Shown here piece after piece: positions 1 through 64,000 of a DNA stretch of 64,000 nt. Numbering within the stretch: the first letter of the stretch is position 1; the number at the start of each line of letters is the position of its first letter. The stretch is from an uncultured Bacteroidales bacterium. GTDB taxonomy: Bacteria; Bacteroidota; Bacteroidia; Bacteroidales; UBA7960. A program made the position numbers and the translations under genes. The notes under the pieces were generated by a model, which was not told the origin of the DNA, did not search any database, and was given only the letters and a program-made list of their open reading frames with translations. Where the stretch lies: positions 41,937 through 105,936 of the forward strand of contig CAYGDW010000002.1 of the NCBI GenBank assembly GCA_964348755.1, read 5' to 3'.

Positions 1-1
1 T

Positions 2-850
2 GAAAAACGTTACTCGAGCCATACCATTATTGCATACCGCAACGACTTAACCCAGTTTCTAAATTACCTGTACCAACAGTATGGTATTAATGACCTTACT
101 GCGGCAAACGCCCCAATGATAAGGTCATGGTTGGCCCAATCCATTTCTGAAGGCCTTTCAAAAACTACCGTTAAACGCAAAATTTCGGCTTATAAATCAT
201 TTCTCAGGTTTGCCCAAAAAAACGAGCCGACAATCAAAAACCCGTTCGATAAAATTACAAGCATCAAAAAAAGCAAGGTACTTCCTGCATTTATTGAACA
301 GGAAGGTATGAACCGGCTTTTCGATCAGACTGAATTTAAGGAAGATTTCTCGGGCAAACGAGATCGGCTTATCCTGTCTTTGTTCTACACTACAGGTATG
401 CGCCTTTCAGAACTCTGCCAACTCCAGCACCAACATTTCGATGCTTCAAACAATACCATTACTGTTACCGGAAAACGCGCAAAACAGCGCATTATACCAC
501 TCTTACCCGAAGTAGGTGTTGATATAATTAATTATTTTGCAGAAAAAGAGAAAAGATTTGGGTTAGAATTGGACAGCCATATTTTTATTTCTGACAAAGG
601 CAACAAGATATACCCAAAGTTTGTTTACCGCTTGGTAACGCATTATTTGGGAAAGATTACCACCCGAAGCCGAAAAGGCCCACATATTTTAAGACACACG
701 TTTGCTACACACATGCTTAATAATGGAGCAGACCTTAACGCAATCAAAGAAATATTGGGCCATGCAAACCTTTCGGCAACTCAGGTTTATACGCACAATA
801 GCATTGAAAAACTAAAGACCGTTTATAAACAAGCCCATCCAAAGGCATAA
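2..850 (+). CDS. tyrosine site-specific recombinase, XerC/XerD-like (5' end runs off the window)
   Basis: Listed ORF 116..850 stays open in the same frame back to nt 2 (EKRYSSHTIIAYRNDLTQFLNYL, integrase SAM-like N-domain). The C-terminal catalytic signature is present: GMRLSEL ... HILRHTFATHML ... LGHANLSATQVYTH (R, HxxR, Y). Confidence 0.85.
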   Translation, partial: EKRYSSHTIIAYRNDLTQFLNYLYQQYGINDLTAANAPMIRSWLAQSISEGLSKTTVKRKISAYKSFLRFAQKNEPTIKNPFDKITSIKKSKVLPAFIEQEGMNRLFDQTEFKEDFSGKRDRLILSLFYTTGMRLSELCQLQHQHFDASNNTITVTGKRAKQRIIPLLPEVGVDIINYFAEKEKRFGLELDSHIFISDKGNKIYPKFVYRLVTHYLGKITTRSRKGPHILRHTFATHMLNNGADLNAIKEILGHANLSATQVYTHNSIEKLKTVYKQAHPKA

Positions 851-867
851 AAGTGGAGGTACCATTC

Positions 868-1167
868 ATGAAAGTAAACATCAGTTCATTGCATTTTAAA
901 TCAGATGTAAAACTCGAAGATTTCATCCGTGAAAAAACTTCAAAGCTTTCCAGTCATTACGACGGAGTTATTGGCTGCGACGTAACCCTTAAACTCGACA
1001 CGGCCCAAAACAATGAAAACAAGATAGTTGAAATGCGGATTTTGATACCTGGCAATGATCTGTTCTCAAAAAAGCAGGCGCGCACATTTGAAGAAGCCAC
1101 CGACCAAACAGTTGATGCATTAAGGCGTCAGTTACAGCGGTATAAAGAAAAATTGAAAAACATTTAA
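868..1167 (+). CDS. hpf: ribosome hibernation promoting factor / RaiA family
   Basis: MKVNISSLHFKSDVKLEDFIREKTSKL...VEMRILIPGNDLFSKKQARTFEEATDQTVDALRRQLQRYKEK is the typical sigma-54 modulation/HPF fold sequence. ATG at 868 is preferred over the GTG at 853 used by the ORF track. Confidence 0.8.
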   Translation: MKVNISSLHFKSDVKLEDFIREKTSKLSSHYDGVIGCDVTLKLDTAQNNENKIVEMRILIPGNDLFSKKQARTFEEATDQTVDALRRQLQRYKEKLKNI

Positions 1168-1206
1168 GCGCTTGCAAATGGTTTTCTTAAAAAAAATCTA
1201 TTTCAG

Positions 1207-1237
1207 TTTGGTAGTATTTAAATCTTTCGTACATTTG
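1207..1237 (+). promoter_or_regulatory. candidate Bacteroidota sigma-A promoter for the tRNA-tuf cluster
   Basis: TTTG (1207-1210), then 19 nt, then TACATTTG (1230-1237). This matches the Bacteroidetes -33 TTTG / -7 TAnnTTTG consensus. It lies 77 nt upstream of tRNA-Thr. Confidence 0.4.
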
Positions 1238-1313
1238 CAGACCTTTTTAACAAGGTCTGAATTTTTGTTGAAAAGCGATCAGCAAAAGGTCAACAACAAG
1301 TGATTAAATCGCT

Positions 1314-1387
1314 GCCGGTGTAGCTCAGTTGGCCAGAGCAGCTGATTTGTAATCAGCTGGTCGGGGGTTCGAATCCCTCCATCGGCT
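1314..1387 (+). tRNA. tRNA-Thr (anticodon UGU)
   Basis: Cloverleaf read by hand. Acceptor GCCGGTG/CATCGGC, D-arm TAGCTCAGTTGGCCAGAGC, anticodon loop TTTGTAA, T-arm GGGGGTTCGAATCCCTC. No encoded CCA. Confidence 0.9.
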
Positions 1388-1406
1388 CGAAGTTTTGAAA
1401 TATTCT

Positions 1407-1488
1407 GGGGGGATACCAGAGCGGTCAAATGGGGCAGACTGTAAATCTGTTGGCGCAGCCTTCGGAGGTTCGAATCCTCCTCCCCCCA
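1407..1488 (+). tRNA. tRNA-Tyr (anticodon GUA), long variable arm
   Basis: Acceptor GGGGGGA/TCCCCCC, anticodon loop CTGTAAA, variable arm GGCGCAGCCTTCG, T-arm GGAGGTTCGAATCCTCC. Confidence 0.9.
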
Positions 1489-1580
1489 CATAATAATACA
1501 GGCGGAGTGCCTGGATCATGAGGCCGAAGGCCGAATAATCCTCCTCCCCCCACATAATAATACAGGCGGAGTGCCTGGAT
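1473..1580 (+). repeat. two identical 44-bp direct repeats (1473-1516 and 1537-1580) covering the tRNA-Tyr 3' end plus 28 nt of spacer
   Basis: aatcctcctccccccacataataatacaggcggagtgcctggat occurs twice. The copies are separated by 20 nt (catgaggccgaaggccgaat) that contain a GGCC-GAA-GGCC hairpin. Confidence 0.9.
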
Positions 1581-1585
1581 TTATT

Positions 1586-1658
1586 GCGGAAATAGCTCAT
1601 CCGGTAGAGCGACAGCCTTCCAAGCTGTAGGTGGCGGGTTCGAGTCCCGTTTTCCGCT
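1586..1658 (+). tRNA. tRNA-Gly (anticodon UCC)
   Basis: Acceptor GCGGAAA/TTTCCGC, anticodon loop CTTCCAA, T-arm GCGGGTTCGAGTCCCGT. Confidence 0.9.
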
Positions 1659-1670
1659 CTCGGTTTTTTC

Positions 1671-1742
1671 GCCGACGTAGCTCAGGGGTAGAGCGTTTCC
1701 TTGGTAAGGAAGAGGTCACGGGTTCAATTCCCGTCGTCGGCT
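1671..1742 (+). tRNA. tRNA-Thr (anticodon GGU)
   Basis: Acceptor GCCGACG/CGTCGGC, anticodon loop TTGGTAA, T-arm ACGGGTTCAATTCCCGT. Thr-Tyr-Gly-Thr upstream of tuf is the classical arrangement. Confidence 0.9.
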
Positions 1743-1796
1743 CAAACAAAAAATGTTGAATCCCTTTTTTTAAAAAACTTAAACACCCTGTTAGAA

Positions 1797-2984
1797 ATGG
1801 CAAAAGAAAAATTTCAACGCACTAAGCCCCACGTGAACGTTGGTACCATTGGTCACGTTGACCATGGTAAAACCACCCTCACCGCTGCAATTACACAAAT
1901 TCTGGCCTCCAAAGGTCTTGCCGAGGTTCGTTCGTTCGATTCTATTGACAACGCACCCGAAGAAAAGGAAAGAGGTATTACCATTAATACAGCTCACGTA
2001 GAATATCAAACTACTGCCCGTCACTATGCTCACGTTGATTGCCCCGGCCACGCCGACTACGTAAAAAACATGGTAACAGGCGCCGCACAGATGGACGGAG
2101 CTATTCTTGTTGTTGCCGCTACCGATGGTCCAATGCCACAAACCCGCGAGCACATCCTTTTGGCCCGCCAGGTTGGTGTACCCCAGTTGGTTGTTTTCAT
2201 GAATAAAGTTGACCTTGTTGATGACGAGGAATTGCTCGAACTGGTAGAAATGGAAATTCGCGAACTGCTAACTTTCTACAAGTTCGATGGCGACAATATT
2301 CCGGTTATCCGCGGCTCTGCTTTGGGTGGTTTGAACAACGAGCCGGTATGGGTTTCTAAAATTGAGGAACTGATGAATGCCGTAGATACCTTTATTCCGC
2401 TGCCAGTTCGCGCTGTTGACAAAGAATTTCTTATGCCGGTTGAAGACGTTTTCTCAATTACTGGCCGTGGTACAGTTGCAACAGGCCGTATCGAAACAGG
2501 TGTAATTAACTCAAGCGACCACGTAGATATTATTGGTATGGGCGCCGAAAAACTCAAATCAGTAGTAACCGGTGTTGAAATGTTCCGAAAAATTCTTGAC
2601 CGTGGTGAAGCTGGCGACAACGTAGGTCTGCTCCTCCGTGGCATTGACAAAGATGCCATTACCCGCGGTATGGTTATTTGCAAGCCCGGTTCGGTAAAAC
2701 CACACAAAAAATTCAAGGCTGAGGTTTACGTATTGAAAAAAGAAGAAGGTGGCCGTCATACACCATTTCATAACAAATATCGTCCGCAGTTCTTCTTCCG
2801 CACCACCGACGTTACCGGCGAAATTTATCTGCCCGAAGGCGTTGAAATGTGTATGCCTGGCGATAACCTTACCATTACCGTTGATCTTATTGCTGCCGTT
2901 GCAATGGATAAAGGACTACGCTTTGCAATTCGCGAAGGTGGCCGCACCGTTGGAGCCGGACAGGTAACCGAAATTCTGGATTAA
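1797..2984 (+). CDS. tuf: translation elongation factor Tu
   Basis: [28 protein letters not shown]...DCPGHADY...NKVD. The ATG at 1797 is used because the ORF-track start at 1701 would overlap tRNA-Thr. Confidence 0.98.
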
Positions 2985-3038
2985 CACTATAACAGCATAA
3001 TGGGGGCAGGTGGGCATCATCAACTCCCTTATGCACAC

Positions 3039-3111
3039 ACGGGTGTAGCTCAATTGGTAGAGTAGTGGTCTCCAAAACCATTGGTTGAGGGTTCAAGTCC
3101 TTCCACCCGTG
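3039..3111 (+). tRNA. tRNA-Trp (anticodon CCA)
   Basis: Acceptor ACGGGTG/CACCCGT, anticodon loop CTCCAAA, T-arm GAGGGTTCAAGTCCTTC. It lies between tuf and secE. Confidence 0.9.
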
Positions 3112-3137
3112 CAAAATATTAGAATAGAAAATCAATT

Positions 3138-3332
3138 ATGAAGAAAATCAGAGCCTACCTCCACGAAACATACGATGAACTCATCCAAAAAGTTTCGTGG
3201 CCAACATGGAGCGATCTGCAGAATAGCGCAGTAGTGGTATCCGTTGCTTCCCTTATAATCGCAGTCGTGGTTTATTTGATGGATGTCAGCTTCAGCTCCG
3301 TTCTGAAACAATTTTACCGTCTCTTTTTATAA
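3138..3332 (+). CDS. secE: preprotein translocase subunit SecE
   Basis: 64 aa. Has the KVSWPTW motif followed by a single hydrophobic helix. Sits in the conserved position immediately upstream of nusG. Confidence 0.85.
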   Translation: MKKIRAYLHETYDELIQKVSWPTWSDLQNSAVVVSVASLIIAVVVYLMDVSFSSVLKQFYRLFL

Positions 3333-3427
3333 TCATTCGGTTGCAGCTTTCGCTGAAAGTTCTAATATTTTACTGATTTTCAACAATCAGCAAGGCAACC
3401 AACCGGGATTAAAGTTTTTACGTTAGT

Positions 3428-3970
3428 ATGAGCGACCAAGTGAAAAAATGGTATGTGGTACGTGCTGTAAGTGGGAGCGAGAAAAAAGTAAGGCAATACA
3501 TTGAAAGTGAAATTTCTCGCCTCGGCCTTAAAGATTACGTATCGCAGGTACTGATTCCCGTCGAAAAGGTTTATCAGATCCGTAAAGGGAAAAAGATTAG
3601 CGCAGAGCGCAACTATTTTCCTGGCTACTTGCTGATTGAGGCCGTTTTGATCGGGGAGATTCCGCACATTATACGGAACATTCCAGGGGTATTGGGTTTT
3701 TTAGGCTCTGGTTCAGAACCCTCACCGCTTCGCACTTCAGAGGTTAATCGCATCTTAGGTAAAGTTGACGAACTCTCAGGAAAAGAAGAAGAACTGAATG
3801 TGCCGTTTATTGTGGGCGAAACCGTAAAAGTAACAGACGGACCCTTTAACAGCTTTACAGGTGTGATTGAAGAAATTAACGAAGAGAAGAAAAAATTGAA
3901 AGTGATGGTGAAGATCTTCGGTCGAAAAACACCTTTGGAACTGAGTTTCATGCAGGTTGAAAAAGAATAA
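3428..3970 (+). CDS. nusG: transcription termination/antitermination factor NusG
   Basis: KKWYVVRAVSGSEKKV (NGN domain) and a C-terminal KOW (GETVKVTDGPFNSFTGVIEEI). Confidence 0.95.
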   Translation: MSDQVKKWYVVRAVSGSEKKVRQYIESEISRLGLKDYVSQVLIPVEKVYQIRKGKKISAERNYFPGYLLIEAVLIGEIPHIIRNIPGVLGFLGSGSEPSPLRTSEVNRILGKVDELSGKEEELNVPFIVGETVKVTDGPFNSFTGVIEEINEEKKKLKVMVKIFGRKTPLELSFMQVEKE

Positions 3971-4045
3971 GTGTGATGTTAAGCACCTTTTAACACAGTG
4001 TGCATGATGTATTTCGATCTCCTTACTTGTTAAAAAAATCGAAAA

Positions 4046-4480
4046 ATGGCAAAAGAAGTTAGTGCATTAGTAAAACTGCAAATCAAAGGCGGTGCGGCAA
4101 ACCCTTCACCACCCGTTGGCCCGGCATTGGGTTCAAAAGGGGTGAATATTATGGAGTTTTGCAAGCAGTTCAACGCCCGTACCCAGGATAAAGCCGGAAA
4201 AATTATACCCGTAATTATTACTGTGTACCGCGATAAGTCCTTTGATTTCATAACAAAAACCCCGCCCGTTGCTGTGCAACTGCGCGAAATAGCCAAGATT
4301 AAATCGGGTTCAGCCGAGCCCAACAGAACCAAGGTGGCTACAATCACCTGGGAACAGGTACGGGAAATCGCAGAATCAAAAATGCCCGACTTAAACTGTT
4401 TTACCGTTGAGTCAGCCATAGAAATGGTTGCCGGAACGGCCCGCAGCATGGGTATCAGAATTAAAGGAACAATATCCTGA
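4046..4480 (+). CDS. rplK: 50S ribosomal protein L11
   Basis: [35 protein letters not shown]. Confidence 0.97.
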
Positions 4481-4544
4481 TATGATGATAACAGGCGGTT
4501 TATCGGTGGGTATTAATTAACTTAAAGCTTAACGGAATCTGAAA

Positions 4545-5240
4545 ATGGCTAATTTAACAAAAAACCAAAAAGAAGCTTTAGCTAAGTTTGATAAGGATGC
4601 GGTTCTCTCATTGGCCGATGCGGCTGAAGTCGTAAAAAAGATCACCTACACCAAATTCGATGCTTCAGTAGATCTGGACATTCGTCTTGGTGTTGATCCC
4701 CGCAAAGCCAACCAAATGGTAAGGGGCGTTGTTTCCCTTCCGCATGGTACTGGAAAAACCGTCAGGGTGCTTGTTTTGTGCACACCCGATAAGGAAGACG
4801 AAGCTAAACAAGCCGGAGCTGATTACGTTGGCCTGGATGAATTCATTGAAAAGATTAAAGGTGGTTGGACTGACGTGGATGTGGTAATTACCACACCCAA
4901 TGTAATGCCCAAAGTTGGCGCCCTTGGCCGCATTCTTGGCCCAAGGGGGCTTATGCCAAACCCCAAAGCCGGTACGGTTACTATGGAGGTAGGAAAAGCC
5001 GTTCAGGACGTAAAAGCCGGTAAAATCGATTTCAAAGTGGATAAGTATGGTATCATTCATGCCTCAGTAGGCAAAGTATCGTTCGACTCACAAAAACTCG
5101 TCGAAAATGCTAAAGAACTGATCCAGACAATCATCAGGTTAAAACCTGCTGCTGCAAAAGGTACTTACGTGAAAAGTATTTTCATGTCGAGCACCATGAG
5201 CCCAGGGGTTCAGGTTGAAACCAAATCAGCAACCAATTAA
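4545..5240 (+). CDS. rplA: 50S ribosomal protein L1
   Basis: [23 protein letters not shown]...[16 protein letters not shown]. Confidence 0.97.
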
Positions 5241-5278
5241 AATCAGGTGGCAAGTCACCTTAAAGATACTGACAGTAT

Positions 5279-5800
5279 ATGAAAAGAGAAGACAAATATC
5301 AGATTATCGAATCGCTGACCAGCAAACTCCAAAGCCGCGAAGTAGTATATCTGACTGACACTTCTGATCTGGATGTTGAAACCATCAACAAACTCAGGAG
5401 GCTCTGTTTCCGTCGCAATGTAACCATGCAGGTTGTTAAAAACGCCCTGTTGCAAAAAGCCATGGAAGCCAGTGATAAAAACTTTGAGCCTTTATATCAG
5501 GTTCTGAAAGGTTCTACATCGGTTTTATTGGCCGATACCGGAAACCTTCCTGCCCGCCTGATTAAAGAGTTTCGCAAAACCAGTCCGAAGCCTATCCTTA
5601 AGGGCGCTTATGTACAGGAAGCTTTCTTTATTGGCGATGATCAGCTCGATGTGCTGACCAACCTAAAATCGAAAGACGAACTTATTGGCGACCTTATCGG
5701 ATTGCTGCAATCTCCTGCCCGCAATGTAATCTCAGCCCTTCAATCGGGCGGAAACACTATTGCCGGTGTATTGAAAACCCTTTCTGAAAAGGAAAATTAA
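5279..5800 (+). CDS. rplJ: 50S ribosomal protein L10
   Basis: Position between rplA and rplL. L10-like sequence (LRRLCFRRNVTMQVVKNALL). Confidence 0.9.
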   Translation: MKREDKYQIIESLTSKLQSREVVYLTDTSDLDVETINKLRRLCFRRNVTMQVVKNALLQKAMEASDKNFEPLYQVLKGSTSVLLADTGNLPARLIKEFRKTSPKPILKGAYVQEAFFIGDDQLDVLTNLKSKDELIGDLIGLLQSPARNVISALQSGGNTIAGVLKTLSEKEN

Positions 5801-5852
5801 ACCCTCTTGAAAAAAAATCATTGAAGTAAAACCAATTTAAAACGATTATAAA

Positions 5853-6236
5853 ATGGCAGATTTGAAAGCTTTTGCAGAACAATTAGTTAATCTTACCGTA
5901 AAAGAGGTTAATGAATTGGCCCAAATTTTAAAGGATGAATACGGCATTGAGCCTGCAGCCGCTGCCCCTGTAGCTGTGGTTGCTGCTGGCGGTGCTGATG
6001 CAGCCGGAGCAGTTGCAGAAGAAAAAACTCAGTTCGATGTAATTCTTAAGTCGGCAGGCCCCTCTAAACTGGCCGTTGTGAAGCTTGTGAAAGAACTCAC
6101 CAGCCTCGGACTAAAAGAATCAAAAGAACTGGTTGACGCAGCTCCAAAAGCCATTAAGGAAGGTGTTGCTAAAGATGAAGCAGAATCATTGAAAAAGCAA
6201 CTCGAAGAGGCCGGCGCTGAGGTTGAAGTAAAATAA
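5853..6236 (+). CDS. rplL: 50S ribosomal protein L7/L12
   Basis: Ala-rich hinge ([19 protein letters not shown]) and a C-terminal domain [18 protein letters not shown]...AEVEVK. Confidence 0.97.
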
Positions 6237-6257
6237 TCTCTAGCATTTTACTAAAGG

Positions 6258-6320
6258 TTAGGCTTCTGCCGAGATTTAAATCGATGCGGAAGTCTAATCT
6301 TTATTGCAGTATTTTTCTTT
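6258..6320 (+). terminator. putative intercistronic attenuator hairpin between rplL and rpoB
   Basis: A 12-bp stem ttaggcttctgc (6258-6269) / gcggaagtctaa (6286-6297) with two G-U pairs. It is followed by the T-rich tract ctttattgcagtatttttctttttc. Confidence 0.4.
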
Positions 6321-6364
6321 TTCTCCTTTCTGGTTTTTTTAAGTAACTACAAACCCCTCGAACC

Positions 6365-9300
6365 TTGGCAGCAAATATCAAAACCGTCGAAAGAGTAAAT
6401 TTCTCGTTAATTAACACACATTTTAATTACCCCGACTTTCTTGAAGTCCAACTGAAGTCCTTCCAGGACTTTTTCCAGCTTGAGACAACCCCCGAAAACC
6501 GGAAGAATGAAGGGCTTTTTAAAGTATTCAGCGAGAATTTCCCAATATCCGACGCCAGAAACAATTTCGTTCTTGAATTCCTGGATTATTTTATTGACCC
6601 TCCAAAATATTCCATTCAGGAATGTATCCAACGAGGTCTTACCTACAGCGTTCCGCTTAAGGCCAAGTTAAAACTTTATTGTACCGATCCCGAACACGAA
6701 GATTTCGAAACCATTATTCAGGATGTTTACCTGGGAATGATTCCTTATATGACCCCACGCGGTACCTTCGTAATTAATGGCGCTGAGCGCGTTGTAGTTT
6801 CACAGCTTCACCGCTCGCCAGGCGTATTTTTCGGAACCAGCCAACACGCAAACGGTACACAACTTTACAGCGCACGAATTATCCCATTTAAAGGCTCCTG
6901 GATCGAGTTTGCTACTGACATAAACAATGTTATGTACGCATACATCGACAGGAAAAAGAAACTGCCGGTTACAACCTTACTCAGAGCCATTGGCTTCGAA
7001 AACGATAAAGATATTCTCGAAATTTTCGACCTGGCCGATGAAGTGAAAGTTAGCAAAACAGGCCTCAAAAAATTTGTCGGCCGAAAACTCGCTGCCCGCG
7101 TGCTGCGCTCACGTGTCGAAGATTTTGTTGATGCAGATACCGGCGAAGTGGTATCAATCGAACGCAATGAAATTATCATTGACCGTGAAACAATACTCGA
7201 AAATGATCATATCGACCTCATTGTCGATTCAGGCGCAAAAACTATTATCCTGCACAAAGAGGATGTAAACCTGAACGACTTTGCACTGATATATAACACC
7301 CTGCAAAAGGACACCACCAATTCTGAAAAGGATGCGGTTGAATTTATTTACCGCCTTTTGCGTAATGCCGATCCGCCCGATGAGGAAACTGCCCGTGGCA
7401 TGATCGAAAAACTTTTCTTCTCTGATAAACGATACGACCTTGGCGATGTGGGCCGCTACCGTATCAATAAGAAGCTAAACCTCGACACCCCCATGGGTTT
7501 GAGGGTACTTACCAAAGGTGATATAATTTTTATTGTAAAGTATCTTATTGAATTGGTAAACGCCAAAGCCGACGTTGATGATATTGATCACCTGAGCAAT
7601 CGACGGGTGCGTACTGTGGGCGAGCAACTTTATGCTCAGTTTGGTGTTGGTTTGGCCCGTATGGCCCGCACCATTCGCGAGCGCATGAATGTTCGCGACA
7701 ACGAAGTGTTTGCACCTACCGACCTGATTAATGCCAAAACCTTGTCCTCGGTTATCAACTCGTTTTTTGGCACCAACCAGCTTTCGCAGTTTATGGACCA
7801 AACAAACCCTCTGGCCGAACTAACGCACAAACGCAGAATGTCGGCATTGGGCCCAGGAGGTCTATCGCGCGAAAGAGCCGGTTTCGAAGTACGCGACGTT
7901 CACTTTACTCACTACGGAAGGCTCTGTACAATAGAAACCCCCGAAGGCCCAAATATCGGACTTATTTCATCGCTTTGCGTATTTGCAAAAATAAACGAAC
8001 TTGGGTTTATTGAAACGCCTTACTTCGAAGTTAAAGAAGGAAAGGTTGATTTAAAGAAGGAACCGGTTTACCTTTCGGCCGAAGAAGAAGAAACCCAGAT
8101 TATTAGCCAGGCCAATGTACCTCTTAAACCCGACGGACGATTTGCCGAAAACTTTGTAAAAGTTCGCTTTCAGGCTGATTACCCAATTGTTGAGCCCGAA
8201 AAAATTGACCTGATGGACGTGGCCCCAAATCAAATTGCCTCCATTGCCGCCTCTTTGATTCCATTCCTTGAGCACGACGACGCCAACCGGGCACTCATGG
8301 GTAGCAATATGATGCGCCAGGCCGTTCCCCTGCTAAACCCTGAAGCACCAATTGTTGGTACCGGTCTCGAAAAGAAAGTAGCCTCCGACTCGCGGGTGCT
8401 GCTTCATGCCGAAGGAAACGGTATTGTTGAATATGTTGATGCAGATGAAATCATTATACGCTACTCGCGAAACGATGACGAAAAACTTGTCAGCTTCGAA
8501 GATGACGTGAGGGTTTACAACCTTATTAAGTTTGGCAAAACAAACCAGAACACCTGCATCAACCTGCGCCCAATTGTTCGCAAAGGGCAAAAAGTTACCA
8601 AAGGTCAACTGCTTTCTGAAGGCTATGCCACCAAAAATGGAGAACTGGCCCTGGGCCGAAACCTTAAGGTGGCTTTTATGCCATGGAAAGGTTACAACTT
8701 TGAAGATGCCATTGTAATATCCGAAAAAGTCGTTAAAGAGGACATCTTTACTTCCATCCATATTGAAGAGTTTTCGCTCGATGTTCGCGACACCAAACGT
8801 GGGGTTGAGGAACTTACCAATGATATTCCAAATGTTAGCGCCGAAGCAATCAAAGACCTTGACGAAAGCGGAATGATCAGAATTGGTGCCGAAGTAAACG
8901 AGGGCGATATACTTATAGGTAAAATTACCCCAAAGGGCGAAACCGATCCAACCCCGGAAGAAAAACTCCTTAGAGCAATATTTGGCGACAAGGCTGGCGA
9001 TGTGAAGGATGCATCGCTAAAGGCACCACCTTCAACAAAAGGTGTGGTAGTTGACAAAAAGCTCTTTTCGCGCGTTTTCAAAGACCGCAAAGCCAAAACC
9101 AAAGAGAAAATCATCCTCGAAAAACTCGACGATGAATTCAATGCCGAGGTTTCCGACCTTCGGGCCAAACTGGTTGATAAACTTATTGTACTCGTAAGCG
9201 GAAAAACCTCGCAAGGGGTGATGAATATCCTCAAGGAAGTGGTTGTGGCAAAAGGTACCAAGTTTACCCAAAAAATACTCCATAACCTCGACTACGCCAA

Positions 9301-10177
9301 CATTAACCCCAACAACTGGACTACCGACCGCGACAAAAACGTTCTTATAAAAGAGTTGCTGCACAACTATACCATCAAATTTAAAGACATACTGGGTGCA
9401 TACAACCGCAAGAAGTTTACCTCAACCGTTGGCGACGAATTGCCTGCCGGAATTATTCAGCTGGCTAAGATTTATCTTGCCAAAAAGCGTAAACTTAAAG
9501 TTGGTGATAAAATGGCAGGTCGTCACGGAAACAAGGGTATTGTTGCCCGTATAGTTCGCGAAGAAGATATGCCATTCCTTAGCGATGGTACCCCTGTTGA
9601 CATTGTGCTCAACCCACTTGGCGTACCTTCACGTATGAACCTGGGGCAAATTTATGAAACCGTTCTTGGTTGGGCCGGGCTCGAACTTGGGCTTACTTTC
9701 TCAAGCCCCATTTTCGACGGAGCCACAATAGACCAGATTAACGACTACATGAAAAAGGCCGGGCTGCCCGAAAACGGGAAAGTTTACCTCTACGACGGAG
9801 GCACTGGCGAGCGATTTGACCAACCTGCAACTGTGGGCGTTATCTATATGCTGAAACTCGGCCACATGGTTGACGATAAGATGCACGCAAGGTCTATCGG
9901 ACCATACTCTCTCATTACACAGCAACCCCTTGGTGGTAAAGCACAGTTTGGTGGGCAGCGATTTGGTGAAATGGAAGTATGGGCACTCGAAGCATTTGGC
10001 GCTGCAAACATCCTTCAGGAAATCCTCACTGTGAAGTCTGACGACGTGATTGGCCGTGCCAAAGCTTACGAAGCCATTGTTAAAGGCGAAAATATGCCAA
10101 CCCCTGGCGTGCCCGAATCATTCAATGTTCTGGTACACGAACTCAGAGGGCTTGGTCTTAATATCAAATTCGACTAA
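6365..10177 (+). CDS. rpoB: DNA-directed RNA polymerase subunit beta
   Basis: 1270 aa with unmistakable RpoB motifs ([24 protein letters not shown]). The apparent start is TTG at 6365, because an in-frame TAA lies at 6344-6346 and no ATG lies in between. Confidence 0.97.
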
Positions 10178-10183
10178 AACTAA

Positions 10184-10217
10184 TTTTTCATGCAACCACC
10201 CCTGGTTGCATGAAAAA
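10184..10217 (+). other. perfect 15-bp stem / 4-nt loop hairpin in the rpoB-rpoC spacer
   Basis: tttttcatgcaacca cccc tggttgcatgaaaaa. A second 7-bp hairpin caacctg...caggttg follows at 10222-10250. Confidence 0.6.
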
Positions 10218-10299
10218 TTTACAACCTGAATGCCCAGGCACCCCAGGTTGATTAAGCAACAAATACTATATTCCACTTCTTTAACAATTACAACCTAAT

Positions 10300-13200
10300 A
10301 TGGCTTTCAGAAAAGAATCCAACGTAAAAAGCAACTTTTCCAGAATCACCATCAGCCTTGCCTCTCCTGAGTCAGTGCTGGAGCGTTCGCATGGAGAAGT
10401 GCTGAAGCCGGAAACCATTAACTACCGTACCTATAAACCCGAACGCGACGGTTTGTTCTGCGAAAGGATTTTTGGCCCGGTAAAAGACTGGGAGTGCCAT
10501 TGCGGAAAATACAAACGCATTCGATACAAAGGAATCGTTTGCGACCGCTGCGGTGTGGAAGTGACCGAAAAAAAGGTTCGTCGCGAAAGAATGGGCCACA
10601 TAAAACTGGTGGTGCCCGTGGCACATATCTGGTTTTTCCGTTCTTTGCCCAACAAAATTGGCTACCTTATCGGACTGCCATCCAAAAAACTCGATCAGAT
10701 AATTTACTATGAAAGGTATGTGGTCATAAACCCGGGTATTAAGTCAGGTGAAGTTAACTACCTCGATTTTCTTTCAGAAGAAGAATATTTTAATATTCTG
10801 GAAACACTTCCTCGCGAAAATCTTTTGCTCGAAGACACCGATCCCAACAAGTTTATTGCTCGTATGGGGGCCGAAGCGCTCAAGGATATACTGAATAGAC
10901 TAAACCTTGACCAACTCTCTTACGACCTTCGCCATAAGGCAAATACTGAAACTTCGCAGCAGCGCAAAGCCGATGCACTGAAAAGGCTGCAGGTTGTTGA
11001 AGCATTTCGCGAATCACAAAAATCCATTGAAAACAAACCAGCATGGATGATTATTGACGTGGTTCCCGTAATTCCGCCCGAGCTGCGTCCGCTAGTTCCA
11101 TTAGATGGCGGCCGCTTTGCAACCAGCGACCTCAACGACCTCTACCGAAGGGTAATAATTCGCAATAACAGACTCAAGCGATTAATCGAGATAAAGGCTC
11201 CTGATGTTATCCTTCGCAACGAAAAAAGAATGCTTCAGGAATCTGTTGACTCGCTCTTCGACAACTCGCGCAAAACCAATGCCGTCAAAACTGAATCAAA
11301 CCGCCCGCTTAAGTCCCTTAGCGACAGCTTAAAAGGTAAGCAAGGCCGCTTCCGCCAGAATCTATTGGGTAAAAGGGTTGACTACTCGGCCCGTTCGGTT
11401 ATTGTGGTTGGACCCGAGCTAAAACTGCACGAGTGTGGCTTGCCCAAAGAAATGGCCTCCGAGCTATTTAAGCCATTTATTATTCGCAAAATGCTCGAAC
11501 GCGGAATTGTTAAAACCGTTAAATCGGCCAAAAAAATCGTTGACCGTAAGGATCCTGTAGTTTGGGATATCCTTGAAAACGTTTTGAAAGGCCACCCGGT
11601 TTTGCTAAACCGCGCTCCAACCCTGCACCGGCTCGGTATTCAGGCATTCCAGCCCAAACTCATTGAGGGCAAGGCCATTCAACTACACCCACTTGTGTGT
11701 ACCGCCTTCAATGCTGACTTCGATGGCGACCAAATGGCAGTTCACGTGCCTCTTGGAAACGCAGCAATACTCGAAGCTCAATTGCTTATGCTGGCCTCGC
11801 ATAATATTCTAAACCCGGCAAACGGTGCGCCCATTGCGGTGCCCTCGCAAGATATGGTACTTGGCCTTTATTATATGACCAAGGCTCGCAAAAGTATTCC
11901 GCAAAATCCGGTTAAAGGCGAAGGCCTTACATTTTATGGTCCCGAAGAAGTGATTATTGCACACAACGAAGGCGCTGCCGATTTGCATGCAATAATTAAA
12001 GCCAGGGTGCCTGTTAAAGAAAATGGCCACATTGTTGAAAAACTTATTGAAACCACCGTCGGGCGGGTACTTTTCAACCAGGTTATTCCCAAAGAATATG
12101 GGTACATAAACCAGGTGCTTACAAAAAAGGCTTTGCGCGATATTATTGGCAGCATCATGAAGGTGACTGGCATTTCGCGTACTTCGCTTTTTTTGGATGA
12201 TATTAAAGACCTGGGCTTTAACATGGCATTTAAAGGAGGCTTGTCGTTCAACCTGGGCGATATTCTCGTGCCTGACGAAAAACAAATCCTTATAGACCAG
12301 GCCAACCAGCAGGTTGATGAGGTTCGTGCAAATTATAGCATGGGCTTTATTACCAACAACGAGCGTTACAACCAGATTATTGATATCTGGACGCATACCA
12401 ACGCCAAACTTACAAAGGTGCTTATCGAAAAGACCACCGCCGACAACCAGGGCTTTAACCCGGTTTACATGATGCTCGACTCAGGCGCAAGGGGCTCAAA
12501 AGAGCAGATTCGCCAACTTTCGGGAATGAGAGGCCTAATGGCAAAGCCGCAAAAATCGGGCGCAAAAGGTGGCGAAATTATTGAAAATCCAATTCTTTCG
12601 AACTTCAAGGAAGGCTTATCGGTTCTCGAGTACTTTATTTCAACCCACGGTGCCCGCAAAGGTCTGGCCGATACCGCCCTTAAAACGGCTGACGCTGGCT
12701 ATCTTACCCGCCGACTGGTCGATGTTTCGCAAGATGTAATTGTGAATGAAGCCGATTGCGGAACCCTTCGTGGCCTTACCGCCACAGCCCTCAAAAACAA
12801 CGAAGAAACTGTTGAAACGCTGTATGATCGAATTCTTGGACGCACAACCCTTCACGATATTTATCACCCAACAACAGGCGAAATAATCGTAAAAGCTGGT
12901 GAAGAGCTAACAGAAGAAATTGCACAGATTATTGAGCATTCGCCCATTGAAGCTGTTGAAATCAGATCGGTGCTTACCTGCGAATCGAAGCAGGGCGTTT
13001 GCGCCAAATGCTACGGCCGCAACCTTGCAACCGGGCGAATGGTACAAAAAGGCGAAGCAATTGGGGTAATCGCTGCCCAGTCAATCGGCGAACCCGGAAC
13101 ACAGCTTACCCTCCGTACATTCCACGTTGGTGGTGTAGCTGCTGGCCTTGCAACCGCATCAAAAATTAATGCCAAATACGGTGGCCTGCTCGAAATAGAC

Positions 13201-14595
13201 GAACTGCGTTGCGTACCATACACAAGCAGCGAAGGCAAATCATACCATGTGGTAATTGGACGCTCGGCCGAAATGCGAATTGTTGACAAAAACACCCGCA
13301 TGGTGCTTACCAGCCAGAACATTCCATACGGTGCAAATCTTTATTTCCTGAGCGGACAGGAAGTTAGTAGCGGTGATCTCATTTGCGAATGGGATCCATA
13401 CAATGCCGTTATCATTTCGGATATGTCCGGCAAAATTGTTTTCAACCAAATGATTGAGGGCGTTACTTACCGCACCGATTCTGACGAGCAAACCGGTTAT
13501 TACGAAAAAGTAATTATCGAAAGCAAAGACAGGTCCAAGAACCCCTCAATAAGCATTATTGACCAGAACGGCGAAATTCTGCGCAATTACGATATGCCAG
13601 TGGGCGCTCACATCGTAATTTCGGAAGAACAGGAAATTGCCGCCGGTAAGATCATTGCCAAAATACCAAGGGCGGTTGGAAAATCGGGCGACATTACCGG
13701 TGGTCTCCCCAGAATTACTGAGCTATTCGAGGCACGCAACCCAAGCGATCCGGCGGTAGTGGCCGAAATTGATGGCGTAATTTCGTTTGGCAAAAAAGTA
13801 AAACGTGGCAACCGCGAGGTAATTATTACCTCAAAAACCGGCGACGAAAAACGCTACCTTATCCCGCTTTCGAAACAAATCCTGGCTCAGGAAAATGACT
13901 TTGTTAAGGCAGGTACCCCAATGTCTGATGGCCCGATTACTCCTTCTGATATTCTCGCCATTAAAGGCCCAACCGACGTGCAGGAATACATTGTTAACGA
14001 GGTGCAGGAAGTATATCGCATGCAGGGTGTAAAAATTAACGACAAGCACTTTGAAGTAATTGTACGCCAAATGATGCGCAAAGTAATTATTGACGATCCG
14101 GGCGACACCCGTTTCCTCGAGGGCGAAATTGTGAACAAGATTGAGTTTATGGAAGAAAACGACAACCTTTTCGGCAAAAAGGTTGTTGAAGACCCGGGCG
14201 ACTCAGCTTTGAAACCTGGCCAGATTATTACTGCACGTAAACTTCGCGATGAGAATTCGCAACTGAAACGCCGCGACAAAACGCTTGTGGTAGCCCGCGA
14301 TGCCCGGGGCGCCACTGCACGCCAGCAATTGCAAGGTATAACTAAAGCCTCGCTCCAAACCAAGAGCTTTATTTCTGCCGCCTCATTTCAGGAAACCACA
14401 AAGGTGCTTACCGATGCCGCCGTTAATGCAAAGGTTGACAACCTGTCTGGCCTTAAAGAAAACGTAATCGTTGGACACCTGATTCCGGCAGGTACCGGCT
14501 TAAGGGAGTACGAAAACATTATTGTAGGCTCCATGGAAGAGTTCAACCTGCTAATGGCCTCAAAGCGCAAAACCGAAGAAGTTGAGAAAGGGTAA
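10300..14595 (+). CDS. rpoC: DNA-directed RNA polymerase subunit beta'
   Basis: 1431 aa. Zn-finger [23 protein letters not shown] and catalytic NADFDGDQM. Confidence 0.98.
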
Positions 14596-14624
14596 TTAAC
14601 AATTAAATAAAAGAAAGGCAAGTT

Positions 14625-14939
14625 ATGTCTGAATCTAAAATTCCCGAAAATCAGATAAACATTGAACTGGGTGAGGATGTAGCAGATGGGATTTATTCTA
14701 ACCTAGCTATTATAACCCATTCGCACACTGAGTTTGTGGTCGATTTCGTCAGACTAATGCCTGGCGTTCCAAAGGCTAAAGTAAAGTCGAGAATTGTTCT
14801 TACCCCCCAGCATGCCAAAAGGCTTATGAAAGCCCTGAAAGAAAATATCGGGAAATATGAAGCGGTTCATGGCCTCATAAAAGATGTGGAAATGCCCGGC
14901 CTGCCAATGAACCTGGGTGGCCCCGCTGCCCAGGCTTAA
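14625..14939 (+). CDS. DUF3467-type small protein
   Basis: 104 aa, GIYSNLAIITHSHTEFVVDFV...RIVLTPQHAKRL. I recognise this family as commonly encoded just downstream of rpoC in Bacteroidota. Confidence 0.7.
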   Translation: MSESKIPENQINIELGEDVADGIYSNLAIITHSHTEFVVDFVRLMPGVPKAKVKSRIVLTPQHAKRLMKALKENIGKYEAVHGLIKDVEMPGLPMNLGGPAAQA

Positions 14940-15421
14940 AAAAATGAAACCCGGAAGTGAATCGCTTCCGGGTTTTTTAAAAAAAGCAAGCGAAATGCTC
15001 GCAACAGGTTTGCCTGGTTGATGCCATTGCAAACCAGCAAAAACTGCCCTCGAACCTTCGCATCGCTTTTAATGGTTTGCCATATTTCTTCAAATCGCTT
15101 TCCATCTGCTTCAGCCCCGAGGTTTAAATATTCTTTGAGGAAACTCTCTGCCTCATCGAGGGCAAAAAGCGGATCCTTGCCTTCCTTTTCCTTAAACACA
15201 AAAGCCTTCAGGCCGGCCTGGTGGTACATCAGCATATCGTTTACACCAATCAGGTTCAGGGATATCTTCTCCAAGGTATTGTTGGCCTGGCGATACTCTC
15301 CCCAATTGCCTCCCGCCTGCATCCTTTGCTTCAGGGCATTCAGGTTGCTGGTTTCGCGCTGACAGGCAAAAGCTCCTACCAGCAAAAAACTAAAAACGAT
15401 TAATCTGTATAGGGGTTTCAT
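14936..15421 (-). CDS. hypothetical lipoprotein
   Basis: The N-terminus MKPLYRLIVFSFLLVGAFAC looks like a lipoprotein signal peptide with a lipobox Cys. No other recognisable motif. The 3' end overlaps the terminator hairpin. Confidence 0.55.
   Translation of the reverse strand: MKPLYRLIVFSFLLVGAFACQRETSNLNALKQRMQAGGNWGEYRQANNTLEKISLNLIGVNDMLMYHQAGLKAFVFKEKEGKDPLFALDEAESFLKEYLNLGAEADGKRFEEIWQTIKSDAKVRGQFLLVCNGINQANLLRAFRLLFLKNPEAIHFRVSFF
14946..14978 (+). terminator. rho-independent terminator after the rpoBC/DUF3467 unit
   Basis: cccggaag (14950-14957) / cttccggg (14965-14972) followed by TTTTTT. An A-run on the other side makes it potentially bidirectional. Confidence 0.7.
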
Positions 15422-15539
15422 AAAATTTGTTTTTGCGAAAATAATGGAAATGAATCTTTCTGTTCCTGCATGTTTTTAAGGTGACAAATCGCAGCCAATT
15501 TTGCTGGCTTCTAAAAGTTGTAAGATGCCATAGCTCAAA

Positions 15540-18476
15540 TCAGCTCCTTGGGTCGGGTTTCATAGGCATTTTGGCCATCTTCTCAACGGTGAGCGATTGG
15601 AAGCCGAACTCTTCTGCTATGGTACCCAGCAGCAGGTATATACCGCTTCCGCGGAATGGCCAGACTTTGGCTGCCTCAGGAAAGTGCACCGTATCAAAGA
15701 AATTGCCCTTCACATCCAAAAAGCAGCCAAAGTACATCATTTCGCGCTTTACCGTACGCACGTATTTGATGGTAACCAGCCAGCCCACCATACGCACCTT
15801 TTGCCTCACGTGCTTCAGCATATCAGAGGCCATTAGCTCTCCGCGAAATCCGCTTTTGGCCAGGTCAAAGGGGCTCATTGACACGGTAAAGCCCAACAAC
15901 TCCATCTCATCGTAAGCATCCTGCACGGGGTCGGTCTCGGGCTCAGGAAAGCAGAAGGACTTCTCCTGAGCGGCAAAGAGCTGGGGGCCTGCCTCGGTTT
16001 TTTTGCCGGCAAGCAGGTGTGCCTTCCACATGAGCTGGCTTTTGGCTATGCCCGTAAAACGAAACGCATTGACGCGAATAAGTAGTATGAGCTGCTCAAG
16101 CCCGGCACCGCTGCGGCGAGCAAAGTCTTCAAGGCTTAGGTAAGACCCCTCTGATTCGCGCCCGGCCGTGATGTGCTGTGCCAGCTTGTACTCCAGGTTC
16201 TGTATGTGCACAAGACCAATGTAAATATCATTTTCGTAAATGGTAGTGGTGTAGTTGCTGTGGTTTACGCAGGGCAGCTCAATGTTGGCACCGTAGCGCC
16301 GGGCTTCATTAAAATAGACCGGACTTTGGTAAAAGCCGCCAAAGTTATTTATTACGGCAGTCATAAACTCCCGCGGGAAGTAGGCTTTCAGATACAAGCT
16401 CTGGTAGCTCTCTACGGCAAAGGAAGCCGAGTGTGCCTTAGAGAATGAATAGCCGGCAAAGGACTCAATCTGTCGCCAAACTTCACGTATAAGGCTTTCG
16501 GGGTAACCCCTGGCCTTGCACCCATCGAAGAAGCGATTTACCACACGCTGCATCTCTTTTTTGGAGCGGTATTTGCCGCTCATGGCCCGCCGAAGCACGT
16601 CGGCATCGGCCAGATCGAGCCCGGCAAAGTGGTGGCATACCTTTATTACATCTTCCTGATAAACCATTACACCATAGGTTTCCTTCAACTGCTGCTCCAT
16701 GACCGGGTGCAAGTATTGGAAGCCTTTGGGATTGTGAAAGCGCTGTATGTACTCGCGCATCATGCCCGAGCGGGCCACTCCGGGGCGTATGATTGAGCTG
16801 GCCGCCACCAGGCTTATGTAGTTGTCGCAACGCAGCTTCTTGAGCAGCCCACGCATGGCGGGGCTTTCCACATAGAAGCAGCCCGTGGTCTCGCCCGAGC
16901 GAAGCAGGGCCTTTACCTTCTCATCTTTCTTAAACTTTTCAATCTGGTGTACATCCACGTTTATACCATGGTTTTGCCATACAATCTGTGCGCATTCGTT
17001 TATGTGGCCAATGCCACGCTGACTCAGAATGTCTATCTTCTCGAAAGCCAGATCTTCGGCCGTGTACATGTCCCACTGCACCGTGGGCAGGCCCTTGGGT
17101 GGCATATCGAGGGCCGAGTAGCAATTGATAGGCTGCTCAGAAATGAGCACGCCCCCGGCATGAATGCTGCGCATATTTGGGAAGTCGGCCAGCTGCCCGG
17201 CTATTTTGAAAATGCGGGTGCCTACGGCGTCGGGCTCGCGGCGGGCCTCATGGTCCGACACCAGCACGTCTATCTCGGACTTGGGCAGACCCAGCACCTT
17301 GCCCAACTCGCGTATCATGCTGCGGTCGCGAAAGGTGCTGATTGTACCCAGCAGGGCGGTATGCCCGTTGCCATAGCGCTTAAAGATGTAGTCAAGAACC
17401 TGGTCGCGCTCTTTCCACGAGTAGTCAATATCGAAGTCGGGAGGAGTGCTTCGCTTGGGGTTGATGAAACGCTCGAAGTAAAGGTCGAGCTCTATGGGGT
17501 CTACGTCGGTTATGCGAAGGCAGTAGGCAACTATGCTGTTGGCGCCGCTGCCGCGCCCCACGTGGTAAAAACCGCGCGACATGGAGTAGCGAATTATATC
17601 CCAGGTAATGAGAAAGTAGGATGAGAAGCCCAGCTTGTCAATTACCTCCAGTTCGTGCTGTACCCGTCGCAGAGCTTCTTTGTTGCGCCTGCCGTAGCGA
17701 TAATCCAGGCCATCCATGGCCAGCTTGGAGAGTAAGGCACGGTCGTCGGCCGGGTGGCCTGTAAAGGTCTTTTTGTTTTTGGGTGCGCGGAAGTCGAAGT
17801 CTATATGGCATTGCCCAATCAGATTTTCAGCATTGGCAACGAGATGCTGAAAACCCTGGTAGTGGCTGCGTATTTCGGAAGGCCAGGGGAAGACTTCGCC
17901 GGGATGGGCGGTGTGTTTGCCGGTGAGGCGGCTCAGCACTATGTTGTGGTCAATGGCACGCAGGTGGCCGTGCAGCTCAAACTCCTTTTCGGAAATGAAG
18001 GTAACGGGATGCAGGGCCACGAGTTTGGCAGGGTGGTGTCGTAGGGGAGAGGTTGAGAGGCGCGTAAGGTCCCAGGGGCGTATTCCAATGTATTCGTGCT
18101 CGGCGGGAATCGCCCCGGTGCCACCTTCCCCGAAAGGGTAAATAACAAAAGTGTGCTCGCACACCGGAAAACGCTCTGGCAGGGTCGTATGGCTAATGTT
18201 GTGCTGGCTCAAAAAGGCGTTGATGCGGCGAAAACCTTCGGGGTTTCGTGCCAGCACAATGTACAGCAGGCGGTCGCCCTTGCGAAACTCCATGCCTGCC
18301 ACCGATGCAATGCCCTGCTCGCGGCATAACTTTACAAATTCGGGCATGGCCGTGGCATTGTTGATGTCGGTGAGTGCCAGGCGCCCGATGCCCAGCTCAG
18401 AGGCCCGCTTTACCAGGTCTTCAGGGCTTATTGTGCCGTAGCGCAGGCTGTAATATGTGTGGCAGTTGAGGTACAT
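15540..18476 (-). CDS. dnaE2: error-prone DNA polymerase, DnaE2-type Pol III alpha homolog
   Basis: 978 aa. N-terminal PHP domain (MYLNCHTYYSLRYGTISPEDLV...LALTDINN) and the Pol III alpha palm/fingers region (FERFINPKRSTPPDFDIDY, SIIRPG). It is shorter than replicative DnaE and is paired with a Y-family polymerase. Confidence 0.85.
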   Translation of the reverse strand: MYLNCHTYYSLRYGTISPEDLVKRASELGIGRLALTDINNATAMPEFVKLCREQGIASVAGMEFRKGDRLLYIVLARNPEGFRRINAFLSQHNISHTTLPERFPVCEHTFVIYPFGEGGTGAIPAEHEYIGIRPWDLTRLSTSPLRHHPAKLVALHPVTFISEKEFELHGHLRAIDHNIVLSRLTGKHTAHPGEVFPWPSEIRSHYQGFQHLVANAENLIGQCHIDFDFRAPKNKKTFTGHPADDRALLSKLAMDGLDYRYGRRNKEALRRVQHELEVIDKLGFSSYFLITWDIIRYSMSRGFYHVGRGSGANSIVAYCLRITDVDPIELDLYFERFINPKRSTPPDFDIDYSWKERDQVLDYIFKRYGNGHTALLGTISTFRDRSMIRELGKVLGLPKSEIDVLVSDHEARREPDAVGTRIFKIAGQLADFPNMRSIHAGGVLISEQPINCYSALDMPPKGLPTVQWDMYTAEDLAFEKIDILSQRGIGHINECAQIVWQNHGINVDVHQIEKFKKDEKVKALLRSGETTGCFYVESPAMRGLLKKLRCDNYISLVAASSIIRPGVARSGMMREYIQRFHNPKGFQYLHPVMEQQLKETYGVMVYQEDVIKVCHHFAGLDLADADVLRRAMSGKYRSKKEMQRVVNRFFDGCKARGYPESLIREVWRQIESFAGYSFSKAHSASFAVESYQSLYLKAYFPREFMTAVINNFGGFYQSPVYFNEARRYGANIELPCVNHSNYTTTIYENDIYIGLVHIQNLEYKLAQHITAGRESEGSYLSLEDFARRSGAGLEQLILLIRVNAFRFTGIAKSQLMWKAHLLAGKKTEAGPQLFAAQEKSFCFPEPETDPVQDAYDEMELLGFTVSMSPFDLAKSGFRGELMASDMLKHVRQKVRMVGWLVTIKYVRTVKREMMYFGCFLDVKGNFFDTVHFPEAAKVWPFRGSGIYLLLGTIAEEFGFQSLTVEKMAKMPMKPDPRS

Positions 18477-18706
18477 TTTAACGGATTACACGGATTTATG
18501 ATTGATGATTTATGAATGATGATTGAGAAAAAATGGTCAACGTTATTCAAGCGTTGACACAGCCTTGAACCTTAACCGGGCGAAGCAAGCTTATGAACAA
18601 AGTGAACCTACCGCAAGGAGCTCAGCGAAGCGAAAAAACCTGAAACCCTGCCTACCCTCCACAGGCGGGTAAACCGGTAGGCAGGCTTGAACCCCAAACC
18701 TGAAAC

Positions 18707-19864
18707 TTATCCCGGTGTCATGGCTACACCACGGTGCAGGGCGTTTTCGCCATGCTTGCGGCGCATTCGGTCTATGGCCTGATAGAGGCTGATGAGCTCG
18801 GGTGTTTCTTCAAACATATTGAGTTGCTGCACACCGTGTACCAGGCGGCTGAATTGTATGCCCACCAGGCGTATGAGCATGCGGCGGGTGTATAACCGAC
18901 GAAACAGCTCCTTGCACACGGGTATAAGCACGTGGTCGAACGAAGTGTAAGGTAGTGTTTGTTGCAGGGTGTGTGTGTCGAAGTTGGCATAGCGTATCTT
19001 TATGGTAACGCAGCCGGTAAGCTGCTGCTTCTTACGCAGACGATATGCTACCTTCTCGCACATACGCACCAGCAAATCGTTGATGGCGGCAATGTCGATG
19101 GTGTCGGTTTCGAAGGTGGTTTCGGTGCCTATTGATTTGCGCTCGCTCCAGTTCTGCACAGGACTGTTGTCGATGCCGTTAGCTCGCCGCCATATCTCGC
19201 GGCCATTCTTGCCCATCATGTTTTCCATTACTTCGGGCGGTATGCGGCTCAGGGTGCCTATGGTGGCAATACCCATGGTGCGCAAGGTATAGTAGGTTTT
19301 TGAGCCAATCATAGGTATTTTGCGTATCGACAGCGGGTCGAGAAAGGGCCGCAGCATGGGCTGCTGTATCTGTATCTGCCCGTTAGGCTTGGCTTCGCCC
19401 GTGGCAATCTTAGACACGGTCTTATTCATAGAAAGACCCATGGAGATGGGCAGCCCTGTTTCTTTTATGATGTATTGCCGCAGTTCCGAAGCCCATTTGT
19501 AGCAGCCAAAGAAGCGATCCATACCCGTAATGTCGAGGTAGTGCTCGTCGATAGAAGCCTTTTCGAACATGGGGGCCCGTTCGGCAATAATTTGTGTTAC
19601 CATGTTGGAGTACTTGCTGTAGCTTTGCAGGTCGCCGCGAATGAACACGGCATCGGCGCAGAGGTTGCGCGCCAACTTCATGGGCATGGCCGAATGCACC
19701 CCAAACTGCCGCGCTTCGTAGCTGCAGCCCGCCACAACGCCCCGGTCGCCCATACCACCAATAATCACAGGCTTGCCAACGAGGCTGCAGTTGTGCAGAC
19801 GCTCTACCGACACAAAGAAGGTGTCCTGGTCAAGGTGTACTATGGTGCGGTTTGACGAATCCAT
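18707..19864 (-). CDS. dinB: Y-family DNA polymerase IV (DinB-like), catalytic residues intact
   Basis: HLDQDTFFVSVE and SIDEHYLDITG keep the Asp/Asp/Glu catalytic residues (unlike ImuB). GLSMNKTVSKIA is also present. Confidence 0.85.
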   Translation of the reverse strand: MDSSNRTIVHLDQDTFFVSVERLHNCSLVGKPVIIGGMGDRGVVAGCSYEARQFGVHSAMPMKLARNLCADAVFIRGDLQSYSKYSNMVTQIIAERAPMFEKASIDEHYLDITGMDRFFGCYKWASELRQYIIKETGLPISMGLSMNKTVSKIATGEAKPNGQIQIQQPMLRPFLDPLSIRKIPMIGSKTYYTLRTMGIATIGTLSRIPPEVMENMMGKNGREIWRRANGIDNSPVQNWSERKSIGTETTFETDTIDIAAINDLLVRMCEKVAYRLRKKQQLTGCVTIKIRYANFDTHTLQQTLPYTSFDHVLIPVCKELFRRLYTRRMLIRLVGIQFSRLVHGVQQLNMFEETPELISLYQAIDRMRRKHGENALHRGVAMTPG

Positions 19865-19993
19865 AAATAATTTTTGCTCAGAGGTTTAGCGTTTCAGAAA
19901 ATGTCTTAACTTTGATTAGAAAACAATCAAAAACGTGGTTATAATTTAATCAAAAATTGAATTGTGGGCCTTGTTGAAGATTATTTTTTGTCG

Positions 19994-20240
19994 GGCAGGG
20001 CTAAAGCCCTGAGTGGTATGTTGAAGTGCTTGCCCCCGGCTTAAAAGCCGGGGTTACTGAGGGGTGCCGTAAGCGGTACTTCAGTTGCGAAACAGAATTT
20101 ATTAACCCCAGACTTTAGTCTGGGGGATTGGATAATAGGCTATCAAATGAGGGCTTTAGCCCTGCCAAAATATTAACCCCAAACTTTAGCCTGTGGGATG
20201 AAACAATGAGATTAATATCGGGGCTTTAGCCCTGCCAAAA
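19994..20240 (+). repeat. 247-bp REP-cluster module, copy A
   Basis: Direct repeat of 20673-20919 at a 679-nt offset. I counted about 16-17 mismatches by eye and no indels. It contains the hairpins cagggctaaagccctg, ccccggcttaaaagccgggg, ccccagactttagtctgggg, agggctttagccct and ggggctttagccc. Confidence 0.9.
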
Positions 20241-20251
20241 CATTCAAAGTC

Positions 20252-20683
20252 ATGCCGCACGTTCGTATTCTGATCCATGCTGTCTGGGGAGTGAAAAATC
20301 ACCGTCCTTTACTTAAAAAGGACAAAAAAGAAATTCTTTTTGCGCACATTCAGGAGAATGCTCAGCAGAAGGGGCTCTTTATTCTGGAAATTGGCGGTTG
20401 GGATGATCATGTTCATTGCCTGTTAAGTCTGAATGCTGATATGTCTTTATCAAAAGTTATTCAATTGGTAAAAGGAGAGTCTGCCTTTTGGGCCAACCAG
20501 GAAAAACTATTCTCCGGGAAGTTTGAGTGGGCGAATGAATATTTTGGTGTATCCGTTAGTCCATCAAAGGTCCAGGAAGTACGGGGTTATATAAAAAAAC
20601 AGGAAGAGCATCATCGGAAAAAGACTTTTGAAGGGGAGTATCAGGAATTCCTGAAGGCTGTAGGCATAGAAAGGCAGGGCTAA
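20252..20683 (+). mobile_element. HUH/Y1 transposase, IS200-like / REP-associated tyrosine transposase (RAYT)-like
   Basis: 143 aa. HUH motif DDHVHCLL (H53, H55) and a catalytic-Tyr motif RGYIKKQEEHH (Y113). It is flanked on both sides by REP-like hairpin clusters rather than by distinct IS ends. Its GC content is clearly lower than its neighbours. Confidence 0.8.
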
Positions 20684-20919
20684 AGCCCCGAAGGATATGT
20701 TGAAGTGCTTGCCCCCGGCTTAAAAGCCGGGGTTACTGAGGATTGCAGTATGCGGTACTTCAGTTGCGAAACAGAATTTATTAACCCCAGACTTTAGTCT
20801 GGGGGATGGGGTAATAGGCTATCAAATGAGGGCTTTAGCCTTGCCAAAATATTAACCCCAGGCTTTAGCCTGTGGGACGAAACAATGAGATTAATATCGG
20901 GGCTTTAGCCCTGCCAAAA
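20673..20919 (+). repeat. 247-bp REP-cluster module, copy B
   Basis: See copy A. The first 11 nt supply the last three codons and the stop of the RAYT-like gene. The last nt lies 9 nt before the LexA-like ATG. Confidence 0.9.
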
Positions 20920-20928
20920 AAGAATACC

Positions 20929-21774
20929 ATGAGTTACTTTGCATCGAACATTAAGCTTTTGCGCAAGCGGCGGGGCCGCACCCAAGACGATGTGGCCTTT
21001 TTGCTCGACATGAAGCGCCCCACCCTGAGCGGCTACGAGAACGGGGTGGCCCAGCCAGGGCTGGAATCCCTGGTGGCATTTTCGAAGTATTACAACGTAT
21101 CAATCGATACCCTGATAAAGGTGGACCTGGGTCAGCTGGCCGAGAGCCAGCTCAGGCAACTGGAGCGGGGCTACGATGTGTTCGTTTCGGGTAGCAAGCT
21201 GCGCGTGCTGGCCACTACTGTTAATAGCGACAATGAGGAGAATATCGAGATGGTGTCGGAAAAGGCCAAGGCCGGCTACCGCGCAGGCTTCGCAGACCCG
21301 GAGTTCATCAAGGTGCTGCCCACCTTCCAGATGCCTTTTTTGTCGAAGCAGAAAAAATACCGCAGTTTCCAGATTTCGGGCGACAGCATGCTGCCCATTA
21401 CTGAAGGCTCATGGGTTACCTGCGAGTTTGTGCAGAACTGGAACCTGATACAAAACCGTCATGCCTATGTGATCCATACCCTTGACGACGGGGTGGTATT
21501 CAAGGTGGTGGAAAACCTGATCAGGACAGAGGGCAAGCTGCGGCTTTATTCGCTCAACCCAATCTACGAGCCTTACGAGGTGCATGTGAATGATATTCGC
21601 GAGGTGTGGAAGTTCGTCAACTTCATTAGCAGCCAGATACCCGAGGCCAACACGCCTGTGGAGCATCTCTCAAACCAGTTTATCCAGCTTAAGAAAGAGG
21701 TGGAAACCATTAAGAGCAAACTGAAAACGAAAAAACCCCAGGGAAAAACGGGCAATCTTTTCGGGAATGATTAG
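20929..21774 (+). CDS. HTH (XRE/CI-type) + S24 peptidase repressor, non-canonical LexA-like
   Basis: N-terminal HTH (NIKLLRKRRGRTQDDVAFLLDMKRPTLSGYENG). S24 Ser-Lys dyad (SGDSMLP ... VVFKV). A possible AG cleavage region (KAKAGY). ATG at 20929 is used because the ORF-track start at 20872 lies inside repeat B. Confidence 0.8.
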   Translation: MSYFASNIKLLRKRRGRTQDDVAFLLDMKRPTLSGYENGVAQPGLESLVAFSKYYNVSIDTLIKVDLGQLAESQLRQLERGYDVFVSGSKLRVLATTVNSDNEENIEMVSEKAKAGYRAGFADPEFIKVLPTFQMPFLSKQKKYRSFQISGDSMLPITEGSWVTCEFVQNWNLIQNRHAYVIHTLDDGVVFKVVENLIRTEGKLRLYSLNPIYEPYEVHVNDIREVWKFVNFISSQIPEANTPVEHLSNQFIQLKKEVETIKSKLKTKKPQGKTGNLFGND

Positions 21775-21782
21775 TGGCTTTT

Positions 21783-22598
21783 TTACAGGCTCTTAATCAA
21801 CTCAGTAAAAATTATCGTCATATTGCGTTCGGCTACCTGGGCCACGTTTTGCACTTCTTCGTGGCTGGTGGGCTTTTTGGGGTCGGCGGGTTTGGCCAGG
21901 TTGGTAATTACTGAAATTCCGAAGCATTCCATGCCGGCGTGTCGGGCCACAATCACTTCGGGCACTGTTGACATGCCGGTGGCGTCGGCTCCAAGCAGGC
22001 GAAACATATTGTATTCGGCAGGGGTTTCGAGGGTGGGGCCAGGGCTGCCAATATACACACCTGTCTGAAACCTGATTTTATGCCCAGATGCAATCTTTTT
22101 AGCACGGTCAATCAGTTCGGTATTATAGGTCTGGCTCATTTCGGGGAAACGGGTACCCAGCTCATCAATATTTTTACCGCGAAGGGGATTTTCGGGGAAG
22201 AAGTTGATGTGGTCGCGAATTATCATCAGGTCGCCCACTTCAAAAGAAGGGTTCAACCCTCCGGCAGCGTTTGAAAGAAACACAGTTTTTATGCCCAGAA
22301 GCTTCATTACCCTTACGGGGAAAGTAACTTCCTGCATGTTGTAGCCCTCGTAGTAGTGGAAACGTCCCTGCATGGCCACCACGTTTTTTCCGCCAAGGAT
22401 GCCAAAAATCAGCTTGCCATCGTGACCCTCGACAGTTGATACAGGAAAGTTTGGAACATCCTTGTAGTCAAGCGAATACTTTACCTCTAAAGCTTTAATC
22501 AGGCCTCCCAGCCCTGAGCCAAGTATTATGCCCACTTCAGGGGCTATTTGTGTTTTTTCTCTAAGAAACCGGGCAGTAGTTTTTATTTTTTCAAGCAT
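21783..22598 (-). CDS. purine nucleoside phosphorylase (PNP-I family)
   Basis: GIILGSGLGGL...FPVSTVEGHDGKLIFG...MQGRFHYYEGY...FLSNAAGGLNP. Confidence 0.9.
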   Translation of the reverse strand: MLEKIKTTARFLREKTQIAPEVGIILGSGLGGLIKALEVKYSLDYKDVPNFPVSTVEGHDGKLIFGILGGKNVVAMQGRFHYYEGYNMQEVTFPVRVMKLLGIKTVFLSNAAGGLNPSFEVGDLMIIRDHINFFPENPLRGKNIDELGTRFPEMSQTYNTELIDRAKKIASGHKIRFQTGVYIGSPGPTLETPAEYNMFRLLGADATGMSTVPEVIVARHAGMECFGISVITNLAKPADPKKPTSHEEVQNVAQVAERNMTIIFTELIKSL

Positions 22599-22773
22599 TT
22601 TGTATTAGATTTTGTCCGATTGCTAAATTAGTAAAAAGTACAGTAAGTCAAAAACCATTAAATTTGCCAAATTATGCCGGTTTAGCCTGCCTGAATAACT
22701 CAGGGTGCCTTTTGTGGGTTGGCGGTTGGTTTTTCGCCGTATGGCAAAAGTAAATTTTTATTATTTTATTGTT

Positions 22774-24177
22774 ATGACAGCAACACACAGTATTATTGAT
22801 GGACGCGGGGCAGGCCGGCCGGTTTTGGTCGATTTTCTGATTGTGAATGGTTTGGTTGTAACCATGGACGCTGAATTTCGCGTGTTTGAAAAAGGGGCCA
22901 TTGCAGTAAGTGAAGGCCAGATTATTGGTATTGGGGCATCGGGCGATCTTTTAAAAAGTTTTAATGCCAGGCAGATGATTGATGCCACCGGCAAGCTGGT
23001 TTTGCCTGGCCTGATCAATGCGCATACCCACTCGCCTATGACCATTTTCAGAGGATATGCCGACGACCTTCATCTGAAGGAGTGGCTGTATGATCATATT
23101 TTTCCCATTGAGTCTGAGTTTGTAACTCCTGAGAATGTTCGCACCGGCACCCGGTTGGCTATTGCCGAAATGTTACTCAGCGGAACCACTACCTTCAACG
23201 ACATGTATTACTACGTAGAAGAGATGGCAAAAGTGGTTGACCAGGTTGGTGTGCGTGCCGTGCTTACCGAGAGCCTGATAGATTTTCCAGCACCCAATAA
23301 TCCTTCGCCCGAGCATTGTATAAAGATGAGCGAAGCGCTGATAAAAAAGTGGGAACATCATCCATTGATCACCATTGGCGTTTCGGCTCATGCCCTTTAC
23401 ACCACTTCGCCAGAGGTAATAAAAAAGGGGAAGGAGCTGGCCGATAAGTATCAGCTTCCCTTTAACATCCATGTGGCAGAAACCCGCGGGGAATATGAAC
23501 TTACGCAAAAGGAATACGGTATGACTCCGGTTGAGTTTCTTGACAGTATAGGGGTGCTGGGTCCGAATGTGATTGCTGCTCACAGTGTGCATCTTACCCC
23601 TGGTGACATTGCCATTTATGCCCGCCATGGTGTAGGGGTAGCCCATAACCCGCAGTGCAACATGAAACTTGCCAGTGGGGTGGCCCCCGTCCCAGCTTTT
23701 CTTAAAGCTGGGGTAAAAGTGGGCATTGGCACCGATGGCGTGGCCAGCAACAATGATCTTGACCTTTTTGATGAAGTGCGCACTGCCGCTTTCCTTCATA
23801 AGCTAACCTGCAAAAACCCAACGGTTCTTGATGCACAAACCGCCCTTGAGCTTATTACAATTGGTGGTGCCAGGGTGTTGGGTCTTGATGACAAGGTAGG
23901 ATCGCTCGAAGTGGGCAAAAGGGCCGATATAATTATTTTGGATATGGATCAGCCACATGCTCATCCGGTTTATAACATTTACTCGCTTATTATTTACTCG
24001 CTCAGGGGTTCTGATGTGGAAACCGTGATGGTTGATGGAAAACTTATGGTGCAAAATCGCAAGCTTGTAACCCTTGACCTGGATCGCCTGTACGACAAGG
24101 TAGAGCTGCTTGCCCGCCAGATAACTGAAAAAAGCACCACCTTGACCCAGGTCAACAACAGGCTTCGGAAACTTTAG
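22774..24177 (+). CDS. mtaD: amidohydrolase, MTA/SAH deaminase (MtaD)-like
   Basis: LPGLINAHTHSPMTIFRGYADDL, HVAET, GTDGVASNNDLD (metal-dependent deaminase signature). The internal ATG at 22774 is preferred to the GTG at 22705. Confidence 0.7.
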   Translation: MTATHSIIDGRGAGRPVLVDFLIVNGLVVTMDAEFRVFEKGAIAVSEGQIIGIGASGDLLKSFNARQMIDATGKLVLPGLINAHTHSPMTIFRGYADDLHLKEWLYDHIFPIESEFVTPENVRTGTRLAIAEMLLSGTTTFNDMYYYVEEMAKVVDQVGVRAVLTESLIDFPAPNNPSPEHCIKMSEALIKKWEHHPLITIGVSAHALYTTSPEVIKKGKELADKYQLPFNIHVAETRGEYELTQKEYGMTPVEFLDSIGVLGPNVIAAHSVHLTPGDIAIYARHGVGVAHNPQCNMKLASGVAPVPAFLKAGVKVGIGTDGVASNNDLDLFDEVRTAAFLHKLTCKNPTVLDAQTALELITIGGARVLGLDDKVGSLEVGKRADIIILDMDQPHAHPVYNIYSLIIYSLRGSDVETVMVDGKLMVQNRKLVTLDLDRLYDKVELLARQITEKSTTLTQVNNRLRKL

Positions 24178-24179
24178 GT

Positions 24180-24767
24180 TTATCCCATGTAGGGGTTGAG
24201 CCGGCGAGTCATGGCTTTTTCAATAATGGTATAGAGGTCCATGGGTGTGTATTTTCGCCAGTTCACATTGCTGAAGTGCTTCCCAAAGGCAATGTAATAG
24301 TCGATATTGGCAGTTTCAAACTCCCTTATCACAAAGTCGCGGAAATTAAGGGCCACAATCCAGCCATCTTCCAGCTCTTCGAACCATTCCTGGTAGTAAC
24401 AATCGTCCGATGAGTGGAAGTTTAGCACGTTTTCGCCAATGAGGATAAATTTGTTAATACCGTTTTCAATAAGGGGTTCAATAACGTTTCTCTTCAGGAA
24501 CATTACATCGTTATAAAGGCAATCGTTCCATTCGCCCAACATTTCAATAATGCAATAGCCTTCGTTGTAATGGGCAAAAAGAATTTTTATAAATAGGGTA
24601 GAAGAAACCATTTCGTCCCATTGGGGGTGTATCAGGTAGTTGTAAATGGCATGGGTAAACTCAAATTCTGAGTAATCCCTTCCGTAGAAAGGCGAACGTT
24701 CGTCTTCCGAAGCTATATAAAGGTTTCGCCAGGCGTAAAATGGCTCAATGTTGTGCATAAAAAGCAT
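24180..24767 (-). CDS. hypothetical protein
   Basis: 195-aa ORF, rich in aromatic and acidic residues, with no signal peptide and no motif I recognise. Supported only by length and tight fit between its neighbours. Confidence 0.5.
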   Translation of the reverse strand: MLFMHNIEPFYAWRNLYIASEDERSPFYGRDYSEFEFTHAIYNYLIHPQWDEMVSSTLFIKILFAHYNEGYCIIEMLGEWNDCLYNDVMFLKRNVIEPLIENGINKFILIGENVLNFHSSDDCYYQEWFEELEDGWIVALNFRDFVIREFETANIDYYIAFGKHFSNVNWRKYTPMDLYTIIEKAMTRRLNPYMG

Positions 24768-24837
24768 TCATTTTTCGAAAAGAAACGCATCCTTTCTAAT
24801 CAAAGTTAGCAAAAAAACAGGCGCGATAAAAGCTGAA

Positions 24838-25584
24838 TCAGGCAGGTTTTTTAACTTCCACAAGCTTTGCGGCGATGGATAAACCGATGATTTCGGGGGT
24901 CTTCCCAGGGAGTTTTATGCCGATTGGCGAATCTGCTTTCGCGAAAGCGGCTTCATCAAACAGCCGCTTTTCGATCAGATAAGTTTTTGCTTCAGAGATC
25001 TTTTGCCTGTTGCCGATCATACCCAGATAAGCCCATGGCTTGGTAAGCACTTTCCCAAGAATTTCAAAATCATAATCGTGACGGTGCGAGCACAGCACCA
25101 GGAAGTGACGCGGTCCGGGTTCGAAGTCTTTAAGAAACTTCTGGTGGTTTATTGCCTGTGTGTTGATACCTTCGAAAGCGGGGTCTTTCAGCATATCGGC
25201 TCTTTCATCGACTACGGTAATGCGAAACTCAAGCTTGCGTGCAAAATATACTACTGCCTTAGCTAGGTGTCCTGCTCCGAAAATTACCAGTTCGCTGTCG
25301 GGCTGAAAGGTTTCGATAAAGAACCAAAGCTTAGTGCCTGTTTCGGGGTTCTGCATTTCAATCATTCCTTTTTTTGCTTCCTTCAGAAAGTTCAGCGCAG
25401 TTTTTGTGACTTCGGCTTCCACTGGTCCGCCGCCTATGGTACCTTGTGTAGAGCCATCATCAAAAACCAGCATACGTGCACCCACCGGACGACCAAACGA
25501 TCCATCCACTTTTATTAAAGTGCAGAGGGAAAAGGTGCGCTGTTGTTGTCGCGCTTCCGTTAGCTGGCTAATCCAGTTTTCCAT
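24838..25584 (-). CDS. XdhC/CoxI family accessory protein
   Basis: XdhC N-domain (TLIKVDGSFGRPVGARM) and Rossmann part (LVIFGAGHLAKAVVYFARKLEFRITVVDER). Starting at MENWISQ (25584) gives a TGATG stop/start overlap with the upstream deaminase gene. The alternative start is 25617. Confidence 0.75.
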   Translation of the reverse strand: MENWISQLTEARQQQRTFSLCTLIKVDGSFGRPVGARMLVFDDGSTQGTIGGGPVEAEVTKTALNFLKEAKKGMIEMQNPETGTKLWFFIETFQPDSELVIFGAGHLAKAVVYFARKLEFRITVVDERADMLKDPAFEGINTQAINHQKFLKDFEPGPRHFLVLCSHRHDYDFEILGKVLTKPWAYLGMIGNRQKISEAKTYLIEKRLFDEAAFAKADSPIGIKLPGKTPEIIGLSIAAKLVEVKKPA

Positions 25585-26051
25585 CAGTACTCGGTTTTGT
25601 TTTCCAGTTTGAGCCATTGCAGAAAAGGTTCAGCAGCTTCTTTTATGGCCAGTTTTTGAATAGGAATGGAACGGCGGCCGAGGGTCAATGCAAACTCATC
25701 GTAAATAAACGAGTCGTCGAAACCGGCTTTTGCGGCATCCAACTTTGTGGCAGCAAAAACGATGCGGTCGAGATGTGCCCAGTAAATGGCGCCAAGGCAC
25801 ATGGGGCAGGGTTCGCAACTGGTATATATTACGCAACCATCCAGTTTGAAATCGCCAATATTTTTGCATGCATCTCGTATGGCAAGCACCTCTGCATGCG
25901 CTGTGGGGTCGTGGTGATGTGTTACTTGGTTTACACCCCTCCCAATTATTTTTCCGTTGCGCACAATCAGTGCCCCAAATGGGCCCCCGCCATCATTTAC
26001 ATTGGCCGCAGCCATGGTTACGGCTTCTCGCAAAAATTGTTCGTCGTTCAT
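25584..26051 (-). CDS. guanine deaminase-type CDA-fold nucleoside/nucleobase deaminase
   Basis: PFGALIVRNGKIIGRGVNQVTHHHDPTAHAE ... CEPCPMC zinc-binding signature. Confidence 0.75.
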   Translation of the reverse strand: MNDEQFLREAVTMAAANVNDGGGPFGALIVRNGKIIGRGVNQVTHHHDPTAHAEVLAIRDACKNIGDFKLDGCVIYTSCEPCPMCLGAIYWAHLDRIVFAATKLDAAKAGFDDSFIYDEFALTLGRRSIPIQKLAIKEAAEPFLQWLKLENKTEY

Positions 26052-26165
26052 TGTTTATGTTTTGATCACAAACAAATCTACGAAATATTTTAGTGAAAAA
26101 GTGGCTCAAAACTTTCTGAAACCTACGATTGGTCAGGATACATTTGGTTAACTTTGCTATTATTT

Positions 26166-26939
26166 ATGAAAAGGTCATCCTTGCAAATCCTGTTACAATT
26201 GCTCAACGAGAAAGCGGCATATTACAACCGGCCATTTTTCATTGAAACCGATCCCATTTCTATACCGCATCGTTTTTCCTGCAAGGAGGACATTGAGGTT
26301 GCTGCCTTTCTGGTATCCACCATTTCCTGGGGGCAGCGAAAGTCCATAATAAAAAGCGGGATTCGGCTAATGGAGCTAATGGACTGGCAACCGGCTGCCT
26401 TTATCAAGGACTTTTCTGAAAAAGATATGAGGTCTTTTGCGGGATTTGCATACCGAACTTTCAATTTTTCGGATCTTGAGTTTTTTCTTTATTCGCTCAA
26501 GCATATTTATCAGGAGTTTGGCGGGCTTGAGCAATGCTTTACAAAGCCTTACTTGCAAGCAGGCAATGTGAAGAATGCAATAATTGGATTTAGAAAAGTA
26601 TTTTTTGATTTGCCTCACCTGCCACGCACCCAAAAACACGCGAGCAACCCTGAATTTGGTTCGGCAGCCAAAAGGCTGAATATGTTTTTGCGGTGGATGG
26701 TACGTAAGGACGATGCCGGTGTTGATTTTGGCCTGTGGAAAGGAATTTCGCCGGCTGACCTGTATTGTCCGCTCGACTTGCATTCGGGCCGGGTGGCGCG
26801 AATGCTCGGTCTGCTCACCCGAAAGCAAAACGACTGGAAAGCGGTTGAAGAACTGACTGCAAATCTACGCCAACTCAACCCCAAAGATCCTGTGATTTTC
26901 GATTTTGCCCTGTTTGGAATGGGAGTGTTTGAAAAATGA
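26166..26939 (+). CDS. TIGR02757/DUF2400 family protein
   Basis: FIETDPISIPHRF...VAAFLVSTISWGQRKSII...DLHSGRVARMLGL resembles the DUF2400 family as I recall it. ATG at 26166. Confidence 0.6.
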   Translation: MKRSSLQILLQLLNEKAAYYNRPFFIETDPISIPHRFSCKEDIEVAAFLVSTISWGQRKSIIKSGIRLMELMDWQPAAFIKDFSEKDMRSFAGFAYRTFNFSDLEFFLYSLKHIYQEFGGLEQCFTKPYLQAGNVKNAIIGFRKVFFDLPHLPRTQKHASNPEFGSAAKRLNMFLRWMVRKDDAGVDFGLWKGISPADLYCPLDLHSGRVARMLGLLTRKQNDWKAVEELTANLRQLNPKDPVIFDFALFGMGVFEK

Positions 26940-26967
26940 GAAAAGATGAAAGGGAGAAGATGTGATT

Positions 26968-27090
26968 ATGAGATAATAAGATAAATAGATAATGAGCTAA
27001 TATGATAATGAGCTAATGTGATAATGTGATAATGTGAAAATGTGAAAATGAGAAGTGAGAGTTGGGAAGATAAGAAAATGAGAAATTTAA
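26968..27090 (+). repeat. C-depleted degenerate tandem repeat with 8/16-nt period (GAWAATGW)
   Basis: gataatgagctaatat (26988), gataatgagctaatgt (27004), gataatgt (27020), gataatgt (27028), gaaaatgt (27036), gaaaatga (27044). Only 3 C in about 160 nt of the plus strand. Confidence 0.85.
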
Positions 27091-27100
27091 AAAAACTGGA

Positions 27101-27325
27101 ATGGAGCACAACCCGCAGATTCTTCTCGAAATAATTAAAACGCCCATGCCCTTTGGCAAATACAAGGGCCGTATGATCTGCGACTTGCCGGTGTCGTATT
27201 TGGAATGGTTTCAGCGGAAAGGTTTTCCGGAAGGAAAACTGGGTATGCTTTTGAGGACTGTCTATGAGATCAGGATCAATGGATTGGAGGATCTGCTCAA
27301 TCCTTTGAGAAATTTCTCTGACTAA
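27101..27325 (+). CDS. DUF3820 family small protein
   Basis: MPFGKYKGRMICDLPVSYLEWFQRKGFPEGKLG is the characteristic DUF3820 core. Confidence 0.7.
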   Translation: MEHNPQILLEIIKTPMPFGKYKGRMICDLPVSYLEWFQRKGFPEGKLGMLLRTVYEIRINGLEDLLNPLRNFSD

Positions 27326-27975
27326 TTTTCTTCTAAAAATTCGATAAATCTTACAACCGTTTCGGGCAGCTTGAAAACTACATTGTTCTCTTTTTGGTAA
27401 TCTCTTATCAGATTCCGTTTATCAGAGTAAATTCTATTTAATTGCCTAAGGTTGAGAATACGGTGAAGTTCACCATCCTTTTTCAACCAGTAAATAATGT
27501 ATGGATCAACCTCAAATTCATCAGGCAGTTCAAGCTCATAAATCCGGTTTTGATAGGTTAACTGACCGTATGAAGTGCTTGTGGTGCTTCGCGAGGTTCC
27601 TCCGTATGCGGTGGGTTTACCTGGTGACTGAACATTGCATCTGTATTCGGCATACAACTCAGCATCTGATTTGTACAATAATTCAACAAATTTGTTGTTC
27701 AGCAAAAAGAAAACCCTGTTTTCAATGTAAATGCTATCGATCTTTGGTAGCTCTTCATCGGCAATGGCAAGCTTTTTACCCTTTTCAACAAAAACCATTT
27801 CCCCGGAAAGGGAGTTGTAGTTTAGCATAGCTCTTCTTAAAGCCCCATTTTTCATTAATACTACGCCTTCTTTAAACTCCGGAAATAAATAATGAGATAG
27901 AACAATGGCTCTTTGTTGCGAATATATAGCCGATAGCAATAACATAAACGAAAAACATACAAATATGCGGTTCAT
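27322..27975 (-). CDS. hypothetical secreted protein
   Basis: 217 aa with the N-terminal signal-like segment MNRIFVCFSFMLLLSAIYSQQ. No recognisable domain. Confidence 0.55.
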   Translation of the reverse strand: MNRIFVCFSFMLLLSAIYSQQRAIVLSHYLFPEFKEGVVLMKNGALRRAMLNYNSLSGEMVFVEKGKKLAIADEELPKIDSIYIENRVFFLLNNKFVELLYKSDAELYAEYRCNVQSPGKPTAYGGTSRSTTSTSYGQLTYQNRIYELELPDEFEVDPYIIYWLKKDGELHRILNLRQLNRIYSDKRNLIRDYQKENNVVFKLPETVVRFIEFLEEN

Positions 27976-28040
27976 ATTTACTAGTTTTGAAAATTAGTTT
28001 TACGATTGCAGTTTCCTTGCAAATTACGAACATTTTAATA

Positions 28041-28205
28041 AAAAAATCACTATTGTCCGATAAAGTAAATAAGGGTAGAATTTTATGCATGAGATTCCTC
28101 ACCAGGTTCGGAATGACAGTCAGTTAGTTTAATTGCCATAGCCATTGAAAACCCTGCCATTTCGAGCGGAGCGAGGAATCTCGTAATTTTTAGCGGCCAG
28201 TAGTG
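28041..28205 (+). repeat. composite dispersed repeat, copy X
   Basis: Matches the reverse complement of 56955-57155. The first 82-nt block has about 5 mismatches, and the second 74-nt block has about 14. It contains two inverted ~29-nt motifs (28091-28119 and 28154-28182). Confidence 0.9.
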
Positions 28206-28420
28206 TAAAAAAACATGACGTAAAAATGGTTTTTTTCGAACCAATCTATGGGTGCTTGTATTGCGAAATTTTTATCTCATTTTCGATTTAGGGGGTTGTA
28301 GATCGCATTACTTTTTTCTGCTTCCAATAAAAAATGAATCAGTTTGAAGTGATTCAAATCAATGCAAAACCTGTCTTCGCCTTTTTGCGTAACTTCGCAG
28401 ATCAAACCCTATAGCTGACA

Positions 28421-29119
28421 ATGATTATGCGCATTGACATTCTCACCATTTTTCCAGATATTTTTCAGGGGCCATTTTCGCACTCTATCATTAAGAGGGC
28501 CATTGAGAATGGCCTGGCCGAGATTCACCTGCACGATATTCGCGATTACTCCTTAAGCAAGCACAAAAATGTTGATGATTACCCCTTTGGAGGCGGGGCG
28601 GGCATGGTTATGATGATTGAACCCATTGACCGCTGCATATCGAAGCTGAAAAGCGATCGCCAATACGATGAAGTGATCTTTCTCAGCCCCGATGGTGAAA
28701 AGCTTACCCAGCCAATTGCCAACAACCTTTCCACCAAAGGCAACCTGATATTGCTTTGCGGGCATTACAAGGGTGTAGATGAGCGGGTGCGCGAACATTT
28801 CATCACGCGCGAGATCTCGGTGGGCGACTATGTGCTTTCGGGCGGCGAGCTGGCCGCGGCCATAGTGGCCGACACGGTGATCCGTCTTATACCCGGGGTG
28901 CTGGGGGATGAAACCTCGGCATTGTCCGACAGTTTTCAGGACGGGCTACTCTCACCGCCTGTATATACGCGCCCTTCTGATTACAAGGGCTGGAAAGTGC
29001 CCGAAGTGCTGCTCTCGGGCCACGACCGCAAGATTCACGAGTGGCGCCACGAGCAGGCCATTAAACGAACAAAAGAAAGAAGGCCTGGTTTGCTCGGCGC
29101 AATTAGTGATGAGCATTGA
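28421..29119 (+). CDS. trmD: tRNA (guanine37-N1)-methyltransferase
   Basis: [17 protein letters not shown]...[14 protein letters not shown]...[13 protein letters not shown]...[11 protein letters not shown]. The start may be 28427. Confidence 0.93.
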
Positions 29120-29161
29120 TTTTTGCGCCGTGTTGCACCTTTCAATTAGGCGGTTAATCCA

Positions 29162-29953
29162 TTAAACGGCAATCGGGGCCTTTATATGTGGGTGGGGGTC
29201 ATAACCTTCGAGGCGAAAATCTTCAAATTTAAATGCAAAAATGTCAGTTACCTCAGGGTTGATGTGCAATACTGGCAAGGGTTTATGCTCACGGCTAAGC
29301 TGAAGGCGCGCCTGATCGAGGTGGTTTAGGTATAGGTGTGCATCGCCGAATGTGTGAACAAAATGGCCGGGTTGCAAATTGCAAACCTGGGCCACCATCA
29401 TGGTAAGCATTGCATAAGAGGCAATATTGAAGGGAACACCAAGAAAAATGTCAGCGCTGCGTTGATAGAGTTGGCACGAAAGTTTACCTTCGGCCACATA
29501 GAAATGAAACAGCACATGGCAAGGGGGAAGGGCCATTTGGTCAATTTGACCCACATTCCACGCACTTACCATTAATCTGCGCGAGTCAGGATTGTTTTTA
29601 ATTTGGTCAATAAGTAGCGAAATCTGGTCAATGGTTCTTCCTGCAGCCTGCCAATTACGCCACTGGGCGCCATAAACCGGGCCAAGATTGCCATCTGTAT
29701 CTGCCCATTCGTCCCAAATGCTTACTCCATTATCGTTGAGGTACTTAATGTTGGTATCACCATTCAGAAACCAGAGCAATTCGTAAATAATGCTGCGCAA
29801 GTGCAGCTTCTTTGTAGTAATGAGCGGAAATCCCTGGCTCAAGTCAAAGCGCATTTGGTAGCCAAACACACTCAGGGTACCCGTTCCGGTACGGTCGGCT
29901 TTTTTGGTACCGTTATTAAGTACATACCAAAGTAGGTCGTGGTATTGTTGCAT
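29162..29953 (-). CDS. thyA: thymidylate synthase
   Basis: [31 protein letters not shown]...[12 protein letters not shown]...[17 protein letters not shown]. Confidence 0.97.
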
Positions 29954-30153
29954 TCGTAAAAATTATTATAATTTAAGGTCGGCGATTGTCTTACCCTCGA
30001 AATGCGAGTAAGGTTAATGTTTACTATATAAGCAATGCTTAACCTTGTAACTGTGGGTTTTCCTTTGCTAAACCAGCAAGATGGTTGTGGCTATTCTCAA
30101 ACAAGCCCGTTACAACCCTTTAAATTAGCAAAAAAACATTATAATACCAAGCT

Positions 30154-31683
30154 TTACCCCAAAATAATCCCAACCATTGTTGCGCTCATCAGTGCGGCCA
30201 GGGTTCCGCCAAGTAATGCCCGCATTCCGAATTGCGAAAGCAAAACGCGCTGGTTTGGGGCCAAAGAGCCTATGCCGCCAATCTGAATTCCGATGCTGGC
30301 AAAGTTTGCGAAGCCGCACAGCAGGTATGTGGCCATTATTATAGACTTCGGATCTGAAAAGGCACCGGCTTCTTTTAGCTCTGCAAGGCTTACGTAACCA
30401 ATAAATTCGGTCATAATAATTTTTTCGCCAAGCAGGCGGCCAGCCAGGGTTATATCTGGAAGGCTTATCCCAATCAGCCACATAATTGGCGAAAAGGCGT
30501 AACCTAAAATAAATTGAAGCGAGAGCCTGTTGAATTGGCCGCTCGAAATATCGGCAATTAGCGGATTGAGGTTGGTCCAGTCGCCGATTTTGCCGGCAAT
30601 AAAGTTAAACATAGCAATAAAAGCAATAAACACCAGCAACATGGCAGCTACATTTGCAGCAAGTTTCAGGCCTTCGGTTGTGCCATTGGAAATAGAGTCG
30701 AGTATATTGCTTCCTATCCGGTCTTTAGTAATTTCAATATTTTCGTCGATGTTTTCGGTTTGGGGCACCAGTATTTTAGAAATTACCACAGCCCCTGGCG
30801 CAGCCATTATGGAGGCCGCCAGCAGGTGTTTTGCAAAAATGAGACGTTGCACTGGATCGTCGCCTCCCAGAAAACTGATATAGGCAGCAAGTACCCCGCC
30901 AGCCATTGTGGCCATACCACCAGTCATTACCAAAAGGATTTCCGAGCGGTTCATATTTGCCAGGTATGCTTTAATCATAAGAGGCGACTCGGTTTGCCCA
31001 AGAAAAATATTGCCGGCAACCGAAAGGCTTTCGGCGCCCGAAATCCGCATAGCCTTGGTCATGAGCCATGCAAGTGCGTAAACTACCTTTTGAATTATTC
31101 CCAGATAAAACAAGAGGCTTGTAAGGGCAGAAAAGAATACTATTGTTGGCAGGACCTGAAAAGCAAAAATAAACCCAAAGGTAGAAGTATCTAAAAATCC
31201 GGCAAAAAGAAATTCGGTACCGGCCTTTGTAAAATCAAGTACCTTAACAAAGATTTTTCCTACAAATTCGAAAAAATATTGCACCGGGGGTATTTTCAAA
31301 ATACTGAAAGCCACCATGGCCTGAATTGCAAGACCAATACCTACCACACGCCAACTGACTGCCCTTCGGTTTGTGCTAAATATCCAGGCTATAAATATTA
31401 ATGAAATCATTCCTGCCAGGCCCCTGAACAGGCCTTTAAAGGAAAACCCCTTACGATAAATGGCTTCTGCTTCACTAATGGTTTCTTTTACGGCTTCGGG
31501 GTCCGAATTGGTCATAGGTTCCGCAGAAACGAGCATCAGGGTGTCGGCTATACCTGTAATAGCCTCTCTGGTCAATGATTCACTATTAACCTCTTGGGCG
31601 GTTGCCAAAGCATTTGAAAATAAAAGCAAGAGTAAAATCAAATATGCCCCATTGGCTTTAAAAATTTTTTTGGCTTTTTTCAT
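30154..31683 (-). CDS. NupC/CNT family nucleoside transporter with N-terminal extension
   Basis: Polytopic membrane protein with CNT-family motifs (GTEFLFAGF, GNIFLGQTESPLMIKAY, CGFANFASIGIQIGGIG). Has a ~90-aa N-terminal extension with a signal-like segment. Confidence 0.8.
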   Translation of the reverse strand: MKKAKKIFKANGAYLILLLLLFSNALATAQEVNSESLTREAITGIADTLMLVSAEPMTNSDPEAVKETISEAEAIYRKGFSFKGLFRGLAGMISLIFIAWIFSTNRRAVSWRVVGIGLAIQAMVAFSILKIPPVQYFFEFVGKIFVKVLDFTKAGTEFLFAGFLDTSTFGFIFAFQVLPTIVFFSALTSLLFYLGIIQKVVYALAWLMTKAMRISGAESLSVAGNIFLGQTESPLMIKAYLANMNRSEILLVMTGGMATMAGGVLAAYISFLGGDDPVQRLIFAKHLLAASIMAAPGAVVISKILVPQTENIDENIEITKDRIGSNILDSISNGTTEGLKLAANVAAMLLVFIAFIAMFNFIAGKIGDWTNLNPLIADISSGQFNRLSLQFILGYAFSPIMWLIGISLPDITLAGRLLGEKIIMTEFIGYVSLAELKEAGAFSDPKSIIMATYLLCGFANFASIGIQIGGIGSLAPNQRVLLSQFGMRALLGGTLAALMSATMVGIILG

Positions 31684-31712
31684 TTTATTATTGGTTTGGC
31701 TTTACTGCCTGT

Positions 31713-31742
31713 TAAAAAAAAACCTGCCTCAAAAAGACAGGA
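31713..31742 (-). terminator. rho-independent terminator downstream of the bifunctional-nuclease gene
   Basis: Minus strand reads cctgtc-tttttga-ggcagg followed by TTTTTTTTT. Confidence 0.55.
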
Positions 31743-31808
31743 TGCAAACCTATTAAAAATTCTTTAAGCAAAACAATATTCTGATGGCTTTTTACTTACA
31801 GCCTGAAG

Positions 31809-32399
31809 TTATTTTTTTGCTGACCGGCGGCTGATTTCGTCCCTGATTTTTGATGCCCTTTCGTAGGCTTCTTCTTGAATTGCAGCCGCAAGTCTGTTTT
31901 CAAGTTCGCTTAGCGAAAGCCCGCTGAATTCTTCGTTTTCCACTTGCTTAATTTCTCTTTCCTGTTCTTGGTTCGGGCTATCCTTTTCATCCTGAAGCAC
32001 CAGACCTGCTTCTTTCAAAATGTTTTCGTAGGTATATATTGGGCATTTAAACCTAAGAGCCAGGGCCACTGCATCAGAAGTACGGGAGTCAATTTCTACT
32101 TCTCGTGAGCCATCGAAACAAATAAGTTTGGAAAAAAATATTCCTTCGCTGAATTTGTAAATGATAACCTCATTTACCATTATATTAAAAGTTTGGGCAA
32201 AATTGCGAAACAGGTCGTGGGTAAGGGGCCTGGTTGGTTTCATTTTTTCCAACACTACAGCTATAGCCTGTGCCTCGGAGTTTCCAATAATTATAGGCAG
32301 CCTGCGTTTCTGGCCGGTTTCGCCAAGAATCAGGGCATAGGCCCCGGCTTGCGCCTGGCTGTAAGAGATCCCTAATATTTCAAGCCTGATTTTCTTCAT
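31809..32399 (-). CDS. bifunctional nuclease (DUF151) family protein with C-terminal UVR motif
   Basis: ILGISYSQAQAGAYALILGE...RRLPIIIGNSEAQAIAV...RPLTHDL, and a C-terminal EEAYERASKIRDEISRR. Confidence 0.75.
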   Translation of the reverse strand: MKKIRLEILGISYSQAQAGAYALILGETGQKRRLPIIIGNSEAQAIAVVLEKMKPTRPLTHDLFRNFAQTFNIMVNEVIIYKFSEGIFFSKLICFDGSREVEIDSRTSDAVALALRFKCPIYTYENILKEAGLVLQDEKDSPNQEQEREIKQVENEEFSGLSLSELENRLAAAIQEEAYERASKIRDEISRRSAKK

Positions 32400-32589
32400 A
32401 ACTCAGGAATACAATCAAAAAATATATAAATTGCAGGCAGAAGCCTCAGGATTGTCTGAAACAAAATTAGGTTAATTTTATGAAAAATTCACGATAAAAC
32501 TATGGGTTAGCCAACAATCCGGCTAGTTTTTTCTATTCACTCAATATTCAGGATATTTTAATAAAAAGCAGAATTAAATACAAAGTCAT

Positions 32590-32619
32590 TTTGAGTTTGT
32601 TAAAATATTTTTACTTTTG
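32590..32619 (+). promoter_or_regulatory. candidate Bacteroidota promoter for hppA
   Basis: TTTG (32590-32593), then 18 nt, then TACTTTTG (32612-32619). It lies 45 nt upstream of the ATG. Confidence 0.4.
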
Positions 32620-32663
32620 GCATAATCAGCAATTAACATTATTCACATTAAAAAGGAAGTCAA

Positions 32664-34868
32664 ATGCCTGATTTTTTTTGGTTAGTACCGTTCAGTTCGG
32701 TTGTTGCCCTTTTGTTTGCCTACATTTTTTTTAAGGAAATGCTTGGCTACGACGAGGGTACAGACATGATGAAAAAGATTGCCAAGCACGTAAGAGATGG
32801 TGCGGGGGCTTATTTGCGCCAGCAATATAAAGTTGTTTTGCTGGTATTTTTAGTCTTGACGGCTATTTTCAGTTTTATGGCCTTTGGTTTGGGTATTCAG
32901 AACAAATGGGTTCCATTTGCTTTTTTATCGGGGGGGGCCTTTAGCGGATTGGCTGGTTTTATTGGCATGCGTGCGGCTACATTTGCCTCCTCCAGGGTTG
33001 CCAATGCCTGCCGGCAGTCGCTCAATAGCGGCCTCAGGCTCGCGTTTCGAAGCGGTGCAGTAATGGGCCTGGTGGTTGTTGGCCTGGTACTGCTCGACAT
33101 TTCTATTTGGTTCGTTGTGCTTAACCTTGCTGTTCCTGATGCCGAACCTGGCCTTAAGCTGCTGACGATTACGGCAACCATGCTTACCTTTGGTATGGGT
33201 GCTTCTACCCAGGCGCTTTTTGCACGCGTAGGCGGGGGCATTTATACCAAAGCCGCCGATGTGGGAGCCGACCTTGTTGGCAAGGTTGAAGCCGGAATTC
33301 CGGAAGACGACCCCCGCAACCCTGCTACTATTGCCGATAACGTGGGCGACAATGTGGGCGATGTGGCCGGAATGGGAGCCGATTTATTTGAGTCTTTCGC
33401 AGGTTCAATACTGGCAACGGCACTATTAGGTGCAGCTGCATTTGTTGGTTATGGAGCTGAAATGCAGTATAAGGCAGTAATTGCACCCATGTTAATTGCC
33501 GCAATTGGCACCTTACTCTCAATTGCAGGCGTTTATATGGTCAGAACCAAAGAGGGTGCCTCACAAAAAGAACTTCTCAAAGCATTGGGGCTTGGTGTAA
33601 ATACCAGTGCTGCTTTGATTGTGGTTTTCTCGCTGATAATTCTTTACTTCTTAGGGTTCGAAAACTACCTTGGGCTGTGGGGTTCCATTGTGGTGGGTTT
33701 ACTAGCCGGAATCGGGATTGGACAATCAACAGAATATTTCACGGCTTCGGCCTATGCCCCAACGCGTAAAATTGCAAGCTCTAGCCAAACCGGCCCTGCT
33801 ACCATTATTATTTCGGGCTTGGGTACCGGTCTGATTTCGGCCGCTGTGCCCCTTGCAATTATTACGGTAGCCATAAGCCTTTCATACCTCTTTGCCGCCA
33901 ATTTTACATTTAGTGTGGATAACCTAAACCATGGCCTTTATGGTATAGGCATAGCTGCTGTTGGAATGCTTTCTACCCTGGGAATTACTCTTGCCACCGA
34001 TGCATATGGCCCAATAGCCGACAACGCCGGAGGCAATGCCGAAATGTCGAAACTTGGCGCAGAAGTGCGCCGCCGCACCGATGCCCTCGACTCGCTGGGC
34101 AACACCACTGCTGCAACCGGTAAGGGATTTGCAATAGGGTCGGCGGCACTTACAGCCCTTGCACTGCTGGCCGCATATTTCGAAGAAATAAAAATGATGT
34201 TTGTGAAGTTTCTTGATATGCCCGACTATCTAATTAATGGAAAAGATGGTGCTGTACAAGCCCAACATGCAAATTTTATCGACTTTATCTATCATTACGA
34301 AATTCATTTAATGAACCCAAAGGTGCTGGTGGGCGTGTTTCTTGGCGTTATGAGCGTTTTCCTGTTCAGCGGTATGACTATGAATTCCGTGGGACGAGCC
34401 GCCCAAAAGATGGTTGATGAGGTGCGCCGACAGTTTAAAACCATACCCGGAATACTCGAAGGAACTGCCGAGCCCGATTATGCCCGCTGTGTGGCTATTT
34501 CGACCAAAGGCGCCCAACGTGAAATGATGTTGCCATCGTTGGTTGCTTTAGTTATTCCGGTTATTGTTGGGCTGATATTTGGTGTGGCAGGTGTAACCGG
34601 TCTAATGATCGGAACCATTACCTCAGGATTTGCCCTCGCAATTTTTATGGCCAACGCTGGCGGGGCATGGGACAATGCCAAAAAATACATTGAAGAGGGA
34701 CATTACGGAGGCAAAGGCTCTGATTGTCACAAAGCTGCCGTTATTGGCGATACCGTTGGCGATCCATTCAAGGACACTGCTGGCCCAAGCCTCAATATTT
34801 TGATTAAACTGATGGTGATGGCTGCTGTGGTAACTGTTGGAGTTGCTGTTTCTTATAGCCTTTTATAA
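32664..34868 (+). CDS. hppA: membrane-bound proton/sodium-translocating pyrophosphatase
   Basis: 734 aa, polytopic. [29 protein letters not shown] and [11 protein letters not shown] signatures. Confidence 0.95.
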
Positions 34869-34889
34869 AGGCAGGTATTAAATAATGTT

Positions 34890-34935
34890 AAAAATGCGCT
34901 GGCAACTGCGATTTGCCAGCGCATTTTTATTTTTA
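34890..34935 (+). terminator. rho-independent terminator after hppA
   Basis: aaaaatgcgctggcaa / ttgccagcgcattttt 16-bp stem followed by a T-run. Confidence 0.8.
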
Positions 34936-35172
34936 AATTACATATACGGCAAAATCGCATGAATCCCTGTCATGGCTGCTTATAAAAATACTATTTTATT
35001 CATGGTAATTTGTTGTATTCAACCCGATTTTTGAAAGTAAAAAACAAAGTGCTGATTTTCAAAATAATATGAACAAATTGGTTGAATAATAGTTTGGCTT
35101 TTAGCGGGTTGGTCAATAGTAATTAGCCCCTTCTTTTTCATTATCTTTGTTACCTCATTAATTTTCATTTTC

Positions 35173-36870
35173 ATGAACACAAATCGGGTTACTAACCTGC
35201 GCGAAATGCTGGACAACAGCGCAGCATTGTTTTCGGCACGCCCTGCCCTATCATTTGTAGGTTCTGAACCAATTACCTATGCTGGAGTGGCTATAATGGC
35301 CAAGCAAATTATGAGCTATCTGACCGATAATGGTATAAAAAAAGGCGACCGGGTGGCATTGGTCAGCCAGAATATGCCCAATTGGGGCGTGGCTTATCTT
35401 GCCATTACCGGTATGGGAGCTGTGGTGGTACCAATTCTTGTCGATTTCAGCGAAAGCGAATTAAACAAAATTCTTGACCACAGTGATTCAAAAGGTCTGA
35501 TTGTTTCGGAAAAACTTTCCCCAAAAGTAGGAAAAGACTTGCCTGTTGGAATTGGATTCGGGCTGCTGCTCGACGATCTGAGCCCAATAAGTATTCAGTC
35601 ATTAAAAGCTGAAGGGAAAATTAATCGGGTATCACCATTAACTTTGCAGGCAGTTGAAAGGGATTTTCCTGCCCCTACCCCCGAAGACCTTGCAGCCATC
35701 CTTTACACATCGGGCACCACCGGAAATCCCAAGGGTGTTATGCTTAGTCATAAAAACCTGATTTCCAATGCTATTAACACCCTCAGGATACAAAATATAG
35801 ATACCAGTGATCGACTTCTGTCAGTTTTGCCTTTGCCTCATACCTATGAGTGTACAATTGGTTTTCTGATTCCGTTTATGGGGGGTGCCACTGTGTATTA
35901 CCTCGACAAGCTGCCTACTGCTTCTGTGTTGCTTCCGGCAATGAAACAGGTAAGGCCTACCATGATGCTTACCGTGCCTCTGATAATGGAAAAAATTTAT
36001 AACCTTCAGATAAAACCCAAACTCAACAAAAGCAAGTTTATGCGTACCCTCATGAAAATGAGCTTCATGAAAAAGTTGTTTCATAAACTTGCTGGCAAAA
36101 AGATTTATCAGGCCTTTGGCGGGAGTCTTCATTTTTTTGGGATCGGTGGGGCAAAGCTTTCGGCTGATACCGAAAGGTTTCTTCGAGATGCCGGCTTCCC
36201 GTATGCCATAGGTTACGGCCTTACCGAAACTGCACCCCTGCTGGCCGGTTGTGCACCTTCGCTCACCAAATTTCGCAGTACAGGTTTTACACTGCCCAAC
36301 CAGCAAATCAGGATAATTAACCCAGATCCCCAAACAGGCGAAGGTGAGATTGTTGCCAAAGGGCCAAATGTTATGATGGGCTATTTTAAAGACCCGGCTC
36401 AAACCGCAGAAGTTTTTACGCAGGATGGCTGGTTCAAAACTGGCGATTTAGGCATTATTGACAAAGACGGCTATTTATTTATAAAGGGCCGCCTCAAGAA
36501 TATGATTCTCGGCCCTTCGGGCGAAAATATTTACCCCGAAGAAATAGAAGCAATAATAAACAACGAAGACCTTGTGCTTGAGTCGCTGGTGTATGAAATG
36601 AAAGGCCAGCTTGTTGCACGGGTGCATTTAAATTACGAGGAACTTGAAAAACGCTATCAGCTTGCAAAAGATTCGGCGCACGAATACAAGGAAAAAGTTG
36701 GCAAAGCTGTTGATGAAAAGCTCAAGGAGATTCGCGAAAAGGTAAATTCAACCCTGAGTCGGTTTTCACGCCTAAGCAATGTGGAAGAACAATCCGTTCC
36801 TTTTGAAAAAACGCCTACCCAGAAAATCAAGCGATTCCTGTATTCGAAACAGCAGAACCTGTCGCATTAA
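35173..36870 (+). CDS. AMP-dependent synthetase/ligase (long-chain acyl-CoA ligase-like)
   Basis: AMP-binding motif ILYTSGTTGNPKGVMLSHKNL, plus GYGLTET and WFKTGDLG. Confidence 0.85.
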   Translation: MNTNRVTNLREMLDNSAALFSARPALSFVGSEPITYAGVAIMAKQIMSYLTDNGIKKGDRVALVSQNMPNWGVAYLAITGMGAVVVPILVDFSESELNKILDHSDSKGLIVSEKLSPKVGKDLPVGIGFGLLLDDLSPISIQSLKAEGKINRVSPLTLQAVERDFPAPTPEDLAAILYTSGTTGNPKGVMLSHKNLISNAINTLRIQNIDTSDRLLSVLPLPHTYECTIGFLIPFMGGATVYYLDKLPTASVLLPAMKQVRPTMMLTVPLIMEKIYNLQIKPKLNKSKFMRTLMKMSFMKKLFHKLAGKKIYQAFGGSLHFFGIGGAKLSADTERFLRDAGFPYAIGYGLTETAPLLAGCAPSLTKFRSTGFTLPNQQIRIINPDPQTGEGEIVAKGPNVMMGYFKDPAQTAEVFTQDGWFKTGDLGIIDKDGYLFIKGRLKNMILGPSGENIYPEEIEAIINNEDLVLESLVYEMKGQLVARVHLNYEELEKRYQLAKDSAHEYKEKVGKAVDEKLKEIREKVNSTLSRFSRLSNVEEQSVPFEKTPTQKIKRFLYSKQQNLSH

Positions 36871-36903
36871 TGGTTTTAGGCATTCAATAGTTTCTGCAAA
36901 ATT

Positions 36904-36946
36904 AAAACCCGCCCCTGAAATTGTTTCAGAGGCGGGTTTTTTTATA
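36904..36946. terminator. bidirectional terminator between the acyl-CoA ligase gene and gcvP
   Basis: aaacccgcccctgaaa-ttg-tttcagaggcgggttt, flanked by an A-run and a T-run. Confidence 0.7.
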
Positions 36947-36965
36947 AAGCCAATTACTTTTAACT

Positions 36966-39845
36966 CTACATATAGCTTTCCATTGGTTCGCAGGTGCAAA
37001 CCAGGTTTCGGTCGCCATAGGCATTGTCAATTCGTGCCACTGGGGTAAAATATTTTATTTCGGCAAGCCAGGGCAGGGGAAAGGCAGCTTTTTCGCGGCT
37101 GTATGGGAAGTTCCACTCGGTTGCACTTATCATTATAGCGGTATGGGGCGAGTTTTTTACAACATTATTATCCTTGCTGGCTTTGGCTTCTTCTATTTCG
37201 CGAATCTCGCCTCGAATGGCTACCATTGCATCTACAAAGCGATTAAGCTCTGAAAGGGGTTCACTTTCAGTTGGCTCAACCATAAGGGTGCCTGGTACAG
37301 GAAAAGCCACGGTTGGCGCGTGAAAACCATAATCCATCAATCGCTTGGCAATATCAATGGCATCTATGTCGGCGCTTCGCTTAAATGGGTTGCAATCTAA
37401 AATCATTTCGTGAGCCACGGTGCCATTTTTGCCGGTATAAAGCACCGGATAGTGATCCTGCAGCGATGCTTTGAGATAGTTTGCACTTAGAATTGCCATT
37501 CGGGTGGCTTCTTTAAGGCCGTTGCCTCCAAGCATTTTTATATAGCCATAAGAAATTGTAAGAACCAGTGCGCTGCCAAAAGGGGCTGCTGAAACAGCCG
37601 GAATTCCTCTGTCGCCTCCGGTATTTACCTGGGTGTGGTTTGGCATAAACGGCAAAAGGTGCTTAGCTACCCCAATGGGGCCTACTCCGGGGCCACCTCC
37701 TCCATGCGGAATGGCAAATGTTTTATGCAGGTTCAAATGGCATACATCGGCCCCGCATATTACCGGGTTGGTAAAACCCACCTGTGCATTCATATTTGCA
37801 CCATCCATATAAACCTGGCCGCCATTTTCGTGCACTATTTTATTAATTTCCAGAATTTCCTCTTCAAATACTCCATGAGTAGAAGGGTAGGTAACCATAA
37901 TAGCAGCAAGGTTTTCATTATGCTCCTGTGCTCTTTGTCGCAGGTCGTCCACATCAATGTTTCCGCTGTCATCGCATTTAACTACCACAACCTTCATTCC
38001 GGCCATTACGGCGCTGGCGGGGTTGGTGCCGTGAGCCGAAGAGGGTATCAGCGCAACATTGCGATGGCCCTGTCCACGGCTCTGGTGGTAAGCACGTATT
38101 ACCATAAGGCCGGCGTATTCGCCCGAAGCACCCGAGTTTGGCATAAAGCTAATGCCGGCAAAGCCTGTAATTTCGCATAAATCTTTTTCGAGTTGGCGTA
38201 TGAGCTCGTGGTAGCCCTGGGCCTGATTGGCTGGCACAAAGGGATGTATGCCTCCGAACTCGGGCCAGCTGAGGCCAAACATTTCACTGGCAGCATTAAG
38301 TTTCATAGTGCATGAGCCCAGCGGTATCATGGTGCGGTTAAGTGCCAGGTCGCGATTCTCGAGCTTTTTCATGTATCGCATCATTTCGGTTTCCGAGTGG
38401 TATGAATTGAAAACCGGATGGGTAAGGTACTTGCTTGTTCGGGTCAGTTCATGGGGAATGGTTATTATTTTTTCGTACTCAACAGGATCGCATACAAAGG
38501 CCCTGAAATCTTTGCAGTTAGCTTTTGCAAACACTTCCAGAATATCGTTAACATCGGCCTGTGTGGTGGTCTCATCAAGGCTAATGCCAATATTCTGCTC
38601 ATCGACCTTGCGAAGGTTTATTTGTTTTGCAAGAGCCAGGTCAATTATTTCATTGGCTGTAACATTCGAGGGAAGTTCAACAAGCACAGTGTCGAAGAAG
38701 TAACTGTTGAGTTGCTTGTATCCGTATTTTTCAACTTCGGATGCGAGTACACCGGTAAGTATGTTTATGTGTCGGGCAATTTGCCTGAGGCCTTCAGGGC
38801 CGTGGTATGCCGCATACATACCGGCCATTGTGGCCAGCAGGGCCTGGGCGGTGCAAATATTTGATGTAGCCTTTTCGCGTTTTATGTGTTGCTCGCGGGT
38901 TTGCAGGGCCATGCGCAGAGCAAAGTTGTTGTTTTTATCTATCGAAACACCTATAATCCTACCGGGGATGAGGCGTTTAAACTCATCTTTTGTGGCAAAG
39001 TAGCCAGCATGCGGGCCTCCATACCCCATTGGCACACCAAAACGTTGAGCCGAACCCACCACCACATCGGCACCCCACTCGCCCGGAGGGGTTAGCATTG
39101 TGAGGCTTAGCAGGTCGGCTGCTACAGCAATGCGCACGCTTGCCTCCTGGGCCTTCTTTACAAAAGGAGCGTAATTGGTAACTTTTCCCCTTTCGTTGGG
39201 GTATTGCACCAAAGCGCCAAAAAACATATCGTCAAATTCAACTACTTCTGCACAGCCCGTTACCAGCTCAATGCCCAGGGGTTCGGAGCGGAGCTTTAGC
39301 ACGTCGATGGTATGCGGAAATACACGCATGGAAACAAAAAATTTGTGGGCCCCTCTTTTTGTAGCTTCGCGCGAACGGTTGTTAAAGAGCATAATCATTG
39401 CTTCGGCGGCTGCGGTGGCCTCGTCGAGCAGCGATGCATTGGCAATTTCCAGGCCGGTAAGGTCTGAGATAAGGGTTTGGAAGTTGAGCAGGGCCTCGAG
39501 CCGCCCTTGCGAAATTTCGGCCTGGTAAGGTGTGTAGGCGGTGTACCAGCCCGGGTTTTCGAGAATGTTGCGCTGAATAACGCCAGGCAAAATAGTGTTG
39601 TAATAGCCCATGCCAATAAAAGTTCGGTACAGCTTGTTTTTTCCGGCCAGCTCCTTCATGTGGTTCAGGTATTCATACTCATTCATGCCATCGGCAATGG
39701 CTAAGGGCTTACTCATCCTGATCGATACAGGAATGGTTTGGTCAATGAGCTCATCAACAGAAGATATGCCGATCTTTTTCAGCATCAAGGCCTCATCGTG
39801 AGGGCGCAATCCGTTGTGACGCTTTATAAAGTTGTTGCTAATCAT
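36966..39845 (-). CDS. gcvP: glycine dehydrogenase (decarboxylating), single-chain P-protein
   Basis: 959 aa. [21 protein letters not shown] and a PLP-lysine region [16 protein letters not shown]. Confidence 0.97.
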
Positions 39846-40055
39846 AGAATGTAAATGGTTTATGATGATTTATTTTGCTGATTGCTGCATTGGTGTGGAC
39901 CCAGCCGGCTTGTAGCTCAAACCAGCCCAAAAGAAGGTTTTTTACCGCTTGGCAAAAGTAATAAATATTGCCAAGTCGATTATTATTAATGCTTTTCGGG
40001 GACTTATTGTTTAGTTTTTTTGTGGATAAATTGTAATTGAATTGACTTATTCTGT

Positions 40056-40092
40056 TTTAAAAAAACCTGCCGATAAAGTGGCAGGTTTTTTT
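40056..40092 (-). terminator. rho-independent terminator after iorB
   Basis: cctgcc (40066-40071) / ggcagg (40080-40085), with an A-run and a T-run on either side. Confidence 0.6.
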
Positions 40093-40674
40093 TTACAAAT
40101 TTTCCTGGGCATATTTTCTGCCTGTTCGCAGGGCCTGCATATTCAGGTTTACAATATCTTCACCTTTGCGTCCAAACAATGTCGTAATTGCATTTTCAAG
40201 TTTATCGAAATCAATGTCGAGAAATGGTGTTGCTGCCCCCAAAACCACCATATTGGCAGCTTTAATACTTCCAAGCTCCACAGCCATGCTGTCAGCATCG
40301 AGGGCTATATGTTTAGGCAAAGCCTTAATTTCGGCCATTAGTTTGTTCTGATCGGGGTAGTTCGAAATATTAATGAAAGGTTTTGTGTTGGTAATAAGCC
40401 ATCCATCCTTTTTCAGATAAGGCAGGTAGCGGAGGCCTTCCATTGGTTCAACAGAAATAATAAGGTCGGCTTTTCCGTAAGGGATAAGGTCAGAGGCAAC
40501 CTCTTTGTCGCTAAGCCTGAGGTGCGATTGTACATCGCCCCCGCGTTGGCTCATGCCGTGCACTTCGGCTTGCTTAAGAAAAAGACCTGCTTCAACAGCT
40601 GCAAGGCCTATGGTGGCGGCAATTGATAAAATACCCTGACCACCTACACCAGCCAAAATAATATCTATCTTCAT
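40093..40674 (-). CDS. iorB: indolepyruvate:ferredoxin oxidoreductase subunit beta
   Basis: MKIDIILAGVGGQGILSIA...EVHGMSQRGGDV. Confidence 0.85.
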   Translation of the reverse strand: MKIDIILAGVGGQGILSIAATIGLAAVEAGLFLKQAEVHGMSQRGGDVQSHLRLSDKEVASDLIPYGKADLIISVEPMEGLRYLPYLKKDGWLITNTKPFINISNYPDQNKLMAEIKALPKHIALDADSMAVELGSIKAANMVVLGAATPFLDIDFDKLENAITTLFGRKGEDIVNLNMQALRTGRKYAQENL

Positions 40675-40702
40675 AACTTTCTTCTTTTTTTTTGATGTAA
40701 AA

Positions 40703-42325
40703 TTAGTAACCGGCAGCTTTGGCTTTTTCCTTGAATTTGTCGCGCATTCGCTTGTTTAGGGTTTGAATGCACTCTCGCCTGGGAATGATTACCGAAACCC
40801 CATTGTATTCAATCTCTTCTTTAAAAATCTGGAGGTTGTCTTCGTGGTGTTTGCGCAAAGGTTTAACCACCCTTATGTGCTCTTCTTCCACACCAAGTCC
40901 TTTGCAAATTTCTTCAATTTTGCCAAAGGCCGATGAGGGTTGCCCGCCGGTCATTCCGGTGGTGGCATTGTCGAGAATAATTACTGTAATGCTTGATTTG
41001 TCGTTTACGGCATCCAGAAGGCCTGTCATACCCGAGTGTGTAAAAGTGCTGTCGCCAATAACTGCTACTGCTGGCACCAGGCCGGCGTCGGCAGCCCCTT
41101 TTGCCATTGTAATTGAGGCGCCCATATCCACACAGGTGTTTATTGACTCGTAAGGAGGCAGTGCGCTTAGGGTATAACAACCGATATCAGAAAAAACGCG
41201 GCCACGCGCATATTTTTCGAGGGCCTCGTTAAGTGCCACAAAGCTGTCGATATGCGGGCAGCCCTTGCAAAGCGAGGGAGGGCGCGGAGCCAGCAACTGC
41301 GGTATGCCAAGTGTTTCTTCCTGCACAAAACCAAGCCCAGCCCCCACAATGTTGGGATTAAGTTCGCCCGTGCGTTGAATGGTGCCATCCAGGCGGCCTT
41401 TTATGGGCTTTCCCAGATTAAGAAACCCCTTTATCATTTCTTCAACAAGCGGATATCCATCCTCGAGTACTAGCAGGCTATCGCATTCCTGGTAAATGCG
41501 GCGGATATGATTTTCTGGCAGCGGGTATTGCGCAACCTTTACTACCGGATAAGGTACCTTGCGGTCAGGATAGTTTTCCATAAGGTAATTGAAGGCAAGG
41601 CCACAGGCAATTATGCCCATGCTCTTGTTATTGCCCTCAAAATAAACATTGTAGGAGGATTGTTCCGATTCCACTAGAAACTTTGGTTGGATGTCAATCA
41701 GATTTTTGTATTGTTTGCGGGCAATGGCCGGAAGCAGTACAAACTGGCGCAGATTTTGGGGCAAACCCACCTTATTCTGTTCGCGCGATGGCTTACGAAC
41801 CACCCCTGCACGCGAGTGTGCAAGCCGCGTTGTGATGCGGATCATTACAGGAATCTGAAATTTTTCCGAAAGGTCAAAGCCGTAATGTACCATGTCGTAG
41901 GCTTCCTGTTGGCTGCTGGGTTCCAGTATGGGGATCATGGCAAACTTTCCGTAAAAGCGTGAATCCTGCTCGTTTTGCGAAGAGTGCATTGAAGGGTCGT
42001 CGGCCACCAGAAAGATAATACCCCCATTTGCGCCGGTAATCGATGAGTTGATAAATGCATCGGCAGCTACATTAAGGCCTACGTGCTTCATACAGGTCAT
42101 TGTGCGACGGCCGGCATACGACATTCCAAGGGCGGCCTCGGCAGCAGTTTTTTCGTTGGCACACCAACTAGCAACAATGCCTTTTTGGTTTGCTTCGCGC
42201 GAGGTCCTCACGTATTCCGTAATCTCGGTAGAAGGGGTGCCAGGATAGGCATAAATGCCCGACATACCTGCATCGATGCCAGCCTGGGCTATGGCCTCAT
42301 CACCCAATAACAACATTTTTTGCAT
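40703..42325 (-). CDS. iorA: indolepyruvate:ferredoxin oxidoreductase subunit alpha (TPP enzyme)
   Basis: LLGDEAIAQAGIDAGMSGIYAYPGTPSTEI...GDSTFTHSGMTGL TPP-binding region, adjacent to iorB. Confidence 0.85.
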   Translation of the reverse strand: MQKMLLLGDEAIAQAGIDAGMSGIYAYPGTPSTEITEYVRTSREANQKGIVASWCANEKTAAEAALGMSYAGRRTMTCMKHVGLNVAADAFINSSITGANGGIIFLVADDPSMHSSQNEQDSRFYGKFAMIPILEPSSQQEAYDMVHYGFDLSEKFQIPVMIRITTRLAHSRAGVVRKPSREQNKVGLPQNLRQFVLLPAIARKQYKNLIDIQPKFLVESEQSSYNVYFEGNNKSMGIIACGLAFNYLMENYPDRKVPYPVVKVAQYPLPENHIRRIYQECDSLLVLEDGYPLVEEMIKGFLNLGKPIKGRLDGTIQRTGELNPNIVGAGLGFVQEETLGIPQLLAPRPPSLCKGCPHIDSFVALNEALEKYARGRVFSDIGCYTLSALPPYESINTCVDMGASITMAKGAADAGLVPAVAVIGDSTFTHSGMTGLLDAVNDKSSITVIILDNATTGMTGGQPSSAFGKIEEICKGLGVEEEHIRVVKPLRKHHEDNLQIFKEEIEYNGVSVIIPRRECIQTLNKRMRDKFKEKAKAAGY

Positions 42326-42504
42326 AAAATCAGGTTTTTTATTTTTTTTGGATTAATTTTTGTTAAGGCACAAAACTAAGTAAAAAAAATGCATCGGTTT
42401 TGAAATCTTTCTTCGATTTGACAAAACATTTGCCCCATCATTAAGTTATACAGTTATACAATGCATTTAATTGCACAACCATTCAATTTCGTGCTTTTTT
42501 GCTG

Positions 42505-43125
42505 ATGAATTTTTTGGCCCACATATACCTGTCAGGCGCAAGCGAAGATATTTTGCTTGGCAATTTTATTGCCGATATGGTCAAAGGGCGGCAAATTGAA
42601 AATTTTCACCAGGGCATTGTAGAGGGCATAATGCTGCACCGAAAAATAGACACCTTTACTGACACCCATCCAATTGTTGACCAGAGCAAAATGAGGTTGC
42701 GCAACAAATACAGGCTTTACTCGGGCGTGGTGGTCGATATGTTTTACGATCATTACCTTGCCCGCAACTGGACCGAATACTCGCGCCACTCACTTACCCG
42801 TTTTGTAAAAGAGGCCTACCACGTACTATTGAAAAACTATTTTCTACTTCCTATAAGGGCCAAAAACGTGCTGCCTTACATGGTATCTATGAACTGGCTG
42901 GTTAATTATGGCGACCCCAACCGCCTGAAAAGGCATTTTGAGGGCATGGCCATGCGCACCCCATTTAAGTCGGGTATGGAAAATGCCGTAGAGGACCTTT
43001 TACTACATTACGATGAATTTGAGAACGAATTCCGGACATTTTTTCCCGAACTTATTTCTTATGTTGAAAAGCAAGGAATCTCGCATACCCATCATGAAAA
43101 TGGCGGAATTAACGCTAAATATTAG
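42505..43125 (+). CDS. acpH: acyl carrier protein phosphodiesterase
   Basis: MNFLAHIYLSGASEDILLGNFIADMVKG is the AcpH N-terminal signature. ATG at 42505. Confidence 0.75.
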   Translation: MNFLAHIYLSGASEDILLGNFIADMVKGRQIENFHQGIVEGIMLHRKIDTFTDTHPIVDQSKMRLRNKYRLYSGVVVDMFYDHYLARNWTEYSRHSLTRFVKEAYHVLLKNYFLLPIRAKNVLPYMVSMNWLVNYGDPNRLKRHFEGMAMRTPFKSGMENAVEDLLLHYDEFENEFRTFFPELISYVEKQGISHTHHENGGINAKY

Positions 43126-43159
43126 TTACCGGTTTTCAAATCATTTTTACCCGAAACAG

Positions 43160-43507
43160 TTAATCGGCTTGTTTCAATCCCTCTTTCAGGTTTAAAAGGA
43201 AATCCCGAAGTTTATCAAGGGTTTTTACTATTTCAAAATCGCGCTGCACCTCGTTGGGGTTGGTTTTGAGTTTTTCGCGTGCGCCTTGCAATGTAAATCC
43301 TCTCTCTTTTACAAGGTGGTATATAAGGTGAAAGTTATCCACATCTTTGGGAGTAAAATACCTGTTCCCTTTTTTATTCTTGTGAGGTTTAATTATATCA
43401 AACTCTTTTTCCCAAAAACGAATCAGCGAAGGGTTTACATTAAACATACGCGCCACCTGGCTGATTGAATAATAAACTCTTTCGGGTTGGTGCTCGGTTT
43501 TGCGCAT
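43160..43507 (-). CDS. MerR family transcriptional regulator
   Basis: YYSISQVARMFNVNPSLIRFWEKEFDIIKPHKNKKGNRYFTPKDV (MerR HTH). Confidence 0.8.
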   Translation of the reverse strand: MRKTEHQPERVYYSISQVARMFNVNPSLIRFWEKEFDIIKPHKNKKGNRYFTPKDVDNFHLIYHLVKERGFTLQGAREKLKTNPNEVQRDFEIVKTLDKLRDFLLNLKEGLKQAD

Positions 43508-43569
43508 GGTTGTGGATGATTTTACCGATAAAATTAATCATTCCTGTTTTTAAGTTATTGAAAAGGCAT

Positions 43570-43596
43570 AAAAAAAAGGCCCCGATGCGGGGCCTG
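43570..43596 (-). terminator. rho-independent terminator after the M23 peptidase gene
   Basis: ggccccg-atg-cggggcc, with an 8-nt A-run on the plus strand (T-run on the minus strand). Confidence 0.7.
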
Positions 43597-43614
43597 CCTG
43601 TTTTTGGCATTTTT

Positions 43615-44586
43615 TTATGAAAGCGACTGGTTAACGCGTGAAGCCAGTTCAATAATATGTTCAAACTCTTCAGGGGTAAGGTCGTTAAAGAAGTAGTTGA
43701 CCGGGTTAACTTTTTTTCCGTTTCTAACCACTTCGTAGTGCAGGTGTGGTGCAGTAGAAAGACCTGTGTTTCCTACCAGCCCAAGTACTTCGCCTCTTTT
43801 TACTACCTGACCGGGTCTTACATTTACCTTGCTAAGGTGTGCATAAATGGTTACATAACCATATCCGTGGTCAACTTCAACCATAAGGCCGTAGCCGGTA
43901 TTGTCGCGAGAGGCCTTGATTACCCTGCCGTTTCCCGTGGCATAAATGGGTGTTCCGGGGGGTGCGGTAAAATCAACTCCTGTATGCATTCGCAGGGTTT
44001 TGTATATTGGATGAATGCGGTAACCGAAACCCGACACAAGGCGCTCAGTCCCTTTAGCAATAGGTACAATTGCCGGAATGGAAGCCAGCATGTCAGCCTT
44101 GTTTTTGGCCATATCAAACACTTCATCGTACGAGCGCGATTGAACATAAAGTTGGCGCGAAATGCGGTCAATGCGCTGCATGGTTGAGGAAATCAGTTCG
44201 CTGTTATCAAAACCTTCGAGGTGGCTGTAGCGGTCGGCGCCACCAAAGGCAGCCTCACGAACAGTGCGCGGTATAGGCTCTGCCTCAAAAATAACCCGGT
44301 AAATATGATCATCGCGCTCCTCTATGTCTCTCAATACCGAAGTAATGATCTCAAGACGGTCGTTAATAATTTGATGTTGAGTTTTGTATTGCTCAATCTC
44401 GCGGCGAAGCATTTTTTCTTTCGGGGAGTCAAAAAAGGTATAACCTATGCTGAGAACTATAACTGAGAAAACCATCCCGGCCAAAACAATCCTCAAAAAA
44501 ACTTTGAACCTATCCCAAAAAGTTACGTGAATCTTTTCAATCGCTAGTGATTTGGTATTGAAATGATACTTTACTTTTTTACCCAT
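43615..44586 (-). CDS. M23 family metallopeptidase (membrane-anchored)
   Basis: N-terminal TM segment. HTGVDFTAPPGTPIYA and GNTGLSTAPHLHYEV (LytM/M23 motifs). Confidence 0.88.
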   Translation of the reverse strand: MGKKVKYHFNTKSLAIEKIHVTFWDRFKVFLRIVLAGMVFSVIVLSIGYTFFDSPKEKMLRREIEQYKTQHQIINDRLEIITSVLRDIEERDDHIYRVIFEAEPIPRTVREAAFGGADRYSHLEGFDNSELISSTMQRIDRISRQLYVQSRSYDEVFDMAKNKADMLASIPAIVPIAKGTERLVSGFGYRIHPIYKTLRMHTGVDFTAPPGTPIYATGNGRVIKASRDNTGYGLMVEVDHGYGYVTIYAHLSKVNVRPGQVVKRGEVLGLVGNTGLSTAPHLHYEVVRNGKKVNPVNYFFNDLTPEEFEHIIELASRVNQSLS

Positions 44587-44766
44587 ATAACGTGGAATTT
44601 GATCTATCTTGCTGTAATTTTATAAAACAGGGTGCGTCAATTTTATTTGCTTGTTTTTGGCCAGGCCAAAAACCGGGGTGCTGCAAAACTAAGGAAAAAT
44701 AAATTAATTTTGCGGTTTATTATTCAAAAAAAATCTAAAAATTTCAATAAAACAGGCTCATTATCA

Positions 44767-47385
44767 ATGAACTCCAATAAGATTCGTGAGGAATTTCTTC
44801 GTTTTTTTGCTTCAAAACAACACCTAGTCGTTAATTCGGCTCCAATGGTCGTAAAAAATGACCCTACCCTCATGTTTACCAATGCCGGTATGAACCAATT
44901 CAAGGATATATTTCTTGGAAACATTCCGGCCACACACAGCCGCATTGCCAACACCCAAAAATGCCTTCGGGTTTCGGGCAAGCACAACGATTTGGAAGAG
45001 GTAGGCCATGACACTTACCACCATACTATGTTCGAAATGCTTGGCAACTGGAGTTTTGGCAATTATTTCAAAAAGGAAGCCATTGAATGGGCCTGGGAGT
45101 TGCTTACCGGGGTTTACGGGCTGCAAAAAGATCGCTTGTACGTTACCGTTTTTGGCGGCGACAATGCTGATGGATTAGAACCTGATAATGAGGCGCTTGA
45201 ATTTTGGAAAGAATACATAGACCAGGATCGTATTCTTTACGGTTCAAAAAAAGATAATTTTTGGGAAATGGGCGATAGTGGGCCCTGTGGACCTTGTTCC
45301 GAAATTCATATTGACCTTCGCACCGATGCTGAACGATGGATTGAAGATGGCAAAGCCCTTGTTAATAATAATCACCCTCAGGTAGTCGAAATATGGAACC
45401 TGGTTTTTATACAGTTTAACCGAATGAGCAATGGGCAACTCAAACCACTTCCGGCCAAACACGTGGATACCGGCATGGGCTTTGAGCGACTTTGTATGGC
45501 CTTGCAGGGGAAAAAGTCGAATTACGATACCGATGTGTTTCAGCCTTACATTCAGAAACTTTCTGAAATGGCCGGCATTGCTTATGGAAGCGCAAAAATG
45601 GCAGATGTGGCCATGCGTGTGGTATCTGATCACTTAAGGGCTGTTGCCTTTGCTATTGCCGATGGAGAGCTGCCATCGAACAACAAGGCTGGCTACGTTA
45701 TACGCCGTATTTTGCGCAGGGCAATACGCTACGGTTATACATTTCTCAACTTCCGCGAGCCATTTGTGCATAAGCTTGTGCCTGTTATGGTTGAAAATAT
45801 GGGCAAAGCGTTTCCTGAACTGCCAGCTCAACAAGACCTTATCCGGCGGGTTATTGCCGAGGAAGAGAGTTCCTTTTTGCGGACACTTTCATTAGGGATT
45901 CACAAGTTTGAGCAATACCTTGCTGCGCATCCGCAAAAAATGATAATTGATGGGCATTTTGCTTTTGAATTGTTCGACACTTACGGTTTTCCGATAGACC
46001 TGACTTGCCTTATGGCCCGCGAGCAAAACTGGGATGTAGATATGGAAGGCTTTGCCCAGGGCATGGAGGCCCAAAAAACCAGAAGCCGGGCTGCTGCCGC
46101 TACCGAAACCACCGACTGGGTTGAGCTTACCCCGGGTTCTTCCGAAACCCGTTTTTTGGGCTACGATAAACTTGAAGCCAATGTTGAACTTGTAAAATAC
46201 CGGAAGGTTAGCAGCAAGGGTAAAACTTATTATCAGCTTGTTTTGGATTCAACCCCTTTTTATGCCGAGTCGGGCGGTCAGGTTGGCGATCGTGGTGTGC
46301 TTGAATCGGGTGAGATTGAGATACAAATTATTGACACGCAGAAAGAAAACAATCTGGTGGTTCATATTGCTGAAAAAATTCCGCATCCAATGCCCTTGCA
46401 GTTCGTTGCCCGCGTTGATGCCAAAAAACGCATGCTAACAGCCAATAACCACACTGCAACCCACCTGCTGCATGCCGCTTTGCGCCAGGTACTGGGCAAT
46501 CATGTGCAACAAAAAGGTTCGCTGGTAAATGAAGAGCGCCTGCGGTTTGACTTTTCGCACTTTGCCCGCCTTACACCCGAAGAAATTGAAAGGATAGAGC
46601 GAATTGTTAATGCCAGAATACGCGAAAATATTGAACAGGAAGAGCATCGCGAACTTGAAATGGAAAAGGCACAGGGTATGGGTGCCGTTGCCCTGTTTGG
46701 CGAAAAGTATTGCGACAAAGTCAGGGTGATTGCTTTTGACAACCAATTCTCTACCGAACTTTGTGGCGGCACACACGTACATTCAACCGGCCAGATCGGG
46801 CTGTTTCGCATAGTGTCAGAAGGCGCAATTGCCGCTGGCATCAGAAGGGTAGAAGCCTTAACCGGGCTGGATGCCGAGAACTGGGTAAACCAGAAAATAA
46901 ATGAACTCGCATTGGTTAAAGCCCTGCTTAAAAGCCCCAGAGATACCAAACAGGCAATAGAAAATTTGCTTGAACAGAACGAAGCTCTGCGCAAAAAAAT
47001 CGACCTCGTTCAAAAAGAACAGGCTGGCAAAATGGTTGATGAATTGGTTTCAACCATTGAAATTTTTGGAAATGTGAACTTTATTGGCCGTGTGCTCGAA
47101 ATGGACGCCAAAATGGCCAAAGACCTAGCCTATGCTGTAAAGGACAAAGTGAACAATCTATTGATGGTGCTTGGTCATGTTTCTGAAGGCAAACCTGGTC
47201 TGGTGGTTATGATTTCTGAAAACCTGGGCAAGGAGCTAGGGCTCGATGCGGCAAACCTGGTTCGAACCCTTTCCGCACATATTAAGGGAGGTGGAGGTGG
47301 CCAGCCGTTTTTTGCCACCGCTGGCGGAAAAGATATCAAAGGGCTTGATAAAGCCATTTCTGAAGCCAGGAAGATGCTGGTATAA
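44767..47385 (+). CDS. alaS: alanine--tRNA ligase
   Basis: MNSNKIREEFLRFFASKQH...FTNAGMNQFK...HHTMFEMLGNWSFGDYFK-like. ATG at 44767 (the ORF-track start at 44632 is an unlikely extension). Confidence 0.97.
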   Translation: MNSNKIREEFLRFFASKQHLVVNSAPMVVKNDPTLMFTNAGMNQFKDIFLGNIPATHSRIANTQKCLRVSGKHNDLEEVGHDTYHHTMFEMLGNWSFGNYFKKEAIEWAWELLTGVYGLQKDRLYVTVFGGDNADGLEPDNEALEFWKEYIDQDRILYGSKKDNFWEMGDSGPCGPCSEIHIDLRTDAERWIEDGKALVNNNHPQVVEIWNLVFIQFNRMSNGQLKPLPAKHVDTGMGFERLCMALQGKKSNYDTDVFQPYIQKLSEMAGIAYGSAKMADVAMRVVSDHLRAVAFAIADGELPSNNKAGYVIRRILRRAIRYGYTFLNFREPFVHKLVPVMVENMGKAFPELPAQQDLIRRVIAEEESSFLRTLSLGIHKFEQYLAAHPQKMIIDGHFAFELFDTYGFPIDLTCLMAREQNWDVDMEGFAQGMEAQKTRSRAAAATETTDWVELTPGSSETRFLGYDKLEANVELVKYRKVSSKGKTYYQLVLDSTPFYAESGGQVGDRGVLESGEIEIQIIDTQKENNLVVHIAEKIPHPMPLQFVARVDAKKRMLTANNHTATHLLHAALRQVLGNHVQQKGSLVNEERLRFDFSHFARLTPEEIERIERIVNARIRENIEQEEHRELEMEKAQGMGAVALFGEKYCDKVRVIAFDNQFSTELCGGTHVHSTGQIGLFRIVSEGAIAAGIRRVEALTGLDAENWVNQKINELALVKALLKSPRDTKQAIENLLEQNEALRKKIDLVQKEQAGKMVDELVSTIEIFGNVNFIGRVLEMDAKMAKDLAYAVKDKVNNLLMVLGHVSEGKPGLVVMISENLGKELGLDAANLVRTLSAHIKGGGGGQPFFATAGGKDIKGLDKAISEARKMLV

Positions 47386-47389
47386 TTTT

Positions 47390-50284
47390 TCAATAATCCC
47401 TGTGGCTTTCAAAGCGCCCGCAAAGTGCCTGAAATGGGCAATATTTGCAGTTTTCCCGTTTCTCGGTTTGCGTAAAAGGATGACAAAAATCCATTATCCT
47501 GACCAAAAGCTTTTTCAGTTGTACCTCGAAAACCTGTTGGCTATCGGCCGTTACATTTGATGAGGGTTCTTTAACCGCCGATTTTAATAAACCTGCCTTC
47601 AGGTTACGCATTGAAAAAATGCCTGATTCAACATCGTTTGCTGTTGGGTGTGCCTTCCGAAAAAGCCATGTATATGCCTGTAACTGAAAAGCCTTATCAT
47701 ATTTGGACTCCTCAGTTATCTTATCAAACTCGTCAACTTTAAGGTCTTCCAATTTAACCTTTCCGGTTTTGTAATCTATTACCCTGGTTATACTCCCTAA
47801 TTTGTCAATCCGGTCGGCTTTCCCAGTAATCGTTACATTTATCTCATTTCCGTTTGCTTCAATAATAACATTTGCCGTAAGGGTTGCCTCCGTAGCAATC
47901 ATTGTCAAAAACAGATTTAGACTTTGGTCTTTGACGATCAGATCAGATTCTGTTTTCAGAAAGTTTTCAATATAGCGTTTTGCCAGGCTAAACTGCAATA
48001 GGTTCTTTCCGTTGTTAATATCGCCATCGGGGTAATGTGTTTTGAAACGGCTCATGGTTGCCTCATGAACCTGCTGATGCATAGTGCCGATATCTTCGGG
48101 TTTTAGCACTCGATGGATGAAAGGTTGGTAGAGGTCTTCGAGCACCCCGTGCACCACACTGCCAAGTGTGCTTGCTTCAATGGTTTCTTCAACCTCTTCG
48201 GCCTGGCGTAGCCGGGCCACTTTTTCAAGGTAAAATTTCAGAGGGCAACTGATAAAAGTGTTGAGCGAAGATGGCGAAAAACCAGATTTAGCCATTTGGA
48301 GCAGCCGCTCCTGAATCTCGGCTGTCTTTTCAATTGAAATGCCTGGCTTAGAGGTTTTTATGGCCGGTTGCATACTTACCAGCTCGTGGCCAAGGTTTAT
48401 GGCAGGGTTAAAAGCCGCAAGTTCGTGCTGTATTTGGGTTATAAACCTGCTCACTTCGCCGCTTCCCATACCTCCTGATTCGGTGTTGTAAATTAGGTAA
48501 ATGTTTTTGGCCCGCTGCAACAGTCTGTAAAAATGAAATGCAAATACTGCATCCTGGTCTGAGTGTAGTTGCAATCCAAACTTGCGTTTAATATCAAAAG
48601 GGATAAAAGAATTATTGTTTTTTGCCCTGGGTAGCACACCTTCGTTTGCCGAAATTAAAATTATGTTTTTAAAATCGAGGTTTCGGGTTTCCAGCACGCC
48701 CATAACCTGCAGTCCTTCGAGTGGTTCTCCAGAAAAAGCCAGGCGGGTTTCGGCCACACTTTGTTTAAAAATTTGCCATAGGGTGCTTATTTTGCTGATG
48801 GCCTTGTGGCTACCCATGAGCAATTCGAGGCGCGAAAAAATGCGGCCAATATAATAAAGCGACTCAAAATCTATAAAATATGGGCTTTGTTGCAACGAAA
48901 TTTGATCTGCGGCTACTTTTTGCCTGAAGGCTTGGTCGAGACTGTCGCATAAATGCTTAAAAACCGGAATAATCTGATTAATTTGCCCCGACAGGTTATT
49001 ACTAAGAAAATTAAACCTACTCGAAAAATCAGAATTTCCACTTGCAATAGATTCCAGGTCGTTGAAACAGTAAAAACTTTTGTTGGAGAGGCTAATGCTT
49101 TGTATTATCCTGTTTGCTGATTCTTCGCCCTGGTAAGTACCCAACAACCTGGAGGCACACGGGTTCGAAAAAAACCGTATAAGGTCTTTGTAGTAAAATG
49201 AAGGATTTTTTTGATCGTTAGTTTTTTTTAGGCGTTCGGCCGTGAGGTAAAGTTGCATTATGGCTTCGAAAAAACCATAAAGATTTGTTTTGGCCAGCGG
49301 ATAACCCATAGTTACATTTACAGAGTTTGCGGCTTCTGGAAGCGCATTTAGTACCGGAACCAAAAGGTTTTCGTTGGCCAGCACCACTGCAGTTTGTTCA
49401 TCCAGGCTTAGTTCCCCATTATTATCAAGTATATTGCCGGCCAGTTGAGCCTGTGGCAGGTTTCGGGCAATACCCATCACTTTTATTGTTTTAGAACTGG
49501 CAAACAGCGATGGCCTAACCTCTGTTTTTTTTATCCATTTTGCCCGATATTTTCGTATAAAAAGGCCTGCTTCATGTTCGGGATTGTTTTCGTAGTAGGG
49601 GTCTGAATCGCAAATATACTCTGCAATACCAGCATTTATCAAGCAACTTACAATGCTTTCTTCGGCCTGGTTTAGGGCGTTGAAGCCTGCAAAAATCACT
49701 TTCTCCCATTCAGGAGTGAGGGGGTCGCTTTTGAGTTTATCGGCTGCCTTGCGATACGACATACCCTGGTAAGCCAGGTTTTTGCCTTCGAGATACTGTT
49801 TAAGGGCGTTATGCCAGGTTGCAAATTTTTTGAAAAAATCGAGGTAGTTTTGTTGAAACGCCGTAGGCTGTATATCCTCCGGATTCCATGTTTCAATACG
49901 TTTTGCATCATGTAGATAGGCAAAAAGGGCTGAAGGGTTTTCGAGGGCCGAATCAATTTCGTCGAAATCGCGCAAAAGCACGCTCCCCCATTGCAAGAAC
50001 TCATCAATGCTATCGGCTTTTCCCTTTTCTAAATTGCTGTAAACCTCATAAAACTGAAAAAGCAGGCTAAGGTTATCGGCAACTTTGCAGCCGCTAATCC
50101 GGTTTGCAAAATCTTCGATGCTAAGAAAGGAAGGTGCCCAGCAGGTTTCTTTTACTTTTAATGAAAAATGTTTTCGTAAAAAAAGACCCGCACGCCGGTT
50201 AGGGGTTACAATACAAATATTGCCAATATTATTCGCATATTTTTCGAGAACATAGGCTGCTACTTCATCAAGAAAACTATTCAT
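47390..50284 (-). CDS. PD-(D/E)XK nuclease family protein, AddB/RexB-like
   Basis: 964 aa. The C-terminal nuclease region has DRIDKL...VIDYKTGK and a terminal Cys cluster (CHPFTQTEKRENCKYCPFQALC), typical of the AddB/Cas4-type Fe-S nuclease domain. Confidence 0.65.
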   Translation of the reverse strand: MNSFLDEVAAYVLEKYANNIGNICIVTPNRRAGLFLRKHFSLKVKETCWAPSFLSIEDFANRISGCKVADNLSLLFQFYEVYSNLEKGKADSIDEFLQWGSVLLRDFDEIDSALENPSALFAYLHDAKRIETWNPEDIQPTAFQQNYLDFFKKFATWHNALKQYLEGKNLAYQGMSYRKAADKLKSDPLTPEWEKVIFAGFNALNQAEESIVSCLINAGIAEYICDSDPYYENNPEHEAGLFIRKYRAKWIKKTEVRPSLFASSKTIKVMGIARNLPQAQLAGNILDNNGELSLDEQTAVVLANENLLVPVLNALPEAANSVNVTMGYPLAKTNLYGFFEAIMQLYLTAERLKKTNDQKNPSFYYKDLIRFFSNPCASRLLGTYQGEESANRIIQSISLSNKSFYCFNDLESIASGNSDFSSRFNFLSNNLSGQINQIIPVFKHLCDSLDQAFRQKVAADQISLQQSPYFIDFESLYYIGRIFSRLELLMGSHKAISKISTLWQIFKQSVAETRLAFSGEPLEGLQVMGVLETRNLDFKNIILISANEGVLPRAKNNNSFIPFDIKRKFGLQLHSDQDAVFAFHFYRLLQRAKNIYLIYNTESGGMGSGEVSRFITQIQHELAAFNPAINLGHELVSMQPAIKTSKPGISIEKTAEIQERLLQMAKSGFSPSSLNTFISCPLKFYLEKVARLRQAEEVEETIEASTLGSVVHGVLEDLYQPFIHRVLKPEDIGTMHQQVHEATMSRFKTHYPDGDINNGKNLLQFSLAKRYIENFLKTESDLIVKDQSLNLFLTMIATEATLTANVIIEANGNEINVTITGKADRIDKLGSITRVIDYKTGKVKLEDLKVDEFDKITEESKYDKAFQLQAYTWLFRKAHPTANDVESGIFSMRNLKAGLLKSAVKEPSSNVTADSQQVFEVQLKKLLVRIMDFCHPFTQTEKRENCKYCPFQALCGRFESHRDY

Positions 50285-50363
50285 TGGATATAAAAGTTTG
50301 ATTCGGAAAATTACACAGTTTTCCTAAACCTTTTCAAAAATCCAGAAAAACCTTGCGGGTTTA

Positions 50364-51101
50364 TCAAAATATTTCGGGGTGTTTGAGAATTAGTTTACGG
50401 GCGGTTTCCAACTTTTCGGGTGTGCCAATATCGGCCCAGTTTTCGGCACTGTGTTCAAAAGAAATTACTTTGTGGTTTTTTGCCAGCCTTAAATACAAAT
50501 TATTGATACCGAAAACTCCCCTTTCGGTTATTAGGTTGAGCAATTGTTGATCGATAACATGAATTCCACTAAAGGCCATTTTTTGAAGTGGCTGGCTTAT
50601 GGATGACCTGCAAAAAATTTTTTGTCCGGTTTGCGAGTTCTCCCAGCCGGCAAGTTGCCCTTTATCGAACAAAAAGTAACGACTTGTCGTTCGGCGGGTT
50701 ACTGCCAGCGTTGCAAGGGCTTTTGTTTCGAGGTGGTGTTTTACCATGGCCCCAAGGTCAATGTCCGACAAAACATCAACATTATGCAGTATTACCGGTT
50801 CGGGTCCTTCCAGCATTTTTTTGGCTTTTAGCAGCCCGCCACCGGTGTCGAGCAACAGGTCCGATTCGTCGGAAACAATTAATTCAACCCCAGGAAAATT
50901 TAAGTCTGAAATGAATTTTTTTAGTATTTCGTTATGGTGATGCACATTAACCACAATAGTTGATACCCCAAACCTGATGAGTTTTTGGGCTACCAGCTCG
51001 AGCATTGTTTTTGGGCCGGGTTTTACAAGCGCCTTGGGCGTATGGTGGCTGATGGGTTGCAGTCGCTTGCCAATACCCGCGGCAAAAATCATGGCTTTCA
51101 T
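50364..51101 (-). CDS. sugar-phosphate nucleotidyltransferase, MurU-like
   Basis: MKAMIFAAGIGKRLQPISHHTPKALV (the G-x-G-x-R-L nucleotidyltransferase loop). Operon partner of an AmgK-like kinase. Confidence 0.7.
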   Translation of the reverse strand: MKAMIFAAGIGKRLQPISHHTPKALVKPGPKTMLELVAQKLIRFGVSTIVVNVHHHNEILKKFISDLNFPGVELIVSDESDLLLDTGGGLLKAKKMLEGPEPVILHNVDVLSDIDLGAMVKHHLETKALATLAVTRRTTSRYFLFDKGQLAGWENSQTGQKIFCRSSISQPLQKMAFSGIHVIDQQLLNLITERGVFGINNLYLRLAKNHKVISFEHSAENWADIGTPEKLETARKLILKHPEIF

Positions 51102-51128
51102 GCTGAAAAAATTAAGGCATTCAAAATT

Positions 51129-51251
51129 TTACAATTCCTTTGGCTTGCAAAGGTGCTTTTCTTTAGCTGCAGCAAGGCCGCACTTTTTACAAACAAACTT
51201 TTCTTTTTTGGGTTTGTCTATTTTGTCTTTGCAGCGTTTTTTTTCGCTCAT
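51129..51251 (-). CDS. unlisted 40-aa Lys-rich Cys4 small ORF (hypothetical)
   Basis: Hand translation: MSEKKRCKDKIDKPKKEKFVCKKCGLAAAKEKHLCKPKEL. The ATG lies 4 nt after the stop of the upstream gene, and the stop lies 27 nt before the murU-like ATG. It is below the 60-aa cutoff of the ORF track. Confidence 0.4.
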   Translation of the reverse strand: MSEKKRCKDKIDKPKKEKFVCKKCGLAAAKEKHLCKPKEL

Positions 51252-51255
51252 ACTG

Positions 51256-52695
51256 TTATTTTTTTGGCCAGTTGTGTTCTTCTCGGTGTTTCAGGTCAAT
51301 TTTTACGGTAAATTTTTGGGCCAGGTGCCTGGCAAGTTTTTCGGCCATAAAAACCGACCGGTGTTGCCCGCCTGTGCATCCAAAGCTGATCATCAGGTTT
51401 GTAAATCCCCTTTCAAGGTAGTTTATTACCGAATTTTCGGCAAGTTTCCATGCATTTTCAACAAATCCTGCCACGTTTTCTTCCTTTTCAAGGTACCTGA
51501 TAACCTGCTCGTCCTTACCGGTCAGGTTTTTGTTTTCATTATATCTTCCGGGGTTTGGCAATGCCCGGCAATCGAACACAAAGCCTCCTCCATGACCCCA
51601 CTCGTCGGGTGGGATGCCATTTTTGTAAGAGAAGCTGCGTATGTGCACTTTCAGACCGGATTCGGGAGCAGGCAAAATGTCTGAAGGAGCCGTGGATGCA
51701 ATCTTATCTACCAAACTACTCAAATGAGGTGTAATGGTTGGCAACAAGTTGTTTTGGGCCAGCCATCGAAGGTTTCGCAGGGCATAGGGTACGCTTTGCA
51801 GAAAAAGGGCTTTTTTTTCGACCCCGCCCCTGAAACCGTATGATCCCAGGGCCTGCAATATTCGCATTACTACAAAGTCGTAAAAATATCCGCGGAAGCG
51901 GTCCTCATCTACCTCGGTCCACTTTTTCAGGCTTTCAATATAGTAATCAAGCAGTTCAACCCGTTGCTCGAAAGGAATATTTGCCTTGGCATCAAACAGC
52001 AACGAGGCCACATCGTATTGCAGGGCACCGCGCCGGCCACCCTGGTAATCAATAAAAACCGGCTCATTGTTTACAACCATTATGTTTCTCGACTGAAAGT
52101 CGCGATAAAGAAAATAACCCGAAGGCGCTTTGAGCAGGTGGGCTGCAAAATGTTCAAAATCATCTTCGAGCTTTTGTTCATCGAAGCCAATGCCCGAAAT
52201 TTTCAGGAAGTAATATTTAAAATAGTTCAGGTCCCACATCATTGAGTGGCGGTCGAAAGCGTGCCTCGGGTAACAAATACTAAAGTCGAGGCCTTTGGTT
52301 GCTTTTACCTGAAATGCCGGAAGCCAGTCTAATGCCTTTTTATACAACGCCATTGTGGTGGGGTTGAATTTTTTTACTGCCGGGTCGTGTGGCAAAAGCG
52401 AAAAAAGGGTAGTATCGCCCAGGTCGGAAAGCAGGTAGCAATGGCCTTCGGGCTCGCGCGCGAGCACTTCGGGCACGGGCAGGCTGTGGTTGGCAAAATG
52501 TTGCGAAAGGGTCAGAAAAGCCAAGTTTTCGCGGGTGTCGGGATTAAAGGCGCCAATGCAGGTTTCATTGCCGAAGAATATCCTGAAATAACGCCTGTTT
52601 GAGCCCGAAGGGGGAAGGGGCATTATATGGTCTGGCTTTTGTTGCTGCCACGATTCAAACAATTCTGAAACCGCCTGTTCAATATTCCACTGCAT
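51256..52695 (-). CDS. fusion protein: APH-fold sugar kinase (AmgK-like) + RapZ C-terminal domain
   Basis: The N-terminal ~330 aa has the phosphotransferase catalytic loop YRDFQSRNIMV...IDYQGG. The C-terminal ~145 aa has the RapZ hallmarks FDCRALPNPGRY...LTGKD...FGCTGGQHRSV. Confidence 0.75.
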   Translation of the reverse strand: MQWNIEQAVSELFESWQQQKPDHIMPLPPSGSNRRYFRIFFGNETCIGAFNPDTRENLAFLTLSQHFANHSLPVPEVLAREPEGHCYLLSDLGDTTLFSLLPHDPAVKKFNPTTMALYKKALDWLPAFQVKATKGLDFSICYPRHAFDRHSMMWDLNYFKYYFLKISGIGFDEQKLEDDFEHFAAHLLKAPSGYFLYRDFQSRNIMVVNNEPVFIDYQGGRRGALQYDVASLLFDAKANIPFEQRVELLDYYIESLKKWTEVDEDRFRGYFYDFVVMRILQALGSYGFRGGVEKKALFLQSVPYALRNLRWLAQNNLLPTITPHLSSLVDKIASTAPSDILPAPESGLKVHIRSFSYKNGIPPDEWGHGGGFVFDCRALPNPGRYNENKNLTGKDEQVIRYLEKEENVAGFVENAWKLAENSVINYLERGFTNLMISFGCTGGQHRSVFMAEKLARHLAQKFTVKIDLKHREEHNWPKK

Positions 52696-52848
52696 GCATA
52701 AATAATTTAGACCTCAAAAATACATCTTTTTGAGCAGGCTAAAAAGGTCATTATTTATGGCTTTGTGCTGTTGCTTGCCTTATCTTGCGGTAAAAAGGCT
52801 AAATTTGTTGCAAAACAATTCAAATAAAAATCAAATAATTATTCTGTT

Positions 52849-53355
52849 ATGAAAAGCAACCAGGTTACCGATATTCTGAAACAGGCCATTATTATGGAAA
52901 CCCGCGGCAAGGCACTTTATGCCAAGGTTGCCGAACAAACCCAAAGCGATGATGTGAGAAAAATTTTCGAAATCATGGCAAATGAAGAACAAATTCACAT
53001 TGAGCTTCTTTCACAACAATTTGTTCATTATCAGAAAACCGGCCAGTTTATTAAACCCAGCCTCGATATGGCAACAGGCAATGATGCCATTGCAAATTTG
53101 ATTCTTACCGAAAAGGTTAAAAAGGATATTTCGGGTGCAGGTTTTGAAGCAGCAGCTATTTCGGCCGCCATCGACATGGAATCGAAATCTATAGAGGTAT
53201 ATGCTGCACGTGCAAATGAAGCCACCGATACCATTGAAAAGGAACTTTACGATTGGCTTGCCAATTGGGAAAAAGGGCACCACAAAATGCTTATTGACCT
53301 GAACCGGGAGCTAACCGAAAAGGTTTGGTACGATAATAATTTTTGGCCGTTTTAG
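52849..53355 (+). CDS. ferritin-like / rubrerythrin-family diiron protein
   Basis: Two helix pairs with E...EEQIH and E...EKGHH metal-ligand patterns. Confidence 0.65.
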   Translation: MKSNQVTDILKQAIIMETRGKALYAKVAEQTQSDDVRKIFEIMANEEQIHIELLSQQFVHYQKTGQFIKPSLDMATGNDAIANLILTEKVKKDISGAGFEAAAISAAIDMESKSIEVYAARANEATDTIEKELYDWLANWEKGHHKMLIDLNRELTEKVWYDNNFWPF

Positions 53356-53377
53356 TAGGTTAGCCATCCCTAATCGG

Positions 53378-53419
53378 CCACAACACCCTTTGTGATTTGG
53401 GTGTTGTGGTTTCTTTTTT
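53378..53419 (+). terminator. rho-independent terminator after the ferritin-like gene
   Basis: ccacaacaccc / gggtgttgtgg 11-bp stem followed by tttctttttt. Confidence 0.8.
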
Positions 53420-53499
53420 CAAAGCATTGAAAAACTTTTCTGTAATTTTGAGAAAATAATCAGCACTTTTTCATTTTTTCTACTTTCGTAAAAAAAATT

Positions 53500-54207
53500 A
53501 TGCGTATTGATATTGAGCAATTTGCGGGTCGTATTCTTTTGGAGGATAACCACTTGCTGGTGGTTAACAAATTGCCATCCGAATTAGTTCAGGGCGACAA
53601 AACCGGTGACAAGCCACTTGTTGAATCCTTGAAGCAATACCTTGGCCACAAATACCAAAAGCCGGGCGAGGTGTTTTTGGGGGTTGTTCACCGCATTGAC
53701 CGGCCTACCAGCGGGTTGGTAATTTTTGCCCGCACCTCTAAGGCCCTTACAAGGCTTAATGAAATGCTTCAGAACCGCGAGATTTCGAAAAAATACTGGG
53801 CTGTAGTAAAAAATAAACCGCCTGAACCGGAAGGCAGGCTCGAACATTATTTAAGAAAAAACGAAAAGCAAAACAAGTCTTACATTGTTGACAGCAGTGC
53901 CCCAGGCGCCAAAAGGGCTGAGTTGCATTATAAAGCATTGGGTATTGCCGACAATTACTCCCTGCTGGAAGTGGAGCTTTTTACCGGCCGTCATCATCAG
54001 ATCCGTGTTCAGCTTTCAGCCCTTGGTTGCCCCATCAAAGGCGATTTGAAATATGGATTCGACCGCAGCAACCCCGATGGCAGCATACACCTCCATGCCC
54101 GCGAAGTAAGCTTTGCTCATCCTGTAAAAAAAGAATTAATCAGGCTGTTGGCCCCGGTGCCCAACGAAAAACTGTGGAGGTTTTTCGAATCTCAAATTAA
54201 TGGTTAG
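53500..54207 (+). CDS. RluA family pseudouridine synthase
   Basis: Catalytic motif VVHRIDRPTSGLVIFA, plus TGRHHQIRVQL. Confidence 0.88.
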   Translation: MRIDIEQFAGRILLEDNHLLVVNKLPSELVQGDKTGDKPLVESLKQYLGHKYQKPGEVFLGVVHRIDRPTSGLVIFARTSKALTRLNEMLQNREISKKYWAVVKNKPPEPEGRLEHYLRKNEKQNKSYIVDSSAPGAKRAELHYKALGIADNYSLLEVELFTGRHHQIRVQLSALGCPIKGDLKYGFDRSNPDGSIHLHAREVSFAHPVKKELIRLLAPVPNEKLWRFFESQING

Positions 54208-54231
54208 GTCTGGCCTTTGCCTTTAGCCAAA

Positions 54232-55494
54232 CTAAATGGAATATCCGTTAGGAATAACTGCAGCTTTTTTAATTACCACGATTCCATCCTTTATTGCATA
54301 TAGCTCATTTTCAGAGTCGGGCAGGTGCTTTCCGCCATTTATCCTTACATCATTGCCAATGCAGCAGTTTTTGTCAACAATACAATTGTTCAGGTAACAG
54401 CGCTCGCCAATTCCCAGCACTCTCTGATCGTTCTGAAACCTTTCTATTTCTTCGAGGTCCTGAAAAAAATCATTGCCCATTATGTAACAATTTTCTATGG
54501 TTGAGCCCTTTCCGATTCTTGACCTAATGCCTATTACCGAATGAACTATGCGGCTGGCGCTAATTATGCAGCCATCGGCTACCACGGTTCGTTCAAGGGT
54601 GGTTCCTGAAATTTTTGAAGGGGGTAGCAACCTGGCCCGGGTGTAAATTACTTTGGCATTGTCGAAAAGGTTAAACGAAGGAATATCGGCCGTAAGGCTA
54701 AGGTTTGCCTCAAAAAAAGATTCAATGTTTCCGATATCGGTCCAGTAGCCATCAAATGGGTAGCTCCTTACCTTGCGTTTTTTTATTGCCTGAGGTATAA
54801 TCTCTTTCCCAAAATCTTTGGTGTCTTCGTTCATAAGTTCAATAAGCAACTCGCGGTTAAAAATGTATATGCCCATAGAAGCCAGGTAAATACGGCCGGC
54901 GCGCTTCAAATCTTCGCTTACCGACGAAACCCATTGGGGCAGCAATTCGGAAGAGGGTTTTTCAATAAACTCGGTAATCCAATTCTGATCATTGCTTTTG
55001 AGTATGCCAAACCCGGTTGCATCCCTTGCTACTACCGGAAGTGATGCAATAGAAATATCAGCTCCTGCCTCCTGGTGGGCATTCACCATTTGAGCGTAGT
55101 CCATTTGGTAAAGCTGGTCGCCCGAAAGAATTAAGGCATACTGAAAATCGAAATTTAAAAAATGGTGCATACATTTTCTTACGGCATCGGCCGTTCCCTG
55201 AAACCAGTTTTTATTTCCGGGAGTTTGTTCTGCAGCAAGCACATCGACAAAAGCATCGGTAAAGTGCCCGAATTGGTAGGTGTTCTTAATATGCCTGTTT
55301 AGTGAGGCTGAATTAAACTGGGTTAAAACAAAAACCCGGTTAATGTCTGCGTTTAAGCAGTTTGATATAGGAATGTCAACCAGGCGGTATTTCCCGGCAA
55401 TGGGCACTGCTGGCTTGCTGCGGTGCTCAGTTAAGGGATAAAGTCTTGATCCCTGACCGCCACCAAGTACAATGGCTAAGGTTTTATTTTTCAT
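54232..55494 (-). CDS. glgC: glucose-1-phosphate adenylyltransferase
   Basis: AIVLGGGQGSRLYPLTEHRSKPAVPIAGKYRLVDIPISNC, plus a C-terminal left-handed beta-helix region. Confidence 0.92.
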   Translation of the reverse strand: MKNKTLAIVLGGGQGSRLYPLTEHRSKPAVPIAGKYRLVDIPISNCLNADINRVFVLTQFNSASLNRHIKNTYQFGHFTDAFVDVLAAEQTPGNKNWFQGTADAVRKCMHHFLNFDFQYALILSGDQLYQMDYAQMVNAHQEAGADISIASLPVVARDATGFGILKSNDQNWITEFIEKPSSELLPQWVSSVSEDLKRAGRIYLASMGIYIFNRELLIELMNEDTKDFGKEIIPQAIKKRKVRSYPFDGYWTDIGNIESFFEANLSLTADIPSFNLFDNAKVIYTRARLLPPSKISGTTLERTVVADGCIISASRIVHSVIGIRSRIGKGSTIENCYIMGNDFFQDLEEIERFQNDQRVLGIGERCYLNNCIVDKNCCIGNDVRINGGKHLPDSENELYAIKDGIVVIKKAAVIPNGYSI

Positions 55495-55500
55495 GACAAA

Positions 55501-56913
55501 TTATTTTAAAGATGAATAAAGTGCTAAATAATCCTGTGCAGATTTCTCCCACGAATGGTCAATTTTCATAATTATTTTTCTTATTGCAGTTACAAGTTTG
55601 GTGTCTTTGAAAAACTCTCTGGCGCGATGTAAAGCGTGCAATACATCGTTTGTTGTGCTATGGTTGTGGCAAAACCCAAATCCGCCATCGCCCATGTCGG
55701 TAACTGTATCGCGCAGGCCTCCGGTTCTTCTTACAATGGGTATAGTACCATATCGAAGGGCATAAAGCTGGTTAAGGCCGCACGGCTCAACGCGCGAAGG
55801 CATAAGCAGAAAATCGGAGCCTGCATAAATTTCGCGCCCAAGTTTTTCGTGATATCCAATATGCGAACAAAACTGCCCTTTAAACTGGTGCTCCAGATGC
55901 AGCAATGCATCCTGTATGTGTTTTTCGCCCGAGCCCAGCACAAGAATGCATTGCTCTCCTGGGTGGCGGGTCAGGGTTTGATACACCACATCTGGCAAAA
56001 TATCGGCCCCTTTTTCCATTGCCAACCGGCCAATGAACGAAAATAGCGGTACATCGGGGTTTAGCCCAAACTGACTGCAAAGTTTCTCTTTGGAAGCCCG
56101 CTTGCCGGCATTTACATTCACCAGGCCGTAATTTTTGTCTAAATAGGGGTCGGTTTTGGGGTTCCAAACCTCATTGTCAATACCATTTATAATGCCAACG
56201 CTTTTGGCCCTCTCGGCTCTTAGCAGTTCTTCCAGATTGCTCATCGAATGGTTAATTTCCTCGAGGTAACCTGGAGAAACCGTGGTTACTTTCCATGCGC
56301 ATTTTATAGCGGAAGCAAGTGGGTTTATCTTCCACCTCCACTCAACAAGGCCGTTGTGATATGAATCGAATGGAGGCAAAAGGTTTATTCTGTCCAATCC
56401 AAACTGGCCCTGGTATTCGCCGTTATGAATGGTAAAAACAGATGGAGTATTTGCAAATTTCTGATAAACTTCAATTTTTTTAAGCATAAACGGAATAAAC
56501 CCTGTATGCTGGTCGTGGCAATGAATCACATCAATTGGTTTGTTCCAGGCACACAGCCAGTTGAGGGTTGCAATTTGAAACCCTATAAACCGCTCGGTGT
56601 CATCAGGGTATGAATAAATGTTTTCACGGTCGAACAAGCCAGGTATATCAATCAGAAACAGATCAAAACCCGGATCGAAGTGGTTTGCTACCAGCACATG
56701 AAATGTATAGGTTGCATGCCCCGATTTGGCATATCCAGAAAAAATGCTGGTAAATGAATGCTGGTTTTTGAATTTGTTGTGGTAAAAAGGAATAATTACT
56801 GAAGCCTTTTGTCCTATTTTATTCAGATATTTTGGCAAAGCTCCTGCCACATCGGCCAAACCGCCCACTTTAGCAACCGGAAAGCACTCAGCACTTATAT
56901 GAACTACTTCCAT
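55501..56913 (-). CDS. glgA: glycogen synthase
   Basis: MEVVHISAECFPVAKVGGLADVAGALPK. The ATG at 56913 is used because the 38-codon extension in the ORF track is encoded by repeat copy Y. Confidence 0.9.
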   Translation of the reverse strand: MEVVHISAECFPVAKVGGLADVAGALPKYLNKIGQKASVIIPFYHNKFKNQHSFTSIFSGYAKSGHATYTFHVLVANHFDPGFDLFLIDIPGLFDRENIYSYPDDTERFIGFQIATLNWLCAWNKPIDVIHCHDQHTGFIPFMLKKIEVYQKFANTPSVFTIHNGEYQGQFGLDRINLLPPFDSYHNGLVEWRWKINPLASAIKCAWKVTTVSPGYLEEINHSMSNLEELLRAERAKSVGIINGIDNEVWNPKTDPYLDKNYGLVNVNAGKRASKEKLCSQFGLNPDVPLFSFIGRLAMEKGADILPDVVYQTLTRHPGEQCILVLGSGEKHIQDALLHLEHQFKGQFCSHIGYHEKLGREIYAGSDFLLMPSRVEPCGLNQLYALRYGTIPIVRRTGGLRDTVTDMGDGGFGFCHNHSTTNDVLHALHRAREFFKDTKLVTAIRKIIMKIDHSWEKSAQDYLALYSSLK

Positions 56914-56954
56914 TTTAAGAATATTGAGTCTGATTTCTAATCTTCTAAATTTCG

Positions 56955-57155
56955 CACTACTCTCCGACAAAAATTTCGGGATTTCTCTCTCCGCTCGAAA
57001 TGACAGGGCTTTCAATGATTTTGGCAATAGAGAGGGGGGTAGGTGGTACCCCCCTTAATAAAAAGCTAACTGACTGTCATTCCGAACGTAGTGAGGAATC
57101 TCATGCATAAAAATCTACCCTTTTTTACTTTATCAGACAATAGTGATAATTTTTC
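56955..57155 (-). repeat. composite dispersed repeat, copy Y (inverted relative to copy X)
   Basis: Reverse complement aligns with 28041-28205. It carries an extra ~30 nt that include the perfect hairpin ggggggta-ggtgg-tacccccc (57034-57054). Confidence 0.9.
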
Positions 57156-57244
57156 TCCAAAATAAAGAATTATTATTGACAAACAAGAATGATAAATACA
57201 TTTGTGAATATTTTTTTTGTGCTACACCTTAAAAATTTTGCTCA

Positions 57245-60142
57245 ATGAAGCAAATTCTGTTAAAGGGCATTTTTTTCCTTTTTGTTGTATGTGTGTCTGT
57301 TTCGGTTTATGGGCAATACTTCATTTGGGGTCAGGCGCCTGGCTCCCTTAAATGGAATCAGATCCAAACGGAAAACTTCCAGGTTATTTTTCCGCAAGGG
57401 TATGAAGAAAGGGCTGCTTATGTAACCGCTGCCCTAGAGCTTGCCTACGAATATGGCTCGCGTACCCTGGCTCACAAACCCCGCAGGGTTTCAGTAATTC
57501 TTCATAACCAAACGGTGGTATCGAACGGGTTTGTATCGTGGGCACCCCGCCGCCTCGAAATGTTTACCAACCCTCCGCAAAACAACAATGCCCACGATTG
57601 GCTCGAGCAGCTTGCAGTGCATGAGTTCAGGCATGTGGTGCAAATTGATAAGCTTAACCAGGGAATTACAAGGGTTATTTCGTGGATTTTGGGCGAACAG
57701 GGAACTGGCGCAGTTTTCGGACTGTTTTTGCCTATGTGGTTTGTAGAGGGCGACGCGGTGGCTGCCGAAACCGGCTTGTCAAACAGCGGCCGGGGTACGC
57801 TTCCGGATTTTGAGCAGGGCCTCAGGGCGCAGGTACTCAACAAAGGGATGTTTTCTTACGACAAAGCCTTCTTCGGGTCGTTTAGAGATTATGTGCCAAA
57901 TTATTATGAGCTTGGCTACCAGCTTGTAGCTGCAGGCCGGGCTAAATACGGCCCTGAAATTTGGGAAAAAGTGGTTACAAATGTGGCCCGAAGGCCATAC
58001 ACTTTAAGGCCATTTTCGCAGGGATTAAAAAAATATGCAGGAGTAACTTCGGTGCAGCATTACCAGAATACGTTCGAAAATCTGGACTCGTTGTGGCATA
58101 GGCAAGGGCTGCAATACCAGTTTACCCCTTCAACATTGTTTACCAGGCAAAATAAACTTTATACCAATTACCGCTATCCGGCCTTTGCAAACGATACCAC
58201 CCTGGTTGCCCTAAAAACTGGCTTGAGGGAGATACCAAAAGTGGTTTGGTTTGACCAGTATGGCAATGAACAGGTTTTGTTTACTCCGGGCATTATCAGT
58301 GCCAATAATTTTTCGGCTGGTGGTGGCAAGGTAGTTTGGAGCGAAACCCGCACCGACCCCCGTTGGGAGCTCCGCTCATGGTCTGAAGTATTTGTGTTTG
58401 ACCTGGAAACCGGCCAACGTAAAAAAATTACCCACCGAACAAGGTATTTTGCCCCGGCCATATCGCCCAATGGGCAGATGATTGCAGTAGCCGAGGTAAC
58501 TGATAAGAACCACTATTCGCTGGTAATAATAAGCGCTATCGATGGCCGCGAAATAAGCCGGATGAACAATGCTTCAAACGATTTTTTAATGACACCATCG
58601 TGGCATCCCGATAACAAAATTATTGCAGCGATAGCGCTCAATCAAAATGGGAAATCAATTGTTTCAGGCAATATTTATTCGCAGAATCTTACTCCTGTAT
58701 TTCACGCCGGTTTTGTAGAAATTTCGCGACCTTGGTTCACCCCCGATGGCAAAATTCTTTTTACCGGGGCTTTTTCGGGAATTGATAAAGTATATGTCTT
58801 AAACACCCTTGATAAATCGGTAAATCAATTGATTGCTTCTTACTTTGGTGCGAGCGATGCAATATTAATGCCCGGCACTGAAACGGTTTTCTGGTCGGAA
58901 TACACATCGGGCGGATACGTAATAGCCAAAAGTAAGGCAAATGTTTTCGCTGGGGTATTGCCTTTAGAACAAATTCAAGACCACTCGCCGGGTCTTCACA
59001 ATATTATAAGGCAGCAGGAAGGTGGTCTTATAACCCGACCCAATATTGAGAATTTTAAAAGGGAGAAGGAGAACGAATACGAAGTTTTGCCATATTTAAA
59101 GTTTCCTGGTTTATTTAACCTGCACTCCTGGTCGCCAGTGTTTATTGATGCCAGCAATAGGGAGGTAAGACCCGGGGCAGCCCTATATTTTCAGGACTTG
59201 CTCAGCACTTCGGTGGCAGTGATTGGTTACGATTTTGATATGGATGAACAGCTGGGCGCCTTTTCGTTCGATTACAACTACTATGGATTTTATCCGGCAT
59301 TAAATTTTAAAGCCCGAACAGGATTGCGAAAAAGCACCTACCGTCAAAATGAAACCGAAAGGGAATTTCTTTACAGGGAAAGCACCTTGCGATTCGGTGC
59401 CAGTCTTCCGCTTCGATTCAGGCGAAGCCATTGGTTTTATGGTATAACACCTTTTGTTAATACTTCCATTATAAAAGTGCGTGCAAGCGAAAGCAGCCCT
59501 GATTTTTTCAGGCCCAACGACCTGCAATCGGTCGATTACCGCGTGTATGCTTACCTTCAGCAACGAATGGTAGCCCGCGATTTAAGGCCTCGTTGGGCAC
59601 AGGTTGTTGATGTAAATTATCGCCATACGCCATTTCAGGGTGCCAATATGGGCAGTGTTTTTTCAGCCAGGATTATAGGTTTTTTACCCGGCCTGGCACG
59701 CCACCATTCGCTAAAACTGGCTGCATCGTGGCAGGAGCATAAGTCGGGTGTAAACCTTGAGCGCACCATAAACTACCGCTTCCCCAACCTAATTGCTTAT
59801 CCACGCGGATTTACTGGTAGGCGCGACCACAAGGTTTCTGTCTTATCGGCAGATTATTCACTGCCACTTTTGTACCCCGACCTGAGTTTGCCCCCATTTA
59901 TATACCTAAAACGAATAAGCGCCAATTTGTTTGCCGACCGGGCCGATACCCAAACATTGGTTGTACCAGAAAATGGGCCTGCCTTCAAAAAAAATGAAAC
60001 CTTATACTCGACAGGTGTCGAAGTATCCGGAAACATGCACTTGCTTCGTTTCATTAGCCCTTTGGACCTTGGTCTGAGAATTTACTACCTGCCTCAAACC
60101 GGCAAAACCGGCTTCACAATGCTTTTCGGAATCAGTTTTTAG
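57245..60142 (+). CDS. large secreted/outer-membrane protein with HExxH motif and beta-propeller-like repeats
   Basis: Signal peptide MKQILLKGIFFLFVVCVSVSVYGQ. HEFRHVVQ followed by WFVEGDAVAAE. The central region resembles TolB/WD40-like repeats (FAPAISPNGQMIAVAE, TPSWHPDNKIIA, WFTPDGKILF). The C-terminal residue is Phe (GFTMLFGISF). Confidence 0.6.
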   Translation: MKQILLKGIFFLFVVCVSVSVYGQYFIWGQAPGSLKWNQIQTENFQVIFPQGYEERAAYVTAALELAYEYGSRTLAHKPRRVSVILHNQTVVSNGFVSWAPRRLEMFTNPPQNNNAHDWLEQLAVHEFRHVVQIDKLNQGITRVISWILGEQGTGAVFGLFLPMWFVEGDAVAAETGLSNSGRGTLPDFEQGLRAQVLNKGMFSYDKAFFGSFRDYVPNYYELGYQLVAAGRAKYGPEIWEKVVTNVARRPYTLRPFSQGLKKYAGVTSVQHYQNTFENLDSLWHRQGLQYQFTPSTLFTRQNKLYTNYRYPAFANDTTLVALKTGLREIPKVVWFDQYGNEQVLFTPGIISANNFSAGGGKVVWSETRTDPRWELRSWSEVFVFDLETGQRKKITHRTRYFAPAISPNGQMIAVAEVTDKNHYSLVIISAIDGREISRMNNASNDFLMTPSWHPDNKIIAAIALNQNGKSIVSGNIYSQNLTPVFHAGFVEISRPWFTPDGKILFTGAFSGIDKVYVLNTLDKSVNQLIASYFGASDAILMPGTETVFWSEYTSGGYVIAKSKANVFAGVLPLEQIQDHSPGLHNIIRQQEGGLITRPNIENFKREKENEYEVLPYLKFPGLFNLHSWSPVFIDASNREVRPGAALYFQDLLSTSVAVIGYDFDMDEQLGAFSFDYNYYGFYPALNFKARTGLRKSTYRQNETEREFLYRESTLRFGASLPLRFRRSHWFYGITPFVNTSIIKVRASESSPDFFRPNDLQSVDYRVYAYLQQRMVARDLRPRWAQVVDVNYRHTPFQGANMGSVFSARIIGFLPGLARHHSLKLAASWQEHKSGVNLERTINYRFPNLIAYPRGFTGRRDHKVSVLSADYSLPLLYPDLSLPPFIYLKRISANLFADRADTQTLVVPENGPAFKKNETLYSTGVEVSGNMHLLRFISPLDLGLRIYYLPQTGKTGFTMLFGISF

Positions 60143-61211
60143 TACTGCCGGGAGCTTTTTTTATCGAAACCACAAAAAGAAACAGGAAAAGGGCTGCAAG
60201 GTATGCAATAAAGAGGAAAGAATAAAGGGGTTTCCATTCTTTTATTAAAGTGGCTATAAGCCATGTAAACGCCACTGAAATAGATGAAAATACTCCAAAA
60301 AATATGGCCACCTGGCGGTCGTTGAGCCCAATATACGACAAGTGGTGGGTGGTGTGATCCCTGCCCCCAACAAAAGGACTTTTTCCTTTGGCTAATCTTT
60401 TGTAAAAAACCGTGGTAGTGTCTATAAGCGGAAGCGCAAAAGCCATGGCAACCATTATAACCTTAGTTATCCGGTTGAATTCTAAACCAGGGCCTGTGGC
60501 ATTCCATAAATAAACTATGCCAAGGCCAGCCAGAAAAACGCCAAGAAACTGGCTTCCTGTATCGCCCATATACATTTTTGAGGGGTTCCAGTTATAGAAA
60601 AGAAACCCGATAAGCGAGGCAATGCCTCCGGCCAGAATGGTAATTACCGGATTTGAAAAGGCACCCGCAATTATTACTATGCCTAATATTGATGCCAATA
60701 CGCCAATAGAAACAATAGATGCTATGCCATCCATATTGTCGAGCATATTTAGCGAATTCATTATGCCTACCACCCAGAAAATGGTAAGCATATAATTTAG
60801 CCAATCGTTTGCAAAAAACTGAATATATGTACCTGAGAGTATCAGCAATATTCCGCACATAAACTGGCCTGCAAATTTAAACCAGGGATAAGTGTCGTAA
60901 GCATCGTCGTAAAACCCTACAAGGAATCCCAGTGTGCCCGAGGCCAGAATGCCCAAGGTTTGAAGGTTAAAAAACCCGCTGGGTTCTGTTTTTATAAACG
61001 ACAGGCTGATGAGCGAGATAAGAAAGATGATGAAAAAGGAGATTCCTCCCAGTGCGGGTTTTGCCGTAGAGTTCCACCTGATTATTGTATCCTGGTTTTG
61101 TCGAATGCCTAAGGTTTTCGAAAACTTAAGCATTAGCCCGTTTATGGTAATGGAAAAAATGATTGCCACAAAGAAAAAAACTATTTGAAGCAGCGCAATA
61201 TACCCATTCAT
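60132..61211 (-). CDS. polyprenyl-phosphate HexNAc-1-phosphate transferase (MraY/WecA family)
   Basis: Polytopic protein. NMLDNMDGIASIVS and MGDTGSQFLG motifs. Confidence 0.85.
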   Translation of the reverse strand: MNGYIALLQIVFFFVAIIFSITINGLMLKFSKTLGIRQNQDTIIRWNSTAKPALGGISFFIIFLISLISLSFIKTEPSGFFNLQTLGILASGTLGFLVGFYDDAYDTYPWFKFAGQFMCGILLILSGTYIQFFANDWLNYMLTIFWVVGIMNSLNMLDNMDGIASIVSIGVLASILGIVIIAGAFSNPVITILAGGIASLIGFLFYNWNPSKMYMGDTGSQFLGVFLAGLGIVYLWNATGPGLEFNRITKVIMVAMAFALPLIDTTTVFYKRLAKGKSPFVGGRDHTTHHLSYIGLNDRQVAIFFGVFSSISVAFTWLIATLIKEWKPLYSFLFIAYLAALFLFLFVVSIKKAPGSTKN

Positions 61212-61242
61212 ACTTTTGTCAGAATATCAGATAAACTTAATT

Positions 61243-61791
61243 CTAAAAAGGGTTTGAAAAATTAATTAAAAATGGTGCATTTTTGTCTTTTTCCGAGAGG
61301 AGTGGTTCTGAAATTTCCCAGTCGATGCCCAAGGCGGGGTCGTTCCACCTGATTGCCCTTTCGCTGTGGCTGTTGTAACCCTTTGTGCATTTATAAAAGA
61401 AAACGGTGTGGTCTTCCAGGGTTTTAAAACCGTGTGCAAAACCTGATGGAATGTAAAGCATTTCTTTTTTTTGGTCGTCAAGAATCATTTTGAAGTGCAT
61501 TAGGTAGGTGGGTTGATTTTGGCGCAGGTCAACCACCAAATCCAAAACAGCCCCTTTAATTACCCTAACCAGTTTTCCCTGCTCCATTGGCGGTACTTGA
61601 AAGTGTAATCCCCGAATCACATTTTTGGCAGAAGCAGACTGGTTGTCCTGGGCGAAAGTTATGTCAATTCCGGCCTCACGAAAGGCATCCTGATTCCATG
61701 ATTCGAAAAAATAACCGCGCTCGTCGCCAAAAACTTTTGGCCGGATTATTAGCAACCCTTCGAATGAAGTTGATTCAACCTGCATTGCCAA
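61243..61791 (-). CDS. rfbC: dTDP-4-dehydrorhamnose 3,5-epimerase
   Basis: FGDERGYFFESWN...IRGLHFQ...QGKLVRVIKGAVLDLVVDLR. Confidence 0.93.
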   Translation of the reverse strand: MAMQVESTSFEGLLIIRPKVFGDERGYFFESWNQDAFREAGIDITFAQDNQSASAKNVIRGLHFQVPPMEQGKLVRVIKGAVLDLVVDLRQNQPTYLMHFKMILDDQKKEMLYIPSGFAHGFKTLEDHTVFFYKCTKGYNSHSERAIRWNDPALGIDWEISEPLLSEKDKNAPFLINFSNPF

Positions 61792-64000
61792 AGAGTTTTT
61801 TAAGAAAATTTTTTACCGGCTTAAAAGCAAAGTAAGTCCTTGTTGGCATTTCGGTAGCTTCGTCGTAATAGCCATATCCATATCCGCCGTAATAACCGTA
61901 TGCATAACCTTTGTCGTAGCCATAGCTCGAGTACTCGCGGTCAACGGCATTAAGCACAATTGAAAGTTTCGAAAGGGAGCTTTCGGCAACCAGGCGATTG
62001 ACATTTTGTATAAAAAGTCGCTTAGAGTGGTTGGCCTTGAATATATATATGGGGTAATCGGCCATAAGTATGCTTTTCATGCCATCTGTAACGATACCCA
62101 CAGGCGGGTTGTCAATAATTACAAAGTCGTATTTGCCTTTTAGGTATTCAACCATATTGTCCATCCGGTCGGTAAGTATTAGTTCCGAAGGGTTTGGAGG
62201 CACCGGCCCGGCAGTAATAAAATCGAGGTTTTTTACCTTCGAAGGCTTAATACAGTCGTCAATATTATCGATACCTGAAAGGATGGTGCTTACACCTTTA
62301 ATGTTTTCGGTATTGAATCCAAAGTGAATTTTTGGCTTGCGCATATCAAAGTCAATCACAATTACCTTCTTGTTGCTAAACGCCAAAATTCCAGCCAGGT
62401 TCATTGCTACAAATGTTTTGCCTTCGCCCGAAATGGTTGAGGTAATCGCCACAAGTTTGCTTCCCGGCTCATTGTCAATAAACTGAAGGTTGGTTCTTAT
62501 TGACCTTAACGCTTCGGCAATGAGCGATTTTGGTTTTTTAAGTACAAGTAGCTGGTTTGGCGGAATTTCGCTTTTATACTTTGGAATTACCCCAAGCACG
62601 GGCGAGTTGGTATATTTTAAAATATCGTGAAGTGAAGGTATTTCGTTGTAAAACAAATATTTGAGTAGTATGATGCCGGCCCCTAAAAAGAATGCCGCCA
62701 ACAAGCTGCTTAGGTAAATATTTTGTGGGATAGGGGAAATGGGGTTGAGCGGTGTGCGCGCCCGTTCAAGAATTAAGCTTTGTGACACAAATCCGGCCCG
62801 GGAAATGGAGTACTCTGCCTTTTTTTCAACAAGCTGGTTGTAAAACCTTTCATTAATATTATAAACACGCTGCAAGCGGCTAAACTCTATCATGCTGATA
62901 CGTTCCGACCGGCTAACAAGCACCGATTCAAATTCAGTAATTCTCGAATCGAGTTTAGCAATACGACCCCTAATATTATTTTTCTGGGTAGTAATGGCCT
63001 CAATGAGCATTCTTTTTTGTATTGCAATCTGAAAGTCAAGGGCCTCAATCTGCCGGCTATTTGGAGTAACCTCGTAGAGCAGGCGCTCGCGTTCCATAAG
63101 TTGTTGCTGCAGCGCTTCGAAAAGGTTAGAAAGGGTTCCGCGAAATTCACTTCCAGATAAAATGGCAATCAGCCTGAAAATGTCTATTTCTTTTTCAGAT
63201 TTCAGTGTTTCTTCAATTTCCGAAAATATTCGGTTTTCCATTTCAAGCATCACAATCTGGTTTTCATAATCATCTATGCGTGAATGGATTGCAGGAAGCG
63301 GGGTTATGGTATTTTCGTCAATTTTGTGTTCTTTTTTAAAGCTATCAAGCTCAATTTCTGATGCGGCAAGTTGGCCAAAAACCACATCGAGTTGCCTGTC
63401 AATAAACTCGAGAATGTTGTTGGCGCTCTCGGCCTTTTTCTCAAGGTCAAACACATTAAACTCCTGGGTCATTACGTTTACAATGTCGGCAACTTTGTGA
63501 GCATTTGTGCCTGTAGTGCTAATTAATATGGTGCGGGCAGCGGCATTGAGTACATTGATTTTAATGTTGGGGGCATATTTCGAAATGGCTGTTTCGGGGT
63601 TGTTAATTACAAAAAAATAGGGATTGCGTGTAAAAACGCTTCGCTGCTCCTCATAAATCTGCGGGTTTTTTATCTCAACCGTAAGGTCAAAGTCGGGAAG
63701 TATGGCTGTTTCCTCAGCAATAAATTCTTTTCGCTGCTGGTTGTGGCCGTTTATAGCATAAGAAATTATTACCTTGTTATTTTCAGAAAAATCAATGCTG
63801 ATAGGCACCCCATAAATAGCAGGGTTTCTTACATTTGCTTCAACCCGAAATGGTGCATTTTTGTATAATTCATTGTTGAGTACCCGCCCCCTGGTATAAT
63901 AACTGATTGCCAATGGCAGGCTGGCAAGGGCGCGTTGTTGAAAAACTGAGGATCGTATCAGCTCAATTTGCTTGGCCAAATCGTCCTCATAGTAGTAAAT
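61775..64000 (-). CDS. polysaccharide co-polymerase / tyrosine autokinase (Wzc-like), 5' end beyond the window
   Basis: The frame stays open to nt 64000 (IYYYEDDLAKQIE...). P-loop ITSTISGEGKTFVAMNLA, DNPP, and a C-terminal Tyr cluster YGYDKGYAYGYYGGYGYGYYDE. Confidence 0.85.
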   Translation of the reverse strand: MYYYEDDLAKQIELIRSSVFQQRALASLPLAISYYTRGRVLNNELYKNAPFRVEANVRNPAIYGVPISIDFSENNKVIISYAINGHNQQRKEFIAEETAILPDFDLTVEIKNPQIYEEQRSVFTRNPYFFVINNPETAISKYAPNIKINVLNAAARTILISTTGTNAHKVADIVNVMTQEFNVFDLEKKAESANNILEFIDRQLDVVFGQLAASEIELDSFKKEHKIDENTITPLPAIHSRIDDYENQIVMLEMENRIFSEIEETLKSEKEIDIFRLIAILSGSEFRGTLSNLFEALQQQLMERERLLYEVTPNSRQIEALDFQIAIQKRMLIEAITTQKNNIRGRIAKLDSRITEFESVLVSRSERISMIEFSRLQRVYNINERFYNQLVEKKAEYSISRAGFVSQSLILERARTPLNPISPIPQNIYLSSLLAAFFLGAGIILLKYLFYNEIPSLHDILKYTNSPVLGVIPKYKSEIPPNQLLVLKKPKSLIAEALRSIRTNLQFIDNEPGSKLVAITSTISGEGKTFVAMNLAGILAFSNKKVIVIDFDMRKPKIHFGFNTENIKGVSTILSGIDNIDDCIKPSKVKNLDFITAGPVPPNPSELILTDRMDNMVEYLKGKYDFVIIDNPPVGIVTDGMKSILMADYPIYIFKANHSKRLFIQNVNRLVAESSLSKLSIVLNAVDREYSSYGYDKGYAYGYYGGYGYGYYDEATEMPTRTYFAFKPVKNFLKKLFGNAG

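Follow-up and report, generated by a model that had tools for sequence, protein, structure and literature searches.

The locus described here poses the question of what a Y1/HUH transposase gene does when two hairpin-rich repeat copies flank it within the region that controls an SOS cassette. Among cases in which the host retains one transposase gene alongside a population of short non-autonomous repeats, the REP/RAYT system is the best known. To our knowledge, nearly all work on this system comes from Proteobacteria, and we know of no established benefit of the nuclease to the cell. The stretch of DNA that was analysed (64 kb, hereafter the window) contains the following features:

15540-19864, minus strand: divergent error-prone polymerase operon (Pfam IMS, IMS_C; PHP, DNA_pol3_alpha)
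15540-18476, minus strand: DnaE2-type Pol III alpha
18707-19864, minus strand: Y-family polymerase
19914-19951, no strand assigned: two candidate LexA-like operators, GATTAGAAAACAATC (19914-19928) and GGTTATAATTTAATC (19937-19951)
19994-20240, plus strand: module 1, hairpin array, 247 nt
19994-20012 and 20034-20053: T1' and T2', inverted dyad of module 1
20056-20085: extra hairpin of module 1
20106-20125 and 20150-20166: T2 and T1, dyad of module 1
20177-20197 and 20218-20236: degenerate T2 and T1, second dyad of module 1
20252-20683, plus strand: Y1/HUH gene, by signature TnpAY1 subclass 1.2 (143 aa, DHVH, Tyr113 in YIKKQEEHH)
20673-20919, plus strand: module 2, direct copy of module 1 (233/247 identical)
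20673-20691, 20713-20732 and 20735-20764: T1', T2' and extra hairpin of module 2
20785-20804 and 20829-20845: T2 and T1 (one stem mutation) of module 2
20856-20876 and 20897-20915: T2 and T1 of module 2
20929-21774, plus strand: LexA-like SOS regulator gene (HTH_3 + Peptidase_S24, 281 aa)

Two hairpin modules around a single gene

The two modules are direct repeats of 247 nt each with an offset of 679 nt and no indels (94% identity), the arrangement that the sequence-only reading had described, and they form the sole long direct repeat within the window. Their repeat unit is a dyad of about 70 nt that consists of a T2 hairpin (TAACCCCnnnC-TTTA-GnnnGGGGTTA) and, after a further 22 nt or so, a T1 hairpin (GGGC-TTTA-GCCC, then TG); inverted T1 arms close each module. 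In module 1 this closing stem pairs 19994-20012 with 20218-20236 (19 nt, 95% complementary). The gene itself is bracketed by inverted 19-mers (20218-20236 and 20673-20691) that are 100% complementary, and the gene's stop codon TAA (20681-20683) forms the T1' loop of module 2.

The strings of hairpins with a GGGC-TTTA-GCCC core, also part of the sequence-only reading, were recovered both by counting and by folding. The sequence GGGCTTTAGCCC has 6 exact matches in the window, all confined to the two modules, and 8 with at most one mismatch against 0.4 expected by chance (none of 100 shuffled sequences gave 8). Other copies in the window are limited to two one-mismatch matches, at 12450 and 56056, which lie in unremarkable sequence away from any hairpin and are due to chance. 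Within the window, perfect hairpins whose loop is TTTA or TAAA are likewise restricted to the modules. The modules fold with a z of about -6 (module 1 as single-stranded DNA: -53.8 kcal/mol, z = -6.05), and in the predicted fold of module 1 its own two inverted 19-mers form the closing stem, with the internal hairpins at the places listed earlier. A known RNA family for these hairpins was ruled out using Rfam: at E <= 1 only sub-threshold chance matches were obtained over 19800-21000, and the whole window at gathering thresholds gave 5 tRNAs and nothing else.

The remaining 63 kb of the window contain no T1 or T2 copies, and neither do the sequences flanking two related loci (L004 and L005); the source genome may thus have very few T1/T2 repeats beyond this locus, or none. 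The window holds one Y1 copy, and the exact protein occurs at this locus alone (4 contigs).

A repeat of this kind might reflect an artefact of assembly or duplication without biological meaning, the more so as two short assemblies (L002, L003) break inside the modules and another (L164) has an N-run there. Nonetheless, the arrangement is present in four independent assemblies of the strain (this one and L001-L003) and in three related species; the modules have diverged, and the reading frames are intact. We therefore regard an artefact as extremely improbable.

Class of the protein and layout of its family

The 143-aa protein matches Pfam Y1_Tnp with 83 bits and carries the catalytic motifs DHVH (His53, His55) and RGYIKKQEEHH, the latter with Tyr113, which corresponds in the alignment to the mutated position of the ISDra2 Y132F structure. 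The signature DHVH / Y---Q--HH is found in 83 of the 91 homologues; H53, Q117, H120 and H121 are invariant in the alignment, whereas H55 and Y113 are conserved at 90% or more.

With respect to the choice between RAYTs and IS200 transposases, the scores point to the latter. The NCBIfam IS200 model matches with 59.6 bits (cut-off 55), against 25.5 bits for REP_Tyr_transpos (NF047646; cut-off 80). The best sequence matches are TnpA proteins of the IS200/IS605 family (E about 1e-6), and 4ER8 (TnpAREP) is absent among the PDB sequence matches. Similarly, the best fold matches of the AlphaFold model (pLDDT 87) are hairpin-bound ISDra2 and IS608 TnpA (E about 1e-9), with 4ER8 at rank 30 (E 2e-5). Judged by sequence and predicted fold, the protein is nearer to IS200/IS605 TnpA than to RAYTs. 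The NCBIfam score, the Y motif and the ranking of PDB matches by sequence and by fold all led us to reject a canonical RAYT, leaving an IS200-like protein, though not a multicopy one.

By signature, the protein is a member of the published TnpAY1 subclass 1.2, which is characterized by the HuH motif DH[IV]H, the Y motif Y---Q--HH, a length of ~148 aa and a conserved C-terminal extension (PMC6006769). This subclass was described as IS200-like and low-copy, present in Bacteroidetes and Cyanobacteria, and generally without associated secondary structures (PMC6006769). The same paper already reports low-copy Y1 genes and structured repeats in Bacteroidetes.

We surveyed the layout of 16 Y1 loci with proteins that are 49-88% identical and neighbourhoods that are unrelated. 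Flanking T1 and T2 hairpins are present in 15 of these (the exception is L022), three loci having them only downstream. T1 overlaps or abuts the stop codon in 11/16 loci, usually with TAA in the loop, and is situated 26-36 nt 5' of the ATG in 9/16, where T1 occurs on both sides of the gene; T2 lies ~30 nt farther out than T1. In keeping with the stop-in-T1 layout, QG, HG or EG is the C-terminal pair of many homologues, and the P0010 type reads through a flipped loop (QGFSP = CAGGGCTTTAGCCC). The link between the Y1 protein and the T1/T2 hairpins is a positional one. One Y1 locus per lineage was found, and the branch at 54-56% identity keeps a different fixed locus across many MAGs. Given that reading frame, catalytic residues and hairpin layout are all kept between proteins that are 50-88% identical, long-term selection is indicated.

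Insertion into the SOS locus and dispersal of the dyads

The two candidate operators form a GATTA-N5-TAATC dyad and are located 5' of module 1. An operator scan of the window yielded these two plus two chance-level matches, and the pair is conserved in five related loci (L004, L005, L263, L266 and L268). The CTAA-N5-TTAG motif of the non-canonical LexA of Bacteroidetes shares the dyad-N5 form (PMC8565304); from the sequence we infer an operator function for the pair. The ATG of the LexA-like gene, which is itself outside the repeat system, follows 9 nt past module 2, and the insertion separates this gene from the operators by about 1 kb.

Relatives carry the Y1 gene at the same position (86-88% identical), while syntenic relatives without it have an intergenic region of 154-252 nt. 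Empty sites are seen in L263 (LexA-like protein 90% identical), here with a degenerate T1-like hairpin, and in the outgroups L266 and L268, where they are clean; L005 contains two tandem gene copies. The comparison of relatives, proposed beforehand as a way to define the insertion, shows that the Y1 gene and modules are an insertion into the SOS control region. The insertion is also old, being common to a clade with LexA-like proteins that are only ~77% identical. Recent horizontal arrival was ruled out, as the 86-88% identity of Y1 falls within the 75-97% range of the neighbouring genes in the carrying relatives, which makes vertical descent with one loss the simplest reading.

The base composition needs a correction. 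The gene had been estimated at about 35% GC, whereas the actual value is 42.1% (GC3 0.42), against 45.2% for the window and 52-55% (GC3 0.67-0.71) for the SOS cassette genes. The Y1 gene does contrast with the cassette, yet its GC content is close to the genome average.

As the modules are direct repeats, unequal recombination can leave no gene copy, one or two, and each of these states is seen among relatives. Such a tandem copy-number change need not involve Y1 activity at all, since ordinary recombination or slippage can also explain it.

It might be argued that the element is simply an old, immobile insertion sequence of the IS200 type. Its hairpins would be the left and right ends, the 247-nt repeats would stem from tandem duplication of a 679-nt unit, and the scattered dyads would be MITE-like leftovers without any ongoing relationship to the gene. 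This would agree with the IS200 score and the IS608/ISDra2-like fold, with the varying presence of the insertion among close relatives and with the tandem duplication of the gene-plus-module unit in L005; moreover, the family resides at different loci across lineages and so must have moved or been transferred at some time. The flanking hairpins, however, are inverted and symmetric instead of same-strand left and right ends, and no lineage has multiple identical copies (bar one tandem pair). The conserved frame, catalytic residues and hairpin layout likewise argue against it, and subclass 1.2 is reported as low-copy and without IS properties. We consider this explanation unlikely. An active IS200 was rejected because a single locus is conserved, and the inverted symmetric flanks likewise bear out the initial view that this is not an IS200/IS605 element.

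Dyads were also encountered away from Y1 genes. The counts of T2 units, dyads and contigs given below refer to the matches listed in scans of sequence collections. The genome Bacteroidales 15dZY3.bin.68, which has a matching cassette (Y1 87%, LexA-like 93% and polymerase 95% identical), contains a solo 170-nt module between convergent ORFs on another contig (L252, of which the assignment to the same genome is subject to possible MAG binning error), with no Y1 gene within 8 kb of it. A module without a Y1 gene nearby had been expected to speak against a RAYT-like system, yet it is what a REPIN-like system predicts. In UBA7960, dyads are present on at least 6 contigs with unrelated flanks.

Among the matches listed, solo modules and dyads are abundant and extragenic in metagenomes: 88% of 76 T2 units lie outside long open frames, against 88% of background positions inside. 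A subclass-1.2 gene is adjacent in 7 of the 120 T2 loci listed. Of 168 distinct units, 94% have a Watson-Crick pair at the free stem position of T2, with three pair types (C-G 73, G-C 46, A-T 36), and G-T wobble is rare (4/168), which suggests a constraint on both DNA strands and not on one RNA. T1 follows 20-29 nt 3' of T2 in 63/67 dyads. These patterns suggest that the T2/T1 hairpin structure is under selection. An alignment of the UBA7960 dyads places the right boundary after GCCCTGCC, with no clear target duplication or cleavage tetranucleotide among the aligned dyads.

The 18-mer used in the genome scan is also common to classic GTAG REPs of many other phyla. The GTAG tag itself is absent from the Bacteroidales dyads and appears only in unrelated non-Bacteroidota matches. 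Contigs of the viral collection with multiple 14-mer matches were set aside, being GTAG REPs in phage contigs that are unrelated to the dyad system.

The dyads could also be host elements (bidirectional terminators, mRNA stabilisers or protein-binding sites) beside which Y1 elements insert, as some insertion sequences target REPs. Their strongly extragenic location fits, as does the solo module between convergent genes, a typical terminator position. In addition, 113 of the 120 T2 loci listed have no Y1 gene on the fetched stretch, the hairpin at the insertion point in L263 is a possible pre-existing target, and the T1 core is identical to the GTAG-REP core common in other phyla. Still, T1 is fixed to within a few nt of start and stop codons in distant members, with the stop in the loop, a regularity that does not follow from insertion-site preference alone; furthermore, the hairpins lack following T-runs and G-T wobble is rare. 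We hold this explanation to be quite improbable.

Proposed explanation and comparison with known systems

Building on the observed class, architecture, conservation, dispersal in relatives and insertion, we think it probable that the locus encodes a single-copy, vertically kept HUH nuclease of subclass 1.2 that is nested in what are likely its own substrate repeats and is no longer IS-like. It seems to be for Bacteroidota what REP/RAYT systems are for Proteobacteria. The RAYT-with-REPs architecture of the sequence-only reading holds for the layout (inverted 19-mers, one locus found per lineage, solo extragenic copies in related genomes) but not for the protein class, which is IS200-like subclass 1.2; overall, a REP/RAYT-like reading is largely supported.

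TnpA proteins of the IS200/IS605 family recognise subterminal DNA hairpins on single-stranded DNA. The Y1 protein is predicted to be a single-strand DNA endonuclease of the IS200-like branch that would act on hairpins, its probable substrates being the T1/T2 repeats around its own gene. In the fullest family layout the order is T2-T1, ATG, gene, stop within T1', T2', so that the gene lies between two inverted dyads; dyads in opposite orientation build modules closed by inverted T1 arms, in a REPIN-like manner. If the protein works like IS608/ISDra2 TnpA and E. coli TnpAREP, it would bind the hairpins on single-stranded DNA, and cut and rejoin beside them. Dyads and modules may thereby spread or rearrange to further intergenic positions, the gene itself remaining in place. 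Here, the unit of gene and module went in between the SOS operators and the gene for the LexA-like protein. A transcript that starts at the operator-controlled promoter then probably crosses the Y1 gene to reach the LexA-like gene, and Y1 expression would consequently be damage-inducible. Co-transcription of both genes is a conjecture; a promoter and terminator scan gave nothing above shuffles with the sigma-70 consensus, which is not appropriate for Bacteroidota.

More tentatively, subclass 1.2 might supply the nucleases for another kind of REPIN-like system, akin to RAYTs yet separate from them, widespread in Bacteroidota and with the dyad as unit. In this clade the gene would be wired into SOS, such that damage triggers hairpin-directed cutting of single-stranded DNA and repeat mobilisation together with error-prone polymerases; the sequence-only reading had likewise raised a damage-linked mobilisation. 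We put this forward as a speculation that is rather doubtful in its full extent.

Subclass 1.2 has hitherto been described only as an IS200-like group that is not an IS and for which no DNA partner is known, and a conserved partner would provide a testable substrate. The candidate is the T2-T1 dyad, with T1 fixed at gene start and stop. If true, this bears on whether Y1 transposases were domesticated once or repeatedly, and the range of REPIN-type elements would come to include Bacteroidales, among them lineages from gut and wastewater. Since the gene lies downstream of the SOS operators, a damage response of Y1 is testable as well.

With IS200/IS605 elements (IS608, ISDra2, IS200) the locus shares its best sequence and fold matches, the HUH motif with a single catalytic Tyr and a length of ~140 aa. 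It differs in not being multicopy, in lacking distinct left and right ends on one strand, in its fixed chromosomal position and different Y motif, and in having no tnpB partner. Bertels' IS200 Group 3, a possible equivalent of subclass 1.2, has no duplicates, does not occur on plasmids and has flanking 16-mers that occur 21 times (PMC5581495).

The resemblance to REP/REPIN-RAYT systems (TnpAREP of E. coli, 4ER8; groups 2 and 3 of Pseudomonas and enterobacteria) concerns the single-copy Y1 gene between inverted palindromic repeats, the inverted doublets that fold as long hairpins, the dispersed extragenic solo copies in related genomes and the vertically inherited gene position. In contrast to RAYTs, the protein has no Y---NP motif (its Y motif is YIKKQ, and it remains far below the RAYT cut-off at 25.5 against 80 bits), and the repeats lack the GTAG (or CGTC) foot. 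Two dissimilar hairpins together make up the unit, a hairpin loop contains the stop codon, and repeat density in this genome appears low (0 extra copies in the 64-kb window).

The closest likeness is to subclass 1.2 itself, in DHVH, YIKKQEEHH, the length (143 aa against ~148) and the conserved C-terminal extension, as well as in being low-copy, in not behaving as an IS and in belonging to Bacteroidetes (Bacteroidales MAGs are the nearest genomes). Whereas the published table lists 'no' for secondary structure in this subclass, here a dyad flanks the gene and is dispersed in relatives.

The Y1 gene, its flanking modules and its protein class

A single copy of the Y1 gene is present in the 64-kb window, between two modules, i.e. 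arrays of two hairpin types (T1 and T2; inverted forms T1' and T2') closed by inverted T1 arms. T2 followed by T1 is called a dyad.

19994-20240: module 1, 247-nt direct repeat, hairpin array
20252-20683 (+): Y1 gene, 143 aa, Pfam Y1_Tnp 83 bits
20673-20919: module 2, 247-nt direct repeat of module 1

The sequence-only reading had described two direct 247-bp modules at offset 679 with ~93% identity and no indels; we find exactly this arrangement, with 233/247 identical positions (94%), and a repeat search shows them to be the only pair of long direct repeats in the window. GGGCTTTAGCCC occurs in 6 exact copies, all inside modules 1 and 2 (8 copies with at most one mismatch; expected 0.4). Outside the modules the window contains no perfect GC-stem hairpins with a TTTA or TAAA loop, and no further T1 or T2 copies were found there. 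Each module consists of an inverted dyad (T1' GGCAGGGC-TAAA-GCCCTGA, then T2' CCCCGGC-TTAAAA-GCCGGGG), an extra hairpin and two direct dyads (T2 CCCCAGAC-TTTA-GTCTGGGG, ~25 nt, T1 (A/G)GGGC-TTTA-GCCCTGCC). In each module the T1 19-mers at the two ends are inverted complements; they pair as the closing stem when the module is folded as single-stranded DNA (predicted -53.8 kcal/mol, z = -6.05 for module 1). The 19-mers at 20218-20236 and 20673-20691, one on each side of the Y1 gene, are perfectly complementary, and the loop of the downstream T1 is the TAA stop codon of the gene.

The proposed HUH motif and catalytic tyrosine are both present (DHVH, and Tyr113 in RGYIKKQEEHH); Tyr113 aligns to the mutated position of the ISDra2 Y132F structure entry. 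NCBIfam assigns the protein to IS200/IS605 (59.6 bits, cut-off 55), the RAYT model scoring 25.5 bits (cut-off 80). Searching PDB by sequence yields ISDra2 and IS608 TnpA (E ~1e-6) and no match to E. coli TnpAREP. The AlphaFold model (pLDDT 87) best matches hairpin-bound ISDra2 and IS608 TnpA (E ~1e-9), with TnpAREP 4ER8 at rank 30 (E 2e-5). Sequence and model together show an intact, conserved HUH/Y1 enzyme with a predicted hairpin-binding TnpA fold. TnpAY1 subclass 1.2 is characterized by DH[IV]H plus Y---Q--HH; its members are ~148 aa long and average 1.7 copies per genome (PMC6006769). DHVH and YIKKQEEHH match this signature (Y---Q--HH is found in 83/91 homologues), and by these motifs the protein belongs to subclass 1.2.

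The gene had also been taken for a low-GC insertion (~35%) in a high-GC island. The contrast with the SOS cassette stands (GC 52-55%, GC3 0.67-0.71), though the actual value is 42.1% (GC3 0.42); with the window at 45.2%, the composition of the gene is near the genome mean. The compositional outlier at 15540-21774 is the SOS cassette (DnaE2, Y-family polymerase, LexA-like).

Other repeats were also noted in the window:

28040-28210 (+) and 56950-57153 (-): second non-coding repeat, ~170 nt, inverted copies
1473-1516 and 1537-1580: perfect 44-nt duplication, repeating the 3' end of tRNA-Tyr (1407-1489)

The ~170-nt copies lie 29 kb apart, are 83-91% identical, show long-range pairing (GAGATTCCTC...GAGGAATCTC) and have no Rfam match; one carries a 33-nt insert with a GGGGGGTA...TACCCCCC palindrome. 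The 44-nt duplication, within a tRNA Thr-Tyr-Gly-Thr cluster, resembles the scar left by integration of an element into the tRNA gene.

Gene-hairpin layout and selection on structure

We compared 16 Y1 loci, mostly in unrelated neighbourhoods, whose proteins are 49-88% identical to the window protein. A TAAA-loop T1 overlaps the stop codon or immediately follows it in 11/16, with the downstream T2 ~30 nt beyond; in 9/16 a TTTA-loop T1 lies 26-36 nt upstream of the ATG, preceded by T2 at about -70. Three of the 16 have the downstream set only, and flanking hairpins are absent in one (L022). Many homologues end in QG, HG or EG (xAG-GGC-TAA), consistent with the hairpin-stop layout, and the P0010-type C-terminus is encoded across a flipped loop (QGFSP = CAG GGC TTT AGC CC).

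T2 units were collected from metagenomes with query AACCCCAGNCTTNAGNCTGGGG (at least 120 loci; counts refer to the matches listed). Among these are 168 distinct units, 94% of which form a Watson-Crick pair at the free stem position (three types: C-G 73, G-C 46, A-T 36) and only 4 a G-T pair; 63 of the 67 units with a same-orientation T1 downstream have it at 20-29 nt. Flank profiles reveal a longer T2 stem (TAACCCC...GGGGTTA) and a conserved TG(A) after T1. Stems wholly different between lineages are yet paired (CCCCGACC/GGTCGGGG, CTCCGTGC/GCACGGAG, CCCCATGC/GCATGGGG). The hairpins are thus selected as structures, and the geometry between the Y1 gene and both of them is fixed. Strains with an identical P0023 protein (L006, L008, L009, L014) carry downstream modules of 224, 367 or 377 nt, differing by whole repeat units; hence the arrays change quickly.

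Insertion into the SOS control region and dispersal of hairpins

19914-19928 and 19937-19951: candidate LexA-like operator palindromes, GATTA-N5-TAATC

These palindromes share the dyad-N5 form of the non-canonical Bacteroidetes LexA operator CTAA-N5-TTAG (PMC8565304). The suggested insertion into the SOS control region is borne out by syntenic relatives without the gene (L263, L266 and L268; LexA-like identity 90%, 80% and 69%), where the intergenic region measures 154-252 nt and both palindromes beside the polymerase gene are kept. The insertion point lies ~40 nt downstream of the second palindrome. In L263 a degenerate hairpin, GGCAGGAC-TTAA-GTCC, sits exactly at the left module boundary, a compensated change preserving its stem. 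L005 is farther than L263 by neighbouring genes, yet carries the Y1 gene in two tandem copies (period 723 nt). The simplest history is a single old insertion, after which the gene was lost in the L263 lineage and duplicated in L005; unequal recombination between the direct-repeat modules would account for both later events.

The identical protein is encoded on 4 contigs, at this locus only, and 86-88% identical proteins (L004, L005 and L164, the latter from Bacteroidales MAG 15dZY3.bin.68) occupy the same site between Y-family polymerase and LexA-like gene. A 54-56% identical branch (P0023, P0015) has another fixed locus, stable over many samples and MAGs. An insertion sequence was rejected, given the exact protein at one locus only, the fixed position in relatives and the one copy in the window.

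No further hairpin copies were found in the flanks of L004 and L005. In MAG 15dZY3.bin.68, which has the window's SOS cassette (Y1 87%, LexA-like 93%, polymerase 95% identical), a solo module lies on a separate contig:

L252:2026-2194: solo module, 170 nt, T1'-T2'-T2-T1

The ORFs on either side of it converge, no Y1 gene lies within 8 kb, and its predicted fold resembles that of the window module (z = -6.6). In UBA7960, a related Bacteroidales genome, at least 6 contigs bear dyads, their flanks unrelated, and a module lies immediately upstream of the LexA-like gene of this genome. Among the metagenome matches listed, 88% of 76 T2 units fall outside open frames of 120 codons or more (background positions: 88% inside), and 7/120 T2 loci directly adjoin a subclass-1.2 gene. 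Related genomes also carry solo T1/T2 hairpins outside genes.

Among the matches listed for a genome-collection scan with GGGCTTTAGCCCTGCCAA, those in Bacteroidales MAGs are T2-T1 dyads and those outside Bacteroidota are mostly classic GTAG-tagged REPs (GTAGCGCAGGGCTTTAGCCCTGC...CTAC), which have the T1 core in common, yet are a different system. Within the same matches, this 18-mer is the core of GTAG REPs and REPIN-like doublets in many phyla (L144-L262), including MAGs of Pseudomonadota (CSMAG_150), Vicinamibacterales, Desulfobacteraceae, the PVC group and Dehalococcoidia; these share the T1 stem-loop in a different context. IMG/VR viral contigs (L042, L086, L060) carry 2-3 GTAG-tagged REPs (catGTAGCGCAGGGCTTTAGCCCTGcc) ~2 kb apart, each just 5' of a GGAGG-like ribosome-binding site. 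The UBA7960 dyads (L237, L145, L220) are frequently adjoined by a further repeated hairpin, GGGCGGAATTTCAAATTCCGCCC. In Bacteroidales SO_2017_LW2 bin 112, more than 120 nt on both sides of T1 are near-identical on at least 5 contigs (L160, L169, L179, L200, L258), forming a longer repeated element; L262 of this MAG holds a five-dyad array.

Proposed mechanism and relation to known systems

By analogy with IS608/ISDra2 TnpA and TnpAREP, the enzyme would act on single-stranded DNA, recognising T1 and/or T2 and cutting and rejoining beside these hairpins; this may seed or rearrange dyads while the Y1 gene stays single-copy. In the clade carrying the insertion ~1 kb separates the candidate operators from the LexA-like ATG; no second candidate was found nearer to it in the 64-kb window. 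Judging from these positions, the Y1 and LexA-like genes would probably share one SOS-controlled transcript.

No description of REP/REPIN elements for subclass 1.2 or in Bacteroidales was found in the literature searched. 'RAYT-like IS200 Group 3' of Bertels et al. is without duplicates and has abundant flanking 16-mers (PMC5581495). The original RAYT-like label holds in that the system probably works much as REP/RAYT does; it fails by sequence definition (25.5 bits against 80), and the window hairpins are without the GTAG tag. The architecture of gene and hairpins and its breadth are solid. Subclass 1.2 was published without a DNA partner ('associated structures': 'no'; PMC6006769); here hairpins adjoin the gene.
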